Shown here one piece after another: positions 1-64,000 of a stretch of 64,000 nucleotides of DNA. The stretch spans positions 64,001 to 128,000 of the forward strand of contig CAWJAX010000005.1 of assembly GCA_963841015.1 (NCBI GenBank), written 5' to 3'. This DNA is from an uncultured Methanoregulaceae archaeon (GTDB lineage: Archaea; Halobacteriota; Methanomicrobia; Methanomicrobiales; Methanospirillaceae). Position 1 is the first letter of the stretch. The number at the start of each line of letters is the position of its first letter. Made by a program: the position numbers and the translations under genes. A model generated the notes under the pieces. It had not been told where the DNA came from. It searched no databases and worked only from the letters and a program-made list of their open reading frames with translations.

Positions 1-146
1 ACTCCGAACCGGGTCAAAACCGGAATTAGTAGTATAAAGTGCAATACCCAAAGTTATTAAACTTACCATTGGTAACTTAATATTACCAAGAGTATCACCT
101 GCTTTGATCGGGGGATTACCTGACGCGCAAACCGGATGTCACCTTC

Positions 147-725
147 ATGCCACGCATTATTCACGAATACAGGGAGGAAGTCAGAAAAAAGATTGTCGAA
201 GCAGCGTACAGTCTTTTTCTCCACAAAGGGTATCACGGTACAACCATGAGTGCTATCGCCGAAGTTCTCGGTGTCACAAAAACGGCACTGTATCAGTATT
301 TTCCCGGAAAGGAGGACCTGTACGCGGCCGTTGCCGAACATGGTCGTGAGGAACTGGCCGCAATCCTGGAACGATCCTTCAAAAAAAGGGATTTGCGAAG
401 CGGTAGTGAGGTTCTTTTTGATACCCTTGCCCGGTACACCCCCCAGTTCAGCGGCATTTATTCAGAGATGATGATGCTTGCTATGCATAACGAACGGATC
501 CGGAACCTGCTCCATGAAGACCGGATTGAGGATATCCGTGTTGTTGAGCGATTTATAACAAGGCAGCAGGAAACCGGACTGGTATCCGGCCAGCTCAATC
601 CCCGCGTACTTGCGATCGCATGCGATGCACTCATGAACGGCCTTCTCATTGATATTATGTCAGGAATGGATAAAGAAGAGGCAAAAAAGATCTGGATTGC
701 AGCCGTCACCCAGCTGACGGAATAA
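147..725 (+). CDS. TetR/AcrR family transcriptional regulator
   Basis: N-terminal TetR HTH (IVEAAYSLFLHKGYHGTTMSAIAEVLGVTKTALYQYFPGKEDL), 192 aa. Confidence 0.92.
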   Translation: MPRIIHEYREEVRKKIVEAAYSLFLHKGYHGTTMSAIAEVLGVTKTALYQYFPGKEDLYAAVAEHGREELAAILERSFKKRDLRSGSEVLFDTLARYTPQFSGIYSEMMMLAMHNERIRNLLHEDRIEDIRVVERFITRQQETGLVSGQLNPRVLAIACDALMNGLLIDIMSGMDKEEAKKIWIAAVTQLTE

Positions 726-786
726 AACGATAAACGGCTTCAATTCCAGCTTGTCTTAAAATTAGGGGCTGTACTAGATTCGAGTT

Positions 787-862
787 TTATATATCCCCTC
801 ACAGCCTCAATGTTTCGAGTTGTTGCATGGGTGTTCCGTAATTAAGCATGAATCTCACACTT
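787..862 (-). pseudogene. IS1016-like transposase C-terminal remnant
   Basis: Translates as CE/FMLNYGTPMQQLETLRL*GDI* (frameshift plus in-frame stop), resembling the recalled IS1016 C-terminus ECEFRFNxGTPxQQLxxLRxWCGI. Confidence 0.7.
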
Positions 863-933
863 CGACGAGCCACTGAGTGTAGCTCAGCCGCCCCAGCCGT
901 TGACAATCCGCCAAATATCCCCTCTGCCTCACA

Positions 934-1680
934 TCACCGCGCCATCAGCGCGAATACGCCCCATCCAAGGTATTCACGCGTGTACGCGGCGTAGCGTTTT
1001 GGTTCCAAAGTCAGTTTGGCTCTAATATCTTTCGCGAGGTCGTCGTCGGGGTTCGCTTCAAGCCATCGGCGCATGGTGAGCCACTTGGCCGCTTCGTACC
1101 TATCCCAGCCTTCCTGGTCAGCCAGAACCATCTCCACAACATCGTAATCGAGGTCGCCGAAAGACGCGAGAAGTTCTGGAAGGATGAGAAAGTCGGAGAT
1201 AGAATTGGCAGAGCATCCCCTGGCAACGTCTTCCGTCGGGGGTAACCGCAGCCAGTAGGGCTCGCCGATGAGGATGATTCCTTCGGAGCGGAGACTCTTC
1301 GCCAAAAGATCGATGGTGCCGACGACTCCTCCACCGATCCACGTAGCACCGAGACAGGCTGCCACACCGACCTTTTCGGCAGCGACGTAGCCGACAGCGT
1401 CGCCATGGATGAACTCAACTCGATCGGCCACTCCGAGTTCTTCAGCGCGGAGTTTCGCTTGCTCGGTGAACAACTGGCTCATGTCGATGCCGACACCCAT
1501 GATTCCGTAATCGCGTGCCCAGGTGCATAGCATCTCGCCCGAACCGCTGCCGAGGTCGAGCACCCGAGTCCCCGATTCCAGGCGCAACACTGCGCCGAGA
1601 GTGGCGAGCTTTTCTGGTGTGAACGGGTTATGGATGCGGTGAGCACTTTCGGTAATGGTGAACATACGTGGGATGTCCAA
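934..1680 (-). CDS. Class I SAM-dependent methyltransferase, YjhP-like
   Basis: VLDLGSGSG motif I. HRIHNPFT, VLADQEGWDRYEAAKWLTMRRWLEANPDD and GWGVFAL match the recalled E. coli YjhP family. TTG start at 1680 after an AGGAG RBS gives 248 aa. Confidence 0.88.
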   Translation of the reverse strand: MDIPRMFTITESAHRIHNPFTPEKLATLGAVLRLESGTRVLDLGSGSGEMLCTWARDYGIMGVGIDMSQLFTEQAKLRAEELGVADRVEFIHGDAVGYVAAEKVGVAACLGATWIGGGVVGTIDLLAKSLRSEGIILIGEPYWLRLPPTEDVARGCSANSISDFLILPELLASFGDLDYDVVEMVLADQEGWDRYEAAKWLTMRRWLEANPDDDLAKDIRAKLTLEPKRYAAYTREYLGWGVFALMAR

Positions 1681-1697
1681 TGCACACACTCCTTTTA

Positions 1698-1865
1698 CTA
1701 AGTTGTGTAATAACTGGAATATACCCTTAGTGATTGTAGCAGAGCTGCCGTATTGGGGTGAATATCAAGCAAATTAGCTGCTGATCTTGCGGTAACTTCC
1801 AGCACGAAATATTCAAGCAGCCTAAGTTGAGTATTTTTCTTTAATTTACAATTGTTTCGCTTCAT
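1698..1865 (-). pseudogene. IS1016-like transposase N-terminal remnant
   Basis: MKRNNCKLKKNTQLRLLEYFVLEVTARSAANLLDIHPNTAAL, then diverges and stops. Resembles the recalled IS1016 N-terminus (CKLKK...FFVLEVTARSAADILGIHPNSAAL). Confidence 0.8.
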
Positions 1866-1924
1866 TTTCATAGATTAGCATATTGGCTAATCTAGTACAG
1901 CACCGAAAATTATAAAAAAAATAA

Positions 1925-3616
1925 TTATCTGTGGGTAAAATACGCTCTTACCCCTTTAGAATCTACGACATCAACCTTTACAAACCCGATGCGCTCGAAC
2001 TGGACTACATTCCCCGGTTCATTTTTCACTGCTTGTTCGCAGGCACCCGACATTTCGCCTTCCTGCGTGAGGAGTGTACAGGTAACTGAGTTCTGCACAG
2101 GCAGCCACTGGATGATCGGAGCCTTTGCTGCACGGGCTTCCCCGAGGGATTCCCCGGCATAGGAGAACGTGGGGATGTTTCCGTTCCATGCAATCTTCAC
2201 ATTAAAGAGGTCCTTGAGCCGGACCATCGTTGCATCCTGAGTGATCTCACTTCCTGGCAGGAGAACAGTTCCTTCAAATTTCAGGGTACGGGTACCTCTT
2301 GCAGCATCGCTTGGGTGGAGCATCGCATGTGCAGTATGGGGCTGTGCGCCACCAATGTGTGCAGTTACCGGATCCGGCACAAAGAAATACCGGTTTGCCA
2401 CCGGGTCAACGATCTTCTTGTTTTCTGCATAGAGGTTATCCCACGAGAATGAGATGTCGGTGTCACCGATCCCTATTGCCAGAACGGCATTCTTTACCGC
2501 ATCAGGATTGATCCCCCTCCGTGCAAGAGCACGGAGCGTTCCGAGCCGGATATCATCCCATCCGGTAAAGGTCCCATCGTTGATACCCAGGCGCATCTGT
2601 GAAGTAGAAAGAACAACACCTTCGATCCCCATCCTGCCATAGTGCCGGTAGACCGGCACCTCCCAGCCAAAATGGTCGTAGATATAGCGTTGCCGCCGGG
2701 TGTTTGCAATGTGGTCCTTGCCCCGGATCACATGGGTAACCCCCAGCAGGTGATCATCTGCAACGACCGAGAAGTTCATGAGGGGGTAGACATGCGCTGT
2801 TACCTTGGGATGAGGGGGAGAATCGAGAATTCGGAAGGCGGGGAAGTCCCGCATGGCCGGATCGGGATTGTTGAGATCGGTTTTTATCCGGACGGTCACC
2901 TCCCCTTCCCTGAACGTGTGATCGAGCATCTTCTCCCAGAGCTCGAGGTTTTGCTCCACTGGCTGGTCCCTGCACGGGCATGCAGTCTTTGCCTGCTTGA
3001 GTTCCTTAAAGTGCTCGTTGTTGCAGGTGCAGACATAGGCCCCCCCCCGCCCAATCAATTGTTTGCAAAGATCGTAGTAGAGCGGCAGACGATCACTCTG
3101 CGTGACGGTCTCGGTGATGCCAAGACCGAGCCATGCAATATCTTCGATGACCATTGCATACGCATCGGGATCAACACGTTTCGGGTCGGTGTCCTCTATG
3201 CGAAGGATATACCTTCCACCGTATTGTTTCACGTAGGCATCGTTCAGCACCGCAGCACGGGCATGCCCGAGATGAAGAGGCCCCGAAGGATTCGGCGCAA
3301 ACCGCATTACCACGCCCTGTTCTGCACCTTCCAGATCCGGGAGCCCCTTCCGGTGCTCATGTTTTACAAAAAGGGCATCGTACATGTCAGGGGCAAGGTC
3401 CTGTAGTTTTCTTACCCGATCTTCCGCAGAGAGTGCAGCAACATCGGCAATGGCTTCTTTTGCCAGAACTGCAACTTCTTTTGCCCGTGGGCGAAATTCG
3501 GGGTGGGCACCCATCACCATACCGACCACGGCACCGGCCTGCGGTACACCTCCGTGCTTCACCGCATTCTGGAGTGCACAGAGGAAAAGGAGTTCTTTTG
3601 GGTCATCCCCCGCCAT
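1925..3616 (-). CDS. gltX: Glutamate--tRNA ligase (archaeal type)
   Basis: MRFAPNPSGPLHLGHAR (HIGH motif), RIEDTDP, LSTS motif. Confidence 0.97.
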   Translation of the reverse strand: MAGDDPKELLFLCALQNAVKHGGVPQAGAVVGMVMGAHPEFRPRAKEVAVLAKEAIADVAALSAEDRVRKLQDLAPDMYDALFVKHEHRKGLPDLEGAEQGVVMRFAPNPSGPLHLGHARAAVLNDAYVKQYGGRYILRIEDTDPKRVDPDAYAMVIEDIAWLGLGITETVTQSDRLPLYYDLCKQLIGRGGAYVCTCNNEHFKELKQAKTACPCRDQPVEQNLELWEKMLDHTFREGEVTVRIKTDLNNPDPAMRDFPAFRILDSPPHPKVTAHVYPLMNFSVVADDHLLGVTHVIRGKDHIANTRRQRYIYDHFGWEVPVYRHYGRMGIEGVVLSTSQMRLGINDGTFTGWDDIRLGTLRALARRGINPDAVKNAVLAIGIGDTDISFSWDNLYAENKKIVDPVANRYFFVPDPVTAHIGGAQPHTAHAMLHPSDAARGTRTLKFEGTVLLPGSEITQDATMVRLKDLFNVKIAWNGNIPTFSYAGESLGEARAAKAPIIQWLPVQNSVTCTLLTQEGEMSGACEQAVKNEPGNVVQFERIGFVKVDVVDSKGVRAYFTHR

Positions 3617-3617
3617 C

Positions 3618-4583
3618 CTAATAGCTCCGGGTCACAAAAAATTCGCCAATTTCCATCAGGAGTTCCCGCTCCTTTGAGGGGGGAAGCAGGGAAAGATGCT
3701 TGTTACTGGAAAAAACCAGGTCGTGTGCAACATTTTTCACATCGGCAAGGACACCTTTGTCGTTCAGCTCTTTGATCACCGCATCTATCTCAGCATCAGT
3801 GAGCTCACGTTTGTAGGGTAACAAGTCGATCCCTTTCTCGCGTGCCTTGATCATAATCAGCGTCTGTTTTCCTTCCCGCAGATCAGAAGCCCGGTTCTTT
3901 CCGCTCTTTTCAGCCGGGGTTAACAGATCAATAAGATCGTCCTGTATCTGGAACGCAATCCCGGTATTCAGCCCGAAAAGGTAGAGTGCTTTTGCCTGGT
4001 GTGCGGTGCTCCCTGCAAGAATTGCACCAATTCCCGCAGCTGCAGCATACAGAACCCCGGTTTTTTTCTTCACCATTTCGAGATATTCATACTCGTCTAC
4101 ATCATTCCGGTGCGCAAAGGACATGTCCATATGCTGTCCTTCGCAGATATCGGCACAGGCACGGGCAAGCATCGACACTGCACGAACCTTTGCATTATCC
4201 TGAGCCTTTGCCAGACAGATGAACTCAAACGCCCGGGCATACAGAACGTCACCGGCAAGGATCCCGGTGGGCATATCCCATTTCGTATGGACGGTCTGGA
4301 CTCCGCGCCGGAGATTATCTTCATCCATGATATCATCATGGATAAGCGTAAACGTGTGCGTGAGCTCCAGCGCAAGCGCTGCCTGGATAATATCACCGGA
4401 ACTTCCCTTTTTTACCGCATCTGCAGCGAGCATGACGACCGCCGGGCGAAGGCGTTTCCCCCCGGCAGCGAGAAGGTGAGCACTCGCTTTGTTCAGTTCA
4501 CCAACCTTGTCGATAAAATACCGGTCGATCATGAGGTCAATTTCCTGAGCGACCGATTCCAGATACGGTAAAAGTTCTGACAT
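3618..4583 (-). CDS. idsA: Geranylgeranyl diphosphate synthase (polyprenyl synthetase)
   Basis: GGKRLRP, LIHDDIMD and FQIQDDLID aspartate-rich motifs. Confidence 0.93.
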   Translation of the reverse strand: MSELLPYLESVAQEIDLMIDRYFIDKVGELNKASAHLLAAGGKRLRPAVVMLAADAVKKGSSGDIIQAALALELTHTFTLIHDDIMDEDNLRRGVQTVHTKWDMPTGILAGDVLYARAFEFICLAKAQDNAKVRAVSMLARACADICEGQHMDMSFAHRNDVDEYEYLEMVKKKTGVLYAAAAGIGAILAGSTAHQAKALYLFGLNTGIAFQIQDDLIDLLTPAEKSGKNRASDLREGKQTLIMIKAREKGIDLLPYKRELTDAEIDAVIKELNDKGVLADVKNVAHDLVFSSNKHLSLLPPSKERELLMEIGEFFVTRSY

Positions 4584-4598
4584 TCTGTGTTCCTCGTT

Positions 4599-5937
4599 CT
4601 AGGTGAGTCTGAGCCTCTGGCCGTTTTTCATCATATGGACGGTGGAATGGGCAGTGTAGCCAAGTTCAGATGCAAAGTCTGTGTAACCTGCTGTCATCTT
4701 CAGGTGACCGTGTGCCGGGATGATATGCTGGGGATTGAGCAGGTGAATAAACTCATAATGGTCCTCGCGGTAGGCATGACCACTTACGTGAAGATCCTCA
4801 AAGATACGGGCTCCGGCCATTTTTAAGTGCTGTTCGATCTTGTAGCGCTGTCCGAAATTCATCGGGTTGGGGATCACATTTGCCGAGAAGAGAACCTTGT
4901 CGCCCTTGGTCAACTGGTAGGGTGTATCACCGAGTGCAAGACGGGTGAGGATAGAGCCGGGTTCCCCCTGGTGTCCGGTAATAATGGGCACAAACTTATC
5001 TTTCCCCGCCTTCATCATCCGGCGCATCGTCCGATCGACTGTCCGGCGGTTCCCGAACACACTGGTAGTTTCTGGGAACGAGACGAGTTTCATCTGTTCA
5101 GCAGTTACCGAGTATTTCTCCATGGAGCGTCCAAGCAGCACCGGTTTTCTCCCTATTTCATGGGCACATTCTGCTATCGTCTTGACACGGGCAATATGCG
5201 ATGAGAATGTGGAAACAAGAATTGCATTCTTGTCGTCCTCGAAACTGGTGATGGTGTCCCGAACGAGATCCTTGGCGATCCGCTCACTGGGACACCTTCC
5301 CGGGCGATCGATATAGGTACTTTCCACGATAAGGGCTATTACACCTTCTTTGCCGATCTGCCTGAGCCGGGCAAAATCCGGGGGTTGCCCTATCACCGGT
5401 GTCCGGTCAAGTTTAAAGTCACATGCGTAGACAATCGCACCCTGCGGGGTATGAAGTACCGGAGTTACTGTATCAATGATCGAATGCTGTGTGTGAACAA
5501 ACTCCAGAACGAGGTTCTGGGAAAGGGTATACCGCTGACCTGCCTTAAGCGCGAAGAGTCTTGTTGTTCACCCCGAATTTCTGTTCACCGGATATCTGTT
5601 GACGGATCAATTCCGTTGCATAGGGGGTTGCGATGATCGGTGCATTATACCGGTGCGCCAGTTTCGGGATTGCCCCGATATGGTCAAGGTGCCCGTGTGA
5701 GCAGACAATCGCCTTTACGGTTCCCTCGACCGAATTCATCATTGTATCATCGGGTATCGCCTTAATCTTGATCAGATCAAGGGAGTGCATATTCTCGATC
5801 TCCGCATCTTCGTGGATCATTACCTGGTCCAGGCGGAGTCCCATATCAAATATGACAATTTCCTTTCCGCAGCGGACAGCGGTCATATTTCGCCCGACCT
5901 CGTCATACCCGCCCACTGCTATAATCTCAATATCCAT
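4599..5937 (-). CDS. rnj: RNase J family beta-CASP ribonuclease, split by a +1 indel at ~5559 (probable sequencing error)
   Basis: [10 protein letters not shown] and SHGHLDHIG in 5545..5937; HVSGHA and IPAHG in 4599..5396. Removing T5559 joins the frames ([13 protein letters not shown]). Confidence 0.9.
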
Positions 5938-5993
5938 GTTTTATCTCCTTGTTGTTCGTGTTAGTGTGTTTCTTTGAAATATGTGCCGGTTTC

Positions 5994-7088
5994 TTATGTT
6001 CGCCTGATGCGAGCCGGATTGTCCTTTTCTATCATCTGCCGGGTTCTGCCCAGAATAAACATTCTTGTCTTTTTAAGATCGGCTGGATGTGCTGAGCCGG
6101 TCAGGAACATTGCAGCGGTCAGTTGCTGGTGGATTCCCTCAATCGTACGACCCAGTGCCTCATCACTATCCATTGCAGGTTTTAAGAGAGGCAGTGCCAT
6201 TCCGCAGAGATCCGCGCCAAGTGCCAGTGCCTTGGCAATATCAAGACCTGACCTGATGCCTCCGGATGCGATTACCGGGCCACCACATGCAAGCACTTCG
6301 GCAAGACTAACTACCGTTGGGATCCCCCATTCGATAAAATCTTTTCCGAGCGTTTTTAATCGTTTGTCGTGTTCATTTCCGCTTTCGTCTGCGCGGACAC
6401 TCTCTACTGCAGCCCATGAGGTTCCACCCCAGCCACCGATATCAATGGCATTCACTCCCGCTCCCCAGCATTGTCTCGCCGTATCTGCCGAAATGCCACA
6501 GCCGGTTTCTTTAATGATGACCGGGGTACGGAAATCCCGGCAGAGTTCTCCGATGGCGGCCAGGCAGCCAAGAGCATTTTGATCTCCCTCGGGCTGGATC
6601 GCCTCCTGCAGGAAATTCAGGTGGATTGCAATTGCATCCGCCTCAACCATCTCAACAGCCCTCTCCGCCCATTCAATGCCATGGTCACGGAGCTGGACAA
6701 CACCGAGATTTGCCACCAGGAATGCATGGGGGGCCTCATCACGGACTATTGAGAAGGTGTCTGCAAGAGAAGGATTCTCGAGTGCAGCCCGTTGTGAGCC
6801 GACTCCCATCCCAATCCCGAAGCGTTCCGCAGCCCGGGCAAGACGGGCATTCACTTCTTTTGTTCCGGGGTGACCCCCGGTCATAGCCGAGATAAACAGG
6901 GGGGAAGAGAATGTGCGGTTCAGGAACCGGGCGGTAAGATCGATAGTCCCCATGTCACATTCCGGTAAGGCATTATGCACAAACCGGATATCGCCAAACC
7001 CCGTATCGCCACTCTCAACCGCTGTATCTGCACAGATCCTCAGGTGGTCAAGTTTGCGCAACGATGTGAACCTTTTTTTATCTCCCAT
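5994..7088 (-). CDS. fni: Type 2 isopentenyl-diphosphate delta-isomerase
   Basis: RKLDHL, AMTGG, GVGSQRAAL, HLNFLQE, KETGCG, GGTSW. Confidence 0.96.
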   Translation of the reverse strand: MGDKKRFTSLRKLDHLRICADTAVESGDTGFGDIRFVHNALPECDMGTIDLTARFLNRTFSSPLFISAMTGGHPGTKEVNARLARAAERFGIGMGVGSQRAALENPSLADTFSIVRDEAPHAFLVANLGVVQLRDHGIEWAERAVEMVEADAIAIHLNFLQEAIQPEGDQNALGCLAAIGELCRDFRTPVIIKETGCGISADTARQCWGAGVNAIDIGGWGGTSWAAVESVRADESGNEHDKRLKTLGKDFIEWGIPTVVSLAEVLACGGPVIASGGIRSGLDIAKALALGADLCGMALPLLKPAMDSDEALGRTIEGIHQQLTAAMFLTGSAHPADLKKTRMFILGRTRQMIEKDNPARIRRT

Positions 7089-7093
7089 ACTGG

Positions 7094-7849
7094 TTAGTCC
7101 CCTTTGATTTTTGTCCCGCCATGATCGGTTCCTGCAAGAAAGTCACCGATACGCGAGACATGGAATATATCGGACCCGATCCCTGCAGATGCAAGTCCGA
7201 GCAATTCATTCATTTTCCCTCTCATTCCACCGGTGACATCGGTATGCATCGAGTTGCCGATCTGGAGTGATGGTGCCGTTTTTCTGGTAATTTCCGGCAC
7301 CACGTGCCCTCCATCCAGCACTCCCGGTACATCGGTGGCGAGCCCCACGCGATCGATTTTGAGTGCGACCGCGAGATACCGCACGAGCTGGTCGCCCGAT
7401 ACGATGCAGGCCCCACGTGAAAGGTCCATCACCACGTCACCGTGGATCACAGGAACCATTTTGAGTGAAAGCATCTTTTCCAGATGCCGGTATTCAAAGG
7501 TAACGAGCCTGCCATTATCCGCTACCGCCGTATGAAGCGGATGAACACCGATAGCAGCTACTCCTTTTTCACGGAGAGCCTCAACAACCGCATCGTTCAA
7601 CCTGCTGACCGCACGATGGGTAACATAGATTCCTTCGGTCTCCCCTGCGGCTGCTCCCTCATCAAGCCGGTAGTGTTTTGCTTCCGGGTGCCCACATGAA
7701 CCGGCTCCGTGAATAAGAACAATGCCGCTGGTGCCGGCACGGGAAATCGCTGATGCAATGGATAACAGCTGATCGTGGTTAACAGCACAGTCGGTTTTCT
7801 TATCAGTGATTATGCTCCCGCCGAGCTTCAGGAGGAGTCGGTCAGACAT
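7094..7849 (-). CDS. ipk: Isopentenyl phosphate kinase
   Basis: LKLGGSIITDK, HGAGSCGH, DVTGGM. Mevalonate-pathway context. Confidence 0.92.
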   Translation of the reverse strand: MSDRLLLKLGGSIITDKKTDCAVNHDQLLSIASAISRAGTSGIVLIHGAGSCGHPEAKHYRLDEGAAAGETEGIYVTHRAVSRLNDAVVEALREKGVAAIGVHPLHTAVADNGRLVTFEYRHLEKMLSLKMVPVIHGDVVMDLSRGACIVSGDQLVRYLAVALKIDRVGLATDVPGVLDGGHVVPEITRKTAPSLQIGNSMHTDVTGGMRGKMNELLGLASAGIGSDIFHVSRIGDFLAGTDHGGTKIKGD

Positions 7850-8711
7850 CCTTTTCCTTCCTTGCACCTTCAGTGTCAATTCCCGTCACAATCGCACGGG
7901 CTTCACAGTCCTCAATCGCACCGGCAATCCGCATCTTCAGATGCTTTGGGCAGAGAGCAATCATGCACCCCCCTCCACCAGCACCCGTGATTTTAGCTCC
8001 AAATGCACCTTGTGCCCGGGCAGCAAGCACAATCCTGGAGAGTTGCGGGTGACCTACCCCCAGTGCTTCGAGCAGCGCGTGGTTCATGTCCATATATCGC
8101 CCCAGTTCCTTAGGGTTACTGAGATGATGGATTGCGCTCATACTCACTCCCTGAATGGCATCGAGGATCGGGTCCACGATACCGGGATGTTTCTTTTTTA
8201 AGTCTCCGACCAGTTCCACCATCTTTGCGGTGCTATGTGAGACAAGCGAATCACCGATAACAAGGTGCATATTCTGCGGAGGGAGCCTCCTGCGGGAGCC
8301 CCCCGTGATAAGGACAATCCCGCCATACATCGAAACAGTAGTATCCGTGGGGCTCGCCCTCCCCTTCTGCACTTTTTTCTCTATCTCAAATGCCATATCA
8401 GCGATATCTTCACGGGTTTTATGCAGGGAAAACTCATCGTTGATTGCCGAGAGCGTTGCAACCGTGACAGCTGCTGATGAGCCCAGACCTGATGAACTCG
8501 GTATCTGGGAGTTTATATAGACACTGCCAAGGACTCCCATTGCCTCAAAACACCCGTCTATATAGGGTGACTTTGCGCGCTGAGGGCGTTTGGTGTTTCT
8601 GACTGTAACAAACACACGGGGTTTTATCGCCATCGCTATTCCGGGCTTTCCGTATACCACCGCATGCTCACCGAACAAAAATACCTTGCCCGGTGCACTC
8701 CATGTTGCCAA
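7842..8711 (-). CDS. mvk: Mevalonate kinase
   Basis: APGKVFLFGEHAVVYG, PSSSGLGSSAA, KITGAGGGG. Confidence 0.96.
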   Translation of the reverse strand: MATWSAPGKVFLFGEHAVVYGKPGIAMAIKPRVFVTVRNTKRPQRAKSPYIDGCFEAMGVLGSVYINSQIPSSSGLGSSAAVTVATLSAINDEFSLHKTREDIADMAFEIEKKVQKGRASPTDTTVSMYGGIVLITGGSRRRLPPQNMHLVIGDSLVSHSTAKMVELVGDLKKKHPGIVDPILDAIQGVSMSAIHHLSNPKELGRYMDMNHALLEALGVGHPQLSRIVLAARAQGAFGAKITGAGGGGCMIALCPKHLKMRIAGAIEDCEARAIVTGIDTEGARKEKDV

Positions 8712-8712
8712 C

Positions 8713-9501
8713 CTACATCACCGCAATGGCTGCATACCCAACGACTTCGCGACGGTCCCCCGTCACATCGCCACTTGTCGCATACCGTATAAGCTGTGCC
8801 GTCTTCGCCCCGAGTTTTCCGCATGCTGTTACCATGGCGGCAATCGGGCCATATCCACAGGCTGATACATCCCGTTCCTCAATCCGACGGTAAAACTCCA
8901 CTACATCAAGAGAGTTTAATGGTTCAATCGCATAGAGATCATCGGATTTTGCCTTTTTTTCCTGCACATAGTGGGAGAAATCGCTCGACGCTACGATCCG
9001 GACATCACGTTTTGAGAGTTTGATCGCGGTTCCGATCTTCTCTGCAAGTCCCATCGCACTTGCATAGTCCTGCTGCCCCATCATCACCGGGGCAATCCGT
9101 GCCCGGGGGAAGCGGTACTTGATGAAAGGCATCTGCACTTCAAGCGAGTGTTCGTCGCGATGAGAGAATTCGTCCGTTTCGATATCGAGCAATTCGACAA
9201 ACTCAACATCTGTATCTACCATACCCAGGGGTGTTTCCCACGGGACCTTCGAAACACAGTTGATGTAACCACGATGAGATGGGCCAATTACAATAAAAGT
9301 GCCAGAAAAATCAGGTGAGATCGTGGAGAACGCCTGAGCGGCAACCTCCCCGGAATAAATATACCCTGCATGGGGGGACACAATGCCTAGGGAGCTGCCC
9401 GCCTTGCGGCTCACCGAGAAGAACTTCTCCAGGAGCTGCTCGAGGTGGGATGGATCCCTTGGATAAAACATGCCAGCCACTGCGCATGTACGCATCGTCA
9501 T
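8713..9501 (-). CDS. MEMO1 family protein (AmmeMemoRadiSam protein B)
   Basis: AVAGMFYP, PHAGYIYSG, EHSLEVQ, ASSDFSHY, CGYGP. Confidence 0.93.
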   Translation of the reverse strand: MTMRTCAVAGMFYPRDPSHLEQLLEKFFSVSRKAGSSLGIVSPHAGYIYSGEVAAQAFSTISPDFSGTFIVIGPSHRGYINCVSKVPWETPLGMVDTDVEFVELLDIETDEFSHRDEHSLEVQMPFIKYRFPRARIAPVMMGQQDYASAMGLAEKIGTAIKLSKRDVRIVASSDFSHYVQEKKAKSDDLYAIEPLNSLDVVEFYRRIEERDVSACGYGPIAAMVTACGKLGAKTAQLIRYATSGDVTGDRREVVGYAAIAVM

Positions 9502-9567
9502 CGGATCAACCCTCTGGTCGTTATATTATATCTAACGATCGGTCATCCAAAAAGGAGACCGGCCGGA

Positions 9568-10179
9568 TCAGAGTTCCATTTCGAAGTCTTCCGGGGTAAG
9601 TGCTGTTGAGATCCCACGAAGACGGAGCATCTCCCTGGTGAGCAGGAAATAGATCATCGACAATGCTTTCCGGCCCTTGTTGTTGGTGGGGATTACCAGG
9701 TCCACGTACTTGGTCATATTGTTGGTGTCGCACAACGCAACTACCGGAATCCCGCACTGAACTGCTTCATTTATTACCTGAGCATCACCAATCGGGTCGG
9801 TGACTACGACTACCTGGGGCTCGATGTATCCATCGAGTACCGGGTTGGTAAGCAATCCTGGGATAAACCGTCCGGTTGCCGACATTGCGCCGATTGTATC
9901 GGCTAATTTCCTGGCTGGGTACTGTCCGTACTGCCTTGAAGTGACAACGAGAATATTTGGGGCCTCGTACTGGTTTAGGAATTTCGCTGCGGTCTTGATC
10001 CGTGAGTCCGTCTCGCGGATGTCAAGGATGTAGAGTCCATCACCGCGGACGCGGTAGATGAACTTCTTCATGTCCTCGCTCTTCTGTTGTGTACCGATGT
10101 GGACACCGGCTGCAAGGTATTCCTCGACAGGGATGAGCGGTTCTTTTAATTCAATTTCCATCTCGTTTACAATGGTCAT
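9568..10179 (-). CDS. rps2: 30S ribosomal protein S2 (uS2)
   Basis: [24 protein letters not shown]. Confidence 0.97.
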
Positions 10180-11363
10180 AGCTGTTCCTCAATACGTATC
10201 AGTTCATTCAGTTTTGCAATGCGTTCTCCCCCAACAATACCGCATTTTAAGAAAATACAGGAGAATGCAGTTGCGAGGTGGGCGATTGTTGTATCAGTTG
10301 TCTCACCGGACCGGTGGCTCATTACGGTATCCAGGCCACGGGTATGGGAAAGTCGGACCGCATCGAACGTGTCAGTCAGAGTCCCGACCTGGTTGGGTTT
10401 TATAAGCACGCAGTTAGCTGCGTTCATTTCGATACCCTGATGAATGCGGTCGACCTGCGTCACAAAGATGTCATCTCCGCAGATGAGGCACCGGTCTCCT
10501 ACCTGACTGGTGAGCTCAGCAAACCCGTCAAAGTCATCTTCGTGAAGCGGATCTTCCACATACACAAGATCATAGCTGTCAATAAGCTCAGCAATGTACG
10601 CGATCTGGTCTTCCGTAGTGCGAACCTTTTCGCGGTACGTGTATCCTTCTCCGTTCCACATCTGGCTGGCAGCAACATCTATTCCCATATCGACAGATAT
10701 GTTCATCTCATCAGCAACAATTCCGGTCGCCTCGGCAATGAGCTCAAATGCAAGGGCATCATCGATCTGTGGAGCCCAGGCACCCTCATCACCCTTGCCG
10801 CAGGATTTCCCGTGTTTTGCCAGGAGTTCCCTGACATTCCGGTGAACCGCAGCGTTTGCAAGCACTGCCTCTTCTGCATCCGTGGCATCCCCGGGAACGA
10901 CAAGGAATTCCTGGATCTCGGTAGAGTTTGCGGCATGCGCACCTCCGCCGATTACATTCCCCAGGGGGAGTGGCATCTCATTTACGAACGCTCCGCCAAG
11001 ATAGCGGAAGAGTGCAACCCCCATAGATGATGAAGCTGCCTTTGCGTTTGCCAGAGAGAGCGCTACGGCAATGTTTGCACCGATTTCGGCGAAGTTTGCC
11101 GTCCCGTCTATGTCGCGGAGCTGCTCATCAAATCCCTGCTGGTCTCCTGCATCCAGACCGATAAGTGCAGGAATTACATTCTGGACCGCATACTCTACAG
11201 CTTCTTTGGGGGGTTTGACCTTTGCTTCCAGCGTGCCGGTACTCGCACCACTGGGAGCTGCAGACCTGCCAAAACCGCCGGGGGTATGGATGTCGGCTTC
11301 GACAGTCATGTTGCCACGGCTGTCGAGGATAGTCCGTAGCTCGATTACCTCAATTGTTGTCAT
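10176..11363 (-). CDS. eno: Enolase
   Basis: [34 protein letters not shown]. Confidence 0.96.
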
Positions 11364-11371
11364 CGTTTCCT

Positions 11372-11545
11372 CTACTTCCTCTTTACCGTAATGGGGATGG
11401 TGTTGTTGTTGTATTCCTCAATGGCGATCTCCAGTGGATCGATCCGTGTCGTAGTGATAAGTAAGGGAGCACCCATTGATATCTGCAGAGCCCTTGCTCC
11501 AATAATCCTCGCCCGTTCATACCGGGTGTATGTCTGCGTCTGCAT
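11372..11545 (-). CDS. rpoK: DNA-directed RNA polymerase subunit K (Rpo6), 57 aa, below the ORF-track cutoff
   Basis: Manual translation [27 protein letters not shown]...IPITVKRK*. Confidence 0.95.
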
Positions 11546-11581
11546 TTTTCGTCCTCAAAATGATGGTTTTTACAGTTACTA

Positions 11582-11656
11582 TGGGGTCGCTGAGATTCGA
11601 ACTCAGGTCACTGCGTCCCGAACGCAATAGGATGGTCCAGGCTACCCTACGACCCC
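11582..11656 (-). tRNA. tRNA-Pro(CGG)
   Basis: GGGGTCGTAGGGTAGCCTGG...TTGCG TT CGG GA CGCAG...GTTCGAATC...CGACCCCA cloverleaf. Typical rpoN-tRNA-Pro-rpoK context. Confidence 0.95.
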
Positions 11657-11672
11657 TCGGTCTTATGTCAAT

Positions 11673-11861
11673 CTACTGGTACGGGTTGAGCTCATCAATG
11701 ATCTCTTTATGGGTCAGGAGCATCCGCCTGCAGCAGTACCGGGAAATATTAAGATCGTCGAGGATCTTTTTAGGATCCTCGCCTTTCTCCCGTCTCAGCT
11801 TGAACTCTTCCCACGCTGTTGAGACTGGTTTCCCACAGGTGAAACATCGAACGGGTATCAA
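11673..11861 (-). CDS. rpoN: DNA-directed RNA polymerase subunit N (Rpo10)
   Basis: [18 protein letters not shown]. Confidence 0.97.
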
Positions 11862-11891
11862 GATTTTTTACCTCTCATCATATCTTTTATC

Positions 11892-12293
11892 TTAACGATA
11901 AGACTTTTGGAATTTCTTGCGTGCTCCACGGCCGTGCGGTTTCTTTGCTTCTTTCTGCCGCGAGTCGTTGACAAGGAGCGTCCTGTCATAGGTAAGATAG
12001 ATATCCTTAATCTGGGGATCGTTGTGCCACAGAAGGATACCACGTGCAAGTGCAGTGCGGATTGCTTCTGCCTGCCCCATAACACCGCCACCTGCGACAT
12101 CGATGATCACATCAATGCCGTGTATCGCTTTGGGTACAAGAAGCAGCGGTTCTGATATCTTCATCCGTGTAACTTCGCTGCCATAGGTCTCGAGCGGTAC
12201 AGAGTTGACCCGGATCATGCCTTTCCCTGCCTTCAGGGTTGCACGTGCGATTGCTGTCTTGCGTTTTCCACTTGTGTTTATGATCTTTACCAT
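11892..12293 (-). CDS. rps9: 30S ribosomal protein S9
   Basis: GKRKTAIARA, GGGVMGQAEA, QKSYR. Start reassigned to the ATG at 12293. Confidence 0.96.
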   Translation of the reverse strand: MVKIINTSGKRKTAIARATLKAGKGMIRVNSVPLETYGSEVTRMKISEPLLLVPKAIHGIDVIIDVAGGGVMGQAEAIRTALARGILLWHNDPQIKDIYLTYDRTLLVNDSRQKEAKKPHGRGARKKFQKSYR

Positions 12294-12303
12294 GGGGAAC
12301 ACC

Positions 12304-12732
12304 TTAGAATTTCGCTCCGAGGAACGTGCATACTGCACCGAGCGTTACAAATGCCGGGTTGTTCAGCCGGTTCATGTGGGCGTCTTCGAGCACTTCCATC
12401 TCTTTTCCGACAAATTCTACCGGAACACCGACATAGCACCTGATGCGTTTCATGGCATCGACACCACGGGGGCGTTTGTACGGGATCATGCCACGGATAG
12501 TCCGCTTCATGAGATGATCGGGCCGTCGTGGGACGAACGGTCCCCAGCGGTTGCCGCTGGCGCCGCGTTCCACCTTGTGCCGGTAGTTGGCAAGCACACG
12601 TGCACGACTACCGGAGATGATGGCTTTCTCTGCGTTGACAATCGCAATCTCTTCACCGGCAAGTCCGCGCTGCGCGACAAGGCTTGCAAGCCGTCCAAGA
12701 AGCAATCCGTCACCGTTGATTATTGTAACCAT
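12304..12732 (-). CDS. rpl13: 50S ribosomal protein L13
   Basis: [16 protein letters not shown]. Confidence 0.96.
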
Positions 12733-12739
12733 GTTTTGT

Positions 12740-13105
12740 TCACCTCAGGATACGGACACCGCTGCCTTTCGGATTGTCCAAAAGGAGTTGTTCGATCGAC
12801 ATACACTGTCCCTTTGCGTCCCTGATCTTGCTGGTGGCTGATGCCGAGAAGTTCAAGGCTGCAACCTTCACAGACTGCTCCAGTACACCGCTGCCCAGTA
12901 CTTTTCCGGGAACAATGATTGTCTCACCATTCTGGGCATAGCGATTGATCTTGGACAGGTTGACCTCGGCGTAATTCCTGTTCGGGGTCTCCAGCCTGCT
13001 TGCGATCTCGCGCCAGATCTTTGCCTCATTCTCCCGTGAATTATTCTTCAGGAGCGCTATAAGGTTGGTAAGACGGGGGTTCGTCTTTTCCACAATTCTT
13101 GTCAT
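12740..13105 (-). CDS. rpl18e: 50S ribosomal protein L18e
   Basis: [23 protein letters not shown]. Confidence 0.96.
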
Positions 13106-13941
13106 TTCTTCTCATCCCCTGATATCTCATTTATTTGTCTCTCCAGCTCGTCTGACTGATCCCTGATATAATGCAGTGCACGGTCCATGATCTCCTTTAC
13201 CGGTAACGAACCATCGCTCTCGACTATGAAAATATACCGGTCTGTTTCTGCAGATATGGTAATTGCCGGTTCGTCCCCGATACCGCTTTCCAGGCATGCC
13301 TTCTCACAAAGTTTGCACATGGAGCAGTCGGGAAGCTTACCGTTTACTACCCTGACTTTCTTGCCTTTTGGATCCGGTACCTCAAGAATGATACGGGGGC
13401 ATACGTCCACACAGTTCATGCAGGCATCGCAGGCTTCACTGATGGATACTACAGGATAGTTCTTGAATCCGCATACAAGTGTCGGCTGCCATTTTGCATG
13501 CTCTCTTCCGGTATTCAGGATGGCGTGTGCTTCCAGGACGAGTTTCTGACCTTTCGTGAGCTTCACGATTGGTATATTATCGTACACCGGAGCCGCATTG
13601 GGATCCTGGGAAATGAGGTCGCTTGACAGGACTGTCTTTGGACCTTCGACGCTCAACGTGAACGTAACCATACAGCCCGGGCATCCCACTCCACCGCAGG
13701 AGCATTTTTCCTTGGTCGAATAGGTTGAAAGATCTGTTTTTATGGGTATGAGCCCCAGCCGGTGTGCCAGCATCTCATCGAAGAACGCACTGGTATTGTC
13801 ATAGATACGTACATCTTCAATTGCAAGAGTCGGCACTTCACCGATCATTGCCCGCCGGAACCCATTGGCAAATGCCGGGCTCGCTCCCGAAAGAGTGAAT
13901 CGTGCCAGAGTATCATCAAGACTGCTGAATTCGATCTCCAT
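13102..13941 (-). CDS. rpoD: DNA-directed RNA polymerase subunit D (Rpo3) with a ferredoxin-like domain
   Basis: ANGFRRAMIGEVPTLAIE, HRLGLIP, EHAKWQP. CxxCxxCxxxCP and CxxCxxCxxxC motifs. Confidence 0.96.
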   Translation of the reverse strand: MEIEFSSLDDTLARFTLSGASPAFANGFRRAMIGEVPTLAIEDVRIYDNTSAFFDEMLAHRLGLIPIKTDLSTYSTKEKCSCGGVGCPGCMVTFTLSVEGPKTVLSSDLISQDPNAAPVYDNIPIVKLTKGQKLVLEAHAILNTGREHAKWQPTLVCGFKNYPVVSISEACDACMNCVDVCPRIILEVPDPKGKKVRVVNGKLPDCSMCKLCEKACLESGIGDEPAITISAETDRYIFIVESDGSLPVKEIMDRALHYIRDQSDELERQINEISGDEKK

Positions 13942-14339
13942 CACACTCTCCTTCCTCTCCTGCCGCCCTTTGCGCGACATGAGTCGTGAGGGACAGGGGT
14001 GACATCTTCAATACGCCCGATCCGCATCCCGGCACGGGCGAGTGCACGAATTGCTGCCTGGGCACCGGGGCCCGGGCTGCGTTGTTTACCCTGGCCTGGC
14101 GCACGCACCTTGACGTGGACCCCCACAATTCCCTTCTCGCGGGCATTCTGGGCAACGTTGCCTGCCATCTGCATTGCTGCATAGGGAGAGCCTTCGTTCC
14201 GGTCCTGCTTGACTACCATGCCACCACTGCTTTTTGTAACAGTCTCAGCACCGGAGAGATCGGTGATGGTGATGATGGTATTGTTGAACGATGCGAAAAT
14301 ATGTGCAACGCCCCACTTTTCCTTATCATTTGCTGCCAT
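13941..14339 (-). CDS. rps11: 30S ribosomal protein S11
   Basis: [26 protein letters not shown]. Confidence 0.97.
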
Positions 14340-14340
14340 C

Positions 14341-14892
14341 TTATCTCACTCCTGCTGGTTTGGTAATCCTTGACTTTTCGGGATGTGAGTCACTTAAAAA
14401 CGGGGATTTGCCGTAGTAAGCGATCTGCACCTCTTCATTCCTGTTTACACGGTAACCCGGAATAGTGACGCGCCTGCCACCAATGGCGATATGTCCATGG
14501 GTAATGAGCTGGCGTGCCTGCTTCGGGGAACGGGCAAGGCCTTTCCGGTGTACAAGGCTCTGGAGCCGGCGCTCGAGCTGAGTCTGGACTTTAAGTGCCA
14601 GTACATCTTCGATATCTGCATCCGGACCAAGCAGTCCTGATCGCTGCATGTGGGAGATCAGTTCGGTTTTCTTTGCCTCAAAAAGCGTCCTGTCAATATT
14701 GCTTGACATGAGGGCAAGAAGGTCTCGTGCTCCTTTCCGGTACTTTCTCAGGTAGCTCTGTGCTTTCCAGACTTCACGCTTGTTGCGCAGCCCGTATTCT
14801 ATAACGAGACGTGTTTCCGATTCGATCCGCGTCTTTTCAAAGGGGCGTTTGGGGGTCTGGTACGATTTATGATTCTTTCCCGGATATCCCAT
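14341..14892 (-). CDS. rps4: 30S ribosomal protein S4
   Basis: [26 protein letters not shown]. Confidence 0.97.
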
Positions 14893-14895
14893 GGT

Positions 14896-15357
14896 TCAGC
14901 TGCCTCCTTCTTTCTTCCTCTTGACACCCACAGTCGTCCCGGTTCTTCCGGTAGACTTGGTGCGCTGCCCGCGGACTTTCTGCCCGGTCTCGTGCCGGAT
15001 ACCGCGATAGCAGCGGATCTTTCTCATGAGGTTGACGTCTTCATCCTTTGAGAGCGCTACATCGCCACCTAACAGGTGCTTTGCCTCGCCGGTGTAGGTG
15101 TCTTTTGGCCGGTTCGCCATCCATGATGGGATCTTCGATGAGTATTGTTCAACAGCGGTGCGGAGCCGGTTGACCGACTCCTCGTCAATGCGACCAAGCT
15201 GTGCGTATTCGTCGACTTTCGCCATACGGGAGATTACCGTAGAGGTATGCCTGCCTACGCCCATGATGCCGGTCAGGGCAACCCTCACCGATTTGGTTCC
15301 ATCCAGATCGGTTGTGCCTACCCTTACAAAATATTTTATGTCTTCTTCCTGAGCCAT
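14896..15357 (-). CDS. rps13: 30S ribosomal protein S13
   Basis: [22 protein letters not shown]. Start at ATG 15357 ([10 protein letters not shown]). Confidence 0.96.
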
Positions 15358-15393
15358 CCAATCCCCTCGTTGTGTGAGATTTTCTCTTTTGAG

Positions 15394-15478
15394 CGCTGAG
15401 GGAGGGATTTGAACCCTCGAGTCCCAGGGGGACACAGGTTTAGCAAACCTGCGCCATACCAGGCTTGGCTACCTCAAC
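15394..15478 (-). tRNA. tRNA-Ser(GCT)
   Basis: GTTGAGGTAGCCAAGCCTGG...CAGGT TT GCT AA ACCTG, long variable arm, GGTTCAAATCC. Confidence 0.95.
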
Positions 15479-15672
15479 AGAGGAATCTCGCATCTTGTAC
15501 AGACACTCGCAGTGAATAGTCACTGCTCCATGAATGGTGCTTACTATATGGGAAGGGTCTGGTAATAAGTGTTTGGCAGAAAAAAGCACACGGCCGGTCC
15601 TGTTGCAATATCCTTACAAACATGAACGGATTCGTGTGCACCCCATTATTAGTATCTAAAGAATGATTGCAT

Positions 15673-16679
15673 GGCTCTGTAGAAATGCTAAGTTCACAGA
15701 AGTAAAAAGCTGACCACAAAAGCTAAGGTACGGCGCCTCCTTACCTTGTTATGTTCAGTAACCATAAGGAGGCAAGATAATGTCGACAAACCGGTATATC
15801 AGGTTTGTTGAATTATCTTCTGGTTTGATCCGAGATTGCCGAATTCCACTGTACTCTTCAAAATATTCCAAAAAGATCTATACCCAGCACCAGTTGCTCA
15901 TTCTCCTTCTCCTGAAAGAATACCTGTCTGAAGATTACCGGGACACCGTCGAACTTACTGAAATTATGGACTCACTTCGGGAAAAGATCCATCTCGATGA
16001 AGTACCGCATTTCACGACGATTCACAAGTTCTGTCAACGGATCCGGTCCTCCACATTTACCCGGTTACTGAACAGACTCATGAAAATGTTCTATGACTGG
16101 GGAGAGAGGATACCCTGTACCGCTATCGACTCATCCGGATTCACCAGTTCGTACGCCAGTCATTATTATTCCTGGAGAACCGGAAAAACCAGAAAACGAT
16201 TCCTGAAAACTTCGATCTCGGTTGACACGGATCAACAAATCATTACCGGTCTGAAGATCTCCCAACACCCCGTCCATGATATTCCTCATGCTGAAAAACT
16301 CCTCAAACAATGTCACAGGACCAGACCGTCTGAGCTCTATGTCATGGATAAAGGATACGATTCAGAAGAGATCCATGAATTAATCCAAGATACCCTCAAC
16401 TCATGCTCCCTCATTCCCGTCAGAAACCGAAAACGGAAACGTATCTCCGGTTATTACCGAAAACGGATCGCTCGCTTATTCGATAATCAAAAATATCATC
16501 AGAGAAACAAGATCGAAACGGTATTCTCTGTCATGAAAAGAAAGTTCGGTGAATCTCTCAAAGCTCGCAAATATAGATCCCAAATCAAGGAGATCAAAAT
16601 GAAAGTTATACTCTACAACATTTCAAGAATGATTTCATCTTTGTCATTCCTAATTCTCATTGAGGAATTCTACAAAGCC
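15673..16679 (+). mobile_element. IS5-family insertion sequence (~1.0 kb), apparently intact
   Basis: Imperfect TIRs GGCTCTGTAGAA and (revcomp) GGCTTTGTAGAA. Perfect 8-bp TSD GATTGCAT at 15665-15672 and 16680-16687. Confidence 0.9.
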
Positions 16680-16697
16680 GATTGCATCATATTTTAA
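15780..16697 (+). CDS. IS5-family DDE transposase
   Basis: [36 protein letters not shown] motifs. Confidence 0.93.
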
Positions 16698-16868
16698 AAA
16701 ATATAGATCCTGAAACATGCATATTGAGTGTCGGTCAGCTTGGGGGCGCCCCATAACGATCGGCTGCTTTTTTATGTATTTTTTAGTAAGTGATCATCAC
16801 TTGGAGATTTTGACGTATCGTTATAAACGGGAACAACTTATTACTGGATCACTTCCCAATAGCGATGT

Positions 16869-17522
16869 GTGAACCTTATCAGGGGGGCAATTATCGCCGG
16901 CCTCGTTATTACCTTCGCCATTACCATTGCCGTCTATCCGTCAGCTCCGGATCGTATCGTATCACACTGGAACGCTGCCGGCCATGCTGACGGATATATG
17001 TCGAAGTTCTGGGGGCTTTTTCTCATTCCCATAATCATGACAGGCTTTGTCGCCCTGCTGGCGGTTCTTCCCCGCATCGACCCGCACAAAAAGAATTACG
17101 AGAAATTCCGGGACTATTACGATGGATTCATTCTCCTGTTTACCCTCTTCCTGCTTGCCATACAGGTCCAGATTATTCTCTGGAGTATCGGGTTCCAGAT
17201 CAGCCCGAACCTCACGTTCCCGATTCTCATCGGGATACTATTTATCTACCTCGGATTTCTCCTTGACCATGCTGAGCAGAACTGGTTTGTTGGTATCCGC
17301 ACACCCTGGACGCTGAGCAGTAAAACAGTCTGGAAAAATACGCACGAACTTGGCGGGAAATTGTTTAAAATAGCAGGAGTTATTTCTTGTTTAGGGATAT
17401 TTGCCGGGGTATATGCGCTCTGGTTCGTTCTCGTACCGGCACTTGCAGTTGCAGTGATTACCGTGGCATATTCTTATTACGAGTTCCAGAAGGAGTTAAA
17501 AAACGGAGAGAAAACTGGTTGA
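16869..17522 (+). CDS. SdpI/DUF1648 family membrane protein
   Basis: HWNAAGHADG, NWFVGIRTPWTLSS..VWKNTH, multiple TM segments. Confidence 0.9.
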   Translation: MNLIRGAIIAGLVITFAITIAVYPSAPDRIVSHWNAAGHADGYMSKFWGLFLIPIIMTGFVALLAVLPRIDPHKKNYEKFRDYYDGFILLFTLFLLAIQVQIILWSIGFQISPNLTFPILIGILFIYLGFLLDHAEQNWFVGIRTPWTLSSKTVWKNTHELGGKLFKIAGVISCLGIFAGVYALWFVLVPALAVAVITVAYSYYEFQKELKNGEKTG

Positions 17523-17605
17523 GATTTTTGTTTTTTATTTTTAATTTTCACCTCCCGGGTAGTTACGGAAATCAAAACAATGAAAATTGTATTGAAATAT
17601 GATGG

Positions 17606-17945
17606 AACCCGCTTCAGGGCCTCTCATAGGCACGGCGGGGCAGAAAGTTTTTTTATTTTTTGGCTATGCAGAAATCCCCTCGCGTTTTTTGAGCTGGTGT
17701 GGAAATTGCGAGGGTGACCCCCTCGACCCCCAAGAGAGGTTGGATTTTTCTCCACGCTGCCGAGATCCTCAGCCATGCCCCACGGGGCGAGACCCGACGA
17801 GGCGGTGAGAGTCCGTGGCCCCATTGCTATCCGATACCAGTCCCCTCTTCGGTTTTTTAACGAGCATGATTTCTACAGAGCAAATTTTTTTGTCAATAAT
17901 CAGCCGCGGGGGCGTCCTATCGGGGGAGGCGGGGTTATCGCAATT
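17606..17945. repeat. GC-rich structured intergenic element, long copy
   Basis: 5' module (17609-17642) and 3' module (17903-17942) are shared with 46596-46703. Confidence 0.65.
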
Positions 17946-17999
17946 ATACCAGATTGAGAGAATGATAATATCCGCGATCGAAAAGGGGGAGGTTGAATA

Positions 18000-18776
18000 T
18001 TACAGCGCCTGAACAAGAGAGCGACGCGTGATCATACCAACCAGTTTGCCTTTATCGACCACCGGAATTGAACTGATATTTTTTTTCAGCATCGTGCTGA
18101 CAATATCTGCCATCTTTGTGTTCCTGTCGATCGTAAGGATTGGGGAGGTCATAATTGTCCTGACGATGATGTTGTGAAACCGGAAGTCCTGGTGCCGGTC
18201 CTCTATCTTCTCCCGGAATTTCCGGAGTGAGATTGCAAGGTCGGTTTCCGTTACGATGCCACTGATTTTTTCACCATCCATAACAACAAAACGGGAGATA
18301 TCGTGTTCCTCCATCAGTGACTGGAGGTGCGAAAGCCGTTCGTCTGCTTCAATGGTATGAGCAGGTTCCGTCACCCCATCGATATTTCCCCGGGGCTGAA
18401 GCACCCTGAGTATTTCCCCATATCCGACCTGCCCGATAAGGCGCTTTTCGCTGTCATGCACAACCACCAGTTTATGCTTTTTTAAGAGCGGGACGACAAC
18501 CCGGATCTCCTGCTCCGGGAGCACCGAGGGTATATTTTCCTCGAGCGAACTGGCAACATGAATCTTTGCCGTGGAGATCGTTGCCTTGTGTTTACTCCCC
18601 AGCTTATCTGCGATTGATTTGCGGGATATTGTTCCCACAACCTGGTGATTTGTAAGCACAATGAGCGGGTCACTGCTTTCATCGAGCATCTTATCCAGAG
18701 CTTCGTTGATTGACTGGGATTTTGAAATGGTCACCGGCTTTGCCATTACATCCTTAACCGACAACTGAACAGTCAT
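18000..18776 (-). CDS. CBS domain-containing protein (4 CBS), paralog of 18880..19655
   Basis: VKDVM, GIVTETDL, IPVVDKGKLVGMITRRSLV. Confidence 0.92.
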   Translation of the reverse strand: MTVQLSVKDVMAKPVTISKSQSINEALDKMLDESSDPLIVLTNHQVVGTISRKSIADKLGSKHKATISTAKIHVASSLEENIPSVLPEQEIRVVVPLLKKHKLVVVHDSEKRLIGQVGYGEILRVLQPRGNIDGVTEPAHTIEADERLSHLQSLMEEHDISRFVVMDGEKISGIVTETDLAISLRKFREKIEDRHQDFRFHNIIVRTIMTSPILTIDRNTKMADIVSTMLKKNISSIPVVDKGKLVGMITRRSLVQAL

Positions 18777-18879
18777 ATTACCTCTTTGATCCTTCTTCCT
18801 CTTGTCTTTTCTCCGTCTGTTTTTATTAAGACACATCTCCTCGGACATGTTCCGGTATTCCCTGCAGAAGACTCAGGGT

Positions 18880-19655
18880 CTAAAGCGCGTTAACCAGCGA
18901 CCTTCGCGTGATGATACCGGACAGCCTTCCCTTATCCACGACCGGGACCGAACTGATATTCTTTTTGAGCATCAGGTCTATCACCGCCGACACACTTGCC
19001 GAAGGGTCAACGGATATGAGTGGTGCAGTCATGATGTCCCTGACAATCATATTCCGAATCCGGTGATCCTGGTGCTGGTCCTTGACGGACTCCCGGAATT
19101 TCCGCATCGCAATAGCGACATCGGTTTCTGTGACGATTCCAATATATTTGCCTTGATCCGAAACGACAAAACGGGTGATATTGTCATCAAGCATGCGGCG
19201 GCGCAGGTGAACAACGCGTTCATCTGCCTCAATAGTGATGACCTTCTCAATCGCACTTTCTATCCCGTTTTCCGGCTGGAACTTTTTCAGCAGATCACCC
19301 GCACTCACCTGGCCGATCAACTTGTGATCACCATCATACACAACAACCAGCTTGTAATGCTGGAGCAGCGGGATGAGTACATTAATACTTTCATCAGGAT
19401 AGACGCTTGTGAATTCTTCCTCAACCACACTCGCCACATGAATAGCGGTGGGTGCAAGAGTGGAGTTCTGTTTGCTGCCCAGCTTCTAGCTATCGCCTGC
19501 CGGGAGACTATACCTACTACAGAATTATTATTGACTGCAATAAGGGGATCAATACCCTCTGCAAGCATTTTATCAAGTGCTTCGGTGATCTTTGCCGATT
19601 TGGATATTGTGGTTGGTTTTACCATAACATCTTTGATAAAAACTTCTTTTGTCAT
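18880..19655 (-). CDS. CBS domain-containing protein (4 CBS), split by a -1 indel at ~19488
   Basis: The two ORFs join if one base is restored (AIAEKLGSKQN, compare paralog SIADKLGSKH). Confidence 0.87.
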
Positions 19656-20500
19656 TTCGCCACTTCCTTTATGATATCATCCCGTTTAATAATTCCAGAT
19701 ATCGCGCCATTTTCCACAACAACAAGACTGTTGACATGGTTTTTTCTCATCAGTTCAAGGGCATCAGGCAGCAGTGTTGCCGGATTTACCGTAATCACCG
19801 GGCTGGTCATTACATCCTCCGCAATCACTGATTCGACAGTTCGTAAGTGGTGACTGCTTGTCCCACCCGCCTCTTCGCGTCTCCGTGTTGTTACATCTTT
19901 TTTAACCACCCTGGAAATCGTATGCTCATTATCAAAGAACGCAAGGTTCGTTTCGGTGATTATTCCGGCAATCGTACCATCATTATTCATGACAACAACT
20001 TTGTCATCGCGTTCGCTCATCACTGCTATCACATGGTCAAGTGAGTGGTAACGGCTGATCGTTGCCACATCCTCCATCACGTCATTGACCGGACAGGTAA
20101 GGTTCCGGACAAGACCGGATTTCATCAGATCCGTTTTTGTTACGATTCCAACGATATGTCCTGCATCAACCACCGGAACACAACTGATACTGTTTCCTGA
20201 AAAAATACCTGCGATCGTCCTGATCCCTGCATCGGGTGCAACGACGATTGGATTGCCAGTAGCAAATACACCTACCGGAATCTGGTCAATGGGGCGCCGG
20301 CGCCATGCGGGTTCTCCCTGGTGAAGGCGGTACGCAATGTCCTTTTTGGTGAGAATTCCCGTGAGCCGGCCGTCCTCCATCACCAGGACACGTGAGATTT
20401 TGTGCTTCACCATCAGGTTCCTTGCGTAAGCGACCGTTTCATGAGGGGAGACAAAATAGACCGGTGAAGTCATAACATCGCGTGCAAACATTTTTTTCAC
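19652..20500 (-). CDS. CBS domain-containing protein (4 CBS)
   Basis: ARDVMTSPV, GILTKKDI, GIVTKTDL, GIIKRDDI. Confidence 0.92.
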   Translation of the reverse strand: MKKMFARDVMTSPVYFVSPHETVAYARNLMVKHKISRVLVMEDGRLTGILTKKDIAYRLHQGEPAWRRRPIDQIPVGVFATGNPIVVAPDAGIRTIAGIFSGNSISCVPVVDAGHIVGIVTKTDLMKSGLVRNLTCPVNDVMEDVATISRYHSLDHVIAVMSERDDKVVVMNNDGTIAGIITETNLAFFDNEHTISRVVKKDVTTRRREEAGGTSSHHLRTVESVIAEDVMTSPVITVNPATLLPDALELMRKNHVNSLVVVENGAISGIIKRDDIIKEVAK

Positions 20501-21438
20501 CCCTTCGCAAATGCCCGGACAAGGTCGAACTCGGTAACCAGACCGATCAGCCGGGAACCCTCAATCACAGGTAATGCACCGATATTTCTAGTCAGCATCT
20601 CCCGGGCCGCGAGGTTGATGCTCTGCATCGGTGTAGTGGTAAAGAGGTCCCCCCCAATCAGCGTACGCACAGGCAACTCCATAACTTCCGCAACATTACC
20701 GGTTGTCAGGCGCGAAAAGACCTCGCGGCTCCCAAGATACTTCATTATGTCCGTGGCGGTTATCATGCCATAGAGCACGTCATCACTTACTACAGGCAAC
20801 CGCCGGAACCTGTAATGGGTCATGTCATGGGCAACGTTCGCTATTGTGCAGTCCGGGCTCGTCACACGAAGCGAGGAACTCATAACATCCTCAACAGTGA
20901 AGGTACTTCGCTCCGCACCAAGCACCCGCAGTACATCGCGTTCAGTGACGATTCCATTCAACACACCATCATCATCGATGATGGGGAGACCCCCGATCTT
21001 TTTTTTGACTATGATATCTACAGCATCACTGATTCGTGAATCATGTGCGAGCGTGGTAATCTGCTGGGTCATGATGGTTCTTACGCTTTCGTTGACCGCG
21101 GCGAGCAGGTTGCCGCCATGCCTGACCTGTACGAGTTTGTACTTGTCACCTCCTCCCATGAAATTGATCACATCACCGGAGGTGATTATCCCGCGCAGTT
21201 TCTTTGAACCGGCATCAGTCACCGGTAAACGACGGAATCCGCATTTTGTCATGATCTCGACTGCCCCGATAATACTTTGCGTGGGCGGTACCGATATGAC
21301 ATCATGGGATGCGATTGCCATGATCTCACCTTCCTGCTGGACTATGTGGGATTTGAACTCAACCGGCCCCCGGTCAAGTTTCCCCTGCATTTTTAAAAGC
21401 CGGTCACCCTGTTTGATACCCCGGTCATTCTGGTTCAT
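20497..21438 (-). CDS. CBS domain-containing protein (4 CBS, MJ1225-like)
   Basis: FRRLPV x2, GIITSGDVINFMGGG, GIVTERD, GLVTEFDL. Confidence 0.92.
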   Translation of the reverse strand: MNQNDRGIKQGDRLLKMQGKLDRGPVEFKSHIVQQEGEIMAIASHDVISVPPTQSIIGAVEIMTKCGFRRLPVTDAGSKKLRGIITSGDVINFMGGGDKYKLVQVRHGGNLLAAVNESVRTIMTQQITTLAHDSRISDAVDIIVKKKIGGLPIIDDDGVLNGIVTERDVLRVLGAERSTFTVEDVMSSSLRVTSPDCTIANVAHDMTHYRFRRLPVVSDDVLYGMITATDIMKYLGSREVFSRLTTGNVAEVMELPVRTLIGGDLFTTTPMQSINLAAREMLTRNIGALPVIEGSRLIGLVTEFDLVRAFAKG

Positions 21439-21545
21439 AATTCCCCTCCGACAGGTTCAATACCCCTGATTATATGATTTTCTGGAACGGTACATGTCGC
21501 CGTTTATCAGAAATCTGCTCACTTCTGGCAGATTCGCAGAACCAT

Positions 21546-22295
21546 TCATGCCAGACCTTTCAGTACATCGTGCCGGTCAACAATTCCGACAATCCGGTCC
21601 CCATCGATGACGGGGAGCCGGCTCACATCGTGCTTCACCAGCAGTTCCGCAGCAGAACCGATCGGTTCATCAGGGCCAATGGTAACCACATTCTTGGACA
21701 TAACCTCCTCAATGGTTGTGTGGGCGTGCCGGGCAATTATTGACTGCACCCGCCGTGTCCGGATGAGGTCGCGACGGGAGATTATGCCGACAATCCGTTT
21801 CTTCTTCACCACGGGAAATGCGGAAAATCCGCTCTCCATGATCATGGTATAAATCTTCTGGATTGTGTCTGTCGGACTTGCTATAGTGACATTCCTGGTC
21901 ATATGAGATCCAACCGTCCCGTGAAGTTCATGACGTGAGATGATAACGGGAAATACGTCTGACAGGAGCACACCTCCGATAATATGAGGGCTGGGATCCA
22001 CGACAGCAACGCTGTCCGTCTCGTAATCCCGCATCACCCTCGCCAGATGTTCAATTGTATCAGCAGGGGTGACCATAGGGGCTTCCTTGACGTACCCTTC
22101 AACGGTTACATTCGATTTTGTCGCAGTTACCCGCAGCCCATCCGTGAGGTCAATATAGCCGATGAGTTTTTTTTTCACATCCACGACATAGACTTCACGG
22201 AACTTCTCGTCTCGCAGGATTTGCCGTGCCTTGGTTATCTGGTCATTATATTTCAGCACAGGAATCCCGATCATGAAATCCTGTGCTGTTTTCAT
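21546..22295 (-). CDS. CBS domain-containing protein (4 CBS)
   Basis: FPVV..GIISRRDL, RLPVI..GIVDRHDV. Confidence 0.92.
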   Translation of the reverse strand: MKTAQDFMIGIPVLKYNDQITKARQILRDEKFREVYVVDVKKKLIGYIDLTDGLRVTATKSNVTVEGYVKEAPMVTPADTIEHLARVMRDYETDSVAVVDPSPHIIGGVLLSDVFPVIISRHELHGTVGSHMTRNVTIASPTDTIQKIYTMIMESGFSAFPVVKKKRIVGIISRRDLIRTRRVQSIIARHAHTTIEEVMSKNVVTIGPDEPIGSAAELLVKHDVSRLPVIDGDRIVGIVDRHDVLKGLA

Positions 22296-22858
22296 GCAAT
22301 AGAATCCTCATCACGGCAGCGGGGACAGAGCAGGAGGTTGTCGGCCCGTTTGAGATCATCAGACATCTGACCGCAGCGATTGCACATGCCCTGCTCAACG
22401 ATTTCCTCGCGATTAATCTCCACCAGATCCGTGAGGAGTTCATTAAGTTCATTGGATACGGTAAGCAGGTCTCGCACGGTGACTATCCCAATAACTTTCT
22501 TTTTTGCATCGATAACCGGCAGTCTCCGTACCTTATGCTTCACCATCATATGGGCGGCATCTCCTACAGTTTTGTCCGCACTCACCGTAATGAGTGGCGT
22601 ACTCATGATTTCTTTTACGTGTACAGTACTTGGCTTGAGATCCTTTGCTACGACCTTACAGGCAATATCTTCTTCAGTAACAATTCCGATGGGTTTACCG
22701 TTGCCTACGATAATCACACTGCCAACTTCTTCCTGGCACATGGTTTTTGCCGCTTTTGCGACCGTTGCATCGATACCTATCATGGCGGGGTTGTTTTTCA
22801 TTACGTCTCTTAACGGGATCTGGGTCTCAAACCGCATTTCATTGGTTGTTTTTTTCAT
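22292..22858 (-). CDS. CBS pair protein with a C-terminal Zn ribbon
   Basis: GIVTEEDI, VRRLPV..GIVTVRDL, then CNRC...CPRC. Confidence 0.9.
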   Translation of the reverse strand: MKKTTNEMRFETQIPLRDVMKNNPAMIGIDATVAKAAKTMCQEEVGSVIIVGNGKPIGIVTEEDIACKVVAKDLKPSTVHVKEIMSTPLITVSADKTVGDAAHMMVKHKVRRLPVIDAKKKVIGIVTVRDLLTVSNELNELLTDLVEINREEIVEQGMCNRCGQMSDDLKRADNLLLCPRCRDEDSIA

Positions 22859-23109
22859 GAGTCACCTCCTTGAAGTGCTTGTTCTGATGATTTACAATTA
22901 GCATACTCCCCTTCTCTTGTATAAATAGAATTTGGCAGGGGCAACCTATAATGCAGCACAGTAATAATGGGGGATATGAATGAGAATTACGGGGGGGTAA
23001 GGAAAGGCATATTATAAGAAACATAATAAAGAGCAATTTCTATACACTACTAACGAATTATGGTGAATTCTTTGTTCCTTTGTACAATGCATAGCCAGGG
23101 GGGTTTCCT

Positions 23110-23763
23110 ATGAAGATATTTTATCAGGCCTATGGTAAGGCAAAGAAGAAATTTTCCAAGATACTCACCAGGTTTTTCAAGAAGAAGAGGACTCGTATCG
23201 GCATATACGGCCCGCCCAATGCAGGCAAGACAACGCTTGCAAACCGCATTGCCCGGGACTGGACAGGTGATGCGGTCGGTCCGGTCAGCGAGATCCCGCA
23301 CGAGACCAGAAGGGCAAGGAAAAAAGAAGATATCATCATCTCGGGAGCAAACGGCAGCACAATAATGATTGATATTGTCGATACCCCGGGGGTAACCACC
23401 AAGATTGACTATCACGAATTCTTAGAATTCGGTATGGAAAAAGATGAAGCAATCATCCGCGCCCGCGAGGCAACAGAGGGAGTCGCGGAGGCGATGCACT
23501 GGCTTAGAGAGGATATTGACGGTGTTATCTACATGCTGGATTCTACCCTTGATCCGTTCCTGCAGGTCAATATCATGATGATTGGAATCATCGAGAGCCG
23601 AAAACTCCCGGTTATTATTGTTGCAAACAAGATCGATCTCGCTGATGCAGTTCCTGCACGGATAAGAAGTGCATTCCCGCAGCACCCGGTTGTCGCTATC
23701 TCCGGCCTTGAAGGACGGAATGTTGAGAGCCTGTACGAAACCATGCTTGAGTGCTTCGGGTGA
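23110..23763 (+). CDS. Era-like small GTP-binding protein (OapA-like)
   Basis: G1 GPPNAGKTT, PHETRR, G3 DTPG, G4 NKID. Confidence 0.92.
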   Translation: MKIFYQAYGKAKKKFSKILTRFFKKKRTRIGIYGPPNAGKTTLANRIARDWTGDAVGPVSEIPHETRRARKKEDIIISGANGSTIMIDIVDTPGVTTKIDYHEFLEFGMEKDEAIIRAREATEGVAEAMHWLREDIDGVIYMLDSTLDPFLQVNIMMIGIIESRKLPVIIVANKIDLADAVPARIRSAFPQHPVVAISGLEGRNVESLYETMLECFG

Positions 23764-23768
23764 GGGGC

Positions 23769-24164
23769 ATGCCGCACAAATGTACAAAATGCGGACGGGA
23801 ATACAAGGCTGGTTCGACTGAGATCCTTAAAGGCTGCGCGAGCTGCGGAGGAAAAAAATTCCTCTATGTAAAGGATACAGAGATCAACAAGGACGTTCTG
23901 GAAGAGAAATCAATATCTGAAATTGCCGATGAATCTCATGAGGATATTCTTGAGATTATCGAGCCAAAGAAAAAAGAACAGGTGGAGATGTATGACCGTG
24001 TGGAGACGATCCGTATTGTCTCCCCAGGTACCTACGAGCTCAATCTTGAAAAAATGGCACAGAGTGACCAGCGGATCGTGAGTGTAGGAAAAGAGGGAAA
24101 TTATATCATTGATCTCATGTCCATGGCAAAAGATGAACCGAAAAAGAAGAAAGGAAAGAAGTAG
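23769..24164 (+). CDS. Zn-ribbon protein (OapC/DUF2072-like)
   Basis: MPHKCTKCG...ILKGCASCGGKKFLY; VETIRIVSPGTYELNL. Confidence 0.88.
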   Translation: MPHKCTKCGREYKAGSTEILKGCASCGGKKFLYVKDTEINKDVLEEKSISEIADESHEDILEIIEPKKKEQVEMYDRVETIRIVSPGTYELNLEKMAQSDQRIVSVGKEGNYIIDLMSMAKDEPKKKKGKK

Positions 24165-24170
24165 AACCTT

Positions 24171-24911
24171 TTACGATATTGTTGCCAATTCATTTTTTAT
24201 CCCGTCATAAGGCGCGGGAAGTTCAAGTTTTTTGAAAAATTCATCGGTAAAAGAGAGGCTGTTTTTCACCGCCCATTCTGCGCATCCGTGCCCGAAGCAT
24301 ATATCCGGAAAAAACGGGCGGTTTTTTTGAGCCAGCGGATTGACCGGAAATTTGTTCCTGAGCATCCGCTCCAGTTTTTCTCCGTGCGTCTCTTCAATAA
24401 CCCCGGAAATTTCACCTTTTTGAACAACAATCCATTCCCGTTTGTAATGCATCAGGGAATTCCGGATTTCTATTAAGTTCCGGATGTTGGAAAAAACTTG
24501 ATTGTCGTCATTGAAAACGGGTCTCTGTGCGATTATGAGTATTTTCTGGTACTTGTTTACCAGGGGGGCACGATCAAAATTCTTTTCGTTTCTCCATTTC
24601 TCACCGATAGTTTTCAGGAGCTCTTCATTTTTTTCATCAATGAAAAAATAGGCATCGTCTGCTGCATCAGCATAGAGCTCATTGATGGTGGATTCGAGGA
24701 ATGCAACAGATGAGAGGATTGAGTTGAGGATGAATACCTCATGCCTAAGGCGATCGTTTTCGGAAATAATGCCTGACTCCAAAAAATCCTTTTCTATCCG
24801 GTGACCCAGCCTGCACAACAATGCAGCTGACTGGATATACCGGACAGAGAAACAGTCCCTGAACCTTATGGAGGATTCATCGTCAATCGTTTCCAGAGGT
24901 ATTTTATCCAT
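24171..24911 (-). CDS. Hypothetical protein with a HEPN-like RxxxxH motif
   Basis: 246-aa ORF; SSVAFLESTINE helix and IEIRNSLMHYK. Confidence 0.6.
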   Translation of the reverse strand: MDKIPLETIDDESSIRFRDCFSVRYIQSAALLCRLGHRIEKDFLESGIISENDRLRHEVFILNSILSSVAFLESTINELYADAADDAYFFIDEKNEELLKTIGEKWRNEKNFDRAPLVNKYQKILIIAQRPVFNDDNQVFSNIRNLIEIRNSLMHYKREWIVVQKGEISGVIEETHGEKLERMLRNKFPVNPLAQKNRPFFPDICFGHGCAEWAVKNSLSFTDEFFKKLELPAPYDGIKNELATIS

Positions 24912-25264
24912 TCTAACATTCCTTTTCTTTTTCCGTATAAAAAGGAAGGGGGCTAGAGATGAAAAAAGTCGGGTTCATGGATCTTAAAAGATCACCGGGA
25001 AATGAAGAGGATCAATCCTTCCTGAGAGGATTAAAAAATATTTGTTCTGTAGAAATGCTCAATTACAAGCTAAACGCTCAAGGGGGTTTCACCCCCGCCG
25101 CTGTGGCTCCCCCGATGCGATAACTCCTGAAAAGGTAATACATCTTCATCGCCCTCAGGTACAGGGGAGGCAAGGGAGGACAGGACTGTCGCCCCTTCGT
25201 ATTTCCTGTCCTTTTTATTTCATTCCTTCTAAAAGAAAGTCCGTTGAGTTGATTCTGGCATAGT

Positions 25265-25537
25265 TCATAGCTTAAAAAACAGTATTGCTAAAACAGTGAC
25301 TATGAGGATAATGCCAATAATCGCATAAAGAAGGTTTTTTCCCAGCGTGGGTTTTTTCTGGGATCGGCGTATCAGGTTCCTGATATTCAGGATTTCTCTT
25401 TGCGATTCTTCAACCGAGTCCCGGATCTGACGAAGTAAAACACATTCATCTTCAGGAAATCGGTTTCCGCAGTGCATACAGAATGCTGCACTATTTTCGT
25501 GCGTTAAATTCCTGCAGCACTCACACATTTTCACCAT
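25265..25537 (-). CDS. Small Zn-ribbon membrane protein
   Basis: CECC...FCMHCG and a C-terminal TM helix. Confidence 0.7.
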   Translation of the reverse strand: MVKMCECCRNLTHENSAAFCMHCGNRFPEDECVLLRQIRDSVEESQREILNIRNLIRRSQKKPTLGKNLLYAIIGIILIVTVLAILFFKL

Positions 25538-25947
25538 TGTTGCTCAACTTTTGTGCACGATATTGCACTGATAATATTCTATCAGGTCAGTAGGTTTATA
25601 AATTAAACGTTATCGCTTCAAAAAAACGTGATTGCTGCTTTTACGAGAGCAGAAATCAGGGGGTACATCTTCAAATCCCCCCACCATTTTAGCCCGGCTT
25701 TGCATGTTATTCCGGATTGGTGACTATACGGCAGAAAAGGAACAGGATATCACGGCTCCCCCAATGAGGTAAGCCGGACCCGAAACTCTGCTTGTTCGCG
25801 CTCCAGCTTCAGGAATAAATTGCGTACCCATAAAAATCTGTACCTCTATGGATTTTTGGCGAGGATCCTAAAAACCAGTATTCGATCCTTGGTGATAAGG
25901 GTGATCTTTTTATTTCAGAAAACAGTATTAACGTTAAGAGTGCTGCA

Positions 25948-26841
25948 ATGTTCAAAAAAGTGCTGGTTGCCCTGGATTTTTCACGCTATACACAAAAAAT
26001 CCTTGATCGTATCAGCGAGATTCCCGGAATACAGGAAGTAGTTCTCGTGCATGTAGTGGATACCACACGCCCTGCGAAACTGGATTGGACGCACGGTCAC
26101 CCGCATATCGAAAATCCTCAGGTCCTCTTAGAAGAGAAAAAAAGGTTCCTTGAACAACGCGGCATGAGAGTGACCATAAATGTTGACGTGATAGTCAATG
26201 CGATTACGCAGAGCCCGGTTTCAAACGCCATCCTGGAAATTGCCAAAACCGAAAACGTGTCCCTGATAGTCATTGGTGCCCGGGGCATAAACCCGATCCA
26301 GGAACTTCTGCTGGGGAGTGTATCATCCTCGGTGATCCGGTATGCAACGACAAATGTACTCATTATGCATTTCCCCCAAGCCTCTGATGAGTCACACGCT
26401 TCACCTGATTTTACCTACCAGAAACTGTTTTCAAAAGTACTGGTGCCTACGGATTTTTCCCGCTCCGCCAGCGATGCATTAGCAATTGTAAAAACGATTC
26501 CCGGGATCAAAGAAACAGTTCTCCTGCATGTTGTCAGTCGCGCAGAATCAGAAAAGGATATCGAAGTTGATTTAAAAACCTCAGAAAAAAGGCTCGAGGA
26601 CATGAAAAAGGAATTAATCGATACTGGTGCTGATATTAAACTTCATGTTGGTGCTGGAGATCCTACAGAGATGATACTATCGGTTGCAGATGAAGAAAAT
26701 GTGTCCCTGATAGCAATGAGTGCCTTTGGTCTGGACTGGATAAGCGAGTTTGTGCTGGGAAGCACTACGTTTACTGTCGTAAGAAGAACAAAAAAACCGG
26801 TTCTCATCATTCGAACCGCAGAGGAAAACAAAACCCTCTGA
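25948..26841 (+). CDS. Universal stress protein (two USP domains)
   Basis: MFKKVLVALDFS, LIVIGARG...LLGSVS; second domain KVLVPTDFS...VLGSTT. Confidence 0.93.
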   Translation: MFKKVLVALDFSRYTQKILDRISEIPGIQEVVLVHVVDTTRPAKLDWTHGHPHIENPQVLLEEKKRFLEQRGMRVTINVDVIVNAITQSPVSNAILEIAKTENVSLIVIGARGINPIQELLLGSVSSSVIRYATTNVLIMHFPQASDESHASPDFTYQKLFSKVLVPTDFSRSASDALAIVKTIPGIKETVLLHVVSRAESEKDIEVDLKTSEKRLEDMKKELIDTGADIKLHVGAGDPTEMILSVADEENVSLIAMSAFGLDWISEFVLGSTTFTVVRRTKKPVLIIRTAEENKTL

Positions 26842-26989
26842 ATACCTGTCAGGAGCCCTGGGGACCTCCCGGGGGGTTTTCCAGGTTGATGCACCGGATG
26901 CTCAATCAGAATATTCGATACACTGTTCCCAGGAGAAGAGCGGGCGCTTTTAAAAAACCGTTTTTTTCCTTAAAAAATTGTTTGAAAAA

Positions 26990-28634
26990 TTAATACTCAT
27001 CCATGCCGGGGGGCATTCCGCCCATACCGCCGGGAGGCATCCCCCCGCCAGGTGCGCCGGTTTTCGAAGATGCAATGACATCGTCAATGCGGAGGATCAT
27101 GACTGCCGCTTCTGCCGCACTTGATATTGCCTGTGTTTTCACCCGCAGCGGTTCAACGACACCTGCCTTGAGCATATCCACGGGTTTACCCTCATAGACA
27201 TCAAGCCCAAAATTCTTTTTGCCCGCCTCATGGGCAGCACGGATTGCGACAAGCATATCGATGGGATCGAGACCCGAGTTTTCAGCAAGGGACCGGGGGA
27301 TGACCTCCAGAGCTGCAGCGAATGCTTCAATCGCAAGCTGGACGCGACCTCCTTCCTGCGATGCATATCTCCGCAGATGAAGCGAGAGTTCTGTCTCGGG
27401 TGCCCCGCCACCGGGAACGATCTTTTTGCCCTCAACAACGACGCTCACGACCATAAGTGCATCATGGAGGGCACGTTCGAGTTCATCGACAACGTGCTCG
27501 GTTCCTCCCCTGACGATAATGGAGACTGCTTTGGGATCTTTACACTGCGAGATATAAATCATCTCGTCGCCCGAGACCTTGCGTTCCTCAACAAGCCCTG
27601 CAGCGCCGAGATCCTTTGGGGTTATTGCATCGATGCTGTTGACGATGTTCGCACCCGTTGCACGGGCAAGGTTCTCGATATCACTTTTCTTCAGCCTGCG
27701 GACAGCTGAGGATCCCGGCTTTTGCAAGGTAGTGCTGGGCTACATCATCAATACCCTTCTGGCAGAAAATGACGGTCGCACCGCTTTTAAGAACCTTGTC
27801 CACCATCGTGTGGACCATGTGCTCCTCTTCATCGAGAAATGCCTGGGCTTGTCCGGGGGTGGAGATATTGATCTTCGCGTTCACTTCGGTCTTTTTGAAT
27901 TCGAGTGCTGCATTAAGGAGCAGTATCTTTGCATTCTTCACCGATTTGGGCATGCCTGGATGTGCACGTTCCTTGTCGACAACCATACCTTCGATAAGAT
28001 TGGTGTCGTCCACAGATCCGCCGACCTTCTTTTCGACGTTGATATGAGCGATGTCAACCTTGCCGTCGGGATCGGTAACGAAGGTGATCGCCTTCACGAT
28101 GATGTTGCAGAGCCGGTCTTTAGATACCTCTGCATTCTTACCCGTGAGTGCTGTCTCTGCGATCTTTTTGAGTTTTTCTGTATCTGAAGGTTTCACGGTT
28201 ATAGCGAACCCGTTGAGCATCACGAGCGCCTCTGCCGCTGCCATCCGGTATCCTTCAGCGATAACGGTCGGGTGGACGCCCTGGGTAAGAAGCCCCTCAG
28301 CGTTCTTTAAAAGTTCCCCTGCGATTACAACTGCGCTGGTTGTTCCATCGCCGACCTCAGCGTCCTGGGTCTTTGCAACCTCAACCATCATCTTTGCGGC
28401 AGGATGTTCGATGTCCATCTCCTTTAAGATGGTGACCCCGTCATTGGTGATCGTGATATCACCCATGCTGTCAATGAGCATCTTGTCCATGCCTTTGGGA
28501 CCGAGGGTCGAACGTACAGCGGCTGCCACTGCCCTCGCCGCGGCAAAATTATTATTCTGGGCTTCCTGCCCCCGGTTTCTCGTTGCTCCTTCCCTGAGAA
28601 TAATTATGGGTTGTCCCCCGAGTTGTTGTGACAT
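26990..28634 (-). CDS. thsA: Thermosome (group II chaperonin) subunit, split by a +1 indel at ~27708
   Basis: [27 protein letters not shown] tail. Frames join as AGILAVRR. Confidence 0.92.
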
Positions 28635-28879
28635 GGTATTCCTCATTAAGTGGTATACATGTTATTTTTTATAAGATAAATAGCGTTACATTCCACTTTT
28701 TTTTCCTTATCACGGTTTTTAGGTATTCCGGATTATTATATCCGGGCTCAAACCTGGATGATCGTAAGGTTTGATAAAGCGATACTTTCGTATCCTTTGA
28801 TGCGTTAATGAGGGAAAAACGGCCGTAAAATTGGGGAATCCATCGGGATCTCAAAAGATATTAGCACGGTTCGATTCAC

Positions 28880-29611
28880 TTATCTTTCGACTGACTTGTC
28901 CGGTTCGGTTCGATCTCCGTATCCTTCCTCATTGCCTTCAAGTCGCCGGATATATTGTTTCATGGTGTGGCGATACCGTTCCGTCTCCTTTTCAAGTTCA
29001 AGGATACGTTTTGTGTTTTTAGCATCTGCTTCGGTTAACGCACTTACTTCGCTCTTCCAATCCTGGATTTTCTGCGTGTACTCTTCAATTGCTGTACGTG
29101 TTCTCTCCGCATCACGCTCAAATTCAACAATCCTTTGACGATTTTTTACCTCAGATTCCCTGAGTGCCCCAAGTTCGCCTTCATTTTTCCGGACCTGTTG
29201 AATATACTGTTCAATTGTTGAACGCAACCGTTCAGATTCTCTTTCCATTTCAGCTATTCGTTTTGCATTTTTTGTTTCGGATTCCCGAAAAGCTCCGATT
29301 TCGACCTCCTTTTCCTTGAGGGTCTGGGACATATAGAGGTTGGAAGTCTTCACAATCGCATAATCAGATTTCAAATCCGCCAGAAGCGATTTCTGGTGAT
29401 CCAGATCCTGGTAAACTGATCGTAACTGGTTTTTGGTCTGCCTGTTCTGATCAGTGAGAGAATCAAGTTCGTTGTTGAGGGTGGTTAGTTCAGTCCTGGC
29501 AGCAGAATTCATTTCAAGAATGTAATGCCACCTGAATGATCTCCCCAAAAAACCAACAGATTTAAGTTTCTCAAATAAAGCCCGTAAATTATCTGATGTT
29601 GAGACGACCAT
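28880..29611 (-). CDS. Coiled-coil hypothetical protein with three ~42-aa repeats
   Basis: EIGAFRESETKNAKRI / ELGALRESEVKNRQRI / EVSALTEADAKNTKRI spaced 42 aa apart. Confidence 0.75.
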   Translation of the reverse strand: MVVSTSDNLRALFEKLKSVGFLGRSFRWHYILEMNSAARTELTTLNNELDSLTDQNRQTKNQLRSVYQDLDHQKSLLADLKSDYAIVKTSNLYMSQTLKEKEVEIGAFRESETKNAKRIAEMERESERLRSTIEQYIQQVRKNEGELGALRESEVKNRQRIVEFERDAERTRTAIEEYTQKIQDWKSEVSALTEADAKNTKRILELEKETERYRHTMKQYIRRLEGNEEGYGDRTEPDKSVER

Positions 29612-29740
29612 TATCCACTCTCGGTAAATTTAAAGTCCATTAATGAGTACAAACGCTCTTAGTATTTAAAAATTTTTATTATATCTGTTCAAGGAAAGAG
29701 GGATAAAAAGAAAACAAAGGTTAATTCGTGGATTAAATCC

Positions 29741-30133
29741 CTATTTTTTTCTTTTGGGGACTGTTTTTTCTTTCTTTGGCCAGAATACCAGGAGAATTGC
29801 AATTACTCCCAAGCTTACTATCGACATTGTCACGATACCCCAGAATGTTTTATCTGTGCCCTGCGTAAAATACGCCAGAGAAGCAAAGGTCAGTGCACCG
29901 GTGGCTATTATTAAGGCTCCCCCGGTAAATATCACCATGACACGGGATAAATGAAACATTCGTTCTGCAAGGTCATTTGATTTCTTTTGAGATTCCACGG
30001 ACTGTATCAGGATGGCAGTTGCAATACTGTCCGGACTATCTTTAAGTTTTTGATATGCCTGTATTTTATCATCAATTTTTTTTTCAAATTCTGAATAATT
30101 GGTGATTAAATCATCGATATCGTCTGCATCCAT
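29741..30133 (-). CDS. Hypothetical membrane protein (2 TM)
   Basis: Acidic/coiled N-terminus, two hydrophobic segments, basic tail. Confidence 0.65.
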   Translation of the reverse strand: MDADDIDDLITNYSEFEKKIDDKIQAYQKLKDSPDSIATAILIQSVESQKKSNDLAERMFHLSRVMVIFTGGALIIATGALTFASLAYFTQGTDKTFWGIVTMSIVSLGVIAILLVFWPKKEKTVPKRKK

Positions 30134-30582
30134 ACTGTAGAATCATTCAGGAAGGCAATGCTATAAAATGATATTCCTTGCACCGGTGCCTTGCATCATA
30201 TGTGGTATAACGTGAAGAGGGAATATCAGGAATTGTTCAAGGTGGATTAGTGGCTGAACTCGAATGCCATTTAAAAGGCTTAAAATAAAAATCAGAGCAC
30301 AATTCGGGCATATTCGATTTTTCGTCAGATCACGGTACCCGGTCTTATTGGGGCGTTTTTGATCACGTTTTTTCGAATTCTTACTTTTTGGGCGTGGAAT
30401 CCGGAATAGCCCAGTTTACGGGGAGAAAAACCGGCCTGTTTATTCCTTATTGGTTGGCAGATCTCATGTTTGATCAACCATAACTACCGATTAAGGAAAA
30501 AAACACCTGTTTTGAACATTTCGCGCAAAATCCCTTTCGCCAGCTGTATGAGGGAAAACGGGCAAAGCATAAGGATTTTTTT

Positions 30583-30975
30583 TTATTTTTTAGAAACTCG
30601 GGAATACCATAGTACTCCATATCCATCTTTTTTTTCTACTAATGTTTTATTTTTCACGCAGTTTTTCAGATATCTCCTGAACATAGCTAAGGTAATATCC
30701 CCGATTCTCCACGTGATTTTATCCAGACTGAATTTTCCATTGAATTTTTTGAGATATTCATCCAATTTCTTTTCCATTTTTGTTTCTATATCATCTGTTG
30801 TTGTTATTGATCTTACCTGATTATTGATTGGTGATTCAACTCCACATTTAACAAAATTGCTGCAATTATTCTTTTCCTCTTTCCAAATATTTCCGCATCT
30901 TTTACAACGGAGAGAATTCAGGAGACTATACACATTTTTGCTTGAACAGACCGGACAACGTATTTCTGTCTCCAT
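30583..30975 (-). CDS. Hypothetical Zn-finger protein with a possible C-terminal wHTH
   Basis: CPVC...CKRC; GAGGTGGA RBS upstream. Confidence 0.65.
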   Translation of the reverse strand: METEIRCPVCSSKNVYSLLNSLRCKRCGNIWKEEKNNCSNFVKCGVESPINNQVRSITTTDDIETKMEKKLDEYLKKFNGKFSLDKITWRIGDITLAMFRRYLKNCVKNKTLVEKKDGYGVLWYSRVSKK

Positions 30976-31305
30976 TTCTCCACCTCATTCATATTCACGA
31001 TGAAACGGGTAACAAACGCTACTATTTACTTAAAGTAGGGGTACATGGAAATGCGTTACTTGATATATAATTTTTTTCATTAGAACGGCAAGCAATAACA
31101 GACACATTCTGTTTGGGAAAAGTTGGAATATTCTTAATGATATCAGATCTGATCCTTTACAAATTGTGGGAACCACAACACAAATTGTAAGTGCAGATTT
31201 CATAATTCGAATGGTATTTCTTTCATCCAAAATTCCGGAAAAATTGCATTAAGAAATTAGCGTGAAAAACCATAGCAACCCTTATAATTGCTCAACCCAA
31301 ATGTA

Positions 31306-31431
31306 GTCAGGCACTTTTACATATTGTGCTGACAGATGTAAGTCCGACGTGCTTTTTTAAGCACAGCCTCAACCAAGGCTTTGGGATTACAGGGAGTCAG
31401 TAAAAAATACTCGACTTTTCTGGACTTACAT
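31306..31431 (+). promoter_or_regulatory. Structured rps15 5' leader (candidate S15-Methanomicrobia ribosomal leader)
   Basis: ATGTAAGTCC (31336-45) pairs with GGACTTACAT (31422-31), enclosing three hairpins. TATA-like CTTATAATT at ~31281. Confidence 0.7.
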
Positions 31432-31452
31432 AAGACATTAGGAGGCTATTGT

Positions 31453-31911
31453 ATGGCACGAATGCATGCTCGAAGAAGAGGCAAGTCATGCTCTGTCCGC
31501 CCCTACCGGAAACAGGCACCTGCGTGGTCCAACATGGACGCAAAGGCGATCACCAAAGTGATCCTGGATCTTCGTAAGGAAGGCGCATCGAGCAGCAAAA
31601 TTGGGCTTGTCCTGCGGGACAGCTATGGCGTCCCGGACGTGAAACTTGCCCTTGGTAAGCGTATCGGTGATATTTTAAAAGAGAACAAAGTTGCATCTGA
31701 GATTCCTGAAGATCTCCGCGATCTCATGATAAAGGCACTCGGGCTGCGCAAGCACCTGGGTGAGAACAAGAAAGACCTGCACAACAAGCGGCAGCTGAAC
31801 CTGACGGAGTCGAAGATCCGGCGCCTTGTGCGGTACTACCGGGGAACAAAGAAAATACCCAAGGAATTCGTCTACAAACCTGAGACTGCAGAAATTCTGT
31901 TGTCAAGATAA
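31453..31911 (+). CDS. rps15: 30S ribosomal protein S15 (uS15)
   Basis: MARMHARRRGKS, IGLVLRD, ESKIRRLVRYY; GGAGG RBS. Confidence 0.97.
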   Translation: MARMHARRRGKSCSVRPYRKQAPAWSNMDAKAITKVILDLRKEGASSSKIGLVLRDSYGVPDVKLALGKRIGDILKENKVASEIPEDLRDLMIKALGLRKHLGENKKDLHNKRQLNLTESKIRRLVRYYRGTKKIPKEFVYKPETAEILLSR

Positions 31912-31938
31912 GGAACAATCGTCGTCCAGAGAATACCC

Positions 31939-33167
31939 ATGCCCCTTGAATCCATAGCAGAAACGGTTGCAGATCAGATCCGGCACCAGGAGTTTGTCGA
32001 GGTCTATGCGCACCATGATGCAGACGGCATAGCAGCCGGCTCGATCCTCTGCCATGCGATGGAGCGGGCAGGTATCCGGTTCCGCCTGAGGATCCGGCAT
32101 GAAGTCAATCCTGCCGAGCTGAAGGGTGACGCTGGCCACCTTCTCTGCGATCTTGGGGCAGGAATATCTGATCTTCCCGCTGCAACAATGGTGGTCGATC
32201 ACCATCTCCCGAAGTTTGAGGGAGCATTCCATGCCAACCCGAGGCTGGCCGGAATTGACGGGGACCGTGAACTGTCCGGAGCAGGTATGGCGTATCTCGT
32301 TGCCCAGAAGATGGGAGACAACCGCGACCTGTCGGGGCTTGTAATACCCGGCATTATCGGGGACGGCCAGGAAATAACCGCCAAAAACCTCGAGATTTTC
32401 AATGAAGGCATCACTGACGGCATCATCGTTCCTGACAGAGGACTCACCCTCCCGGGCAGGGACATGACCGAACGGTGGTATACAGCAACCAGCCCATACC
32501 TAGATGGGATCAGCGGGGGGAACAGCTCATCGCCGATCTCATCGGTCAGGCACAAGGCCAGGCAAAAGGTGAGAATGCGAGCCGGCTCGACATCCTGCTA
32601 TCACGGGTAGTACTGGAAGCAGCACCAAACGCGACACGGGCAAGTATCGATATGATCTATGGAGATACCTACCATCTCCAGCGTGAGGTAATTGAGGATG
32701 CTCATGCACTCACTGCGGTGATTGATGCCTGTGGGAAAAGCGGTCGTGGCGATATCGGGGCGACTCTCTGCCTCCGATCTTCCTATTATCTCGACCAGGC
32801 ATGGGAGATTGCCCGGCAGCATCGCATGAACGTAATCGATGCGATCAAACATTTAAGCCCCGCTGAAGGTCCGGTCGGTGTCTACGAAGTGCAGGACGTC
32901 ACCCTGGCAAGCGATGTCGCAGATATCGTTGCCCGTGACCTTATCAACATGTGGCCGGTGCTCGTGTATGCGCATACCGGCGAGTCCTGCAAAATCTCAG
33001 CACGCTGTCCTGCAGGAATTGTTCGGGAACTCGGACCGCTGGTCAGTTCGCTCGCGGCTGCATGCGGGGGCACCGGCGGGGGGCATATCCGCAGGGCAGG
33101 GGCAACAATCCCCTGCGGGAAGATGGGTATGTTTACAAAAGGCTGGCAGGAGGAACTTGCCTCATGA
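31939..33167 (+). CDS. DHH/RecJ-like phosphoesterase, split by a -1 indel at the G run 32515-32520
   Basis: HHDADGI, DLG, DHH, and C-terminal GGGH..AGA. Conserved rps15-DHH-pcc1-rps3ae order. Confidence 0.88.
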
Positions 33168-33409
33168 TGCAGATCAAAGGCGAGATCACGACAGTGCACA
33201 GGAATGCACGATGTGTTGCCTCATCATTAGCACCGGACAACCTCACCAGCATGACTACAATCGCTGAAGGTGATAAGGTGACAACAGTAATTACCGGCAC
33301 ACAGCTCAGGTCGGTCATCGCATCCGTAGATGACTATCTTATGAATCTGGCAATTGCGGAGGAGACCTGTTCGTCTTTTTCGCAACAATCCGCAGATACT
33401 CAAAGGTAA
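33164..33409 (+). CDS. pcc1: KEOPS complex subunit Pcc1
   Basis: SLAPDN, LRSVIASVDDYLMNLAIAE; genomic context. Confidence 0.85.
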   Translation: MMQIKGEITTVHRNARCVASSLAPDNLTSMTTIAEGDKVTTVITGTQLRSVIASVDDYLMNLAIAEETCSSFSQQSADTQR

Positions 33410-33497
33410 TAACGACCGTAAAACCCGGTCAGACACTCCGGGCAAGAATACGGTTGCAGGGAAAAAAGTACAGGGAGGAATTCCTCCAGGTGATACC

Positions 33498-34103
33498 ATG
33501 GCAAAGAAAAAACAGGTTGGAAGAAGAGTAGAAGGCTGGAAAGCCAAAAGCTGGTTCAAGGTGTACGTCCCCGACAACCTCGGTAAGGCGTACATCGGTG
33601 ACACCATTGCAAACGATGCTGAGAGCGTAGTTGGCAGGATCATGCAGGCAACGCTTGGTGAGATTACCAACGATTATGCAAAACAGCACATCAAGATGAG
33701 CTTTAAGATCGCAACCGTGACCGGTGATGCGGCATATACTGAATTTGTCGGCCACGAAGTTACCCGTGACTACCTCCGCTCGCTCGTCAAGCGCCGGAGC
33801 TCCCGTGTGGACTGCCAGGTTCCGCTCCTCACAAAAGACAGCAAGAAAGTGCGGCTGACCATCAGCTGCTACACGTTTGCCCGTGCAAACATTACGCAGG
33901 AGCATGCAATCAGAAAAGCCATCACCGACACGGTCGTTGCCCAGGCAGCAGCATGGGACCTGACCACACTCGTCAACGGGATTGCTTCTGGTGAGATTTC
34001 ACGGGATCTCTTCAAAGCGGTCAAGACCATTTACCCGACCCGCAGGGTTGAGATCATCAAATCCAAGGTCGAGCCGGTCGCAGCACGGGTCTCCACCGTA
34101 TAA
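33498..34103 (+). CDS. rps3ae: 30S ribosomal protein S3Ae (eS1)
   Basis: WKAKSWF, DYLRSLVKR, IYPTRRVEIIKS. Confidence 0.96.
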   Translation: MAKKKQVGRRVEGWKAKSWFKVYVPDNLGKAYIGDTIANDAESVVGRIMQATLGEITNDYAKQHIKMSFKIATVTGDAAYTEFVGHEVTRDYLRSLVKRRSSRVDCQVPLLTKDSKKVRLTISCYTFARANITQEHAIRKAITDTVVAQAAAWDLTTLVNGIASGEISRDLFKAVKTIYPTRRVEIIKSKVEPVAARVSTV

Positions 34104-34403
34104 TACCAAAAGGATCCTTTTTTTTCATTGAGGTGACTTTCAATTACTGCTATCCCGCGATTCCCCTTGAAAGAGGAGACGGGCAATCCCATTACAGCGT
34201 GACGGATATAAAAACCGGGGGGATTAGCCGTGACTTTACGCTTCAGGCCCCGGATTCACCAGGGTTCTGCCGCGATACGCAGGAACACTCCCGTCGACAG
34301 GGTGTTTATACCTTAAAACAAGGGTATTTTCAGGATAATTCCCGGTTTTTATCACCCAACCAGAGAAACATAATTAGTCACTACATCCAACCATTCCATA
34401 CGA

Positions 34404-35639
34404 ATGACCGCCCAAAAGATCCTCTTTGTCGTTCTCGATGGCATCTCTGATCGCCCCTGCCCCGAGCTCGGAGGACTCACCCCCCTTACCGCAGCAAAAA
34501 CGCCGGTGCTTGACCGGCTCGCACGGGAAGGGATCTGCGGTATAATGGATACCATTGCAGCGGGAGTCCGCCCGGGTTCCGATACCGCCCATCTTGCTCT
34601 GCTGGGGTACGATCCGTACCACCATTATACGGGGAGAGGTCCCCTTGAATGTGAAGGAACCGGCATCCACATGGATCCCGGGATGATCGGGTTCCGCTGC
34701 AACTATGCTACCATTTCGCGGGACGGGATCATTACCGATCGCCGTGCAGGAAGGATCCATGACACCACTGATCTGAGCACCGCGATCCAGGAAGGGGTAG
34801 ACCTGTCAGCCTTTGGTGTCGAGGTCATTTTTCGTTCGGGAGCAGGACACCGGGCATCACTGGCGTTCAAAGGTGAGGGACTCGGGTACTGCGTTTCGTC
34901 CAATGACCCGAAAAAAGATGGTGTAACCCCGCTTAAGGTAACTCCACTCAGGCAGTCCGCAGGTGATGATAAAACGGCGGCTGCCTGTAACGAGTTTATC
35001 TGGCAGTCCACCAGGATCCTTTTTGACCATGCCATCAACAAAAAACGTGTAAAGAATGGATTAAACCCGGCCAACATCGTGTTGATGCGGGGTGCCGGGG
35101 AGATGGGGCATTTCGAACCATTCTCAAAGAGATATGGACTGTCCGGCAGTGTTATCTCGGCTGCAAGCCTTATCAATGGTATTGGAAGCTCTGTCGGGCT
35201 TTCCCGTGTCTCCGTGCAGGGAATCACCGGGTCACAGGACAGCAATATTCCCGGAAAGATTGCAGCAGCAATAGGGGAATTGAAAACAAAAGATTTTGTT
35301 CTGGTCAACATCAAGGGAGCTGACGAATCCGGGCATGACGGGCTTGCCGGGCAGAAACGCGATTTCATCACAAAAACCGATACAGCCCTTTCACCCCTGC
35401 TGGATCTTCCCCAATGTATCATTGTCATCTGTGCCGACCATTCAACACCCTGTACCATCAAGGATCATAGCGCTGATCCTGTTCCGGTACTCATTCACGG
35501 GGAGGGTGTCCGGGTTGATGATGTCATGCGGTTCGATGAATATTCCTGTGCACGCGGAGGACTATGCCGCATTACCGGCGCAGCACTCCTGCCAACAGCT
35601 CTCGACCTGATAAACAAGGCACATAAATTCGGGGCATGA
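34404..35639 (+). CDS. apgM: 2,3-bisphosphoglycerate-independent phosphoglycerate mutase (archaeal)
   Basis: LDGISDRP, PGSDTAHL, GRGPLE, DESGHDG, ADHSTP. Confidence 0.94.
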   Translation: MTAQKILFVVLDGISDRPCPELGGLTPLTAAKTPVLDRLAREGICGIMDTIAAGVRPGSDTAHLALLGYDPYHHYTGRGPLECEGTGIHMDPGMIGFRCNYATISRDGIITDRRAGRIHDTTDLSTAIQEGVDLSAFGVEVIFRSGAGHRASLAFKGEGLGYCVSSNDPKKDGVTPLKVTPLRQSAGDDKTAAACNEFIWQSTRILFDHAINKKRVKNGLNPANIVLMRGAGEMGHFEPFSKRYGLSGSVISAASLINGIGSSVGLSRVSVQGITGSQDSNIPGKIAAAIGELKTKDFVLVNIKGADESGHDGLAGQKRDFITKTDTALSPLLDLPQCIIVICADHSTPCTIKDHSADPVPVLIHGEGVRVDDVMRFDEYSCARGGLCRITGAALLPTALDLINKAHKFGA

Positions 35640-35658
35640 TGAACATTTCGGGTGACAG

Positions 35659-36504
35659 ATGAAAGAGAGAACCGTAAAAAACTGGCACAAGCACTGCCTG
35701 CTCCCTGACGGGACAGAATTACAGGAGCACAGTATCAAGACCGACCGGAACATCGTTGTCGGGGAATTCTGCCAGATCGAATACGGGCTGAGGGGAGCCG
35801 ATGTCTACGTGGGCGAATCCTCTAAGATCCGCGAGTATGTCTGGGCAAACGGGGACGTGCGGATCGGGAACTGGTGCGATGTGGGCGGAGATGTGATCGC
35901 CAAACAGGACGCGTATATTGGGGAAGGAGTGCATATTGCCGGAAAACTGGTTGTTTCCGGGGCCCTGGACATCGGGGAAAAAGTCGAGATAAAAGAAGGG
36001 TTCGAGGCTCAAGGCGACGTGGAAATAAGAAACCCGATGCCGGTGTTCATGTTCATCATTATCTACTTAATGACCCTGTTGAGGATAGAGAATGAAAAGG
36101 AGCTGGACCGGATCATTGATGACCTGTTCTCTGAAGAGGAGGAAAAGCGTGAGATCCCGCTTATGATACCTGCCCGCTCGAAGCTGAACCTCAAGCTCTT
36201 TGCTGTCCCTTCGACCATGAAGATCGGGAAAGGCTGCAGGCTCCATGGCAACATCCGGGCAGGTTCTATTGATGTCCAGCAGAACTCGGTCATCTTCGGA
36301 AGCCTGCGGGCAAAAAACCGTATCACGGTCGTTGACGGTGTCACCGTTCACGGGAATGTGGAGAGCGGCAGTACAGTCTATGTGAGGAAAGGAGCTCATA
36401 TCCTCGGTGATGTGATTGCAAAATCCATTGTGCTCCATGAAGAGGCAACCGTTGACGGGACGATTGAAGCCCCGCATGGAATGCGTATCGAGCGGGGTCC
36501 ATGA
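35659..36504 (+). CDS. Beta-helix / polymer-forming cytoskeletal (bactofilin-like) family protein
   Basis: Repeated V/I-x-G-x-V/I beta-helix units in two blocks flanking IRNPMP. Confidence 0.75.
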   Translation: MKERTVKNWHKHCLLPDGTELQEHSIKTDRNIVVGEFCQIEYGLRGADVYVGESSKIREYVWANGDVRIGNWCDVGGDVIAKQDAYIGEGVHIAGKLVVSGALDIGEKVEIKEGFEAQGDVEIRNPMPVFMFIIIYLMTLLRIENEKELDRIIDDLFSEEEEKREIPLMIPARSKLNLKLFAVPSTMKIGKGCRLHGNIRAGSIDVQQNSVIFGSLRAKNRITVVDGVTVHGNVESGSTVYVRKGAHILGDVIAKSIVLHEEATVDGTIEAPHGMRIERGP

Positions 36505-37337
36505 AAGCCGCTGAGATCCTCGGGGTCGACACAGTCAGGTTCATAGAACCCGGATTTGCCGCACTCACGGACAGAAGATTCAATGGGTTCCTTGCAGACA
36601 TTCAGGGAGATGAAGGACGTCTTCTTTTAGATGAGCGTGAAGACCCGATAGCGCTGGCACTCCATGGATCGGATGGATGGATCGCCGGTTCGTTCCTGTG
36701 CAGGAATCCATCGGTTGCACTGATCGAACTTTTCGAAAATGTAAACGGGGAGATATTCCAGGAAGACCGGGCTGTCTGGGCAGCGGCTGTACGTGAGCAC
36801 TTCAGCAATGCCCTGGTGGCCGAAATTCCCCCATCAATAGAAGATCTCAATCCCACACGGCATGGAATCTTAAAAAACCTCATAACCAGCATCTGGGGGA
36901 CAAGCCAGGGGGAGACCTGTATCGACTGCTGCTGCGGATCAGGTGTCGGATCAGCGGTCCTGCGTGATCTTGGGTTTTCTCCCCTTTCCTATGACAATGA
37001 TGAGTCCCTCCTTTCCCGGGGACTTACCGAAAAGCGACTGCTTCCCGAAGAAACGATGTGGATCGATGCGACCATCGCCTCGCGATATATCGAGCCGGTA
37101 CCGAAAGGAATCGGGATCATGATGGGGGAGATCAACACGTTTTCCCAGGATATGTGGGTTCGGATCATTGAGGAACTCTGTACGATAACCCGGGAAACCC
37201 TGATCACGGTAGGGACAGAGAAGGAAGCGCTTCTGATCCAGGAATGGGGAAAGGAGATAGAACGGGATATGGAAATAACCGAGAATCCTGCTGACCCTAT
37301 TTATGATCTCTGGGTCTGTCGTGTTCACCCGGCATAA
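36501..37337 (+). CDS. Hypothetical protein with a methyltransferase-like fold
   Basis: IDCCCGSGVGS resembles SAM motif I; ATGA overlap with the upstream gene. Confidence 0.7.
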   Translation: MKAAEILGVDTVRFIEPGFAALTDRRFNGFLADIQGDEGRLLLDEREDPIALALHGSDGWIAGSFLCRNPSVALIELFENVNGEIFQEDRAVWAAAVREHFSNALVAEIPPSIEDLNPTRHGILKNLITSIWGTSQGETCIDCCCGSGVGSAVLRDLGFSPLSYDNDESLLSRGLTEKRLLPEETMWIDATIASRYIEPVPKGIGIMMGEINTFSQDMWVRIIEELCTITRETLITVGTEKEALLIQEWGKEIERDMEITENPADPIYDLWVCRVHPA

Positions 37338-37372
37338 GGGCCTGCACAAACGTTTTTTGCACTCCAAGGGGA

Positions 37373-38164
37373 TTATGCGCAAAATCCGCAACGGTAGTGA
37401 ATCAAAAAAATATTGCTTATGTACTGATTCTCCCGCTGACAAGTGATTCCCCCATGGGTTACCGCTATGGCGTTTGGTTCGCTTGGTTGCTGGTAACACA
37501 CATTAAATGTATACATCGGACCCGCCGATACATATGCCAGATCAGTAACTACATTTGAAGACCCTGCCGGCAGATTATACCCGGGTGCAGTAATTTCGAA
37601 ATTAAAAGTATAGAAGGTGATTCCGGATTTTTCCATGGAGGGTGGCACTAAAAATGAAAAATCTCCATTTTCCTGCGTTATGCAATCCGCAATGTGCGTT
37701 TTATTGGGAGTTCCGATAAGAGTCACGGTAACTTTTGTGCCACCAACAGGGCTGCAGGTTGCAGTTCCTGAAGGGGGTATGATAAATTCTCCCGCTGGAG
37801 CTTTTAAGGTAATGCCGTTTTCAATAACCTGAGGTGATGGGGCAGATTCAGGAGTTTTATCATCTGTATTAATCCCTGCAGGATCTGCCGTACTGGATTT
37901 CACGTGAAACGGAGAATTATCAGAAAGCGGGTTATCAAAAACTGTGTGCATTTTTCCATCGGTCAAAGACTGGTTAACAGGCAGTATTGCAGTATCCTGA
38001 CTAGTGATGACTGACAGGACACTGGAGAGGGGAAGGGGTATTGTTATGGCTGAACTGTCATGTATCTCAGCTTTCAGGTCTCCCATTAAAAGACCCGTAC
38101 ATCCACTTGTCATCACGAGTGCCAGAATAAGTATAACAGTTACAACAAAATGCCGGTATTGCAT
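37373..38164 (-). CDS. Hypothetical secreted lipoprotein
   Basis: Signal peptide with TSGC lipobox; S/T/P-rich. Confidence 0.7.
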   Translation of the reverse strand: MQYRHFVVTVILILALVMTSGCTGLLMGDLKAEIHDSSAITIPLPLSSVLSVITSQDTAILPVNQSLTDGKMHTVFDNPLSDNSPFHVKSSTADPAGINTDDKTPESAPSPQVIENGITLKAPAGEFIIPPSGTATCSPVGGTKVTVTLIGTPNKTHIADCITQENGDFSFLVPPSMEKSGITFYTFNFEITAPGYNLPAGSSNVVTDLAYVSAGPMYTFNVCYQQPSEPNAIAVTHGGITCQRENQYISNIFLIHYRCGFCA

Positions 38165-38534
38165 AATAACCCCAGGATAAATTTATTATTTAATTATTGT
38201 ATATAAAATTTGCTATTTTTATTTTTACGTTTATTAAATGAATTTTTTTAAATAAACCATAAAAAATGCGTTAAATGACAGATCAGGGCACAGTTCGATG
38301 CAACAACCTATGCAGAGTGCTTCAGAAATGACCCGATGGTGAAAAATCAAAGTCAAAGGTGGCGACAAACATGATTGAAACAATGACGCTTGACGATGAC
38401 CCGCTGCTGAAAGGAAACCCAGCTTTGGTTGCAAAGGCTAAAAAGTGAGTTGATTTTTCATTCCTTGCAGGGTACTTCAAACAGTAGTGCCTGTGACAAC
38501 CTTTCTTTTGGAGGTTTGTTGTGTCCAGGATATC

Positions 38535-40623
38535 TCATCGTCTTCTATGCCCTTTGTGAGGAGGTACCTTCGGTTTTCCGCCGACTTTTTTAGGATCTGC
38601 CTTCTTCTCCTTATGAACGTCCTCGCTCTCAAGCTCGGCGATTACATCTACCGGATCATCCATGAATTTTGTCAGGCGGAGGATCTCAAGGAGCCGCTCC
38701 ATACCGATAAAGTGTTCCGCCATCACCTTTGCAAGCGGTGACATGACAAGCCGGGTCCCCCGCTTCTCGACAAGCCGGTGCGCAATCAGATCGGGCAGCA
38801 CCGGTTCCACCGTGCCGACCATCATACCGTTAATCCGGTTGAGATCTGCTTCCTCACCGTTACAGGCAACGGCATTTGCCACGTATTCTTCCGAACTCTT
38901 TTCGAAATCATGCTCGGGAGCTGACCTCTTCCATCTCTCCTTTGAGAAGGCGGATTGCAACCTCCTCTTCAGTAAACGGGTTCTCCCGGGAATAGGTACC
39001 TCCCGGCTCTGCAAGGAGAACTACCCGCCCGAGATCGTGGAAATCCGGTCTTCCCGCCCGGCCCGCCATCTGGTTGAATTCCTGTACCGAGAGCCAGTCC
39101 CTGCCCATGGCAAGCGCATCGAAAATCACCTGCGATGCCGGGAAGTCTACACCCGCACCGAGCGCTGCGGTCGTGACCACGGCCATGAGTTTCCCGCCCA
39201 GGAACTTTGTCTCAACATCCCTCCGCTCCTGGGACGTGAGACCGGCATGGTATGCAGCAGCTCTTATCCCCAGTGCATCGGCAATCGTATGGCAGCGGGC
39301 CCGGGCATTGGTAAAGATGATGGTCTGTCCCCGGAATCCCTTTGACGAAGTCCGCTTGTACTCCTCGGTCGTCATCTGCTTGATAGTCGGGATTTTCTGT
39401 TTGCGCTCGAGGAATAGAAGATACCGCTCCAGCCCCACCGGACGTTCAGCGTACCTCACAAGACTGCAGTTTAATTTTTTTGCCAGCGTCTTTGGGGAGC
39501 CGATGGTAGCCGAGAGATACAGGAACTGTGCCTGCGGGGCGAGATACTTCAATCGTGCGATCATGCCATCGAGGCGGTGCCCGCGGTCAGCATCCTCGAG
39601 CATCTGTACCTCATCAATAACTACGGTCGCAATGTTGGCCATCTTCTGCCCACAGCGGATCATGTTGTCCACCCCTTCATACGTCCCAACAATGATCGGG
39701 GACTGGGGGTTCCGGTCACCAATTTTCCGGGTCTCGGGAAGGTTGAGCCGGCTTACACCGGTGAGGAGCCCGGTCTTTGCAAGTTTCCCGTACCGCTCTG
39801 TGAACCGTTCATATTTCTGGTTTGCAAGTGCCACCAGCGGTACGAGGAACAGCATTCTTCCCCTCCCTTCAAGATAGTTCTTAATCCCGGCCATCTCACC
39901 GATGAAGGTCTTGCCGCTTGCTGTCGCGGCAACCACCAGCAGGTCCTTACCGTGCAGCAGACCTGCTTCCACTGCAAGCTGCTGGGCCGGCATGAGCTGG
40001 GAAACACCGCTTGCTTCAACAAACTGCCGCGGGAGGGGCAGTTCCCCGATTGCTGCAGTTGTCATAACCGGGTGCGGTTCGAGCCGGTCATAGAGCGCCG
40101 CTTTCATGGTAAGCTTGTCGGGTTGCAGCGTCGCTAATACACGGTCAAGATTGCGGAACGTGAGGAGCAGGTTCTCAAGGTGAGCATACCCCTCCAGACC
40201 CAGCCTGCCCATGTGGGAAACTTCACGGCGCAGCTCACGCTTCCCGCACTCAAGACAGATCTTCTCACCTTTTCCAAACGTGACAGAATTTTCCTCATTT
40301 AACTGGGTGAAACGCTCGTCCAGCAGGCACATGCGGCAGGCGTCAACAAAACCAGCTTTGATCTGAAAATCTCCAAGAAATGTTTCAAATTGCGGATCGG
40401 GTTTGACCAGACGGACATCTGCCTCACGGAGCCGGGCAATCAGTTCCTTTGAAGGTGTATGCCGGTACTCTTTCTTGGTGCCCCACCTGAGCCGGTACTT
40501 TGTCGGGCGCGGTCCCCGGGGGGTCTCCGTCAGCTCAACAAACCCGGCACCCAGCACATGCCGCCCATCATACAGGAGAAGTTTGTAACTGCCACCTTTC
40601 TGAGGCTGAACAAGGATCTTCAT
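38535..40623 (-). CDS. Archaeal DEAD/DEAH-box helicase (DUF5814-type), split by a +1 indel at ~38923
   Basis: ATASGKT, IDEVQ, LSAT, QMAGRAGRP. Frames join as MEEVAPEHD. Confidence 0.9.
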
Positions 40624-41429
40624 GGTGAGATCAGGTCATGGATCACGTACGAGAGTTCCACGCTCTCCAGTCTCTTTAAAAAGTCCGTGAACTCCTCGTC
40701 AACGATGACAATAACGCAATCAATTCCGTGGAATGCTGCCTCAATGACACCTTCCCGTGCACCAAAGAACATATCGGGTTTTTTCCCTGCTTTTATCAGC
40801 GCGATATATGCCTCAAGACCTACTGCTGCGACGATGCCGGCACTGCCAATGACGTCCAGCAGCTTGTCCCTTTTGATCTTTTTGGAACCCCCGTGCAGGA
40901 TCCGCGGTACTTTGCACACGTGAATCATCCCTTCCTTGTGATCGATGATCCCATTTAACCGTGCAACACCGACATCCTCATCTTTTTTTGCATCCGCAAT
41001 GACCGTCCCGGTTGCGGCAAGTGGCTTTTTTCCCGCAAAGAGGAATCCGGCATTCATATATACGCCGACCTGATCTTCTTTTTTTAAGTCCTCGGCAGCA
41101 ATGGCTGTCCAGACCGAGACCTGCTGGATGATATCACGCCTGATGTGTCGTGCATAGGATTCGAGCGACTCGGCATTTTCCAGTACCCATTCGATACCTG
41201 CCTTGGTTACCTCATAATTGCCCCTTCCGCTTGCAGAAACCTTCCCTTCATCCACGAGCTCGCGGATATACTCTGATATTGCCTGAGGGGTAACACCCAG
41301 TTTTTCTGCAATTTCCTGCTGCCGGACTGCCGGCTGGTGCTCGGCAATCTCTACAAGAATCTGGAGTCGCGACACCTCACGTTTACTGCGCAAAATAGAA
41401 TAAAGTGGATCCTTAGCGCCCAGTGTCAA
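40620..41429 (-). CDS. Winged-helix transcriptional regulator (COG1497-like)
   Basis: QQEIAEKLGVTPQAISEYIRELV HTH; start (TTG 41429) uncertain. Confidence 0.85.
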   Translation of the reverse strand: MTLGAKDPLYSILRSKREVSRLQILVEIAEHQPAVRQQEIAEKLGVTPQAISEYIRELVDEGKVSASGRGNYEVTKAGIEWVLENAESLESYARHIRRDIIQQVSVWTAIAAEDLKKEDQVGVYMNAGFLFAGKKPLAATGTVIADAKKDEDVGVARLNGIIDHKEGMIHVCKVPRILHGGSKKIKRDKLLDVIGSAGIVAAVGLEAYIALIKAGKKPDMFFGAREGVIEAAFHGIDCVIVIVDEEFTDFLKRLESVELSYVIHDLISP

Positions 41430-41925
41430 GCAGCACCAGTCCCTGTCCCTTGACATCCATGTGCGTGATCCGTTTGGCAAGTCCTTTGATAAAAACGGGA
41501 CTGACACTGAATTTCCGGGAGAGGTCGTTGATAGAACTATTACCCTTACCGAGTTCTCCTTCAATCTTTTCAACGACTTCACGGAGGTTCTCATCATTGG
41601 AAAGCGAGATGTACAAAATATCGGAGAGGTCCGAAAGATTGCACTGGAAGTTCGCACGGAACTTGTTATAGGTTGAACGGAACTCTTTTTGCGGTTTTGC
41701 ACCGGGTTTTGGCATCCGCCACTGTTCCTCTACAAGGTTCCCCTTCTTCAAAATCTGGAGACAGAGGGGAATACTATCATTATTGACGTGTATACGGATC
41801 TCATCTTCAGTCATCCAGGATTTGTTCAATAGTTCATAGACCTTTTTAAAAGATGGGTCGTTGAATGTCATCAGGAGAGGAACAAGCTCAACGGGATCGT
41901 TTACAATTCGAATATGGCCCGGCAC
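41413..41925 (-). CDS. Conserved archaeal ArsR-like HTH protein
   Basis: HIRIVNDP, EEQWRMPKPG, FRANFQC. Confidence 0.8.
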   Translation of the reverse strand: MPGHIRIVNDPVELVPLLMTFNDPSFKKVYELLNKSWMTEDEIRIHVNNDSIPLCLQILKKGNLVEEQWRMPKPGAKPQKEFRSTYNKFRANFQCNLSDLSDILYISLSNDENLREVVEKIEGELGKGNSSINDLSRKFSVSPVFIKGLAKRITHMDVKGQGLVLLDTGR

Positions 41926-41981
41926 GATAAAACCCTATAATTATATGGTTCCCTGAATCAATAAATTTTTGCGGCACAACC

Positions 41982-44216
41982 ATGCAAAAAACGGGTAAAA
42001 TCACAGTTCGCGGAATTGTCCAGGGTGTCGGGTTTCGCCCGTTTGTCTATGCACAGGCATGTGCATGGGGAATTTCAGGGACGGTCAAAAATCTCGGGAG
42101 TGAGGTGGAGATTTTTGCACGGGGAGAGCAGTTTGAAATGTTTTTGGCTGCAGTCTCCCGCGGTCCCCCGCTCTCCCGGATCGATTCTGTTGAAGTCACC
42201 ACGAGCCTCCAGGAAATCCCTGAAGGATTTTTTATCCTGCCGAGCGGTAGTGGTTCAATGACCGGCATGATCCCCCCCGATGTGGCGATCTGTGGGGAGT
42301 GTATTACCGATATTTTCCATAAAAGCGGGAGATATAAAAATTACTGGGCAACCTCGTGTGTAAACTGCGGACCCCGGTATAGTATCATCCATGAAATCCC
42401 CTACGACCGTGAACGGACATCCATGGCAGAATTTCCTTCATGCCAAATCTGCGCACAGGAGTATAAAGATCCCGGTTGCCGGCGCCACCATGCACAGACA
42501 ATCGCCTGCAGCACCTGTGGCCCGGAAATCGAACTGTCCGATACCCTCGGAAACAAGGTAAAAGGCCTGGATCCAATAAAAGAGGCAGCGGAACTGCTCG
42601 ATGCAGGCCGGATCCTTGCAATGCGGGGTGTGGGGGGTTTCCACCTGGCGTGCATCGAAGAATCTGCCAATGAACTAAAACGCCGTCTGGGCAGAATCGA
42701 ACAGCCATTTGCCATCATGGTGCGTCCGGATTATATTGATCGGCTGGCGACAATTTCCCAGGAGGAAAAACAGAGCCTGGAAAGCCCGGTTCACCCTATC
42801 GTTGTCCTAAAAAAACGTGATCAGACTGCCCATGCAACAATCAGCAATCTCCATACGATCGGCTGCATGCTGCCGTATACTGGCCTTCACCACCTTCTCT
42901 TCTCGCACCTGAAACACCCGCTTCTTATTATGACCAGTGCCAATATGCCCGGCTACCCGATGATTACGGATAATGATCAGGCCATGGCAAAGCTGAACCG
43001 GGATGCAGATTTCTTCCTCACCCATAATCGGAAGATCGTGAACCGGTGTGACGATTCAGTAATCAGGGATGGCTACATCATCCGCCTCTCCCGCGGAATT
43101 GCCCCGAAGAGGACCGCGATAGATCTGGGGAAGCACTGCATTCTCGGGGTTGGCCCGGAGCTGAACGCAAATGCGACAATCTATAAAAACGGCTTTACGA
43201 TCACCTCACCCCATGTCGGAAATGTTCGCAATCCCCCAACGCTTGAATACCTGCAGGAAACCGTAAGGAACCTGCAGCGTTTTCTCGGGGCAAAGTTAGA
43301 TGTGATAGCTCATGACCTGCATCCCCGGTTTCTCTCCACCCGTTTCGCCCGCGAGATCGCTTCAGACCACGGCCTTGAACTCATCCCGGTTCAGCACCAC
43401 CGTGCGCACATAGCAGCGACAACCACCGAACCCTGCATCGGCATTGCGATTGATGGGGTCGGATACGGTGACGACGGGGCAGTCTGGGGATGCGAGATCT
43501 TCTCCGGGCAGGTGCCGGATCTCAGACGCGTTGCCCATCTGGAACCGGTTGCTATGCCGGGGGGAGATCTTGCAACCCGGTTTCCCGAACGGATGCTCTA
43601 CGGGATTCTGCCGGAGAAAACTATCCTGTCGCTTCTTGGTGAACGCGGCTGGTCTGATGTTGAGATGGGTGTGCTTGAAAAACAGGTCATGCGGAATTTC
43701 AATGTCATGAGCACCACCAGCACCGGGCGGGTGCTCGATGCAGCTGCAGCCCTGCTCGGGATCTGCCGGGAGCGTACCTATGACGGTGAGCCTGCCATGA
43801 AACTTGAATCCGCCGCACTTGGCGGACATGCCGAGCCTTGGGATCTCCTGTTTGCCATGCTGAACGGTTGTGAGGTAATTTCAGGCCGTTCCCTTATGCA
43901 GACAGCCCTTGCCCGCTTACGGGCAGAACCGGAACGGGATATGAGGGTAATCCGGGATATTGCCGCTTCCTTCCAGTACAACCTCGCCCGGGGAATCGCA
44001 CAGCTTGCCCTTCATGCGGCTGAACGGGAAGGGATGAAAAAGATAGCCCTGAGCGGGGGTGTTGCCTATAACCATGCAATCCGGGAGACTATCCGAAAGG
44101 AAATAATTTCACATTCCTGTGAATGTGTCATCAACGCGGACTACCCGCTCGGGGATGGTTGTGTCTCGTTCGGACAATGTGTGTATGCAGGAAAATTACA
44201 GGAACTAAGGGACTGA
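41982..44216 (+). CDS. hypF: Hydrogenase maturation carbamoyltransferase
   Basis: GIVQGVGFRPFV, CxxC Zn fingers, GVGGFHL, QHHRAH, GDGCVSFGQ. Confidence 0.96.
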   Translation: MQKTGKITVRGIVQGVGFRPFVYAQACAWGISGTVKNLGSEVEIFARGEQFEMFLAAVSRGPPLSRIDSVEVTTSLQEIPEGFFILPSGSGSMTGMIPPDVAICGECITDIFHKSGRYKNYWATSCVNCGPRYSIIHEIPYDRERTSMAEFPSCQICAQEYKDPGCRRHHAQTIACSTCGPEIELSDTLGNKVKGLDPIKEAAELLDAGRILAMRGVGGFHLACIEESANELKRRLGRIEQPFAIMVRPDYIDRLATISQEEKQSLESPVHPIVVLKKRDQTAHATISNLHTIGCMLPYTGLHHLLFSHLKHPLLIMTSANMPGYPMITDNDQAMAKLNRDADFFLTHNRKIVNRCDDSVIRDGYIIRLSRGIAPKRTAIDLGKHCILGVGPELNANATIYKNGFTITSPHVGNVRNPPTLEYLQETVRNLQRFLGAKLDVIAHDLHPRFLSTRFAREIASDHGLELIPVQHHRAHIAATTTEPCIGIAIDGVGYGDDGAVWGCEIFSGQVPDLRRVAHLEPVAMPGGDLATRFPERMLYGILPEKTILSLLGERGWSDVEMGVLEKQVMRNFNVMSTTSTGRVLDAAAALLGICRERTYDGEPAMKLESAALGGHAEPWDLLFAMLNGCEVISGRSLMQTALARLRAEPERDMRVIRDIAASFQYNLARGIAQLALHAAEREGMKKIALSGGVAYNHAIRETIRKEIISHSCECVINADYPLGDGCVSFGQCVYAGKLQELRD

Positions 44217-44280
44217 TGTGTCCGTTGTTCGAGAGGCGACCAATTTATCAGGATGGGACATAAAAAGGAAACCACCAGCC

Positions 44281-44697
44281 ATGGAACTATCTGACCAGAT
44301 CATCAGCCAGGAAAGGAAGATCAAAAAACTTGAGATGGAGTTGAACGATCTCCGGCAGGGTCTTACAACCGTACGGGATTTTTATAACGATCTCCGCTGC
44401 ATTTCAGAAAAACGGGAGACCACAGAAAACATTGAACAGGAACGAGTAAAACCGCTGAATGACGAAGACAGGGAATTTGATCGTATCTGGCGTTTTCACC
44501 GGGAACGACTCATCGCGGATCCATTGGCTCGTGTCTCAAGGGCTGAAATGTATGATGCCTTTGTCCGGTATAACACAAAAACCTCACAATACGGCATGGA
44601 GCAGGATGCATTTGAATTTGTATTTGCCAGGATAAAAGATCCATCTCCACTGTTTACCAGAGGTGAATGGTGGGGCTACCGGCTCAAAAACGTATGA
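44281..44697 (+). CDS. Hypothetical protein (coiled coil plus a wHTH-like C-terminus)
   Basis: ORF with ATG at 44281; RVSRAEMYDAFVRY...WWGYRLK. Confidence 0.65.
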   Translation: MELSDQIISQERKIKKLEMELNDLRQGLTTVRDFYNDLRCISEKRETTENIEQERVKPLNDEDREFDRIWRFHRERLIADPLARVSRAEMYDAFVRYNTKTSQYGMEQDAFEFVFARIKDPSPLFTRGEWWGYRLKNV

Positions 44698-44733
44698 GAA
44701 AGAACTACAATTTCTAACTTATCCCGCTTTTTC

Positions 44734-45732
44734 ATGACCCACATCAGAATTACCCGAAAATCCGAAATCCCCCTTGTCGGTTCGCTCTACTTTGGCATAA
44801 TCGACCGCGGTACCAGTCTCCTGCAGGTACGCCCGAGTTGCGGCTGTAACCTGAACTGCCCTTTTTGTTCGGTGGATGCCGGGCCTGAATCAACAACTCG
44901 TGCCACCAGCTATGAAGTTGAGATGGCGTACCTGGCAGAAGCTGTTGAGGAAATTGCCGGGTTCAAGGGGCCGGGGGTTGAATGCCATATTGATTCACCG
45001 GGTGAACCGGTTATGTACCCGTATCTTCCCGAGCTCATTGGGAAGCTCAGGCAGATTGAGGAGGTAAGTGTCATTTCGCTCCAGACCAACGGCACCCTGC
45101 TCACCACGGCGAAGATTGCAGCACTTGAAGAGGCCGGACTTGACCGGATTAACCTTTCCCTTCACGCACTTGATCCGGCTATCGCGCAACTCCTTGCAGG
45201 CACTGACTCATATGATATTCAAAAGATTACCGATGCAGCAAGAGCGGTCGCCAGGAGCAGGATTGACCTGCTCATCGCACCCGTGTTCATACCTGGAATC
45301 AATAATGCAGAGATACCAAAACTGATCCGGTTTGCGCAGGAGATTGGTGCCGGCAAACGTTTCCCGCCGCTGGGTATCCAGAAGTTCGAGCACTACCGGT
45401 ACGGCAGATCCCCTAAAGGGGTGAAAGCCCAGAGCTGGTGGCAGTTCTACAACCAGAGCATCAAACCATGGGAGAAGGAGTGCGGAATAAAACTCAAGCT
45501 CGACTCTGTCAGGGACTTTGGCATGGTTAGGCGTCCCTTTATCCCTCTTGTCTTTTCCAAAGGGGAGAAAGTGACAGTCGAGATCCGGGCACCGGGATGG
45601 ATACACGGTGAGATGCTCGGTGTTGCACGTGACCGGGTGGTGTCGGTATATAACTGTCCAAAAGAGTCAGGACACGTCAGGGTGAAGATCGTGGCGACGA
45701 AGCATAACATTTACGTCGGGATACCAGTATAA
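44734..45732 (+). CDS. Radical SAM protein with a C-terminal TRAM-like domain
   Basis: FGIIDRGT, CNLNCPFCSVD, GEP, QTNG. Confidence 0.9.
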   Translation: MTHIRITRKSEIPLVGSLYFGIIDRGTSLLQVRPSCGCNLNCPFCSVDAGPESTTRATSYEVEMAYLAEAVEEIAGFKGPGVECHIDSPGEPVMYPYLPELIGKLRQIEEVSVISLQTNGTLLTTAKIAALEEAGLDRINLSLHALDPAIAQLLAGTDSYDIQKITDAARAVARSRIDLLIAPVFIPGINNAEIPKLIRFAQEIGAGKRFPPLGIQKFEHYRYGRSPKGVKAQSWWQFYNQSIKPWEKECGIKLKLDSVRDFGMVRRPFIPLVFSKGEKVTVEIRAPGWIHGEMLGVARDRVVSVYNCPKESGHVRVKIVATKHNIYVGIPV

Positions 45733-45899
45733 CAGCTGGTTTATGAGGTGAATAGGGAACTTTACACGATCAAAAATAATTACCGCTAAATTTTTTACGT
45801 CGTTGGGATACAGATACTGTTCATTTCCCTACCAGTACAGGGAAGAGTGCGACATATTTATTAGCCCTTCGAACACGAGTATAGTTTGGTGAAACGATA

Positions 45900-46211
45900 A
45901 TGGAATTACTTTCGGATGAAAAGATCATCATGCAGGATGATGCCAAGTCAGACTTCTTTGGCAAGGGAATACTCTATATGACCAATGTCAGGATCCTCCT
46001 TGATGTAAAAACCGGGGGATTCATGTCAAAAACCACAGAGGTTAAACTCGATAAAGCATTGGGATCTATCAAAACGGTTTCAGCTCCAGGAGGAAAACAG
46101 CTCCAGATCCAGTTTGAAGGGAGCGTCGAACCAACAACGTTCTTTGTTTCAAACGCCGAGAAATGGGAAGCGGCGATTAGAAGTGCATTGACCGTCAGCG
46201 GCAGAATGTAG
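45900..46211 (+). CDS. Small PH/GRAM-like domain protein
   Basis: LLSDEKII..GILYMTNVRILL..AEKWEAAI pattern. Confidence 0.65.
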   Translation: MELLSDEKIIMQDDAKSDFFGKGILYMTNVRILLDVKTGGFMSKTTEVKLDKALGSIKTVSAPGGKQLQIQFEGSVEPTTFFVSNAEKWEAAIRSALTVSGRM

Positions 46212-46297
46212 AAGCAACCGTCCCGGTTCTGCACACCTTTTTTTTATTGCTTCCTCATGTAGCCCTTCATCATAGCTTTTTTTTAAAAAGATTAAGA

Positions 46298-46462
46298 TTA
46301 ATACAGGGGTTTTCCTAGGATCAGGGAAATTATCGCGAGAATAATAAAGAGGATAATAATCCACTTTCCAATTGTCCATGCTACCCTGCCGATAAATCCA
46401 AGAATTACAAATATAACAGCAATTATGATGAACAGTATTCCAAGCGTTAAGAGCCAGTCCAT
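46298..46462 (-). CDS. Small 54-aa membrane protein (DUF1328/UPF0391-like), not in the ORF track
   Basis: MDWLLTLGILFIIIAVIFVILGFIGRVAWTIGKWIIILFIILAIISLILGKPLY*; GAAGGA RBS. Confidence 0.75.
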   Translation of the reverse strand: MDWLLTLGILFIIIAVIFVILGFIGRVAWTIGKWIIILFIILAIISLILGKPLY

Positions 46463-46592
46463 AGTTTACTTCCTTCAAAGTGTCTGTTTACTACCATTTG
46501 TTTAATAAATTGCGCCGAATCGGGCTCTGAAAAGACATGCATGAACGAATCAGGTTTACCCCGGATCCATGAAAATCGATTAGGTCGAGAAT

Positions 46593-46703
46593 CCACCGCC
46601 TCAAGGCCACTCCAAGGCACGGCGGGGCAAGAAGGGTTCAGCATTTTTTAGTTCCTTTAACCGCCGCGGGGGCGTCCCTTCGGGGGCGGTGGCATCCATC
46701 GCA
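46593..46703. repeat. GC-rich structured intergenic element, short copy
   Basis: Shares both modules with 17606-17945. CCACCGCC pairs with GGCGGTGG, and CGGCGG with CCGCCG. Confidence 0.65.
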
Positions 46704-47040
46704 TTCGTAAGAGGACAATCTCCCTGAATAACCGAATATCCAGTGTTCATAGGAAAAGCTCAATAACAAGCTGAACCCTCAACCGGGGTTTCCCCACACC
46801 ACTTAAAGCTCCCCAAAATGCTATAACAACTGACCAGGGAATACGTTATCATCGGACGGGTCAAGGGTCCTTTCACTATCTCCTCAATCATCTTACCTGT
46901 GCATTTAATTTCAAACCGTGATAAAAGGAATTCCCAAGAGCCCTGAATTGTTTTCTCGTGAAGTACACTAAAACAACGCTAGGTAAAAGGAAATAAAAAC
47001 AGGGCAACTGGTAATCTGGCAAAGATAGGAAAAAAGAGAA

Positions 47041-47352
47041 TTATCCGAACAGGGCACCGAGCCCTGCCATACCACTCTCTTCATCTTCCTTCTTGTGCTC
47101 TTCGGGTGCTTCTTCCTTTGCGGCGGGTGCTGCCTTGCCTGCTGCTGCGGGTGCTGCTGCGGCTGCAACCGGTGCAACGGCTGCCTTGCTGATTGCATCC
47201 TCGATGTTTACGCCATCGAGCGCTGCAATGAGTGCCTTTACGCGGGATTCGTCTGCTGTTACACCTGCGGCGGTAAGGACTGCCTTGACGCCATTCTCAT
47301 CAACCTTCTTACCTGCTTTGTGCAGGAGAAGTGCTGCATAGATATACTCCAT
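47041..47352 (-). CDS. rpl12: 50S ribosomal protein P1/L12
   Basis: [11 protein letters not shown]...GLGALFG. Confidence 0.97.
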
Positions 47353-47376
47353 CTTGTTCACCTCAATATCTGATAC

Positions 47377-48225
47377 TTATTTTACCAGGCTTTTAACTGC
47401 CTGGCTTTCTCTGTACGCTTTACCAATAATCGCATCAACAACGTCTTTTTCATAGATCGCTGCTTCAACTGCAAGCCCTCGTGCATCCCTGACGGCCTTT
47501 GTCAGGATCGCACCCATAGTGTCTTTTGTCGGGATCGCTGCGTTAACCGACAGGTTGAATGCCTGCAGGCCTGCGAGCTGGATCTGTCCGAGGATAACGG
47601 TTTCGTCAACGGCAAGCACGGATGGCTCAAAGATATCACCATCATGGTAGGCAACCTGCAGTGCAAGTCCGACATCCATGGGCTTGATATCGAGCTTGGC
47701 AAGGATGGTCGCGAGCTTGGCCGAGATGACACCGCCTTTCTTGACGACGGTCTTGGTCTCGCGGATCTTGACTTTCCCGCCTTCTATCGCTGCGGGAATA
47801 CCAGCCTGCTGAAGCTCACCGACAATCGGACCCGGCTTGAAACTGGTCGGACCTTTCTCGATGATGATATCCTCCGGCGCTTTTTCGCCAGCCTTTGCCG
47901 CCATCTTTGTCTTGGTCTTTTCCAGCTGCTTGAAGAGTTTGAACGGGTTGTCGTTAGTGAAGATGAGTGCCGAGTGACCGGACACATATTTTGTGAGTCC
48001 TTTCACATCGCCGCCAATCTCTTCGAACGCGTGCTTGATGAGCGTGTTCCTGGTCACCTTGATAACAGCCTTGCCGCGGAGGTTCCTGCGGATCTGCTGC
48101 ACCTGCTGTGCCGGGATACCGTACATATCGACAAGCCCAATCAGCGTGAACTTTTTTACGTTCTCCTTGATATCAGCGACCTCATCCTTCTTCCAGGAGG
48201 GGAGGTGGTGTGTATACAACGCCAT
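47377..48225 (-). CDS. rpl10: 50S ribosomal protein L10 (P0)
   Basis: WKKDEV, TRNTL, NPFKL, GPTSFKPGP. Confidence 0.96.
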   Translation of the reverse strand: MALYTHHLPSWKKDEVADIKENVKKFTLIGLVDMYGIPAQQVQQIRRNLRGKAVIKVTRNTLIKHAFEEIGGDVKGLTKYVSGHSALIFTNDNPFKLFKQLEKTKTKMAAKAGEKAPEDIIIEKGPTSFKPGPIVGELQQAGIPAAIEGGKVKIRETKTVVKKGGVISAKLATILAKLDIKPMDVGLALQVAYHDGDIFEPSVLAVDETVILGQIQLAGLQAFNLSVNAAIPTKDTMGAILTKAVRDARGLAVEAAIYEKDVVDAIIGKAYRESQAVKSLVK

Positions 48226-48869
48226 TATTCCAACCTCACTGCAGGACCCATGGTCGTCTTGACAAACACAGAACGGACATTCAGCGGACCCTGTTCGAGA
48301 ACAGATTCAATCCTCTTGACGATCGCTTCGATATTCTCTGCGACCTGTTCGGGCTTCATAGCTGTTGTTCCGACCTTAGTAGAAAAGACCGTCTTGTCCT
48401 TTGTCCTGATCTTCACCGAGTTGCGCAGACGTTCGACAATCGGGCGGATATCTGTGCTACCGGCAATCGGCATCGGCATCCTGCCCCGTGGACCAAGCCG
48501 CGGACCCAGATATCGTCCGACCTGTGGCATGACCGCCATCTCAGCAAGGAAATACCGGTAAGTACTGGCAACTTTCCGTGCTTCACGGGGTGCTCCGCCA
48601 AGCCGCTCAACTTCTTCAGGGCCGATAATCAGATCAACCTTGGCATCCTTTGCCTGGGTGACAATATCTCCCTTCCCGATCACACAGATACCGATCTTTT
48701 CGCCGATACCGTGGGGAAGCAGAATCGTCTCGTCAATACGATTTTTCGGCTGCGCCATATCGATATTCTTGAGATTGATGGTAATATCGATGCTCTCAGA
48801 GAATTTACGCTCTGGCGCTTTTTCAATCGCCGTTTTCACGGCTTGTAAAATTTTGGCTCTATCAACCAT
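48225..48869 (-). CDS. rpl1: 50S ribosomal protein L1
   Basis: RKFSESID, LGPRGRMP, VKTTMGP. Confidence 0.97.
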   Translation of the reverse strand: MVDRAKILQAVKTAIEKAPERKFSESIDITINLKNIDMAQPKNRIDETILLPHGIGEKIGICVIGKGDIVTQAKDAKVDLIIGPEEVERLGGAPREARKVASTYRYFLAEMAVMPQVGRYLGPRLGPRGRMPMPIAGSTDIRPIVERLRNSVKIRTKDKTVFSTKVGTTAMKPEQVAENIEAIVKRIESVLEQGPLNVRSVFVKTTMGPAVRLE

Positions 48870-48878
48870 CAGATTCCT

Positions 48879-48909
48879 CCATAGTTCACGACCTTTCGAT
48901 CTCCTATGG
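48879..48909 (-). promoter_or_regulatory. Candidate L1-binding autoregulatory hairpin upstream of rpl1
   Basis: CCAUAG-GA-GAUC-GAAA-GGUC-GUGAA-CUAUGG, overlapping the GGAGG SD. Confidence 0.7.
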
Positions 48910-48919
48910 TTTTCTCATG

Positions 48920-49396
48920 TTATTTCACGAGAACACTGTCATACTTGCCTTCAGCGATGGCAGCGAGCACTTCTTTTGGGCGCTTGCCGTCAACGTTCAC
49001 TCCCATGCTCACGCACGTTCCGATGACCTCTTTTACCGCGGTCTTCAGTTCGTAGGCAAGCATGCCTTCGAGTTTCATGTTGGCAATCCTGACAGCGGCC
49101 TCAAATGGTAGATTCCCTACCACTTTGACGTTGGGCTCTGCGGAACCTTTCTCGATATTAGCCTCTTTTTTAATGAGCGCCGTAGTGGGCGGTATACCCA
49201 CCGTGACGGTGAAGTTCTTCTTTGCGTCAACTTCGATCTTAACCGGGACCTGCATTCCGTTGAATGTGGCGGTCTTTTTGTTGATCTCATCGACAACAGC
49301 CTTCACGTTGATACCGAGTGGTCCGAGCGACGGTCCCAGGGGGGGACCAGCGGTAGCCTTTCCGCCGGGTACTAAAACCTCGACCACTTCTGCCAT
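48920..49396 (-). CDS. rpl11: 50S ribosomal protein L11
   Basis: [19 protein letters not shown]. Confidence 0.97.
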
Positions 49397-50061
49397 AGTC
49401 TTTGCACCATGCCGTCCCGTAAATGGGCACTAAGCTTGGGTCTGTAGATTTTGACGGGAAAGGAAATAAAGGTGATCTTGGAACTGAGGAGAATCTGATC
49501 CCTACCTCATCAAATCCAGCCTCATTTCAGCCCCCGTTTACCCCACCAGATCACTCAAAAAAGCACCAATTCGTCCAAAAACAGAACATGTATTTTTTGA
49601 TTTGCCCGATTCGGCCCCCGTTTGGCTATATATGACCATTCCGCGACTGAAAATGACCGCTAATAGCACCTATTGGAGGGAGGATAATCCAAAAAACGAT
49701 CTGCACTATATCACACAGCTTACTGCAGAAAATCACCCAGTGATAAAACGCACAATGCGGTGTTTGGGGAGCGGATCCAAAAGGCACGCGATAGGTTGGA
49801 CGGTCAGGCGGGAATAAAAGGGAATCCCTGATCCCTCATTTTACATCGGAGAATGCCACCCGATGCAGGATCAGACAGGTATCAGGGGAATATCTCCGTT
49901 GGAGAACCAGCTCAAAGGCGGACACCCGGATTACATGATCCCGTTAACACATCATTACCAGAAATGCTCATTTCCCCAATTCTTTTTTCTATTGAAACCG
50001 ACAGCTTGCGGGTAACCATACTGTAACCTTCAAGTATTCCGGGGCATCAATACGGGAATAT

Positions 50062-51732
50062 ATGCCCGCCAGATCTCCAGATACCTTACCTGATCCAGAA
50101 CCAAAGGATCGTTATGAAAACTTTTCCATTAAAGTACCTGAATTTTACAACTTCGGTTATGATGTTGTCGATGCGTGGGCAGTAAAAGAACCGGACAAGC
50201 CTGCGATGCTCTGGCTGAACCAGCAGGGTGAGGAGAAACGGTACAGTTTCAGCGATATGAAACATGGATCCGATCTGGCGGCACGTCTCCTGTATGACAG
50301 CGGGATCCTGAAAGGTGACCGGGTCTTCGTTATGCTCCCGAGGATCCCGGAATGGTGGATCCTTATTGTCGCCCTGATCAAATTCGGCGCGGTTTACACA
50401 CCTGCCCCAACACTCCTGACTCCCCATGACATCGCCTACCGGCTCAGTACCGGCAGGTTCGCGATGGTCATCACAGACCTTGAGAACGTACCTAATATAC
50501 AGGAGGCGATCCGGGAGGGGTCGATAAAACCCAAATGCATGGTTGTTGATGGGGAAATGCCGGGCTGGATCAGCTATCCTAAAAGAATTGTGGAACTTTC
50601 CTCAAAACCCCAGGCAGAATCGAATAGGTATGCCGTGAAGACAAAATCTTCCGACCCTCTCCTGATCTTTTTTACCTCAGGTACAACCGGAAATCCCAAG
50701 ATGGTACTCCATGACCACAGTTACCCTCTTGGCCATATCGTCACCGCACGGTTTTGGCAGGATCTGAAAGGGTCAGATCTCCATTTCACCCTCTCTGATA
50801 CAGGCTGGGCAAAGAGCGCCTGGGGGAGCCTGTTTGGCCAGTGGATCGAGGGAGCGACGGTCTTTGTCTACGATATCCGGGGAAAATTCGATCCTGCAGG
50901 GATCCCCCCACTCCTTGAAAAGTATGCCATCACGACGTTCTGCTGCCCGCCTACGATCTACCGGATGCTGATCCTCCTGGATCTTAAAAAGTATAACCTG
51001 TCCAGTCTCCGCCACTGCGTAAGCGCAGGCGAGCCCCTGAATCCCGAGGTTATCCGAGTCTGGAAAGAGAAGACCGGCCTGATAATCTACGATGGTTACG
51101 GCCAGACAGAAACCGTACTCTGCATCGGAGCATTCCCCGGGCGCGAATGCCCACCGGGTTCTATGGGAAAGCCTGCCCCCGGCTGGCGAATTGAGCTCCA
51201 TGACAAGCACGGCAGATCCGTAGGGATCGACCGTGAAGGAAGGATCGCGATATCAGTCGATCCAAAGCCGGTCGGGTTATTCTCCGGGTATATTGAAAAC
51301 GAGGCGGCAAACAGAAAGTCCTTTGTAAAAGGCTGGTACTACACCGATGACATGGCTGCCATGGACGAGCATGGCAATTTCTGGTTCATTGGCAGGGATG
51401 ACGATGTCATCAAGGCATCAGGGTACCGCATCGGGCCGTTCGAGGTCGAGAGCGCTCTGCTGGAACATCCGGCGGTTGCAGAGGCAGCAGTGGTAGGATC
51501 CCCCGATCCCATCAGGGGATTGATTGTCAAGGCATTCGTTGTCCTGAAGCCCGGTTTCCGGCCATCCGGCCAGCTTGTAGCCAGCCTGCAGGAGCATGTC
51601 AAAAAGGTGACCGCCCCTTACAAGTACCCCCGGGAGGTTGAATTTATCGACTCACTCCCTAAGACCCATTCGGGGAAGATACGGAGGAGTGAGCTCCGCG
51701 ATCTAGAGACAAAAAATAGAAAACCGGAATAA
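50062..51732 (+). CDS. Acyl-CoA synthetase (AMP-forming)
   Basis: FTSGTTGNPK, YGQTET, GRDDDVIK, LPKTHSGKIRR. Confidence 0.93.
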   Translation: MPARSPDTLPDPEPKDRYENFSIKVPEFYNFGYDVVDAWAVKEPDKPAMLWLNQQGEEKRYSFSDMKHGSDLAARLLYDSGILKGDRVFVMLPRIPEWWILIVALIKFGAVYTPAPTLLTPHDIAYRLSTGRFAMVITDLENVPNIQEAIREGSIKPKCMVVDGEMPGWISYPKRIVELSSKPQAESNRYAVKTKSSDPLLIFFTSGTTGNPKMVLHDHSYPLGHIVTARFWQDLKGSDLHFTLSDTGWAKSAWGSLFGQWIEGATVFVYDIRGKFDPAGIPPLLEKYAITTFCCPPTIYRMLILLDLKKYNLSSLRHCVSAGEPLNPEVIRVWKEKTGLIIYDGYGQTETVLCIGAFPGRECPPGSMGKPAPGWRIELHDKHGRSVGIDREGRIAISVDPKPVGLFSGYIENEAANRKSFVKGWYYTDDMAAMDEHGNFWFIGRDDDVIKASGYRIGPFEVESALLEHPAVAEAAVVGSPDPIRGLIVKAFVVLKPGFRPSGQLVASLQEHVKKVTAPYKYPREVEFIDSLPKTHSGKIRRSELRDLETKNRKPE

Positions 51733-51807
51733 TCCATCACCCAACCTCATTGTCAAAACCTCATCGATGAAAACTGACGAGAATTTTTTTAAAAAGGAAT
51801 CTGGTAA

Positions 51808-52332
51808 TTACCGGTCCTTGAATTTCTCGACCACACGGACATTGTCGCCCCTTACCGTGATCGGGATGGGGACGATACTTTCGTACAGCTCGACGGTGAT
51901 CTCTTCTTTTGCTGAGTCAACACGCTTGACGACGGCTTTCTCACCTTTGAATGGTCCGGCGATCAGCTCAACAATCGTGCCTTCATCAATACCGGCGACA
52001 ACCGGTTTTGGAATGAGAAAGTGCCCGACTTCAGCAAGGGTCGTTTCACCTTTGATCACTGTACGCGCATGTGCAACCTTTTCCACGAGCTGTTCAATCC
52101 TGTTCAGCTTTTCGGGAGTTTCAACGAGAACATAGCCCTGCAGCTCGTTGGGAACAATGATGGCGGTTACCTTGACATCGGTTGCTTTGGTGTCGATCGC
52201 TTTCAGGATGTTATCAGCTACGGTGCGCTCCTGTTTGGAGGTCGTTTTAATCGCAAAGATGCGGTTGATAAAGACCTCCGGCTCTGCGGGTAGCTGAGGC
52301 GCTCTGGGTGCTGGGGGTGTTGGTTGCGTCAT
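51808..52332 (-). CDS. spt5: Transcription elongation factor Spt5/NusG
   Basis: FAIKTTSKQE, GYVLVE, KOW motif GPFKGE. Own ATG at 52332. Confidence 0.93.
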   Translation of the reverse strand: MTQPTPPAPRAPQLPAEPEVFINRIFAIKTTSKQERTVADNILKAIDTKATDVKVTAIIVPNELQGYVLVETPEKLNRIEQLVEKVAHARTVIKGETTLAEVGHFLIPKPVVAGIDEGTIVELIAGPFKGEKAVVKRVDSAKEEITVELYESIVPIPITVRGDNVRVVEKFKDR

Positions 52333-52337
52333 ACCAA

Positions 52338-52539
52338 TCAGTAGGGTAATAATACGAAGAGGCTCGTAGATGATGAATCCGATCAGTCCGACGAGTAAGA
52401 CACCCGCGGCAGCGACGGTCGCGATCTTGGTAAACTCTTCCCGGGTAGGGGTTCGTGCGAGTTTTAGCACCCGCCAGTATTTGCGGAATAACTCCTCGTG
52501 GAGTATATCGACTTTGAAGTCAGGTTTTGAAATTTCCAT
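52338..52539 (-). CDS. secE: Protein translocase SecE (Sec61 gamma); a +1 indel at ~52361 creates an apparent fusion to Spt5
   Basis: YWRVLKLARTPTREEF plus a TM helix. Removing one G gives IYELFVLLPY* ending 5 nt before the spt5 ATG. Confidence 0.88.
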
Positions 52540-52545
52540 ATCTGC

Positions 52546-53637
52546 TCACTTGAGAAAATCGATCTCAAACTGTTTCTGTACTTTGGGGGTAAGCTTCTCA
52601 TTACGACCATATATTTGTGGCGACCGTACGCCCGTGACAACCAGGAGTGTCCGCATCTTACACTGCATTGCGGGGTCGATCTGTGCCCCCCAGATGATCC
52701 GCGCACCCGGGTCAACACGGTTATAGACTTCCTGCACAACCCCTTCTGCCTCTTCCATGGTCATATCCGGCCCGCCGACCACGTTAACAAGTGCAGCGGT
52801 TGCACCGCTGATATCCACATCAAGGAGCGGAGAGCGGATCGCCTTTTTCACCGAATCCGCAGCTTTGTCCTCGCTGTCACTCTCTCCCATGCCTATCATG
52901 GCAACGCCACCACGTTCCATGACGGTGCGCACATCCGCAAAATCAAGGTTGACTAATCCGGGCATGGTAATCAGTTCGGTAATCCCCTTGACTGCACGCA
53001 TGAGAACTTCATCGGCAACCTTGAAAGCGGCATAAAGAGGGAGCTTGGGTACGACTTCGAGCAGCCGGTCATTCGGCACAACAATAACCGTGTCTGCCAC
53101 ATCCCTGAGGCGCTCAAGCCCTGCCTCTGCATTCTCCATACGGATGGCACCTTCCGCAGAAAAAGGCAGGGTGACGATTGCAATGGTCAGTGCCCCTTCT
53201 TCCCGGGCAGCCTTTGCAACAACCGGGGCGACACCAGTCCCGGTGCCGCCGCCAAGACCAACGGTAATAAAGACCATATCGGAGCCGGAAACGACCGCAC
53301 GGATCTCCGCCTCGTTTTCCAGAGCCGCCTCTTCTCCTATCTGGGGGATGGACCCGGCACCGAGACCCCGGGTTCGCTGCCTGCCAACAAGGATGCGCTG
53401 ATTCGCCTGGGTGCGGATCAGGTGCTGGGCATCCGTATTTATAGCGATCAGTTTTGCCCCGTGAATACCTTCCTCCATCATGCGGGAGATCGTGTTCGAT
53501 CCCCCGCCACCACAACCAATCACCGTGATTTCAGTCTTGAGCTCGGCCAGGATCTGGTCAAGGTCTTCGTTATTCTGCGAGGTGGAAACGGGTTCGTCCC
53601 TCGCCTTAGTAAGTGCCTCTTCTACAATTGACCTCAT
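52546..53637 (-). CDS. ftsZ: Cell division protein FtsZ
   Basis: [24 protein letters not shown]. Confidence 0.97.
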
Positions 53638-54951
53638 GAAAACTTCTCCAACCCCGGGATGTGGAGTTTAATTTCACTGCAGGAAGACACCATGTCAGGA
53701 GTAATCATCCTGCCATCGATCTCGACTGCCTGACCCGCCACCAGGTGTTTATAGGAAGGTCCTGCGGGAACCCCCAGGTTGCGCGCTTTATGGGGATCGA
53801 ACCTTGCCTTATGTATGATCAGGGTATCTTTCTCCGTTGCAGTGATCTCTTTGTTACGTATGATTTTTACGCACAATGTATTTAAATCATTTATTATTTG
53901 TGAAGAATGGCCTTCATACGTGATAAATTCCGGAAGCAGGCGGTTCTCGTGCGTTGAAAGGTGAACGACCGGAAGTTTACCAAGCGATTGTATCAGGGCA
54001 GTCCCATCTGATTTCACGGTTTCTCCAATCAGATCAGGATTTAACCTGACCATACACAGCGTCCCCTCCCCCGTCAGATTATGGACATAGCACCGTGCGC
54101 CTGAACGGACCTGCTCTGCCATATCACGGACAGCCTGGTAGGTATTCCAGGACAGGTGCCCCATTGCCATGATCTCACTTTCCGAAAGCCGGAGAATCGA
54201 GAGCCGGTTGAGCATCCCGGTCAGATTGCGGAGTTCTTCGCGATCCAGCGCTTTCCGGTCAATATATGCAGCTGACAGCCCCGCTTTTTGCCATCATCGC
54301 CAGCACCAGCTCCTCATCAAGCATCGGGATTTCCCGGGTATGGGCGATATGCCCGAACGCCCCTCTGGAGGTAAGGGCAATCTCAGTCTCCCGTGTTGCA
54401 TAGTGGGTACCACCAAATCCAATCAGAGGCACTGAATTCACCGCAGATGCAGACAAAACGCTTTCCGCGACAGCTCTGCCAGCAACAGGATCTGTCCATT
54501 CCTTCTCTGTACTCCCGATTTCGACAAAGAATGAGGGGTGTGAAAGACCGGTCGGTCCGTGGTGGGTGACTTCATAGGAGACCCGGTATCCTTCAGGACA
54601 GTGTTTCCTGAGTGCACGGAGCGTTGCCTGCATCATCGCGGGGGCTGCAGGCGCAAGAGTGCGGGGACTTCCCCCGACTTCTGCAGCACCAAAATTTCCG
54701 GTCACATGCACGGTGAGGACCGGAACGGGATTGGCACTGTAATGCCGTGAGAGAAAGATCAGGAGATCTGCATCAATCTGTATATCGATATGTTCTGCAT
54801 GGATCAGACGCTCAGCCACATGATAGAAATCATAGGTACGATCCTGATACTGGTCCCCCCCAGGAGCAATCGTACCAAGAAGGTGTTCGATGTGGTGCCG
54901 GATATTCACTCCCGCCTTGTCCTGCCGGGAGTTGATAAGAGCGACCTTCAT
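53634..54951 (-). CDS. dtdA: D-aminoacyl-tRNA deacylase with a C-terminal extension, split by a +1 indel at ~54274
   Basis: FLSRH, EVTHHGP, FVEIGS, GFGGTHY. Frames join as [12 protein letters not shown]. Confidence 0.88.
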
Positions 54952-55041
54952 GTACCCAGATATTGGCAGTTCATCACGATTAAGAGTCTCATGGTGAATG
55001 AAAGGTAAACCCTATGATGAAGTAAACAGCATAGTGTTACC

Positions 55042-55219
55042 ATGGACTCAGATAAGATTGAACAGGCATTCAAGAGTGCAGGAATCGAAAAGAGCATCAC
55101 CTGCCCGGAGGCATTTTCCATCGCTGCAAAGTTCCGCATCCCCAAAAAGGAGATCAGTGAGTACCTGTAATGCGCACGGGATCAAGATCCGCGGCTGTCA
55201 GCTGGGCTGCTTCAAATGA
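55042..55219 (+). CDS. Small Cys-containing conserved protein, +1 indel at ~55165
   Basis: MDSDKIEQAF..ITCPEAFSIA..EISEY/CNAHGIKIRGCQLGCFK*; ATGA overlap with moeA. Confidence 0.75.
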
Positions 55220-56421
55220 GTCTTTTTTTACAGGTAGTTTCCGTTTCAAAGGCAATCGAAGAGATCAGGAATCTTGCTGTTCGCTGCGGTGATGAATCGG
55301 TCAGCCTCGTCGGGGCACTCCACCGTATTCTCGCAGAGGATATCCGAGCAGACGGGGACATTCCCGGCTTCACCAGATCTGTCGTAGACGGGTACGCAGT
55401 ACCAGCTGCCGATACAACGGGTTCAGGTGAGACCATCCCTTCAATCTTCCCCCTTCGTGGCAGGGTTGCTATGGGAGCGTCTGCAGGCACCCACATCCAA
55501 CCGGGGGAATGTATTTACGTTCCTACCGGAGGAATCCTTCCCGAAGGTGCTGATGCGGTGGTCATGATTGAACATGCTGAGCAGATCGGTAAGGAAATTC
55601 TCGTAAAAAAACCTGTTGCCCATGGGGAAAATGTTCTCTTTTTTAACGAGGATTTTTCCTCAGGAGACGTTGTTTGTACAAGAGGGAAAAGGCTTTCACC
55701 ACAGGACATTGGTGTACTTGCCGCTGCCGGATGCGTTGATGTGCCGGTTGTCAGAATGCCGAAAGTCGGGATACTCTCCACCGGGAACGAACTGGTACCA
55801 GTGAATGTCCGTCCACTGCCCGGACAGGTGAGAGATGTAAACTCGTTCGTTGTTGCCTCGTTCGTACGGGAACAGGGATGCGCACCAATCCTTTACGGGA
55901 TAGTGCGGGATGACCGGGAGGCACTTCGTTCTGCTATCTGTAAAGCAACATCAGAATGTGATGCTGTACTTATCTCCGGAGGCAGTTCCAAAGATGACCG
56001 CGATATAGTAGCAGCGATTATCAGGGAGGAAGGAGCGGTTCTGATCCATGGAATCGCAATTTCTCCCGGCAAACCCACCATTATCGGCAGATATGGGAAT
56101 ATTCCGGTCATCGGGCTGCCCGGCCATCCTGCATCTGCTTTCATCGTACTCGTTGCAATCATCCGTTACCTGTTTGCAGGAATGACCGGGGATACGGCTA
56201 GCGGGGTGCGATCAGTACAGGCTACACTTGGTCAGAATGTGTCATCGTCAAAAGGCAGGGAGGATTATGTGCGGGTCGCTGTACATGATGGGATTGCAAC
56301 ACCCCTGTTCGGAAAATCCGGGCTGCTCAATACCCTTGTAAAAAGCACCGGTGTCGTCCGGATTCCTGCTGAAAGTGAAGGGGTGGAAACCGGAACACTG
56401 GTTGAGGTGATTCTATGGTAA
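55216..56421 (+). CDS. moeA: Molybdopterin molybdotransferase
   Basis: SVVDGYAV, TGG.LP.GADAVVMIE, STGNEL, SGGSS, PGKP, GLPGHP. Confidence 0.94.
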   Translation: MSLFLQVVSVSKAIEEIRNLAVRCGDESVSLVGALHRILAEDIRADGDIPGFTRSVVDGYAVPAADTTGSGETIPSIFPLRGRVAMGASAGTHIQPGECIYVPTGGILPEGADAVVMIEHAEQIGKEILVKKPVAHGENVLFFNEDFSSGDVVCTRGKRLSPQDIGVLAAAGCVDVPVVRMPKVGILSTGNELVPVNVRPLPGQVRDVNSFVVASFVREQGCAPILYGIVRDDREALRSAICKATSECDAVLISGGSSKDDRDIVAAIIREEGAVLIHGIAISPGKPTIIGRYGNIPVIGLPGHPASAFIVLVAIIRYLFAGMTGDTASGVRSVQATLGQNVSSSKGREDYVRVAVHDGIATPLFGKSGLLNTLVKSTGVVRIPAESEGVETGTLVEVILW

Positions 56422-58271
56422 AACGCTATCTCACGGTGACTTCATTATCAGATACCCTCTCGCTCCTTCGCTCCGGATTCTCCTGCACACCGATACGAGA
56501 GATGGTCCCCTTACTTAAATCGGTCGGACGGGTCACTGCAGAACCCATCTTTGCCCGGTATTCAGTGCCTGAAGTGCACCTTGCCGCGATGGATGGTATC
56601 GCCGTTGAAAGCAAAGAGACCCGGGGAGCAAACGAACAACACCCGGTTACCCTGAAGCATGCGGTGAGAGTGAATACCGGTAATGTCGTGCCACCCCACT
56701 ATGATGCCGTGATCATGATCGAGGATGTACATATCGATCATGAGCGGTTTATCATCCGCAAGGCAGCCCCGCCATGGCAGCATGTCCGCCCTGCAGGTGA
56801 AGACATAGGAGAATCCGAAATGGCGCTGCCGTCACGCCACCAGATTCGCCCGGCAGATCTCGGTGCTCTCGCTGCATATGGCATTACCGAATTGCCTGTA
56901 ATTACCGTACGGATCGGGTTGATCCCTACAGGAAGCGAGCTTGTTTCCCACGGTAATCTCCCTGCACCCGGACAGGTAGTTGAGAGTAACACCGTGATGG
57001 CAGAAGCGATGCTGGCAGCGCTTGGTGCACGGTGCACACGCTATCCCATGGTGAAAGATGACCCGGTGCAGATCAGGAAAGTGCTGCAACAAGCGGTTGA
57101 TGAGAATGATCTCGTAATCATCTCTGCAGGATCATCAGCCGGTACAAAAGACTTCACTGCCGATGTGATTGCAGACCTCGGCGAGGTGCTGGTCCACGGG
57201 ATTGCCATAAAACCCGGTAAGCCGGCTATAATCGGGCGGATCAATAAAAAACCGGTCATAGGTATGCCGGGATATCCCCTGTCAGCATTGACGGTACTCC
57301 GCGAGATCGTGACACCACTTGTTCACCAGTTCGGCCTTCCTGTGACCTCGTTTGGCAGTATGGAAGCCTGTTTTACCGTTTCAGTTTCCAAGGATATAGG
57401 GAGTGACGAGTTCGTCTTGTGCTCGCTGGGACATGTGGGTGACCGCTGGGTACTATCTCCCTTATCACGGGGTGCAGGGGTCCAGATGAGTGCGGTCCGG
57501 TCCAACGCGTACCTGAAAATGCCGTCCGGGGTTGAGGGCTACGAAGCAGGGGCCCGGGTAACCGCAAACCTGACCGTTTCACAAACTGAAGCCGAAAAGG
57601 CACTCCTGTTAACCGGGAGCCACGATCCCCTGGTTGACTATCTTGCCGATCTCCTCTCGCAAAAGGACGTTGAACTTCATTCCACGCACGTGGGAAGCAT
57701 GGGAGGGATCCTCGCCCTCAAAAAGAACGAGTGCCATGCTGCCCCGATGCACCTGCTCGCCGAAGATGGGGACTACAACATCCCCTCTCTGCAAAAATAC
57801 CTGCCGGGGGAGGATATTGTCCTGATTTGTGTCACGGAGCGACAACAGGGGATAGTCTCAAAAAAGGGAATCGATTTCAAAGAACTGCAGCGCCACACTT
57901 TTGTAAACAGGCAGCGGGGATCCGGTACACGGATGTTGCTTGATCACCTGCTGGGGAAGAATCGTATCGACCCATCCCAGATCCAGGGGTATGAGCGGGA
58001 GGTGACTACCCATCTTGCCGTGGCTCTTGCAGTGAAATCCGGAGAAGCCGATGCCGGGATGTGCGTTTATAGTGCAGCAAAGGCACTCGGACTCCGGTTC
58101 ATTCCGGTAGCATCGGAACGCTACGAGATCGCGATACGTCGCGAGCATCTTGAGGATCCCCGGGTTTCGGAACTCTGTAAAACCCTGGTCTCACCTGCAT
58201 TTAAGGAGATCCTTGACCGCCTCGGGGGGTACGGTACAAGGGAGACAGGCGTGCGGCGTGAACTGCCATAG
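56415..58271 (+). CDS. moeA: MoeA fused to a PBP/LysR substrate-binding domain
   Basis: AMDGIAV, PTGSEL, KPGKP; C-terminal GSHD, HVGSMGG, NRQRGSGTR. Confidence 0.93.
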   Translation: MVKRYLTVTSLSDTLSLLRSGFSCTPIREMVPLLKSVGRVTAEPIFARYSVPEVHLAAMDGIAVESKETRGANEQHPVTLKHAVRVNTGNVVPPHYDAVIMIEDVHIDHERFIIRKAAPPWQHVRPAGEDIGESEMALPSRHQIRPADLGALAAYGITELPVITVRIGLIPTGSELVSHGNLPAPGQVVESNTVMAEAMLAALGARCTRYPMVKDDPVQIRKVLQQAVDENDLVIISAGSSAGTKDFTADVIADLGEVLVHGIAIKPGKPAIIGRINKKPVIGMPGYPLSALTVLREIVTPLVHQFGLPVTSFGSMEACFTVSVSKDIGSDEFVLCSLGHVGDRWVLSPLSRGAGVQMSAVRSNAYLKMPSGVEGYEAGARVTANLTVSQTEAEKALLLTGSHDPLVDYLADLLSQKDVELHSTHVGSMGGILALKKNECHAAPMHLLAEDGDYNIPSLQKYLPGEDIVLICVTERQQGIVSKKGIDFKELQRHTFVNRQRGSGTRMLLDHLLGKNRIDPSQIQGYEREVTTHLAVALAVKSGEADAGMCVYSAAKALGLRFIPVASERYEIAIRREHLEDPRVSELCKTLVSPAFKEILDRLGGYGTRETGVRRELP

Positions 58272-58288
58272 TACCAAGACTCAGCCAG

Positions 58289-59722
58289 CTACTCCATCCC
58301 GCCATTCCGGTTGATCACCATCAGCCGAAGCTCGGTCATCTCCTCAATCGCATAGCGAGGACCTTCACGCCCGATCCCTGACCCCTTCATACCACCGTAT
58401 GGCATCTGATCGACCCGGAAGGTGGGAATGTCGTTCACGATAACTCCCCCCACTTCCATCTCTCCAAATGCCCGCATAACCCGGTTGAGGTTCTGGGTGA
58501 ATATTCCGATCTGGAGACCGAACTCACCCGCGTTGGCCATCCGGAGTGCTTCAGAAAAATCATCATAGGGGATTACAGAGATAACCGGAGCAAATACTTC
58601 CTCACGAACTACTCTCATGTCCGGTTTCGTATCGACAATAACGGTGGGTTCAAACAATGACTCTTCCAGTTCACCGCCGATCAGAACGCGTGCACCCTGC
58701 TGTTCAGCTTCCTGGACTTTCCTGTATGCCTCCTCTGCCTTCTCCTTATCGATCATAGGACCAATATCAGTCGCAGATTCGCGGGGGTCGCCAACCTTCA
58801 GCGCCTTCATCGCTGAGAGAATTTTTTCAAGGGTGCGATCGTAGACAGGGCGGTGCACCAGCACCCGCTGGACAGATATGCAGACCTGACCGGCGTTAAT
58901 AAAACCCCCGGTAGCGATCCGGTCTGCAGCAAAATCGAGGTTTGCATCCTCGTGAACGATAACTGCTGCGTTCCCTCCCAGTTCCAGTCCTACCTTTTTT
59001 CGTCCTGCAATAGTACGAAGGTGCCAGCCAACCGAACAACTGCCGGTGAACGAGAGATATGCAATACGGGGATCCCGTACGAGATTTTCCGCACGTGCTT
59101 TTACGCAGGGTATTACGCTAATCGCTTCCGGGGGGAGACCGGCTTCGAGCGTCATCGCACCAAGAAGTAAGCTACAAACGGGTGTAACGGTTGCGGGTTT
59201 GAGAATGATGGAGTTCCCTGCAGCGATAGCCGGTGCGAGCTTGTGGCAGGCGAGATTCAGCGGGAAATTAAATGGGACAATCCCAAGAACAGGTCCAAGA
59301 GGGAACCGCTGGAGAAAACCAACTTTCCCTTCAGTTTCATCTGTCCAGTCGAGCGGGATTATCTCCCCGTAGATTCGTTTTGCTTCCTCCGCAGAAGTCC
59401 GGACAGTTACCTCTGCACGGGATATCTCATTGACCGCAAACTTTTTTGTTTTGCCACCTTCCATCACCATCACATCGACCAGTTCGTCTGACCGCTTATG
59501 GATCTCATCGGCAAGACGGGAAAGGATTCGTGACCGTGTTCCTGAAGAAAGCCTGCGGGTTTTTTCATATCCCCGCACTGCTGCCGCAACTGCTTCCTTC
59601 AAATCGCTCTCGCTCGCCAGGCAGACCTTTGCGTATAGTTCACCAGTGTAGGGAAAATACACATTCACGGTTTTTGCGGTCTTCTTCTTAACACCGCCAA
59701 GAATAATGGGATATGTCTCCAT
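58289..59722 (-). CDS. Aldehyde dehydrogenase (lactaldehyde dehydrogenase-like)
   Basis: PFNFP, FTGS, LELGGN, GQVCIS, EEVFAP. Confidence 0.93.
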   Translation of the reverse strand: METYPIILGGVKKKTAKTVNVYFPYTGELYAKVCLASESDLKEAVAAAVRGYEKTRRLSSGTRSRILSRLADEIHKRSDELVDVMVMEGGKTKKFAVNEISRAEVTVRTSAEEAKRIYGEIIPLDWTDETEGKVGFLQRFPLGPVLGIVPFNFPLNLACHKLAPAIAAGNSIILKPATVTPVCSLLLGAMTLEAGLPPEAISVIPCVKARAENLVRDPRIAYLSFTGSCSVGWHLRTIAGRKKVGLELGGNAAVIVHEDANLDFAADRIATGGFINAGQVCISVQRVLVHRPVYDRTLEKILSAMKALKVGDPRESATDIGPMIDKEKAEEAYRKVQEAEQQGARVLIGGELEESLFEPTVIVDTKPDMRVVREEVFAPVISVIPYDDFSEALRMANAGEFGLQIGIFTQNLNRVMRAFGEMEVGGVIVNDIPTFRVDQMPYGGMKGSGIGREGPRYAIEEMTELRLMVINRNGGME

Positions 59723-59914
59723 CAATGATCATTCCGGTCAGTTCTGAGGGTCTGTTTTATTCCGTTGTGTTCTCCAGAATTTCCGTTGTGGCATGCATAT
59801 CGTTACAGCATCTGAAGTCATCCATAAGACTATTCCAACTCTGAAGGTAGGTCTGTCCAAATAAAAGGATTCGGTTCGGTCTTAAAAAAAGTGGCGTTTC
59901 TCCTTGCACGAGCA

Positions 59915-60487
59915 TCAGAGCCGTGTAATTTTTACCGGTACCCGGAAGATGGCATCATTGATACCGGATTCCTTCCGGTCATCAGCGCACAGGAAATACT
60001 TACCCTGGTTCTTTATCGTGAGGGTCTTTTCCTGGGGAACGGAGATATCATTGAGCTGGATGAGGGGTGAAATCCCGTCATACACCCAGGTCTTCTTTAC
60101 GGTATCCCAGGTTGGTCTGACAGTCTCGATCTTTTCATAATCATCTACCTTAAGAAACAGAATATTCACATTGATCGTCCCCCCAGCAGGGGATGTTGCC
60201 CATATCGTATACTTCTGATCAGGGTAAAGATAGTCAACCCCGAGAGCCTTCTGGAGGTCAAGGCATTTATAGTCATTAAAATGGGTGTCAATAGTGGTCT
60301 CCAGACCACTGTTTTTTGCCGCCTGATAGGCAGAAGTTACCTGAGTATACGAGGGAGCCGGGGGAACGCCCGGAACTGGTGTTGTCACAGCCACGGTGGT
60401 CGTATTCGGTGTCGTAGTACAACCGCAAACACATGCAAGCAGGATCACCATTACCCCGATAATGAGAGAGTATCGTTCGAATCTCAT
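59915..60487 (-). CDS. Hypothetical secreted lipoprotein
   Basis: Signal peptide with CGC lipobox and a Thr/Pro linker. Confidence 0.75.
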   Translation of the reverse strand: MRFERYSLIIGVMVILLACVCGCTTTPNTTTVAVTTPVPGVPPAPSYTQVTSAYQAAKNSGLETTIDTHFNDYKCLDLQKALGVDYLYPDQKYTIWATSPAGGTINVNILFLKVDDYEKIETVRPTWDTVKKTWVYDGISPLIQLNDISVPQEKTLTIKNQGKYFLCADDRKESGINDAIFRVPVKITRL

Positions 60488-60665
60488 GATGTTCAATTCA
60501 AAAGTTACGCATATAATTGTTACGATTCCGATCCACCGGGTACTTCGTTTTTTGGTACTGCCGGAAACCCGGTAACCTGTGATGGGAGAAAAACTACTTT
60601 GTCCACCAGCACCAACATTGCCCTACGCACATTTCTGCGTCATAAACATATTTAAGAGGGGTTTT

Positions 60666-63600
60666 GTGAGAGAAGTCATCGCTAACTTCAATGCACAGTC
60701 GATAGAGTGTGCGGTGCAGGAACACTGGCGCACCAATGATACTTACGCAACCGTAAAACAGCACCGCGGTGGAGGGAAACCGTTCTTTTTTGTTGACGGT
60801 CCTCCCTATACCACAGGGACCATTCACCTGGGAACTGCGTGGAACAAGATACTAAAAGACTCTGTCCTGCGCTATCACCGCATGAATGACCGGCATGTAA
60901 TTGACCGGGCTGGCTACGATATGCACGGTCTTCCGATCGAAGTAAAAGTTGAGCAGGCACTCGGTTTTGAGTCAAAAAAGGATATCGAGAAGTATGGTAT
61001 CCGGAAATTCATCGATCAATGCCGGGAGTTTGCTACCAGGAACAAGCTCCTGATGGATGACCAGTTCGCCAGTCTTGGCGTCTGGCTGGACTTCCCGGGC
61101 GCTTACCAGACGGTTATGCCTGAATATATCGAGGCTGCATGGTGGACACTCGCACGGGCTGAGCAAAAGGGCATGCTCGAACGCGGGCACCGTGTTGTCA
61201 ACTGGTGTCCCCGGTGCGAGACAGCGATTGCAGATGCTGAAGTGGAATACAGGGACGTGAACGACCCCTCGGTTTTCGTCAAGTTCCCCCTCAAAGGTAA
61301 GAAAAACGAATACCTTGTTATCTGGACGACAACACCGTGGACGCTACCTGCCAACGTTGCCGTGGCCGTAGCTGGGGATTTCGAGTATGCAAAAGTGCTC
61401 GCCAAAAAAGACGACAGGGAAACACTCCTCTGGATCGCCGAACCATTGGTAAAAGCGGTTCTGAAGAAGGGACGCTGTAAAGACTTTTCCATTCTCGAGA
61501 CAAAGAAGGGTGCCGATCTCGCAGGATGGGAATATGAATCACCGCTCTGTTCCTGCGTGCCACTCCAGCGCGAGATCGATCACAAGGTTCTCACCGCAGA
61601 TTTCGTTGCGCTCGAGAATACCGGCATGGTTCATATCGCACCCGGCCATGGCTGGGACGACTTCGTGCTGGGGACAAAGGAGGGACTTGCCATTGTCTGC
61701 CCGGTGGATGGTGCCGGGAAATTCAAAGAAGAGGCCGGGATCTTTGCGGGTCAGTTCGTGCGGGATTCCAATGAGAATGTTCTGGTAGCGCTTGGCGATC
61801 ACCTGTTTGCACAAGAGACCGTCACCCACCGCTATGGTCACTGCTGGCGCTGCAAGACACCGATCATCTTCCGGGCGACATCACAATGGTTCTTGAAAAT
61901 CTCAGAGATGCGGGATCTGATGCTCAAAGAAGTGGCGAAAGTCACCTGGTACCGGATTGGGCGGGAAGCGCACGGTTCTACGACTGGATCAAGGAAGCCC
62001 GCGACTGGTGTATCTCGCGCCAGCGCTACTGGGGCATACCGATCCCCGTCTGGGTCTGCCCGAAATGCGATGCTTATCGGGTGATAGGTACTATCAGCGA
62101 ACTCGAAGAGCGCAGCGGCAGGCCACTCGCGGATCCACACCGCCCCTACGTTGATGATGTTACAATCCCCTGCAACTGCGGCGGTACGATGAAACGGGTC
62201 GAGGATATCTTCGATGTCTGGTTCGACTCGGCCGTTGCATCGTGGGCTACACTCGGATTCCCGGGTAAAACCACAGAGTTTGATATCCTCTGGCCGGCAG
62301 ATTTTATCACGGAAGGACAGGACCAGACCCGTGGATGGTTTTACTCCCAGCTCGGAGCGAGCATCATCGCATTCGGCAAAGCACCCTACCGGAGTGTCTG
62401 CATGCACGGCTTTGCTCTCGATGCCGAGGGGAAGAAGATGTCAAAAAGCCTTGGCAATGTCGTAACACCCGAAGAGGTCATCGCAAAAGTCGGTGTCGAT
62501 GTGCTCCGGCTGTACGTGCTTTCCTCATCAGCTCCCTGGGACGATCTCAAGTTTAACTGGGAGGGTGTTGGCACCACCAACCGTGCTATGAACATTCTCT
62601 GGAACGTGTACCGTTTCCCGCTCCCCTATATGATCCTGGATAAATTCGAACCTTCAAACAGGAATGGTGTCTGGGATGGGGCGTACATCCGGGCACACCT
62701 CAGTCATATGCCAGACGAGGACCGTTTCATCATATCCCGTATTAACTCTGTCGCTGCCACCGTTGATACAGCGTTGAAGGAATGCCAGCTCCACCGGGCA
62801 ACCCGGGAACTGGTGAACTTTATCCTGGAAGATCTCTCCCGCTGGTATGTTCAGCTTGTCCGCCCCCGCATGTGGTCTGAGGGGGAGTCGGTTGACAAAC
62901 TCCATGCCTATGAGACGATCTACTATGTTATGCGCCGGCTCACCGGGCTCCTTGCGCCGTTCTGCCCCCATATCACTGAGGAGATCTACCAGAACCTCAG
63001 GTGCGGGAATGATCCCGCAAGCATTCATCTGCAGGACTGGAATGCCGGGGATCCCGCACTTGTTGATGCATCTCTCGAACATGCGGTTTATATCGTCCGA
63101 TCCTTTGATGACGCATGTGCAAATGCACGTCAGGCAGGCAGGCGGAAACTCCGCTGGCCGGTATCTGAAGTAGTCGTGGTTACGGGTTCAGAAACGGTAA
63201 AAAACGCTATTGAACGGTTGAATGCAGTCTGTATGGACCGGGCTAATGCCCGTAAGGTGTCCGTTATCATGGAACGATGGGACCGGATCGGCTGGCAGGC
63301 AGAACCGGTCATGAAGGCGCTCGGAAAAGCATTTGGCAAGAACTCCTTCAAAGTGAAAGGACTAATCGAAAGTGCCGATGGCAACCATCTCAAAGCAGAG
63401 ATCGGGGTCGGGCGGACCGTAAAACTCAGTGCCAATGGCGAGGTCTTCGAAATCGGTGCGGAACACATGACCTTCACCGAAAAACTCCCATCGGAAGTGT
63501 TTTCCGCTCCCATGCAGGACGCAACGGTGTATGTGGATGTCAGGCTCGATGATGATCTCGAGAGGGAAGGGTATGAGCGTGAGGTTATCCGCCGGATACA

Positions 63601-63874
63601 GGAAATGCGCAAACAACTCGATCTTGTTGTCAGCGAGTTCATCTCAGTGGAAGTGCTGGTAGATAATGCCAGGATCTTCGACCTTCTTAGTAAAAACAGC
63701 CAAAACAATATTGCAGGAGAGGTTTTAGCGGTAGTACCGGATAAAGGAGTCCTGTTTTCCTTCCTTAAACCGGGAGACAGACTAAGGCCTCATGCATCAA
63801 TAAAGGAATGGGAAATTGAAGGAGCAACAGAGACTGTCAGCATGACTATAGGGATCTCACGGGCAGGCAACTAA
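60666..63874 (+). CDS. ileS: Isoleucine--tRNA ligase, split by a -1 indel at ~61952
   Basis: DGPPY..HLGT, WTTTPWTLP, DWCISRQRYWG, KMSKS. Frames join as VTWYPDWAG. Confidence 0.95.
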
Positions 63875-64000
63875 TTTTCCCAGAAATTCCCTGCCTTCCG
63901 GGCTGGTAAACAGCGGAAGATCACGATCAACCGTAACAGCACTGCGTTCGGCTATTACCGTCTGTCGGGTAATCGGATTGAACCCTTCCTTTTCCGTGAT

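What the first reader, a model, noticed from the sequence alone, without database searches (positions are those of the whole stretch)
757..1912. IS1016-like element hollowed out and loaded with a bacterial YjhP-type methyltransferase
Seen in sequence: 16-bp TIRs (15/16 identical), an 8-bp flanking duplication with one mismatch (TAAAATTA/GAAAATTA), about 42 codons of transposase-like N-terminus just inside one TIR, a decayed C-terminus just inside the other, and between them an intact 248-aa methyltransferase in the same orientation with its own AGGAG RBS. Established knowledge, from recall: these ends and peptides match the IS1016 group of the IS1595 family (typically 8-bp TSD, best known from Neisseria/Haemophilus), and the cargo matches E. 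coli YjhP. Inference: a non-autonomous cassette in which the passenger replaced the transposase core, moved as a unit in trans, and carried a bacterial gene into a methanogen, landing between the converging ends of tetR and gltX. The cargo is intact while the transposase decays, which suggests selection on the methyltransferase.
Basis: partly seen in the sequence, partly recalled or inferred. Interest (0 to 1): 0.85.

Follow-up and report, generated by a model that had tools for sequence, protein, structure and literature searches.

The report
Gutted jumping gene carrying a methyltransferase
This is a real small mobile element in a methanogen that has lost its own transposase but keeps an intact methyltransferase gene of unknown function, a gene that travels unusually widely among bacteria and archaea.

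Summary
Window 765-1904 is a 1,140-bp non-autonomous element of the IS1016 subgroup of the IS1595 family. It has 16-bp inverted ends (15/16) and an 8-bp target duplication, which is 8/8 in related strains from other public runs. It keeps about 43 N-terminal transposase codons and an intact 248-aa YjhP-family methyltransferase.

It is not a core-replacement cassette. It is an internal-deletion derivative of a 1,680-bp transporter IS, in which the transposase gene and the methyltransferase gene lie in tandem. One intact copy was found on a metagenome contig.

Element or cargo sequence occurs in 79 of 401 genomes of the host's order, at other loci. Its nucleotide identity there is far above that of housekeeping genes.

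The transposase is decayed in 27 of 28 copies, while the cargo is intact in 28 of 28 (dN/dS about 0.2-0.35).

It is at least 83% identical in protein in more than 570 species genomes across many phyla, and in bacteria it often sits as an integron gene cassette.

Still open: whether this copy moved in trans or was gutted in place, the direction of transfer, and the enzyme's function. The scan had already seen this methyltransferase as an integron cassette on other DNA.

The parts
757..764 (.). Left copy of the 8-bp target-site duplication (TAAAATTA)
   Evidence: Read directly. It matches 1905-1912 at 7/8, and at 8/8 in the bridging contigs of runs X15, X1 and X2.
765..780 (+). Outer terminal inverted repeat. 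In the element's own orientation this is the right end, IRR.
   Evidence: The first 14 bases equal the inverted repeat printed for ISApl4 in PMC12561309.
765..859 (-). 95-bp IS 3'-end remnant: frameshifted transposase codons about 195-219, plus the IRR
   Evidence: blastn against the matching 95 bp of the intact element L132: 95 nt at 96% identity. tblastn against transposase residues 195-219: 60% identity. The same remnant lies downstream of the cargo in L132, L136, L062 and L027.
860..933 (-). 74-nt 3' untranslated tail that travels with the cargo gene
   Evidence: 94% identical to L132. 72-79% identical to the sequence downstream of the gene in some bacterial cassette copies (L034, L048, L057, L070, L088, L104). 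No Rfam match and no unusual fold.
934..1680 (-). Intact YjhP-family class I SAM-dependent methyltransferase gene (248 aa, TTG start, TGA stop)
   Evidence: PDB matches: 5bp7 at E 2.6e-143, 5epe at 2.8e-130, 1nkv (YjhP) at 8.5e-123. dN/dS against 27 other IS-borne copies is 0.18-0.35.
1681..1729 (-). Cargo leader with the AGGAG ribosome-binding site (1689-1693) and a TATATT stretch about 40 nt upstream of the start
   Evidence: Conserved in all IS-borne copies aligned. A promoter role for TATATT is inference only.
1730..1743 (-). Remnant of the degenerate internal inverted repeat (IRR'). The deletion junction, with 3-nt microhomology, lies at 1741-1743.
   Evidence: Alignment with the long forms L027 and L062. 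The junction string was found in 1 of 401 order genomes, the window's own.
1744..1871 (-). N-terminal transposase remnant of about 43 codons (ATG at 1871). The open frame runs on to 1698 through unrelated sequence.
   Evidence: 42 of the first 44 residues are identical to the intact 219-aa transposase of L132.
1889..1904 (-). Terminal inverted repeat next to the transposase start (IRL), with one mismatch to the other end
1905..1912 (.). Right copy of the target-site duplication (GAAAATTA)
   Evidence: Position 1905 reads T in contigs from three other runs.
147..725 (+). Flanking TetR-family regulator gene, ending 32 nt before the duplication
   Evidence: PF00440, E 1.6e-17.
1925..3616 (-). Flanking archaeal-type glutamate--tRNA ligase gene. 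Its stop lies 13 nt from the duplication, with a T-run between them.
   Evidence: NF003169, 756.7 bits against a cut-off of 516.

Best explanation
Window 765-1904 is a stranded, non-autonomous derivative of an IS1016-subgroup (IS1595 family) transporter IS, meaning an IS that carries a passenger gene.

The full element is 1,680 bp. In order it holds: left inverted repeat, a 219-aa DDE transposase gene, a degenerate internal right repeat, a YjhP-family SAM methyltransferase gene with its own ribosome-binding site and a 74-nt tail, a 95-bp remnant of a second IS end, and the functional right repeat. Because the internal repeat is degenerate, the transposase presumably cuts at the next good repeat beyond the methyltransferase, so the gene travels with the IS (inferred).

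The element inserted by ordinary DDE transposition into an AT-rich 8-bp target in the terminator region between the converging tetR and gltX genes. This is shown by the duplication. An internal deletion of about 540 bp, from transposase codon about 43 into the internal repeat, removed the catalytic core. Whether this happened before or after insertion is unresolved. The genome holds no related transposase, so the copy is now immobile (inferred).

The methyltransferase is kept by purifying selection. It is most likely a stand-alone small-molecule methyltransferase that gives a host-independent benefit such as detoxification. That function is inferred and untested.
For: **Family**
- The ends equal the ISApl4 inverted repeat, and the 8-bp AT-rich repeats match the IS1016 description (passages of PMC12561309).
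- The long relatives L062 and L027 hit PF12762 (82.6 and 68.8 bits; cut-off 27) and NF033547 (132.9 and 106.4 bits; cut-off 75).
- The L132 transposase scores 164.3 bits over model positions 2-214 of 215. It contains the DESYFG, VYTD, HINGIENFW-QAK and KECEFRFN motifs (one search read).

**Independent insertions with their own duplications**
- L132: 1,680 bp, 8/8.
- L136: 1,680 bp, 8/8.
- L062: 1,865 bp, 8/8.
- L027: 1,875 bp, 7/8.
- L149: 1,366 bp, 8/8.
- Plain IS copies: L135 (712 bp, 8/8) and L139 (710 bp, 8/8).

**Deletion:** alignment.

**Trans-mobilisation within the family**
- L027 and L062 share the same disrupting insert in the transposase gene but sit at different loci, each with its own duplication.
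- L149 has an internally deleted transposase gene and a perfect duplication.

**No helper:** 0 PF12762 matches in G000, which is 94% complete. A protein search finds only the 55-residue remnant.

**Real insertion:** contigs from other runs bridge both junctions. The closest relative, G017, has tetR and gltX adjacent without the element.

**Mobility among methanogens**
- 79 of 401 order genomes match.
- Element identity is 82-95%, against 67-87% for gltX.
- The element lies on a different contig from gltX in 12 of 12 relatives that hold both.

**Selection:** 28 of 28 IS-borne archaeal or metagenome cargo genes are intact, against 1 of 28 with an intact transposase gene. dN/dS is 0.18-0.35.
Against: - No clean empty site was recovered. 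The G017 intergenic region (about 215 bp) is unrelated to the 41 bp left in the window once the element is removed.
- No copy with this copy's deletion junction exists elsewhere (1 of 401), so movement of this form is unproven.
- No intact close transposase was found in 301 order genomes; only fragments at 67-87% identity. The only intact ones are on two short metagenome contigs of unknown host.
- Use of the outer repeat, and skipping of the internal one, is inferred from anatomy alone.
- Expression in the methanogen is not shown. RNA-library contigs cover the flanks as well and cannot prove transcription.
- The cargo's function is unknown, despite three crystal structures. The one knockout study I read found that none of its four knockout strains, yjhP among them, grew worse (passages of PMC12096079).
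Confidence: 0.85

Rival explanations
1. The 1,140-bp hollow cassette already existed, and a helper transposase supplied in trans moved it into this site as a unit. The helper was later lost.
For: Other defective forms of the family have clearly transposed: L149 with a perfect duplication, and L027/L062 with a shared disruption at different loci. The two ends of this copy are still 15/16 alike. No helper remains in the genome.
Against: The deletion junction occurs only in this lineage (1 of 401 order genomes), and the genome has a single copy. A form that had spread would be expected at other loci. Other genomes show many different deletion sizes between the cargo and the transposase-side end (extra lengths of 123, 260, 308, 542, 725 and 738 bp). 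That suggests deletions arise repeatedly in place.
Confidence: 0.4
2. A longer, possibly autonomous, transporter IS inserted here, and the transposase core was then deleted in place by recombination at a 3-nt microhomology.
For: The junction is unique. It shows 3-nt microhomology. Different deletions recur in other copies. Related strains in other runs carry the same junction at the same locus (records bridging 1741-1743).
Against: No longer allele at this locus was seen in the four runs laid, but contigs drop rare variants. No intact transposase of this type was found in 301 genomes of the order.
Confidence: 0.5
3. The methyltransferase is a vertically inherited archaeal gene that merely has IS debris beside it.
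For: Distant homologues (27-34% identity) are present in several families of the order.
Against: - The close copy is absent from the same site in the nearest relative.
- Distribution is patchy: 79 of 401 genomes, with 0 of 12 and 0 of 39 in two families.
- It sits on other contigs than gltX in 12 of 12 relatives.
- Nucleotide identity is far above that of housekeeping genes.
- An AU test rejects a single archaeal clade (p 1.8e-5).
- The target duplication brackets the whole unit.
Confidence: 0.02
4. The gene arrived here as an integron cassette by integrase-mediated recombination, and the IS-like ends are incidental.
For: The same gene is an integron cassette in many bacteria. The first bases of the cargo leader faintly resemble a cassette boundary.
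Against: The window element has no attC-like site (sequence read). No integron integrase was found in G000: the best hit scores 52.6 bits against a cut-off of 265. The unit is bounded by IS1016 repeats with an 8-bp duplication, which is a transposition signature.
Confidence: 0.02

Closest known systems
IS1016-subgroup insertion sequences of the IS1595 family, e.g. ISApl4 (PMC12561309; passages read)
   Same: The 14-bp terminal repeat is identical. Target repeats are 8 bp and AT-rich. The transposase is about 217-219 aa with the same motif string. Plain copies of 710-716 bp exist in the same family (L133, L135, L139).
   Different: This copy lacks the catalytic core and carries a passenger gene. 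The hosts are methanogenic archaea, not Pasteurellaceae or Neisseria. I could not query ISfinder, so I cannot say whether a named entry exists.
Transporter IS (tIS), described in the TnCentral preprint as restricted to the IS1595 and IS66 families (10.1101/2021.05.26.445724; passage read)
   Same: The full-length relative L132 is exactly that: IS-like ends enclosing a transposase gene plus one passenger gene.
   Different: The window copy has lost the transposase. The passenger lies between a degenerate internal repeat and a second end remnant, which points to an origin from two IS copies. From recall, published tIS belong to other IS1595 subgroups; I did not check this.
Mobile insertion cassettes (MICs) such as MIC231 of Bacillus cereus (recalled; no paper read)
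   Same: IS ends flanking a passenger gene with no transposase, mobilised in trans by the cognate IS.
   Different: A different IS family. Trans-mobilisation here is shown only indirectly for sister copies, not for this one.
Integron gene cassettes and integrase-less cassette clusters (CALIN)
   Same: The same methyltransferase gene, 83-90% identical in nucleotides, is a cassette in many bacteria. These copies have a GTTRRRY boundary about 40 nt upstream and an attC-like site downstream. In one case an integron integrase lies within about 3 kb.
   Different: The window copy has no attC, the genome has no integrase, and the copy moved by transposition.
Tn7560, the ISApl4 pseudo-compound transposon (PMC12561309)
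   Same: IS1016-type ends mobilise genes that lie between two IS ends.
   Different: Tn7560 has two complete IS copies and four resistance genes. Here the second copy is reduced to 95 bp and there is one cargo gene.

Membership tests
IS1595 family, IS1016 subgroup | Terminal inverted repeats beginning GGGGCTGTACTAGA | tested here: met
   765-778 is exact. The reverse complement of 1891-1904 has one mismatch. The reference motif comes from PMC12561309.
IS1595 family, IS1016 subgroup | 8-bp (7-9 bp) AT-rich direct target repeats | tested here: met
   7/8 in the window and 8/8 in three other runs. 8/8 in six sister insertions.
IS1595 family, IS1016 subgroup | A DDE transposase of about 217 aa with the DESYFG / VYTD / HINGIENFW-QAK / KECEFRFN motifs | tested here: not met
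   The window copy keeps only about 43 N-terminal and about 25 C-terminal codons. The motifs and a full-length NF033547 match (164.3 bits) are present in the sister element L132. This copy is therefore a non-autonomous derivative, not a functional IS.
IS1595 family, IS1016 subgroup | Length about 710 bp with one ORF | tested here: not met
   The window copy is 1,140 bp with a passenger gene. Plain 710-716-bp members exist (L133, L135, L139).
Transporter IS (tIS) | Transposase gene and passenger gene(s) together inside one pair of IS ends | tested here: not met
   Met by L132 and, with a frameshift, L136 (both 1,680 bp). The window copy has lost the transposase gene.
YjhP family of class I SAM-dependent methyltransferases | Full-length homology to E. 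coli YjhP, with a Rossmann SAM-binding motif | tested here: met
   PDB 1nkv: E 8.5e-123 over residues 4-251. yjhP DNA: 72-73% identity over 98% of the gene, in 1,665 of 5,426 E. coli genomes. Methyltransferase Pfam domains hit above cut-off. The VLDLGSGSG motif is read.
YjhP family of class I SAM-dependent methyltransferases | Known substrate or activity | not testable with these tools
   PDB entries carry only generic names. In the passages read, the papers treat yjhP as uncharacterised.
Integron gene cassette | An attC recombination site at the 3' end and a GTTRRRY boundary at the 5' end | tested here: not met
   Absent from the window element. Present beside bacterial homologues: my crude scan found attC-like sites within about 150 nt of the gene in 9 of 80 loci. 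33 of 92 rows have a cassette-type leader.
Integron gene cassette | An integron integrase in the genome | tested here: not met
   G000: best TIGR02249 hit scores 52.6 bits against a cut-off of 265. 4 of 5 bacterial genomes tested have one above the cut-off.

The most novel reading that the evidence does not exclude
The YjhP-type methyltransferase is a cross-domain cargo gene that two unrelated mobilisation systems have taken up: integrons in bacteria, and an IS1016-type transporter IS in methanogens. The transporter IS would be a route by which the gene spread through methanogenic archaea, now in about a fifth of Methanomicrobiales species genomes. It would be held there by selection for a host-independent protective activity, for example methylation of an environmental toxin or antibiotic in anoxic sediments. 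That would make an uncharacterised E. coli protein a widespread environmental resistance or detoxification determinant.
Probability: 0.3. Interest if true: 0.7.

Novelty: new member of a known kind. Interest (0 to 1): 0.5.

Why it matters
This is a clean, well-documented case of an IS-borne passenger gene spreading through methanogenic archaea. The whole decay series is visible: plain IS, IS plus cargo, then several independently gutted forms.

The cargo also matters. It is one of the most widely shared genes I saw, at least 83% identical in protein across more than 570 species genomes of many bacterial and archaeal phyla. It is carried both as an integron cassette and as IS cargo, and it is under purifying selection. 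Yet it has no known function, despite three crystal structures and membership of an antibiotic-induced E. coli operon. That makes it a good target for functional work.

As a mobile element, though, it belongs to a known kind.

Tried and rejected
- **Empty site.** The nearest relative, G017, keeps tetR and gltX adjacent. Its roughly 215-bp spacer is unrelated to the window's, so no pre-insertion sequence could be read.
- **Helper in the genome.** None was found by Pfam family search or by protein search.
- **Autonomous copy in the order.** In 301 genomes, close hits are fragments only. The other IS1595-family transposases found are 35-55% identical and belong to other groups.
- **Same deletion junction elsewhere.** None in 400 other genomes.
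- **Structured RNA in the cargo tail.** No Rfam match, and the fold z-score is -0.96.
- **Expression.** All four runs laid are contigs. RNA-library contigs cover the flanking genes too, so they do not show transcription. No run held half or more of the sampled words.
- **Cargo boundary versus cassette boundary.** I asked whether the 5' edge of the cargo coincides with an integron cassette boundary. The alignment shows only weak likeness upstream of about -30, so I leave this open.
- **Literature.** Five searches found no paper describing this element or a function for YjhP. Subscription journals and ISfinder were not searchable.
- **Contig C4 site.** I did not follow up the single end-like 16-mer on contig C4 (2 mismatches). 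The control pattern hit equally often.
Full report
**1. Observation**

- The two 16-bp ends (765-780, and the reverse complement of 1889-1904) agree at 15 of 16 positions. They are the only matches in the window.
- In the whole 2.28-Mb genome the only other site has 2 mismatches, and a backwards control pattern hit as often.
- The 8-bp flanks are TAAAATTA and GAAAATTA.
- Between the ends, all on the minus strand, lie:
  - a 95-bp remnant with a frameshifted transposase C-terminus (765-859);
  - a 74-nt tail (860-933);
  - an intact 248-codon methyltransferase gene (934-1680, TTG start, AGGAG 8 nt upstream at 1689-1693);
  - a 49-nt leader;
  - a 14-nt remnant of a degenerate internal repeat (1730-1743);
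  - about 43 N-terminal transposase codons (1744-1871).
- The element sits between the converging 3' ends of a TetR-family gene and an archaeal-type gltX.
- The host is a methanogen: McrA lies on the same contig.

**2. The insertion is real**

Contigs from three other public runs bridge both junctions at this same site. Examples are X2 records covering 562-1089 and 1624-2200, with matching records in X15 and X1. These contigs differ from the window by a few percent, so they come from related strains. All three read T at position 1905, which makes the target duplication a perfect 8/8 there. The mismatch in the window is therefore a later point change.

**3. What the ends and peptides belong to**

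A paper on ISApl4, an IS1016-subgroup member of the IS1595 family, prints several features (PMC12561309, passages read):
- a 14-bp inverted repeat identical to the first 14 bases of this element's ends;
- 8-bp AT-rich target repeats;
- a 712-bp length;
- a transposase motif string.

Longer relatives of the window element in other methanogen genomes (L062, L027) encode proteins that pass the curated cut-offs of PF12762 and NF033547.

A scan of metagenome contigs with that protein found 34 loci.
- L132 is a complete 1,680-bp element. It has both ends, a perfect 8-bp duplication, an open 219-aa transposase and the 248-aa methyltransferase. The transposase scores 164.3 bits on NF033547 over model positions 2-214 of 215 and holds all four motifs.
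- L131 has a 99% identical open transposase gene, but the contig ends inside the cargo.
- Plain IS copies without cargo are 710-716 bp (L133, L135, L139). Two of them have perfect duplications.

**4. Anatomy and origin of the window copy**

Aligned with the long forms, the window copy lacks everything from transposase codon about 43 to the internal degenerate repeat. The junction shows 3-nt microhomology.

In the full element the methyltransferase lies downstream of the transposase gene. It sits between a degenerate internal right repeat (about 12 of 16 positions like the outer one) and a 95-bp copy of the IS 3' end that carries a good repeat.

So the passenger did not replace the core.

The likely history (inferred):
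- two IS copies bracketed the gene;
- the downstream copy was cut down to its last 95 bp;
- the internal repeat decayed;
- the transposase then used the outer pair of ends.

**5. A family in decay that still moved**

Sister copies show many independent internal deletions: elements of 1,366 bp (L149) and about 1,447 bp (L146, L152). In the order-wide search, the extra length between the cargo and the transposase-side end was 123, 260, 308, 542, 725 or 738 bp.

L027 and L062 share one disrupting insert of about 165-185 bp in the transposase gene. They nevertheless sit at different loci, each with its own duplication. L149 has a perfect duplication despite its deletion. Defective members have therefore been moved in trans.

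For the window copy itself this is not shown.
- Its junction string occurs in 1 of 401 order genomes, its own.
- The genome holds one copy.
- The genome has no IS1595 transposase domain (G000 is 94% complete).
- In 301 order genomes, close relatives of this transposase (67-87% identity) are fragments only.

I rate deletion in place and trans-mobilisation as about equally likely.

**6. Distribution in the host's order**

Element or cargo DNA matches 79 of 401 genomes at E <= 1e-30. Without G000, by family: f1 61/220, f2 7/20, f3 0/12, f4 0/39, f5 5/55, f6 5/54. By genus it is 14 of 44.

In the first draw of 40 relatives, identity of the element was 82-95%, while gltX was 67-87%. The element lay on another contig than gltX in 12 of 12 genomes that hold both. 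The closest relative, G017, has tetR (90%) and gltX (87%) adjacent without the element, but its spacer is unrelated, so no exact empty site could be read.

One gene row (L022 from G038) is identical to L038, whose title is Methanoculleus sediminis. This places the order as Methanomicrobiales.

**7. The cargo**

It is a YjhP-family class I SAM methyltransferase.
- PDB matches: 5bp7 (E 2.6e-143), 5epe (2.8e-130) and 1nkv, labelled 'hypothetical protein yjhP' (8.5e-123).
- E. coli yjhP is 72-73% identical in DNA and is present in 1,665 of 5,426 complete genomes.

The gene is strikingly promiscuous.
- A protein search scored 7,998 of 8,000 candidates at E <= 0.001. The best 120 are 84-94% identical, with names spanning Methanoregula, Methanocella, Desulfocarbo, Planctomycetota, Victivallaceae and Pseudodesulfovibrio.
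- The best 80 are 83-95% identical in protein. By record title, 15 are archaeal and the rest span many bacterial phyla.

**8. Integron cassette context in bacteria**

In many bacterial loci, homology to the window begins about 14-45 nt before the start codon, at a conserved leader that follows a GTTRRRY core. It ends soon after the stop. attC-like inverted repeats lie next to the gene.
- A crude attC scan found such sites within about 150 nt of the gene in 9 of 80 loci.
- A curated integron-integrase model passes its cut-off in 4 of 5 genomes tested. In the Methylocaldum record it lies about 2-3 kb from the gene, with one internal stop. In another genome it lies 30 kb away on the same contig.
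- Of 92 intact gene rows, the contexts were:

| Source of row | Context | Rows |
|---|---|---|
| Bacterial | Cassette-type | 32 |
| Bacterial | Unclassified | 28 |
| Archaeal | IS-type | 22 |
| Metagenome | IS-type | 6 |
| Bacterial | IS-type | 3 |
| Archaeal | Cassette-type | 1 |

- Rows left out: L072, L083 and L096, whose fixed-length extraction did not give an open frame. Also left out were copies cut by contig ends (L036, L131, L138, L140, L142).
- Earlier notes of this scan had also met this methyltransferase inside integron or CALIN arrays on other DNA. I had seen the cassette context myself before reading them.

**9. Tree and selection**

I built a quick maximum-likelihood tree of the 92 rows, rooted on E. 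coli yjhP, which is a long branch.
- All 27 Methanomicrobiales and metagenome IS-borne copies fall in one group (SH-aLRT 92).
- That group lies inside a 42-row side (99) whose other members are mostly bacterial.
- A 50-row cassette clade (99) forms the other side.
- An AU test rejects a single clade of all 23 archaeal rows (p 1.8e-5). It does not reject one clade of all 31 IS-context rows (p 0.31).

This fits one capture by the IS and at least two crossings between domains. It favours a bacterial source for the methanogen copies. Deep forks are weakly supported, however, and the direction is not established.

Selection on the cargo:
- Nei-Gojobori dN/dS of the window gene against 27 IS-borne copies is 0.18-0.35.
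- The median over 376 IS-borne pairs is 0.30.
- The median over 514 cassette pairs is 0.21.
- The cargo ORF is intact in 28 of 28 IS-borne archaeal or metagenome rows. An open full-length transposase gene accompanies 1 of those 28.

**10. Function**

Function is unknown.
- The next-best solved structures after the family itself include several natural-product and other small-molecule methyltransferases (TnmJ, MppJ, MitM, LahSB, a glucose O-methyltransferase) alongside RNA and ribosomal-protein L11 methyltransferases, all at E 1e-8 to 1e-3.
- In E. coli, yjhP is the third gene of the topAI-yjhQ-yjhP operon. [quoted passage not shown]
- One study of four knockout strains, yjhP among them, reported that none grew worse (passages of PMC12096079).

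My commitment, at about 50%, is that it is a stand-alone small-molecule methyltransferase with a protective, host-independent effect. This rests on three points: it moves as a single gene, it works across domains, and it stays under purifying selection.

**11. Comparison and verdict**

Transporter IS are a described class, said to be restricted to the IS1595 and IS66 families (TnCentral preprint, passage). Transposase-less cassettes moved in trans are known as mobile insertion cassettes (recalled). So the element is a new member of a known kind.

What is less ordinary:
- the archaeal hosts of an IS1016-type element whose ends are identical to those in Pasteurellaceae;
- the visible decay series;
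- a cargo gene that uses two unrelated mobilisation systems across two domains.

I could not query ISfinder, so prior naming cannot be excluded.

Noticed in passing
L009 (G009:C16) 100-2479; also run X1: One element, 2,380 bp between good ends, holds two tandem copies of the methyltransferase. They are separated by a copy of the IS-end remnant plus the internal repeat. A contig in run X1 shows the same head-to-tail joint (1743 back to 816).
   Followed up: partly
L027 about 3620-3810 and L062 about 3630-3810: Both long elements have the same insert of about 165-185 bp in the transposase gene, flanked by a repeat of about 19 bp. Its reverse strand reads like a fragment of some other protein-coding gene. 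Its origin was not traced.
   Followed up: no
L034, L048, L057, L070, L088, L104 (downstream of the methyltransferase): A subset of bacterial cassette copies shares the 74-nt tail of the IS-borne gene (72-79% identity), ahead of their attC site. Another subset has a different spacer. The tail has no Rfam match and no unusual fold.
   Followed up: partly
L070 (1.0-Mb contig titled Candidatus Bathyarchaeota) and L026 (11.8-kb contig titled Bathyarchaeia): The gene also occurs in Bathyarchaeia-labelled assemblies: once in cassette context with an attC-like site at 4895-4954, and once in IS context. The binning of these contigs was not checked.
   Followed up: no
L047 about 3750-4790 (Opitutales MAG): A bacterial copy of the element has an independent hollowing-out: the transposase N-terminus is joined directly to its C-terminus. 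The right repeat lies only about 12 nt after the methyltransferase stop. The ends are degenerate and there is no clear duplication.
   Followed up: partly
G026, G027, G031, G032, G036, G037, G038: Distant homologues of the methyltransferase (27-34% identity) are present in all sampled genomes of two families of the order that lack the mobile copy. They may be native family members. Their contexts were not examined.
   Followed up: no
G000:C4:28523-28538 (L003): A solitary 16-mer like the element's end, with 2 mismatches. The control pattern hit as often, and no element DNA or transposase homology was found there by the whole-genome searches.
   Followed up: partly
L133 1192-2415 (minus strand): A 407-aa ORF with a Fic-type motif (HPFRDGNGR) lies between a plain IS copy and the start of a second, cargo-bearing element on one metagenome contig.
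   Followed up: no
(aligned start regions of 34 copies): Most copies of the methyltransferase gene, bacterial ones included, start with TTG rather than ATG.
   Followed up: no
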